Origin: an uncultured bacterium
Lineage (GTDB): Bacteria; Lernaellota; Lernaellaia; Lernaellales; Lernaellaceae
Assembly: GCA_964534375.1 (NCBI GenBank)
Contig: CAZHPN010000151.1
Span: 1-15,291, forward strand
DNA length: 15,291 bases
Reading direction: 5' to 3'
This document shows positions 1 to 15,291 of this stretch, piece after piece. Under the pieces are notes generated by a model that had not been told where the DNA came from, did no database searches, and worked only from the letters and a program-made list of their open reading frames with translations. The position numbers were made by a program, and so were the translations under genes. Numbering within the stretch: position 1 is the stretch's first letter; each line of letters opens with the position of its first letter.

Positions 1-7
1 GTTGACC

Positions 8-48
8 GCGGCCGAAGGCCGCCATTTGGTTGCGGCCCGAAGGGCCGC
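8..48. repeat. Pair of REP-like GC-rich hairpins with GAA loops, immediately downstream of the RluA-family gene
   Basis: GCGGCC-GAA-GGCCGC (8-22) and GCGGCCC-GAA-GGGCCGC (32-48) are both perfect stems. The second ends just before the TAG stop (50-52, minus strand). Confidence 0.7.
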
Positions 49-49
49 G

Positions 50-1006
50 CTAAGTGAACTCTGGGCCCTCTGTGGTTAGAATTCCGATTCTACGCAGAAA
101 TTCCGACGGCGGATCGCACGCGATGCGCAGCAGCGCGCGCGTCCGCGGATGCGGCAATTCCAGAACGGCTGCGTGCAGCCAGAAACGCCCTTCCGGCTCG
201 GGCGGGCCGCCATACAGTTCGTCGCCCAGCAGCGGAAAACCCCCGTGTGCCGCGTGCACCCGCACCTGGTGCATCGCGCCCGTCGCGCATTCGGCGCGGA
301 CCAAGGCGAAGCCGGGCAATTGCCGCAGCCGCGTGAATTGCGTCGTGGCCGGGCGCGCGCCGCGGCCGTGCGCCGGACGCGTTTCTACCCGCGGCGAGCG
401 GCGCGCCGGGTGGGCGATCGGCGCGTCGGCCCGCCAGGAATCCGGCGGCGCCCCGGCGCAGAACGCCAGGTATTCCTTGCGAACACGATGCTCGGCAAAG
501 GCCGCGCGAACCGCCGCGAAAACATCCGCGCTCTTGGCGGCGACGAGCACGCCGGACGTCCAGAAATCGAGGCGCTGGCAGAGGCCCGGCTCAAGCGGCG
601 AAAAACCGACGCCGGCCAGTTCCGGCCAGTGCGCGAGCAGCGCTTGCGCGACGGTGGCGCGATCGGCGGCGCGCAGCGGCGCGCTGTGATAGCCAGCCGG
701 CTTGGCGACGGCGAGCAATGCTTCGTCTTCATAAAGAATCGTCAACGGGCAGGCGTCATCCGGCTGCGCCGCTTGCCGCGCGGGCTCGGTCAACAGTTCG
801 ACGACGCGCCCTGGCGCGAGCATCGTGCCTTTGGCGGCTTTCTTGCCGTCGATGCGGACGCCGCCGGCTGCGATCAACGCCGCCGCCTGCCGCCGCGACA
901 AACCGGGGCGGATTTCGGTCAGAAAAGCGTCGAGGCGCACGGCCGCCGGACGGTCGGGAACAACCGCGGCGAAGCGATCGTCGTCAGGATCGTTGGAAGT
1001 CATCAT
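50..1006 (-). CDS. RluA/RluD-family 23S rRNA pseudouridine synthase with N-terminal S4 domain
   Basis: S4-like N-terminus (RLDAFL...SRRQAAALIAAGGVRIDG), motif I (ILYEDEALLAVAKPAG), catalytic motif II (QRLDFWTSG), HQVRVH, GDELYG and LHA. The start overlaps the upstream stop (ATGA). Confidence 0.93.
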   Translation of the reverse strand: MMTSNDPDDDRFAAVVPDRPAAVRLDAFLTEIRPGLSRRQAAALIAAGGVRIDGKKAAKGTMLAPGRVVELLTEPARQAAQPDDACPLTILYEDEALLAVAKPAGYHSAPLRAADRATVAQALLAHWPELAGVGFSPLEPGLCQRLDFWTSGVLVAAKSADVFAAVRAAFAEHRVRKEYLAFCAGAPPDSWRADAPIAHPARRSPRVETRPAHGRGARPATTQFTRLRQLPGFALVRAECATGAMHQVRVHAAHGGFPLLGDELYGGPPEPEGRFWLHAAVLELPHPRTRALLRIACDPPSEFLRRIGILTTEGPEFT

Positions 1007-1497
1007 TTCTTAATAAACAAAAAATACGATGCCGTGCCGACGAGCAGGCCGACCAGCAGCAGAATCCACAAGATCGCCGTAAAGCCAACGCCTTCGGGGT
1101 GGATCGGCTCGGCGCCGATGACGATCGCCGGCGCGGCCGGATCGGGCGCGCCGCGCGCCGGCGTCGGGCTTTCGTCGGCGACGGGCGGCGTGTTGGCGCC
1201 GATGGCGTCGCGCAGCAGCGATTGCCAATGCCAGCCGCCGCCGCAGAAGGCGTCGACAATGCGTTCGATTGTCGGAAAATCGACGCCTTCGGCCAGCGGC
1301 TGGCCCTCGTCGGCGTCGGCGCGGATGTGGCTCAAGGCGAAGGCGCCGTCGAGGTAGAAGATTTCGAGATATTCGACGTTGTCGCGGCCGATCGTGAAGT
1401 AATCGCCCTCGCGAAATTCCTGCTCGCGAAACAGCCGCAGCACCTCGTTGGCTTCCGGAATTTCGAACTCGCCGGCTTGGATGTAAACGGAAAACAT
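1003..1497 (-). CDS. Hypothetical protein (164 aa) with acidic N-terminal domain, Pro/Ala linker and C-terminal transmembrane helix
   Basis: Part of ORF 1003..1779 from the ATG at 1497 (MFSVYIQ...). It ends FTAILWILLLVGLLVGTASYFLFIKK, and its TGA overlaps the RluA ATG. The longer ORF start would overlap the + strand gene at 1559. Confidence 0.75.
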   Translation of the reverse strand: MFSVYIQAGEFEIPEANEVLRLFREQEFREGDYFTIGRDNVEYLEIFYLDGAFALSHIRADADEGQPLAEGVDFPTIERIVDAFCGGGWHWQSLLRDAIGANTPPVADESPTPARGAPDPAAPAIVIGAEPIHPEGVGFTAILWILLLVGLLVGTASYFLFIKK

Positions 1498-1558
1498 GCG
1501 ATTAACATAACCGGTTGCGCCGGATTCAACCAGCCGGCGCGGAACGCGGAGCACGCCC

Positions 1559-1918
1559 TTGCGGAAGATCGCCCTCGCGGCCGTCATCGTCGTCGCGGCC
1601 GTTTGCCTGGCCGCCGGATGCCGGCTGTTCAACCGGGCGGCGCAGTCCGCCGCGACGGACAAACTGCTGGAACTCGGCCAACGCGCCGCGGATGCGGAAG
1701 AGATGCACCTGCACCACGCGCCCGGCGGCGAGCCGCGTTTCGCCGGCCGTTTGGAAGACCTCTTGCCGTTCGACCCCACGTTGGCCGACGACCCGGCAGT
1801 CGTCTTCGACTTCGGCCCGGCCGACGATGCGAACTACAGCATCACGATTACGCGCGCAGGCAGCCCGGGGAAGGCGGTGTGCGATGCGGAAACGGGATGC
1901 AGGGTGGAAATGAAGTAG
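1559..1918 (+). CDS. Small hypothetical lipoprotein (119 aa), possibly with a pilin-like body
   Basis: TTG start, basic N-terminus, hydrophobic stretch and lipobox-like LAAGC. C-terminal YSITIT strand and Cys pair (CDAETGC). Confidence 0.75.
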   Translation: MRKIALAAVIVVAAVCLAAGCRLFNRAAQSAATDKLLELGQRAADAEEMHLHHAPGGEPRFAGRLEDLLPFDPTLADDPAVVFDFGPADDANYSITITRAGSPGKAVCDAETGCRVEMK

Positions 1919-1921
1919 AGT

Positions 1922-1949
1922 ATTGCGGATTGCGGATTGCGGATTGTCG
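1922..1949 (+). repeat. Heptamer tandem array (ATTGCGG)x3 + ATTGTCG
   Basis: Read directly. It starts 3 nt after the stop at 1918, between convergent genes. Confidence 0.85.
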
Positions 1950-1978
1950 GGCCGGCCTCGCAGTCTCCCAGCCTTACC

Positions 1979-3676
1979 CTATTTTTCGTGCGGCAGCAGC
2001 GCGTCAATGTCCTTGGCGCGGGAAATCAGGGCCGGAATCGACAGATCATCGCCGACCAGCAGACGAGTCGCCAGCGCCAGCACCATGTCGTTGTCGGCGG
2101 GATAGTCGGAGTACTCGTCGACCTCTTTCTTGATCCAGCGTTTGGCCATGGCGTAGTCGAACAGCGCCTTGGCGTCGATTTCGAGGTTCGGCGCCGGCGG
2201 CTGCGCGCGCGTTTGGTTTTTGCGGTGGTGTTCCATCCGCGCCTCGGAGTAATACGGATCGACGTCCTCGTGCGGCGGCCGTAACCGGATGTGCGGCGTG
2301 ATGCCGAATTCCTGAATCGAGGCGCCCGACGGCGTGTAATACATCGCCGTGGTCAAGCGCAGGCCGTTTTCGTTGGGCAACTCGAAAATCGATTGCACCG
2401 ATCCTTTGCCGAAGGTCTGATAGCCGAGCACTAGCGCCCGTTCGTGGTCTTTGAGCGCGCCGGCGACGATCTCCGCCGCGCTGGCCGAGCCGCCGTTGAC
2501 CAGCGTCACCATCGGGACTTTCGTCCACGGCCCGTGGCCCGACGCGAAGCGCTCGCGCTCTTGCAGGTAGCCGCGGCCGATCGTGTCGACGATCAGGCCG
2601 GACGACAGGAAACGGTCGGACACGGCCACGGCCTGGTCGAGCAGGCCGCCGGGGTCGTTGCGCAGATCGAGAATCAGCGCGCGCAGGCCGCCGCTCGCGG
2701 TCTCCAACTCCTGGATCGCCTTGTCCATGTCGTCTTCGATGCGGGCGTTGAATTGGATGAGCCGCACCCAGCCGATCCGGCCCGGCAGCAGCTTGCTGCG
2801 CACCGCCACCGCTTCGATTTTGTCGCGGACGAGCGACACCTCGAACGCGTCGGGGCGGCCGGCGCGTTTGACCGTCAGCAGCACCGCGGTGCCGATCTTG
2901 CCGCGGATGCGTCGCACCGCCCATTCCAGCGTCTGCCCCAGCGTGTCCTCGTGTTCGATGGCGACGATGCGGTCCTGGCTTTCCAGGCCGGCCTTCGCGG
3001 CGGGCGAGCCTTCCAGCGGCGCGATCACGACCAGCAGGCCCTTGCGCAGGCCGATCTCGACGCCCACGCCGCCGAAGCTGCCCTGCGTTTCCTGCTGCAA
3101 ATTCTTGTAATCGCCGAGGTCGAGAAACCCCGAATGCGGATCGAGCCGGTACATCATCGCGTCCAGCGCCATGTGCAGAAGATCGTCGCGCGATTGCGTC
3201 AAGCGCAACGCCGTTTTGCAGAAATCGACGCCGTCGAGAATGATCTGCGCCAGCTTGCGTTTGTCCGCCGGCAGATTGCGCGCGAAGGCGTCGCCGCCGG
3301 CCTTGATCGCGACGCGCGTCGGCGAGGCCTGCACCTCGACGTTGTCATAGGGCGTGGGAATCGGCGTCGGCGAGACTTCTTTGTCCTCCTGGAAAAACCC
3401 CGGCGGGGTCGGATCTTCGCCGCGTTCGCGGGCTTGCAGGAATTCCTTGATGAGCGCTTCCTGGGCGCCGTTCTGCACGTCTTTTTTCAAGCAGTCGATC
3501 AAGCCCGCGAAGGCGTCGGCGGTCAGTTCCCGCCGGTCGACCTTCTCGACGTAATAGCGATCGACCAGATCGAAGACGTCGAGGATGATCGTTTGGCGCG
3601 GATCGCGACGGCAGCCCGGCGCGGCGAGCGCCGCGGCCAAGCCGGCGACGAGCAGGCAGGCCCGGCACAGGGCCAC
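1979..3676 (-). CDS. ctpA: S41-family C-terminal processing peptidase (CtpA/Prc-like), predicted lipoprotein
   Basis: LDPHS, PDZ domain (FGGVGVEI...SPAAKAGL), LILDLRNDPGGLL, catalytic Ser (GSASAAEIVAG) and Lys (TFGKGSVQ), YYTPSGASIQ..GITP. GTG start and lipobox-like AAPGC. Confidence 0.93.
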   Translation of the reverse strand: MALCRACLLVAGLAAALAAPGCRRDPRQTIILDVFDLVDRYYVEKVDRRELTADAFAGLIDCLKKDVQNGAQEALIKEFLQARERGEDPTPPGFFQEDKEVSPTPIPTPYDNVEVQASPTRVAIKAGGDAFARNLPADKRKLAQIILDGVDFCKTALRLTQSRDDLLHMALDAMMYRLDPHSGFLDLGDYKNLQQETQGSFGGVGVEIGLRKGLLVVIAPLEGSPAAKAGLESQDRIVAIEHEDTLGQTLEWAVRRIRGKIGTAVLLTVKRAGRPDAFEVSLVRDKIEAVAVRSKLLPGRIGWVRLIQFNARIEDDMDKAIQELETASGGLRALILDLRNDPGGLLDQAVAVSDRFLSSGLIVDTIGRGYLQERERFASGHGPWTKVPMVTLVNGGSASAAEIVAGALKDHERALVLGYQTFGKGSVQSIFELPNENGLRLTTAMYYTPSGASIQEFGITPHIRLRPPHEDVDPYYSEARMEHHRKNQTRAQPPAPNLEIDAKALFDYAMAKRWIKKEVDEYSDYPADNDMVLALATRLLVGDDLSIPALISRAKDIDALLPHEK

Positions 3677-3732
3677 AAGTCTTGGTTTACGGCGAACGAT
3701 GAATTTCCTCCGAGCCGAAGCGAAGTTATCAA

Positions 3733-3806
3733 TTTCTAGGCGCCCCGTGATGTTTTGTCAACCAAGCGGCGCCGCGGTTGACAGCCGGAAACCGTAATTC
3801 TAGGTT
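3733..3806. promoter_or_regulatory. Back-to-back divergent sigma70-like promoters for the S41 gene (-) and the MBL operon (+)
   Basis: Plus strand: TTGACA (3778-3783), 17 nt, TAGGTT (3801-3806), then RBS AAGGAGG at about 3818-3824. Minus strand: TTGACA (3761-3756), 17 nt, TAGAAA (3738-3733). Confidence 0.65.
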
Positions 3807-3829
3807 CACGGAACAATAAGGAGGAGACG

Positions 3830-4564
3830 GTGCGGATCGAGAAAATCGAAAGCGGCTTCTTCGAGACCAACACCTATCTCGCCATCGACGAAGACACGCG
3901 CGAGGCCTTGCTGATCGATCCGGCGGGCAAGTGGCCGCGGATCGCCGCCATGATTCGCGAGACGGGCGCGCGCGTCGTCGCGATCGTCAACACCCACGGG
4001 CACTACGACCACGCCAACCGCAACCACGAGGCGAAGCGATTGACCGGCGCGCCGATTTGCATCCACGGCGCCGACAGCGAGCGCCTGGCCGGCCGTTTTT
4101 CGTGGCCGTCGCTTCTGCTGCGCGGCCGGTCGCGCCTGAGTCCGCCGCCGGACCGCCTGCTGGAAGAAGGCGACGTGATCGAAGCGGGCGCGCTGCAGTT
4201 CGAGGTCATCCACACGCCGGGGCATACGCCGGGCGGCATCTGCCTGCGGTACAAGAAGCACATTTTTTCCGGCGACACGCTGCTGGCCGGCGCGATCGGC
4301 CGGTCGGACATGAAGGGCGGCGATTACGATCAACTCGTCGCCGCCATCCAGGACAAGCTGTTCATTCTTTCGGACGACATATTCGTCTATCCGGGCCACG
4401 GGCCGCGGACGAACATCGAGGCCGAACGCAAGTTCAACATCTTCGTGCGCCTGCGTCCGGAGCAGATCGAAGAGTTGATGTTCGGCCCGCCGCGGCGCAA
4501 GAAACCCCAATCCCCAATCCCCAATCCCCAGTCCCCCGACGGGGCGCAGGGGCGCGAGTCATGA
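3830..4564 (+). CDS. MBL-fold metallo-hydrolase (glyoxalase II / YcbL-GloC-like)
   Basis: TNTYL, IDPAG, THGHYDH metal motif, HTPGHTPG, FSGDTL, GRSD and VYPGHG. GTG start with strong RBS. Confidence 0.93.
   Translation: MRIEKIESGFFETNTYLAIDEDTREALLIDPAGKWPRIAAMIRETGARVVAIVNTHGHYDHANRNHEAKRLTGAPICIHGADSERLAGRFSWPSLLLRGRSRLSPPPDRLLEEGDVIEAGALQFEVIHTPGHTPGGICLRYKKHIFSGDTLLAGAIGRSDMKGGDYDQLVAAIQDKLFILSDDIFVYPGHGPRTNIEAERKFNIFVRLRPEQIEELMFGPPRRKKPQSPIPNPQSPDGAQGRES
4505..4536 (+). repeat. Heptamer tandem array (CCCCAAT)x3 + CCCCAGT inside the MBL gene 3' end
   Basis: Read directly; translated as PQSPIPNPQSP. Confidence 0.85.
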
Positions 4565-5121
4565 ACGCGCCGTTGCTGCTGCCCTTCGCTGGCATCTCGC
4601 CAAAGATCGACCCTTCGGCATTCGTCGCGCCGGGCGTGGTGCTGGTCGGCGACGTTCGTGTTGGCGCGGAATCGAGCTTGTGGTTCGGGACGATCGTGCG
4701 CGGCGACGAGCACAAAGTGATCATCGGCGCGCGGACGAACATCCAGGACCTGTGCGTCTGCCACGAAACGCGCTCGATCGGGCCGCTGATCGTCGGCAGC
4801 GAAGTGACGGTCGGCCACGGCGCGATCCTGCACGGCTGCACGATCGGCGACCGTTGCATGATCGGCATGGGCGCGACCATCCTCGACGGCGCCGTCATCG
4901 GCGAGGATTGCCTCGTCGCGGCCGGCGCGGTGGTGCGTGAGGGCACAAAGGCGCCGCCGCGCAGCTTGGTCGCCGGCAACCCCGCCGCCGTAAAGCGAAC
5001 GCTCCACAGCCACGATCTCGAACGGATCGCCCATGCGGCCGAACATTATGTGAAACGGGCGGCGGAGTATCGCAAGCTGCTGGCCGAAGCCGCGCTGGCG
5101 GCCGAGCCGCCGACCGACTAG
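4561..5121 (+). CDS. Gamma carbonic anhydrase family protein (YrdA/CaiE/PaaY-like hexapeptide-repeat protein)
   Basis: The ATG at 4561 overlaps the MBL TGA. Motifs PKIDPSAFVAP, GDVRVG, RGD, NIQD, and His ligands in VCHE and VGHGAILHGC; IGMGA and GNPA. Confidence 0.93.
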   Translation: MNAPLLLPFAGISPKIDPSAFVAPGVVLVGDVRVGAESSLWFGTIVRGDEHKVIIGARTNIQDLCVCHETRSIGPLIVGSEVTVGHGAILHGCTIGDRCMIGMGATILDGAVIGEDCLVAAGAVVREGTKAPPRSLVAGNPAAVKRTLHSHDLERIAHAAEHYVKRAAEYRKLLAEAALAAEPPTD

Positions 5122-5163
5122 CTCGCCGTTCCGGTTCGGTATTTTCACAGCGCGTTCCCATCC

Positions 5164-5182
5164 GCTCGGCGGGCGGCCGAGC
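5164..5182 (+). terminator. GC-rich hairpin after the gamma-CA gene, possible terminator
   Basis: GCTCGGC-GGGCG-GCCGAGC, a 7-bp stem with no U-tract. Confidence 0.3.
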
Positions 5183-5206
5183 CACCGCGCCATCTCCCCG
5201 CAGACC

Positions 5207-5248
5207 TTGACCTTTATACAGTAGGGGGGTATATTATTCAGCAAGGAG
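5207..5248 (+). promoter_or_regulatory. Sigma70 promoter with overlapping CsoR/RcnR-family operator and RBS
   Basis: -35 TTGACC (5207-5212), 17 nt spacer, -10 TATATT (5230-5235). Inverted repeat TATAC-N9-GTATA (5215-5233) contains a G6 tract (5224-5229), the architecture typical of RcnR/DmeR/FrmR/CsoR operators. RBS AAGGAG at 5243-5248. Confidence 0.85.
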
Positions 5249-5258
5249 AAACAGCGCC

Positions 5259-5537
5259 ATGGCCCACACGATTCGCGAACGTAAAAAATTGCTCAACCGC
5301 ATTCGCCGCATACGCGGCCAGGTCGAGGGCGTCGAGAAGGCGCTGGAGGCAGAGAAAGACCCGTACTTTATCTTGCAGACGGTCGCCGCCTGCCGCGGGG
5401 CGCTGAACTCGCTGATGGCTGAAATCATCGAGGGCCACATCTTGTTTCACGTGCTCGACCCCGAGCGTCCGGCGTCCCCGGAGCAGGCCGAGGCGAGCCA
5501 GGAACTCATCGACATCGTGCGGACCTTCCTGAAATAA
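5259..5537 (+). CDS. rcnR: CsoR/RcnR-family metal-sensing transcriptional repressor (RcnR/DmeR-like)
   Basis: MAHTIRERKKLLNRIRRIRGQV...LQTVAACRGALNSLMAEIIEGHILFHV aligns without gaps to E. coli RcnR (recalled from memory) with His3, His60 and His64. It lies upstream of dmeF and has a cognate-looking operator. Confidence 0.92.
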   Translation: MAHTIRERKKLLNRIRRIRGQVEGVEKALEAEKDPYFILQTVAACRGALNSLMAEIIEGHILFHVLDPERPASPEQAEASQELIDIVRTFLK

Positions 5538-5550
5538 GCGGAGCAAAGCC

Positions 5551-6528
5551 GTGAAAAATCTCAATGCGGTTCACGGTCACGCGTGGCTGGTCGGGATCGT
5601 CGGCTTGGCCGTCGGACTCTTTTTGATGATTTACGTCCCAACGCTGAAGGGCGTGTCGGGCGTCATTTTGCTGATGGCGGTCATGCATTTGGTGGGGGCA
5701 ACAGTGTTTTTCGGGTCGCTGTTCGGGCTGGCACCGAAGCAGTTCGCGCGGGCGTGGTCGCATCTCCGGCCGCGACGGTCGACTTCCGACACGAACGATT
5801 TCGATTTCGGCTGGTCGTGGGGTTGGATGAACGGGCTGTGGCTCGCCGCCCTCGCGCTGGGGGCCGGCGCGGTCGCGGTGCAGGTCGCGGCGCCGGCGTG
5901 GTGGCCGGCGGCGTTTGGCTTGCTGCTGCTGGCCGTCGGTTTTTTCGCCGGCGGTCTGTCGTTGCGCTCGACGCGGCGGCTCGATGAGGCCGTGCTGCCG
6001 CTGGTCCCGCTGTTGTCGGGCGATTGCGATCTGGTTCTCGACGCGGGTTGCGGCGCCGGGCGCACGACGATCGCGCTCGCGAAAGTGGTCAAGCAGGGCC
6101 GCATTGTCGCCGTGGACCGGTTCGACGCCGGGTACATCGAAGACGGCGGCCGCGCTTTGCTGGACCGTAACCTGCGCCTCGCCCGAATCGTCGACCAAGT
6201 GCGGATCGAAGCCGGCGACATCGCGTCGCTGCCGTTCCCCGACGCCACGTTCGACAGCGCCGCCAGCGCCCACGTGATCGACCACCTCGGACCGCACAAA
6301 CAACGCGGGCTCGACGAGATCCGGCGCGTGCTCAAACCCGGCGGCCGTTTCCTGATGGTGATCCGCGTTCCCGGTTGGACGATGTTCGCCATGGCCAACG
6401 TGCTGTCGTTTTTCCTGACCTCGAAGCGGCAATGGCGCGACATGGCCCGCCGCGCCGGGTTCGAGCGCCGCGACGAGGGCGCGCACAACGGCTGCTGGTT
6501 CCTGCTCCTCGAACGGCCGGCGCAGTGA
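5551..6528 (+). CDS. Class I SAM-dependent methyltransferase with about 4 N-terminal transmembrane helices
   Basis: Motif I VLDAGCGAG, IVAVD, GDIASLPFPDATFD and EIRRVLKPGG (Methyltransf_11-like). The first ~140 aa contain four hydrophobic segments. GTG start 13 nt after the repressor stop. Confidence 0.9.
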   Translation: MKNLNAVHGHAWLVGIVGLAVGLFLMIYVPTLKGVSGVILLMAVMHLVGATVFFGSLFGLAPKQFARAWSHLRPRRSTSDTNDFDFGWSWGWMNGLWLAALALGAGAVAVQVAAPAWWPAAFGLLLLAVGFFAGGLSLRSTRRLDEAVLPLVPLLSGDCDLVLDAGCGAGRTTIALAKVVKQGRIVAVDRFDAGYIEDGGRALLDRNLRLARIVDQVRIEAGDIASLPFPDATFDSAASAHVIDHLGPHKQRGLDEIRRVLKPGGRFLMVIRVPGWTMFAMANVLSFFLTSKRQWRDMARRAGFERRDEGAHNGCWFLLLERPAQ

Positions 6529-6542
6529 AGGCGGAGACGGCA

Positions 6543-7460
6543 ATGCAACACGACGAACTGGCGCCCTGGCGGCACGAGCACGGCTTCGGCGCCGACGTGC
6601 ACGGACACGGCGAGCAACGCACCAAGTGGGTCGTGGCGATCACGCTCGCCATGATGGTCGCCGAAATCGCCGGCGGCCTGCTCTTCGGGTCGATGGCCCT
6701 GCTCGCCGAAGGCTGGCACATGGGCACGCACGCGGCGGCGATCGGCATCGCGCTGTTCGCCTACGCGTACGCGCGCAAGCACGCCGGCGATCCGCGCTAC
6801 AGTTTCGGCACGGGCAAAGTGGGGGCGCTGGGAGGTTTCGCGAGCGCGATCGGCCTGCTGGCGGTCGTGCTGTTCGTGCTGTACGAAAGCCTCGTCCGCC
6901 TGGGGTCGCCGGTCCGCATCCGGTTCGATGAGGCCATCGCGGTCGCCGCGGTCGGACTCGCGGTCAACGTGACCTGCGCCCTGCTTCTGCGGGAGCCCGG
7001 GCACGAACACGGCCACGATCACGACGACGGAGCGCACCGCGACCACAATTTGCGCGCCGCCTATCTGCACGTGCTGGCCGACGCGCTGACGGCGGTGTTG
7101 GCGCTCGCGGCGCTTGTCGCCGGCAAGATCCTCGGTTGGGCGTGGATGGACCCGGCGATGGGCGTCGTCGGGTCGCTGGTGATTGCGCGCTGGTCGTACG
7201 GCCTCTTGCGCGACACCGCCGCCGTGCTGCTCGACGCGGAGGTGGACGAAGGCCGGATCGCCGCGATCCGCCAGGCGATCGAGAACGACGGCGAAGGCCG
7301 GGTCGCCGATCTTCACGTTTGGCGGGTCGGGCCGCGCCACCTGGCCGCGATCGTGTCGGTCGTGGCAAGTGAGCCGCGCGAACCGGCGCATTACCGCGGC
7401 CGATTGGCCGAGATGCCCGACCTGGCGCACGTCACCATTGAGGTCAGTCGCCGCGGGTAG
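6543..7460 (+). CDS. dmeF: CDF-family Co(II)/Ni(II) efflux transporter DmeF
   Basis: ATG at 6543 with GGAG RBS. N-terminal WRHEHGF, GSMALLAEGWHMGTH, FGTGK, His-rich loop (GHEHGHDHDDGAHRDHN), LRAAYLHVLADALT, DP, DLHVWRVGP and HVTIEV. Confidence 0.95.
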   Translation: MQHDELAPWRHEHGFGADVHGHGEQRTKWVVAITLAMMVAEIAGGLLFGSMALLAEGWHMGTHAAAIGIALFAYAYARKHAGDPRYSFGTGKVGALGGFASAIGLLAVVLFVLYESLVRLGSPVRIRFDEAIAVAAVGLAVNVTCALLLREPGHEHGHDHDDGAHRDHNLRAAYLHVLADALTAVLALAALVAGKILGWAWMDPAMGVVGSLVIARWSYGLLRDTAAVLLDAEVDEGRIAAIRQAIENDGEGRVADLHVWRVGPRHLAAIVSVVASEPREPAHYRGRLAEMPDLAHVTIEVSRRG

Positions 7461-7547
7461 GTGTGCGTGCGCTTGAGCCTTCGAAATCGTTGACGATTCC
7501 GGCAAAAAGACCCGCATTTTTCGAACAGAGCGAGTTCGATGGCCACC

Positions 7548-7575
7548 GTCGCGAGTCGCGAGTCGCGGGCTTGGA
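7548..7575 (+). repeat. Degenerate heptamer array GTCGCGA-GTCGCGA-GTCGCGG-GCTTGGA
   Basis: Read directly in the intergenic region downstream of dmeF. Confidence 0.65.
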
Positions 7576-7671
7576 ACTCGGCTGTGGTTGGTCTACACTC
7601 CGCCCGCAACAATTCGCTGGCGCCATATCACGTAATGCTTTGATTAAACGTTGCCTTATTCAGGGGATGCG

Positions 7672-8253
7672 GTGGATTTTTTCGGTTGGCTGGCCAAGGA
7701 TCGTCGCCGGGCGTACGCCGCGGTCGCGTGCCTGGCGTTGGTCGGCGTGCCGCTGCACATCATCATTAAAAGTCAGGGCGACCGCGAGCCGCCGGCCGAA
7801 GTCGTGCAGGCGCCAGTGATCCAGGGGCCGACGTTGGCCGGCGGCGAATACGATTCGCTCAACGATCGCGGCCGCCTGGTGGTCGTGGTGTTTCTCGATA
7901 TCGCGTCGCCCGCGAGCGCCGACCAGGCCGATGCGTTCGCCGGCTGGCGCAAGTCGTACGCCGACCGCCGCGCGACCTTCGTCGCGGTCTTGGCGGACGC
8001 GCCGGCCGAGCAGCTCGCCGCCTTCGCCGACGCCCACGGACTGCCGCGCGAGGCGGCCGTCGTCGATCGCGGCGGCACGCGCCACGCGCCGTTCCACGTG
8101 GGCCGCGGGCCGGCCCTCGTCGTGATCGACCCGACGGGCCGCGCGCGCTTCGCCCGCACCGGCTTCGTGAAGCCCGACAACCCGGCGTTTCACACGGTCA
8201 TGAACTACTACCTGAACCAGGCGTTGCGCCTGCCGCTGCCGGGAACGCCATGA
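7672..8253 (+). CDS. Membrane-anchored thioredoxin-fold (TlpA/ResA/redoxin-like) protein lacking CxxC
   Basis: GTG at 7672 after an AGGGG RBS; N-terminal TM helix. The APVIQGPTLAG...RGRLVVVVF..., FVAV, and VGRGPALVVIDPTGR patterns fit a TlpA fold. SPAS stands in the CxxC position. Confidence 0.8.
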   Translation: MDFFGWLAKDRRRAYAAVACLALVGVPLHIIIKSQGDREPPAEVVQAPVIQGPTLAGGEYDSLNDRGRLVVVVFLDIASPASADQADAFAGWRKSYADRRATFVAVLADAPAEQLAAFADAHGLPREAAVVDRGGTRHAPFHVGRGPALVVIDPTGRARFARTGFVKPDNPAFHTVMNYYLNQALRLPLPGTP

Positions 8254-9173
8254 GCGAGCCATTGATCGAATTGCGCCACGCACGCAAGACCTTCCGCACG
8301 CGACAAGGGCGCATCAACGCCCTGGTCGACGTCAACCTGGCGGTGCAGGAGGGCGACGTCTTCGGCCTGCTCGGGGCCAACGGCGCGGGCAAGACGACCG
8401 CGATGCGCGGCATCCTCGGCCTGACGCGGCTGGACGCCGGCGCCGTGCGCCTCGCCGGCCGCGAACGCGTCGATCGGCGGTCGTTTTTCCGCCAAGCCGC
8501 ATACCTGCCGGAAGAACCTCAGTTTTATCAGGGCGCGACCGGCCGCGAACATCTGCTGTATTTCGGCCGGCTGTGCGAGTTGACCGGCGCCCGCCTGCGC
8601 GGCCGGGTCGACGAATCGCTCGCCGTCGTGGGCTTAAGCGACGCGGCCGACCGGCCGATCGCCGGCTACAGCAAGGGCATGAAGCAGCGGCTCGGCGTGG
8701 CGGCGGCGATCCTGCACGAACCGCGCATTGTCTTTCTCGACGAGCCGACGCGCGGCCTCGACCCGCTCGCCCGCCGCGAGGTGCGCGACCTGCTGCAGTC
8801 GCTGGCGGCCCGCGGCGCCACGCTGTTTCTCAACAGCCACCTGCTGAGCGAAGTGGAGCGGCTCTGCAACCGCGTGGCGATTCTCGACCGGGGCGAGGTG
8901 CGCGTGCAGGGTTTGCTGTCCGAGTTGCTCGTCGAATCAGAGCACATCGACGTGCAGTTCGCCTTGCCGCCCGGCGTCGACCCGGCCGCGTTCGGCCCGG
9001 CGACGGCCGCCGAAAAAGGCACGTGGAAAGCCATCGTCGCCGACACCGCGGCGCTCGCCGATTTGGCCGGACGCCTCGCGCGGGCCGGCGGCCGCGTGAT
9101 TGCGGCGCGGGCGGCGCGCGTCGATTTGGAAGATTACCTCGTGCGCGTCGTGAAGGAGAATGAGTTGGCATGA
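8250..9173 (+). CDS. ABC transporter ATP-binding protein (ABC-2/export type)
   Basis: Walker A GANGAGKT, signature YSKGMKQR, Walker B IVFLDEP, H-loop NSH and C-terminal LEDYL. ATGA overlap with the upstream gene. Confidence 0.95.
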   Translation: MSEPLIELRHARKTFRTRQGRINALVDVNLAVQEGDVFGLLGANGAGKTTAMRGILGLTRLDAGAVRLAGRERVDRRSFFRQAAYLPEEPQFYQGATGREHLLYFGRLCELTGARLRGRVDESLAVVGLSDAADRPIAGYSKGMKQRLGVAAAILHEPRIVFLDEPTRGLDPLARREVRDLLQSLAARGATLFLNSHLLSEVERLCNRVAILDRGEVRVQGLLSELLVESEHIDVQFALPPGVDPAAFGPATAAEKGTWKAIVADTAALADLAGRLARAGGRVIAARAARVDLEDYLVRVVKENELA

Positions 9174-9178
9174 CGTCG

Positions 9179-9248
9179 CGGGACTCGGGGCTCGGGATTC
9201 GGGATTCGGGGCCGCCGCATGGCAATCCGAAATCCGAAATCCGCAATT
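9179..9248 (+). repeat. Two facing heptamer arrays: (CGGG[A/G][C/T][T/C])x5 and (AATCCG[A/C])x3
   Basis: CGGGACT CGGGGCT CGGGATT CGGGATT CGGGGCC (9179-9213) and AATCCGA AATCCGA AATCCGC (9224-9244), between the ABC ATPase and permease genes. Confidence 0.85.
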
Positions 9249-9268
9249 GAATTGGTGGAGATAACAGT

Positions 9269-10036
9269 TTGAAGGTTCTTGCTGTTGCCCGCTTCACGTT
9301 GCTGCGCTTGCGGCGTTCGCGCTACCTGCTGTCCGCGGCGATTCTCCTCGCCGCGACGATGGGCGTATATCTCGTCACGACGCTGAAGGCGCAAATCGGC
9401 GGGCCGGGCGAGGTGCAGTGGGGCGAAGGCCTGGCGCGGTTGGTCATGTGGCTGACCGCGATCTGGCTCGGCCTGCACTTGATCCAGGACGACCGCGCCG
9501 ACGGCGCCTTGCGTTCGACGCTGACGCGGCCGATCAGCCTGCCCGAGGCGATCTTCGGCAAAGCGCTCGGCGGCTTCGCGGCGCTCTGTCTGTTCGCGCT
9601 GGCCGCCGCCGGGCTGCTCACCTTGACGGCGTTGCTGCGCGGCGCGGAGTTCCAGTGGGCGATGCTGCTGTACCTGCCGTCGATGCTGCCGGCGGACGGG
9701 CTGGTCCTGACGCTGACCATGGCGCTGGCGCAGGCGTTGCCGGGGTTTGCGGCGGGCGTCGCCGCGCTGCTCGCCCGCGACGAGTTTTTCAGCAGCCGCG
9801 CGCTCGCCGGCTACGAACGCTGGCTGCCGGACAGCGTGCTGGCCGTGCTGACGCCGATCGCCAAAACGCTCTATTGGCTGTGCCCGCCGACTTCGGCTTT
9901 TTTCCTCAGCTACCGCGATTTCGTCCGCGCCGACGCCGGGTGGACGCTTTATCTGCTGATGATCCCCTACTCGCTGTTCTACGCCGTCGCTGCCTGCCTC
10001 GCGGCGTCGTGGTTGCTCAGCCGCCAGGAGTTGTGA
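9269..10036 (+). CDS. ABC-2-type transporter permease
   Basis: TTG start with GGAG RBS. About 6 hydrophobic helices, the pattern IQDDRADGALRSTLTRPIS...IFGKALG typical of ABC-2 permeases, and a C-terminal RQEL. Adjacent to the ATPase gene. Confidence 0.88.
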   Translation: MKVLAVARFTLLRLRRSRYLLSAAILLAATMGVYLVTTLKAQIGGPGEVQWGEGLARLVMWLTAIWLGLHLIQDDRADGALRSTLTRPISLPEAIFGKALGGFAALCLFALAAAGLLTLTALLRGAEFQWAMLLYLPSMLPADGLVLTLTMALAQALPGFAAGVAALLARDEFFSSRALAGYERWLPDSVLAVLTPIAKTLYWLCPPTSAFFLSYRDFVRADAGWTLYLLMIPYSLFYAVAACLAASWLLSRQEL

Positions 10037-10047
10037 ACAAGAATCGG

Positions 10048-10266
10048 CTGGGCAGCCTGGGAATTATGGGAATCATGGGAGGCCTGGGATGCTGGAAGCC
10101 GCATGAGCCAATAGAGACTCTCGACAAATTACGCCCCCGCCGACCACCGATAGCGGCGAACTTAAAGTTCTTGCGAACGCAAACCGGAATGCAGAATTCC
10201 GAGAAAATCGATAGACTCCATAACTCCCAGAATTCCCAGATCTCCCAAAATTCCCGGGACTCTCAC
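10048..10266. repeat. Inverted pair of nonamer tandem arrays flanking a ~120-nt spacer
   Basis: Left (10048-10092): CTGGGCAGC CTGGGAATT ATGGGAATC ATGGGAGGC CTGGGATGC. Right (10213-10266): AGACTCCAT AACTCCCAG AATTCCCAG ATCTCCCAA AATTCCCGG GACTCTCAC. AATTCCCAG is the exact reverse complement of CTGGGAATT. Confidence 0.85.
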
Positions 10267-10290
10267 GACCGCCGACCGGCGCCGATTCGT

Positions 10291-10320
10291 TTGACAAGCG
10301 CGCGGGCAGAGACCTATCGT
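10291..10320 (+). promoter_or_regulatory. Candidate sigma70 promoter for the Tat-exported gene
   Basis: TTGACA (10291-10296), 18 nt, TATCGT (10315-10320). GAGG RBS just before the ATG at 10353. Confidence 0.45.
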
Positions 10321-10352
10321 GCGGCGAGCGGCCTCTGGGGACGAGGCGAGGA

Positions 10353-11309
10353 ATGACGAGCGAAAAGAAGGACGAAGCGGCATCCGGCGACGTGCGGCAG
10401 GCGAGTCGGCGGGCATTTTTGCACGATGGCGCCGCCGCCCTGGCGGGCGCGTTTTTGTTCGGCGGACGGGCCTGGGCGGCGGTGTTCGAAGTCGGCCATG
10501 CCGCGGCGGCGCCGCCGGCGGCGGGGATCGGCCGTCGCGCCGAGGTTCCGTCGGCGATTGCGCAGCGGTTTCTCAACGAACGGTACGAGTTCGACGTGAC
10601 GTTTTTGGGCGCCAAGACGGCGACGGGCATCATGACCTTCGCCAAAACCGACCGCAACGAGTACACGGCGTCGCTGGAAGCGTCGACGTCGGACCTCGTG
10701 GGCGCCCTCACGTCGCTGCGCAAGGTGGCGATGACGTCGATCATGAACGTGTATAGAAACGGCGAACGCGAGCGGTTCGTTTCACGAATGTTTGTTCGCA
10801 AGACCATCAAGAGCGACAGCGCGCGGGAGACCCGCAACGAATTCGACTACCAACGCCGCCGCTGGTCGTTTTCGTATTATACGAACGGCGTCAAGACCAG
10901 CGGCCCGCGCGTCCGTCGCATTCCGCCCGACGTTTACTACGACGATTTCGTCGCCTTGCTGTATAACTTCCGGGCCCAGGTTTACGCCCCGGTGGCGCAC
11001 GGCCTGCAATTGACGCTGAATACGCTGCCGTGGGACCGGACGGTGAAGATCGACGGCAAGAAGGTCAACAAGAGCGCCTCGACGATCGGCGTCGAAGTGC
11101 CGGGAAATGAACGCCTCGGCGACGACGACCGCAAATGGCTGGCGAAGCTCGGCGCCGAGTACCTGATCGTCGTCAACTTGGACAAAGACGTTTACGGCAT
11201 TCCCAGCGGCCAGGCCAAATTCGCCGGCGACATCGCGCTCGTGCCGGAAGGCGCCTGGGTGGAAAACGCTATGCTGTTCGGAGACGTGCGGGTCTGCCGC
11301 CGCAAGTGA
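10353..11309 (+). CDS. Tat-exported DUF3108-like protein
   Basis: Twin-arginine motif SRRAFL, hydrophobic stretch and AWA cleavage-like site. The beta-rich body (NERYEFDVTFLG..ATG, YDDFVALLYNFR, LFGDVR) resembles DUF3108 by my pattern recognition only. Confidence 0.75.
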   Translation: MTSEKKDEAASGDVRQASRRAFLHDGAAALAGAFLFGGRAWAAVFEVGHAAAAPPAAGIGRRAEVPSAIAQRFLNERYEFDVTFLGAKTATGIMTFAKTDRNEYTASLEASTSDLVGALTSLRKVAMTSIMNVYRNGERERFVSRMFVRKTIKSDSARETRNEFDYQRRRWSFSYYTNGVKTSGPRVRRIPPDVYYDDFVALLYNFRAQVYAPVAHGLQLTLNTLPWDRTVKIDGKKVNKSASTIGVEVPGNERLGDDDRKWLAKLGAEYLIVVNLDKDVYGIPSGQAKFAGDIALVPEGAWVENAMLFGDVRVCRRK

Positions 11310-11358
11310 CCCTCCTGGCGCGCCGCTGCGCTCTCCGCGGTGAAAATACTCTTTCTTC

Positions 11359-11390
11359 GCGAAGCAAGAAGCTCTCGTAAATTGCTTCGC
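11359..11390. terminator. Inverted repeat between convergent genes (REP-like or bidirectional terminator candidate)
   Basis: GCGAAGCAA (11359-11367) and TTGCTTCGC (11382-11390) form a 9-bp perfect stem with a 14-nt loop. A palindrome CTTCGCGAAG overlaps it at 11355-11364. Confidence 0.45.
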
Positions 11391-11421
11391 TAAATATCCG
11401 TCGTTGCGGTGACGATTCCGC

Positions 11422-12984
11422 TTAGCGGTGAATGAGCCGCAGTGGATTGACGCCGAAACCGTAACGCAGGATCACAAACAACACCAGGACGACGCCGATT
11501 GCCGTCGCGGCGCCGATCAGCAGTTTCAGACGCCTGGATTTCCGCACCTCGTCGGCCTCTATCAGGAACCGCGGGATCGTCGCCAACACCGGCTGCCCGG
11601 CGAACGCCGCGAGGTCTTCGTCGTCGCGGAAGCTGTGATCCAGGTGTTCGGCGATGAAAATGGCGATGATGCCGATCATCAGCCCGATGGTCGCCGCCAG
11701 GCCGATGAGGCGCGGGCGGTTGGGCCGGAACGGCCTTTCCGGGAACCGCGCGGCGTCAATGATTTTGAACTGGCGGCCCTTTTGCTGGCCTTCCAGCGCT
11801 TCGGCCTGTTTCGCCTCCATGTATTTCTTCTGCAAATCCTGATAGCCGTCGCGCATCTTTTGCAGGTCGCGGGCCAGCCCCGACATTTCCTGCTCGACTT
11901 CCGGCGCCATCGCCACTTTCGCGGAAATCGAGCCGATTTGCCCCAGCGCGGCTCCGCGTTGCTTTTGCAGCGAGTTGATTTCCATCGTCGTCTGTTGCAG
12001 CCGCTCGAACACCGGCCGCGTGATGGCGTTGACGCGGTATTGATGGCCGCCGACTGATTGATCGGTGCCGATTTCCGCCTTAAGGCGCGAAATCTTCGCC
12101 TGCAGGTCCTTGACGTCCGGGTGCTCGGGCGTGAGCGTTTGTTGGAGTTGCGTAAGCTGAGCTTCCAGCTGCTCCAACTGGTCCTTTTCGGTGACCATTT
12201 GGCCGCCGCCCGCCGTCACCATCGAGCCCTGCAACTGCGCCATGCTGGTTTCCAGGGCGACCTTGCGGTCCTGGGCCTTGGCGAGCTGCTCGCCGAGATT
12301 GTCGGCCTCCGCCTGCAAGCGATCGAGCGACCGCTGGTTCGCTTCCATCTGCTCAGGCAGCACACCGATGTGTTTGCGCTTGAAGTCGGCGACCCGTTGC
12401 TCCTGTTCGTCGAGTTTGCCCTTTAACTCGGCCATCTGCTGCGACAGGAACTCGGCGGTCGCTTTGGCGGATTTTTGCCGGTCGCCCACCGTTTCGCCAA
12501 TGAAACTTTGAGCGAGGCGGTTGGCGACGTTCTGCACGGTCAGCGGATCGCTGCCCATGAAGGAAATCTCGAACAACTCTTTGCCGTGCAACTCGACGTT
12601 GATATTGGCGCGCATCCGGGCTACCCGCGCTTCCGTCGCGCCGTTGGCCATCTCGGGGTACAATTCGTAGGACTGGATGACGTTCATCAGCAAAGTTTGC
12701 GAAAGAATCTGCTCGCGGACCGTCTTGACCCGGTCTTCGATCGAGTCGGTGACGGTTGTCGGCACCAGCGTTCCGGGCACCTCGCCGCTGCTGACCAGGA
12801 CGGTGGTGCTGGCGCGGTAAATGTTTTTTATGAAGCGGCTGCCGATGGCGGTGGCGACGGTCACCGTGACCAGCGGAATGAGCAGCAGCCAGATCCGATA
12901 ACGGACGATGGCGACATAGTCTTCCATGGCAAACTGCTTCACTGGCTTGGCGGTCGGGGCGGCTTGGCTGATGGTCTCGTTCAA
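11422..12984 (-). CDS. Polysaccharide chain-length determinant / co-polymerase (Wzz/GumC/Wzc-N-terminal type, PEP-CTERM-locus-like)
   Basis: N-terminal TM plus YRASTTVLV, FEISF..DP...VANRLA, a long coiled coil with LTPEHPDV, FKIIDAARFPERP.RPNR then a TM, and DHSF...PVLATIP then an extra C-terminal TM. No kinase domain. Confidence 0.9.
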   Translation of the reverse strand: MNETISQAAPTAKPVKQFAMEDYVAIVRYRIWLLLIPLVTVTVATAIGSRFIKNIYRASTTVLVSSGEVPGTLVPTTVTDSIEDRVKTVREQILSQTLLMNVIQSYELYPEMANGATEARVARMRANINVELHGKELFEISFMGSDPLTVQNVANRLAQSFIGETVGDRQKSAKATAEFLSQQMAELKGKLDEQEQRVADFKRKHIGVLPEQMEANQRSLDRLQAEADNLGEQLAKAQDRKVALETSMAQLQGSMVTAGGGQMVTEKDQLEQLEAQLTQLQQTLTPEHPDVKDLQAKISRLKAEIGTDQSVGGHQYRVNAITRPVFERLQQTTMEINSLQKQRGAALGQIGSISAKVAMAPEVEQEMSGLARDLQKMRDGYQDLQKKYMEAKQAEALEGQQKGRQFKIIDAARFPERPFRPNRPRLIGLAATIGLMIGIIAIFIAEHLDHSFRDDEDLAAFAGQPVLATIPRFLIEADEVRKSRRLKLLIGAATAIGVVLVLFVILRYGFGVNPLRLIHR

Positions 12985-12993
12985 CTTTGTCTC

Positions 12994-13542
12994 TCAGCGG
13001 TTGGGGTTGCGAGGAGCGGCGGGACCCGAGCGCCGATCGGGGCCGAGCAGCTCAAGCCCCTCGACCGGTGCCGCATGGCCGGCCGCGTCAACGCCGTGCG
13101 TCTCGACGATGCCGACGGCGTTCGGATCGACGGGCTGCTCCGCGTTCACCGGCGAAAAGGTCACTCGGGCAATGCGCCGCAACGTATGGTTTTCCGCCGT
13201 CTGCGGCGGACGGCCGCCGGCGGCGCTCAGCATGACCGACATTTCGCCGTCGCCTGGCTGTAGGAAGGTGCGCCAGCCGCCGGTCGGTTCCGCGGGCGAC
13301 ACGCGCGGGACGGCCAACGAGCGCTTGTCCCAGGCGAGCTTGACCACGATCTGCGTCAGTTCCTGGTCGCGGTCGGTGGCGAGCCAAAAGTCCAGATCGT
13401 TCGAATTCGGCGTGGTTTTCGCCGGCCACGCGGCGTTGCTGGAACGGATCGGCGGTTCGAAATGCCAAATCATCGCCAAGCACGCAACGCCCGCAACGAC
13501 TACAAGCACGTGGGGCAGGAATTTTCTTACTGCCTCATTCAC
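12994..13542 (-). CDS. Hypothetical protein (182 aa) with N-terminal membrane anchor
   Basis: AAGGAG RBS 9 nt before the GTG at 13542 (MNEAVRKF...). TM segment HVLVVVAGVACLAMIW. Its stop is 9 nt before the chain-length determinant start. Confidence 0.65.
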   Translation of the reverse strand: MNEAVRKFLPHVLVVVAGVACLAMIWHFEPPIRSSNAAWPAKTTPNSNDLDFWLATDRDQELTQIVVKLAWDKRSLAVPRVSPAEPTGGWRTFLQPGDGEMSVMLSAAGGRPPQTAENHTLRRIARVTFSPVNAEQPVDPNAVGIVETHGVDAAGHAAPVEGLELLGPDRRSGPAAPRNPNR

Positions 13543-13775
13543 AACTGCTCGCTCCTTAAACAAAGCCCCCGACATTTTTTGAAGGATACTCATTGACGCG
13601 GTGCATCGCAAGAATTAAAGAGTCATCATAGTTGGTTTTTTCGAGCCGGTCCAAGCGGTAGGCGCTTGCGAAATGTCGGGGCGACGCCATCGTCGGCGCT
13701 CGGTGGCGGGCCCAAGCTCGGTTTCGGACAAAGTATTTTCGTGATCGACCGAAAATCGCGGGCGGCAAGATAGGT

Positions 13776-13868
13776 TTGCGAAAAAACAAAGAAATTTGCT
13801 TTTTCGCAACGAAAAATCGCTTAAACTCGAAAAAAACTGTTGCGGAGGGTGCGAAAATGGCAGATACT
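13776..13868 (+). promoter_or_regulatory. Candidate glutamine synthetase promoter with A-tracts and an upstream inverted repeat
   Basis: TTGCGG (13840-13845), 17 nt, GATACT (13863-13868), preceded by A-tracts. Inverted repeat TTGCGAAAAA-A-CAAA-GAAA-TTTG-C-TTTTTCGCAA at 13776-13809. Confidence 0.4.
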
Positions 13869-13925
13869 AAGATTCTTCGCAGACCCACAGGTAACGGGTC
13901 GCAATTTCAAAAAGGAGAATTTTCG

Positions 13926-15291
<1,366 letters not shown>

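Follow-up and report, generated by a model that had tools for sequence, protein, structure and literature searches.

A predicted membrane methyltransferase recurrently encoded beside Ni/Co efflux genes as a candidate helper of bacterial metal detoxification

In the window (the whole stretch of DNA analysed, 15,291 nt), three genes lie tightly packed on the + strand: a RcnR/DmeR-family repressor gene (5259-5537, 92 aa), a membrane methyltransferase gene (5551-6528, 325 aa, GTG start) and a DmeF gene (6543-7460, 305 aa, ATG at 6543), with intergenic gaps of 13 nt (repressor/methyltransferase) and 14 nt (methyltransferase/DmeF) and a GGAG-type ribosome-binding site 5′ of all three starts. They are preceded by a sigma-70-like promoter, TTGACC-17 nt-TATATT (5207-5235, + strand), which matches 10 of 12 consensus positions and is the only promoter-like site in 4900-7900, compared with 0.3 ± 0.6 in shuffled sequences. 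Overlapping the promoter spacer and −10 box, a candidate RcnR-type operator was found at 5215-5233 (+ strand), an inverted repeat TATAC-N9-GTATA around a G6 tract (5224-5229), and this palindrome occurs a single time in the window, as against 0.01 in shuffles. CsoR/RcnR sites are described in the portion of PMC10318464 available to us as pseudo-palindromes with a run of at least four G or C, and the candidate operator is such a G/C-tract pseudo-palindrome overlapping a promoter, as for RcnR/DmeR. The first-pass annotation had described one promoter with a G-tract operator followed by three packed genes, and both the coordinates and the gaps hold. Judged from the spacing, the repressor, membrane methyltransferase and DmeF genes would be co-transcribed as one operon, and the operator position suggests that this operon may be induced by metal.

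The repressor is a CsoR/RcnR-family member (Pfam scan: PF02583, 75.7 bits versus a cutoff of 22.8, residues 7-88), and it reached the NCBIfam equivalog cutoff of neither RcnR (NF011613, 63.2 bits versus 138) nor FrmR (NF008464, 82.9 versus 133). With the numbering of ligand residues presumed to follow E. coli RcnR, H3, H60 and H64 are retained and a further Cys stands at position 45. In an alignment to the FrmR structures 5lbm and 5lcy, Pro35 falls on their Cys35, and six of seven RcnR-like neighbours likewise have the Cys there, leaving the ligand set of RcnR/DmeR Ni/Co sensors (Cys at the start of helix 2 with His3, His60 and His64) incomplete, with the Cys missing. According to the part of PMC7689651 available to us, this family Cys is invariant and required for Co/Ni sensing. 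Because the residue needed for Co/Ni sensing is replaced, it is not certain that the effector is Ni or Co, and since Pro stands in place of an invariant Cys, the label of a standard RcnR/DmeR overreaches; the earlier rcnR/dmeR assignment is therefore kept as to family, for an atypical member.

The third gene had been called dmeF with its end at 7460, and this was confirmed by NCBIfam NF033827 (416.1 bits versus a cutoff of 250), along with PF01545 Cation_efflux (121.3 versus 26.6). Its product is a CDF-family efflux transporter, with Co(II)/Ni(II) as the predicted specificity; in the available part of PMC7689651, DmeR regulates dmeF, whose product is a CDF-family pump for Ni(II)/Co(II) efflux. 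With the dmeRF operon of rhizobia/Agrobacterium the window shares a repressor of the RcnR family, an operator that is a palindrome with a G tract, and an exporter of DmeF equivalog rank, but it adds a membrane methyltransferase between the two genes, and its repressor has Pro for the invariant Cys.

The C-terminal part of the methyltransferase (aa 146-325; 5986-6528, + strand) forms a class I SAM-dependent catalytic domain, which matched Methyltransf_11 (PF08241, 64.9 bits, 1.1e-17) and Methyltransf_25 (PF13649, 62.5 bits, 6.1e-17) in Pfam and solved methyltransferases in fold (Foldseek). The class I (seven-beta-strand) features, motif I of GxGxG type (D164-x-G166-C-G168) and the acidic residue following strand 2 (D189), were found in 98-99% of 156 aligned family sequences, and the domain carries the family motif DRFDxxYIxxGGR, the pair D244-H245 (D244 in 154/156 and H245 in 153/156) and aromatic residues invariant across the family (F191, Y195, W276, F279, W295 and W316). 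As all SAM-binding motifs are intact, an active enzyme is predicted. The class I fold and the AHVIDH segment (residues 240-245) had both been pointed out in the first-pass annotation and are indeed present; as a metal site, however, the segment was rejected, being a generic post-beta4 Methyltransf_11 motif in which H241 is variable (H in 109 and N in 38 of the 156 sequences).

No NCBIfam model reached its cutoff for the 325-aa protein. UbiE/MenG membership fell short (TIGR01934, 38.8 bits versus 158; other UbiE/MenG models, 33-39 versus 216-420), and the best NCBIfam rows over the catalytic core were ArsM-like models. An arsenic resistance unit consists of an ArsR sensor, an ArsM SAM methyltransferase and an exporter, and the window likewise holds a sensor, a SAM methyltransferase and an exporter in a single unit. 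Both this ars-like layout and the ArsM-like rows would suit an enzyme that, like ArsM or TehB, methylates a metal(loid) directly, the product then being exported. We nevertheless regard this as extremely improbable: the ArsM-like scores are far below the cutoffs (43-62 bits versus 263-575; NF008823, 43.4 versus 263), and while ArsM arsenite methyltransferases have conserved As-binding cysteines, there is no Cys set for As(III) in this family, because its only invariant Cys, C167, sits in the GCG of SAM motif I. Moreover, RcnA and CDF proteins are cation exporters, and by established chemistry neither free Ni(II) nor free Co(II) is a methyl acceptor for SAM, the metals here being cations without a known methylation chemistry.

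The N-terminal membrane domain (aa 1-145; 5551-5985, + strand) contains four TM helices, HxH, H46, FGW86-88 and P115xxW118P119. AlphaFold2 placed the helices at residues 6-31, 36-60, 90-113 and 115-140, in agreement with hydropathy, and H8 and H10 (HGH) and H46 (in TM2) were conserved in 139, 141 and 149 of the 156 aligned family members, respectively, which bears out the earlier description of about four TM helices with an N-terminal HGH and a His in TM2. The domain has no Pfam match, and when folded alone (pLDDT 76.7) it gave no solved-fold matches at E≤0.001 and 55 matches, all weak, at E≤10. Among 1.84 billion cluster representatives, 76 relatives of the domain were found at E≤0.001; Pfam scans of nine of these 76 revealed no other architectures, and a search for the domain as a separate short protein returned one 130-aa fragment. 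The invariant HxH and FGW motifs are expected at the cytoplasmic side of the membrane.

Such conserved histidines could belong to a metal-binding accessory, in which HxH, H46 and the membrane domain capture cytoplasmic Ni/Co for the pump, or sense it, while methyl transfer is secondary or regulatory. Consistent with this, H8, H10, F86-G87-W88 and A107 are invariant and H46 is present in 16/17 in a 17-row alignment of the membrane domain, and DmeF likewise has an N-terminal HxH (H11 and H13) that is invariant in all 30 aligned homologues. This reading is still very unlikely, as the intramembrane ligands are too few for a transport site, and as conservation of the SAM-binding motifs and of D244-H245, the putative catalytic pair, equals that of the His motifs, which argues for selection on catalysis.

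A search found 997 family proteins at E≤0.001 among 8000 candidates scored. Of the 120 listed, 119 align over 96-100% of the query with identities of 55-99% (at most 73% except for the near-identical P0004), and the remaining one covers 78%. The family is large and conserved, and neither Pfam, NCBIfam nor the source annotations give it a specific name. In a plasmid collection, tblastn at E≤1e-20 found no match. Three proteins from other sources join neighbouring products, RcnR to methyltransferase (P0146 and P0190) and methyltransferase to RcnA (P0136); they were rejected as true fusions and judged to be predicted frameshift or read-through products because their linkers are Arg/Pro-rich and out-of-frame-like, and as such they reflect gene adjacency.

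To our first-pass annotation's proposed check, how often homologues neighbour metal genes, a genome scan was applied. It yielded at least 599 stretches, and from 436 confirmed relatives the best 80 went into the comparison. The sample of family loci is small and uneven (20 loci, of which 6 are from Caulobacterales), with 16 being full-length, or 17 when the window is included; gene calls were the union of two heuristics (197 ORFs scanned), and tblastn added genes absent from both sets, RcnR in L008 and TetR in L001 and L002. A Ni/Co-type exporter was found directly 3′ of the methyltransferase in 8/16 full-length loci. This exporter is of RcnA type in L003, L007, L008, L010 and L014 (NF007454, 380-455 bits versus a cutoff of 195) and of CDF type in L004, L005 and L012, while in L015 RcnA and RcnR genes lie about 0.8 kb from the methyltransferase. 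In L011 and L013, the gene directly downstream encodes a polytopic membrane protein that lacks annotation and has a His-rich loop; its match to the RcnA profile reached 72% probability, and as this similarity is confined to the last helix, neither protein was counted as an exporter. Leads for these two proteins came from a protein atlas, in which the neighbouring clusters contained DsbD_2 or NicO in 10-11% of members. With the window included, the adjacency amounted to 9/17 loci, compared with 0/60 generic-methyltransferase control loci (L021-L080), in which tblastn and HMMs found no CDF, RcnA or RcnR genes within at most 5 kb on each side. Recurrent adjacency, the mark of a Ni/Co efflux accessory family and the linkage to metal genes that had been set as a test beforehand, was thus observed. 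The methyltransferase of the window is no random insertion, since linkage to Ni/Co efflux genes recurs among its homologues.

Several gene orders were found (with R for regulator, M for methyltransferase and T for transporter, R-M-T, M-R-T, M-T-R and TetR<>M-T), and exporter adjacency changed state at least four times on the methyltransferase tree. The adjacent exporters are of at least three kinds (RcnA-type, DmeF-type CDF and other CDF) and come from several lineages. AT-rich palindromes around G tracts, similar to the candidate operator, were found 5′ of the RcnR-linked operons L007, L008, L010, L012, L014 and L015, where they precede the first gene, including in L012, whose first gene is the methyltransferase. 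A regulator of RcnR, TetR or AraC type stands beside the enzyme in every locus but one. Regulators of the TetR, AraC-GyrI and PadR types, which usually bind small ligands, were found in 12/19 loci (L001-L019), an observation that was counted toward a small-molecule leaning.

These neighbourhoods also bear on a hitch-hiker reading, in which the enzyme would methylate a membrane lipid or a quinone, have no metal role and owe its place by metal genes to the way resistance genes gather on mobile or variable DNA. In favour of this reading, 5/17 loci (L001, L002, L006, L009 and L018) have no transporter-like neighbour and no metal gene, TetR-type rather than metal-sensing regulators occur in nine loci, integrase and transposase genes lie nearby in L011, and psd and pssA are directly upstream in L012. 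Yet within operons the gene is flanked by the repressor and the pump, at spacings from a small overlap to about 30 nt, and it recurs with three exporter kinds and in several gene orders, with none of the 60 controls sharing the linkage. We therefore consider such hitch-hiking distinctly unlikely, and the methyltransferase is probably a true functional partner of Ni/Co efflux.

In existing descriptions, the Ni/Co efflux systems rcnRA and dmeRF consist of a sensor and a pump. The operons rcnR - methyltransferase - rcnA of L007, L008, L010 and L014, with repressors of the H-C-H-H type, resemble the rcnR-rcnA(B) system of E. coli/Salmonella, for which we know of no reported methyltransferase; none turned up in the literature searched. 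The same search found no description of an association between a methyltransferase and Ni/Co efflux, and the word "methyltransferase" has 0 occurrences in the main text of a serpentine Mesorhizobium paper (PMC5315480). The suggestion that this is a possibly undescribed arm of Co/Ni homeostasis agrees with that outcome.

As candidate acceptors, the first-pass annotation had offered His residues of the transporter, a lipid or a chelator, and the first of these concerns the exporters themselves. The window DmeF has five HxH motifs (at residues 11, 20, 154, 156 and 158), and HxH-rich segments are present in all linked exporters, whatever their family (8-19 HxH in RcnA-type and 2-7 in CDF proteins). 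In the portions of PMC12269839, PMC13125359 and PMC7873184 available to us, human METTL9, a eukaryotic HxH histidine N1-methyltransferase, methylates HxH with a small middle residue, including in zinc transporters, and alters metal binding. Being likewise a seven-beta-strand SAM enzyme, the window protein could be a functional analogue, a membrane-tethered protein-His methyltransferase that acts on HxH-rich cytoplasmic segments of the exporter and tunes metal binding or gating, with its own HxH as a pseudo-substrate or docking motif. The middle residue of this HxH is small (S in 101/156 and G in 26/156 sequences), as in the motifs that METTL9 methylates, and the membrane anchor would position the catalytic domain beside transporter loops. 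The idea stays alive because all linked exporters carry HxH-rich segments, but these do not discriminate, since they are common to Ni/Co/Zn exporters generally. A protein substrate is a feature of METTL9, to which the window enzyme has no detectable homology and from which it differs in domain architecture: DREV, which we take to be the Pfam name of the METTL9 family, was absent among the 10 Pfam families matched at E≤0.01, and METTL9 was absent among the Foldseek rows listed and among 14 PDB HMM hits. With the nearest structures listed being small-molecule enzymes and with 5/17 loci lacking a transporter-like neighbour, this reading is unlikely. Prediction of a complex between DmeF and the methyltransferase scored 0.00 in both runs, which, made without controls, speaks neither for nor against binding. 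If true, the METTL9-like reading would mean that post-translational His methylation regulates bacterial metal efflux by RcnA, DmeF and other CDF pumps; to our knowledge there is no bacterial case of His methylation tuning a metal transporter, and an exporter histidine would be the first such acceptor.

Among the rows listed, the best-matching structures by Foldseek and HMM searches were natural-product methyltransferases: AtmM, RebM, MitM, TleD and Rv2258c. The first four align over residues ~140-320 (Foldseek E 6e-11 to 1e-9; HMM E 6e-13 to 5e-11), and a His-His segment of RebM, presumably catalytic, aligns with D244-H245. They differ in being soluble and not linked to metal genes, in lacking the four-TM domain and the DRFDxxYIxxGGR insert, and in sharing 17-24% identity. 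These structural neighbours, together with the aromatic-rich pocket, favour a lipophilic small-molecule acceptor, although fold neighbours say little about the acceptor, since protein methyltransferases have the same fold as small-molecule methyltransferases. A small molecule or lipid as acceptor is thus put forward tentatively.

We propose that Ni or Co would release the repressor, so that enzyme and pump are produced jointly. The positive-inside rule would put the catalytic domain at the inner membrane's cytoplasmic face, adjoining the invariant HxH and FGW, with HxH as a possible docking site for a metal or metal-chelate. At the membrane-cytosol interface it would act on a small molecule or lipid head group that is lipophilic and probably coordinates metal, and methylation would cap a donor atom of this acceptor while the pump removes the metal. 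In a bolder and less likely reading, the enzyme would inactivate a membrane-permeant metal chelator or ionophore by donor-atom methylation, with the pump clearing the metal so delivered. For the proposal as a whole (operon partner, membrane-face enzyme, lipophilic acceptor and HxH docking), we estimate a probability of roughly 0.45. No Ni/Co-related small molecule is known to us as a target of SAM-dependent chemistry.

Because the family adjoins metal pumps in many unrelated bacteria, the enzyme probably assists metal detoxification in a way so far unrecognised. A conserved enzyme within such operons, in several phyla and with three pump kinds, suggests that cation detoxification includes a chemical step not yet recognised, in which a ligand, a lipid or the pump could be modified. 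Cultured carriers include a Phenylobacterium and Caulobacter ginsengisoli DSM 18695 (L008); the latter, with its genes ordered rcnR - methyltransferase - rcnA, makes the question directly testable.

The three-gene unit lies on the forward strand of the window and starts with a promoter-like site (TTGACC-17-TATATT, 5207–5235, +), the sole one found between 4900 and 7900 against 0.3 ± 0.6 in shuffled sequences. Its spacer and −10 box are overlapped by an inverted repeat, TATAC-N9-GTATA around a G6 tract (5215–5233, +), which matched once in the 15.3-kb window versus 0.01 expected. Then follow the genes for a 92-aa CsoR/RcnR-family protein (5259–5537, +; PF02583, 75.7 bits), a 325-aa membrane methyltransferase with a GTG start (5551–6528, +), whose N-terminus agrees with those of its homologues, and a DmeF equivalog (6543–7460, +; NF033827, 416 bits versus a cutoff of 250). 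The intergenic gaps are 13 and 14 nt, a GGAG-type ribosome-binding site precedes every start, and terminator-like matches within the unit are about as frequent as by chance (3 versus 2.9 expected). The first-pass annotation of a compact promoter with a G-tract operator and three packed genes was right in every checkable detail, coordinates and gaps included. In the Pfam scan, no evident metal link was found for the flanking genes, a gamma-carbonic-anhydrase-like gene and an MBL-fold hydrolase upstream, and an AhpC/TSA-like protein and an ABC transporter downstream. Three long ORFs of the window (1003–1779, −; 10353–11309, +; 12994–13611, −) matched no Pfam family at E ≤ 0.01.

The window repressor retains H3, H60 and H64, and scored under the cutoffs of both the RcnR and FrmR equivalogs of NCBIfam. 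Its Pro35 aligns with the Cys of the FrmR structures 5lbm and 5lcy and of 6/7 RcnR-like neighbours, and its sole Cys is placed ten residues further on. This differs from the CsoR/RcnR family as portrayed in a review (PMC7689651), where the Cys at this position is invariant and needed for Co/Ni binding. Its place in a DmeF operon, behind a candidate operator of typical form, makes Ni/Co sensing our best guess for this protein. The “invariant” Cys is likewise missing, with H3, H60 and H64 kept, from the repressor of locus L003 (7286–7552, Gly) and from the N-terminal part of P0146, a predicted protein whose RcnR part is of the window's Cys-less type and also has a Cys in helix 2, ten residues after that position. 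Such repressors may form a Cys-independent Ni/Co sensor subtype or sense something else.

No NCBIfam model reached its cutoff for the enzyme; the best rows, ArsM-like and UbiE-like, covered the catalytic core only, with 39–62 bits versus cutoffs of 155–575. Direct methylation of a metal(loid) is one of the weaker readings of its function, against which the failed ArsM tests speak. The closest solved structures among the matches listed are the natural-product methyltransferases AtmM, RebM, MitM, TleD and Rv2258c (Foldseek E 6e-11 to 1e-9; profile search E 6e-13 to 5e-11), which are soluble, whereas the window enzyme is membrane-anchored. Its membrane domain matched no Pfam model and returned 0 structural matches at E ≤ 0.001 in the fold search; used by itself as query against 1.84 billion cluster representatives, it retrieved only 76 proteins at E ≤ 0.001, which are full-length family members or fragments. 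Roughly one thousand proteins of the family are known from sequence only. In two Myxococcota loci, a second class I methyltransferase with a two-TM anchor (L001:3639–4424, L002:3488–4381), 29–38% identical to the catalytic core of the window enzyme and having an N-terminal RYGYHVPH motif, lies upstream of the TetR gene and the family member, forming a two-enzyme module.

The AlphaFold2 model of the enzyme (28-row alignment, mean pLDDT 72.5) predicted four helices (6–31, 36–60, 90–113 and 115–140), with which hydropathy concurs and which bears out the initial estimate of about four TM helices; a Rossmann-type domain follows (pLDDT mostly 80–93). Because most Arg and Lys residues are found in loop 59–91 and the stretch past TM4, the well-established positive-inside rule predicts a cytoplasmic location for the N-terminus, this loop and the catalytic domain. 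Among 156 aligned family members, H8, H10 and H46 are kept in 139, 141 and 149, F86, G87 and W88 in 149, 151 and 148, P115, W118 and P119 in 151, 149 and 145, and D244 and H245 in 154 and 153, respectively; the SAM motif D164-x-G-C-G, D189 and a family-specific insert, DRFDxxYIxxGGR, are also conserved. H8, H10, F86, G87, W88 and A107 are invariant in a 17-row alignment of the membrane domain alone, two Bacteroidales members included. The prediction places H8, H10 and the FGW motif where the membrane meets the cytoplasm, adjoining the catalytic domain; that the HxH and the membrane domain serve metal delivery or sensing is another of the weaker readings. The histidines of HGH and TM2 highlighted in the first-pass annotation are therefore conserved, but its AHVIDH segment is the motif usually found after strand 4 in methyltransferases of this class, with H241 being N in 38/156.

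Scanning a single genome for each species gave at least 436 confirmed relatives, the best 80 of which define loci L001–L080. L001–L020 are genuine family members; L021–L080 match the generic catalytic core only and therefore constitute a built-in control. A Pfam scan covered 197 candidate ORFs lying up to 3 kb from the family genes of L001–L020, and transporters and regulators were cross-checked by NCBIfam, tblastn and our own HMMs. Among these best 80 of 436 relatives, 16 loci (L001–L014, L016 and L018) hold a full-length member. Directly downstream lies an RcnA-type Ni/Co exporter in L003, L007, L008, L010 and L014 (NF007454, 380–455 bits, cutoff 195), and a CDF exporter in L004, L005 (DmeF-type, 254 bits) and L012. 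Linkage of homologues to metal genes had been set beforehand as the refutation test; with the window included, a recognised exporter immediately follows in 9/17 loci from the best 80 of 436 relatives, while CDF, RcnA and RcnR genes were detected in 0/60 control loci by tblastn and our own HMMs. A transporter-like neighbour is missing in 5/17 (L001, L002, L006, L009 and L018), and in the diverged member L015, RcnA and RcnR lie at a distance of about 0.8 kb. The adjoining regulator is of the RcnR family in L003, L007, L008, L010, L012 and L014 and of the TetR family in L001–L006, L011 and L013, and none was recognised in L009.

Gene order varies among repressor–enzyme–pump, enzyme–repressor–pump (L012), enzyme–pump–repressor (L003) and a divergent TetR gene followed by enzyme–pump. 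When mapped onto a maximum-likelihood tree of the 20 family proteins, exporter adjacency is present in three major clades and requires at least four changes of state; it occurs in Caulobacterales, Hyphomicrobiales, Betaproteobacteria, Acidobacteriota and the window's organism. RcnR-linked operons have one style of G-tract palindrome (ATATCCTAT...G-run...ATAGGATAT) ahead of the first gene, including that of L012, where the first gene is the methyltransferase. Predicted proteins from other sources repeat the adjacency, as RcnR to enzyme (P0146, P0190) and enzyme to RcnA (P0136). The linkers of these apparent fusions of RcnR with the enzyme N-terminus, or of the enzyme with NicO, are Arg/Pro-rich and seem to be translated out of frame; frameshifts or read-through in gene calling probably account for them. 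Altogether, we consider the coupling of the enzyme to Ni/Co-type efflux real with a probability of about 0.7, in a small sample, rich in Caulobacterales, of the best 80 of 436 relatives. Operons of the dmeRF/rcnRA type are a known kind, to which the window operon adds an embedded enzyme family with a membrane domain, both new; in keeping with the suggestion of a possibly undescribed arm of Co/Ni homeostasis, full-text searches of the openly accessible literature turned up no paper placing a methyltransferase in such operons.

The operon anatomy, intact SAM motifs and recurrent context are established here. In the proposed mechanism, metal would release the repressor and enzyme and pump would be made together, with the enzyme working on the membrane's inner face. 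Its acceptor is tentatively taken to be lipophilic and probably metal-coordinating, either a small molecule or a lipid head group, since the closest folds among the matches listed are small-molecule enzymes, many aromatic residues are conserved around the catalytic core in the family, regulators in 12/19 loci (L001–L019) are of ligand-binding types (TetR, AraC-GyrI or PadR), and a membrane anchor suits a membrane-partitioned substrate. The main rival, methylation of His-rich HxH segments of the exporters, appears unlikely: such segments are present in every linked exporter, and human METTL9 is reported to act likewise on zinc transporters (PMC12269839, PMC13125359, PMC7873184), but the window enzyme has no homology to METTL9 among the matches listed, and His-rich loops are general in pumps of this sort. 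A hitch-hiking lipid or quinone enzyme is a weaker alternative still.

Besides recognised exporters, the gene immediately after the methyltransferase encodes an unannotated polytopic membrane protein in L011 (5940–6635) and L013 (6058–6726), and possibly in L016 (6009–6470). The L011 and L013 proteins gave no Pfam match; they are 52% identical and have an LHTMVPDHW motif in common as well as a His-rich loop. In neighbouring clusters of the protein atlas, about 10% of members carry DsbD_2 or NicO; this relation is only a lead, and the two loci were therefore not counted as exporter-linked, although these proteins may represent a further metal-transporter family. In the Bacteroidales loci (L016:1377–4950, L018:1478–4938), an AraC-GyrI-type regulator and a TonB-dependent receptor precede the family member, and L018 has MgtE-like and Nramp genes 1.4–2.7 kb downstream. 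The TetR proteins of family loci split into two subgroups, and GTCCGGAAAC-like words, a candidate TetR operator, are repeated in TetR–methyltransferase intergenic regions (L003:4780–5010, L006:4830–5010, also L004, L005 and L011). In two operons of Caulobacterales (L008:6833–7240, L014:6869–7276), the gene after rcnA belongs to the GFA family (PF04828, glutathione-dependent formaldehyde-activating enzymes). In L012, the only locus with a lipid-synthesis neighbour, phosphatidylserine decarboxylase and CDP-alcohol phosphatidyltransferase genes (3287–4803) immediately precede the methyltransferase–rcnR–CDF operon, and just before them lies a YbjQ-type heavy-metal-binding protein.
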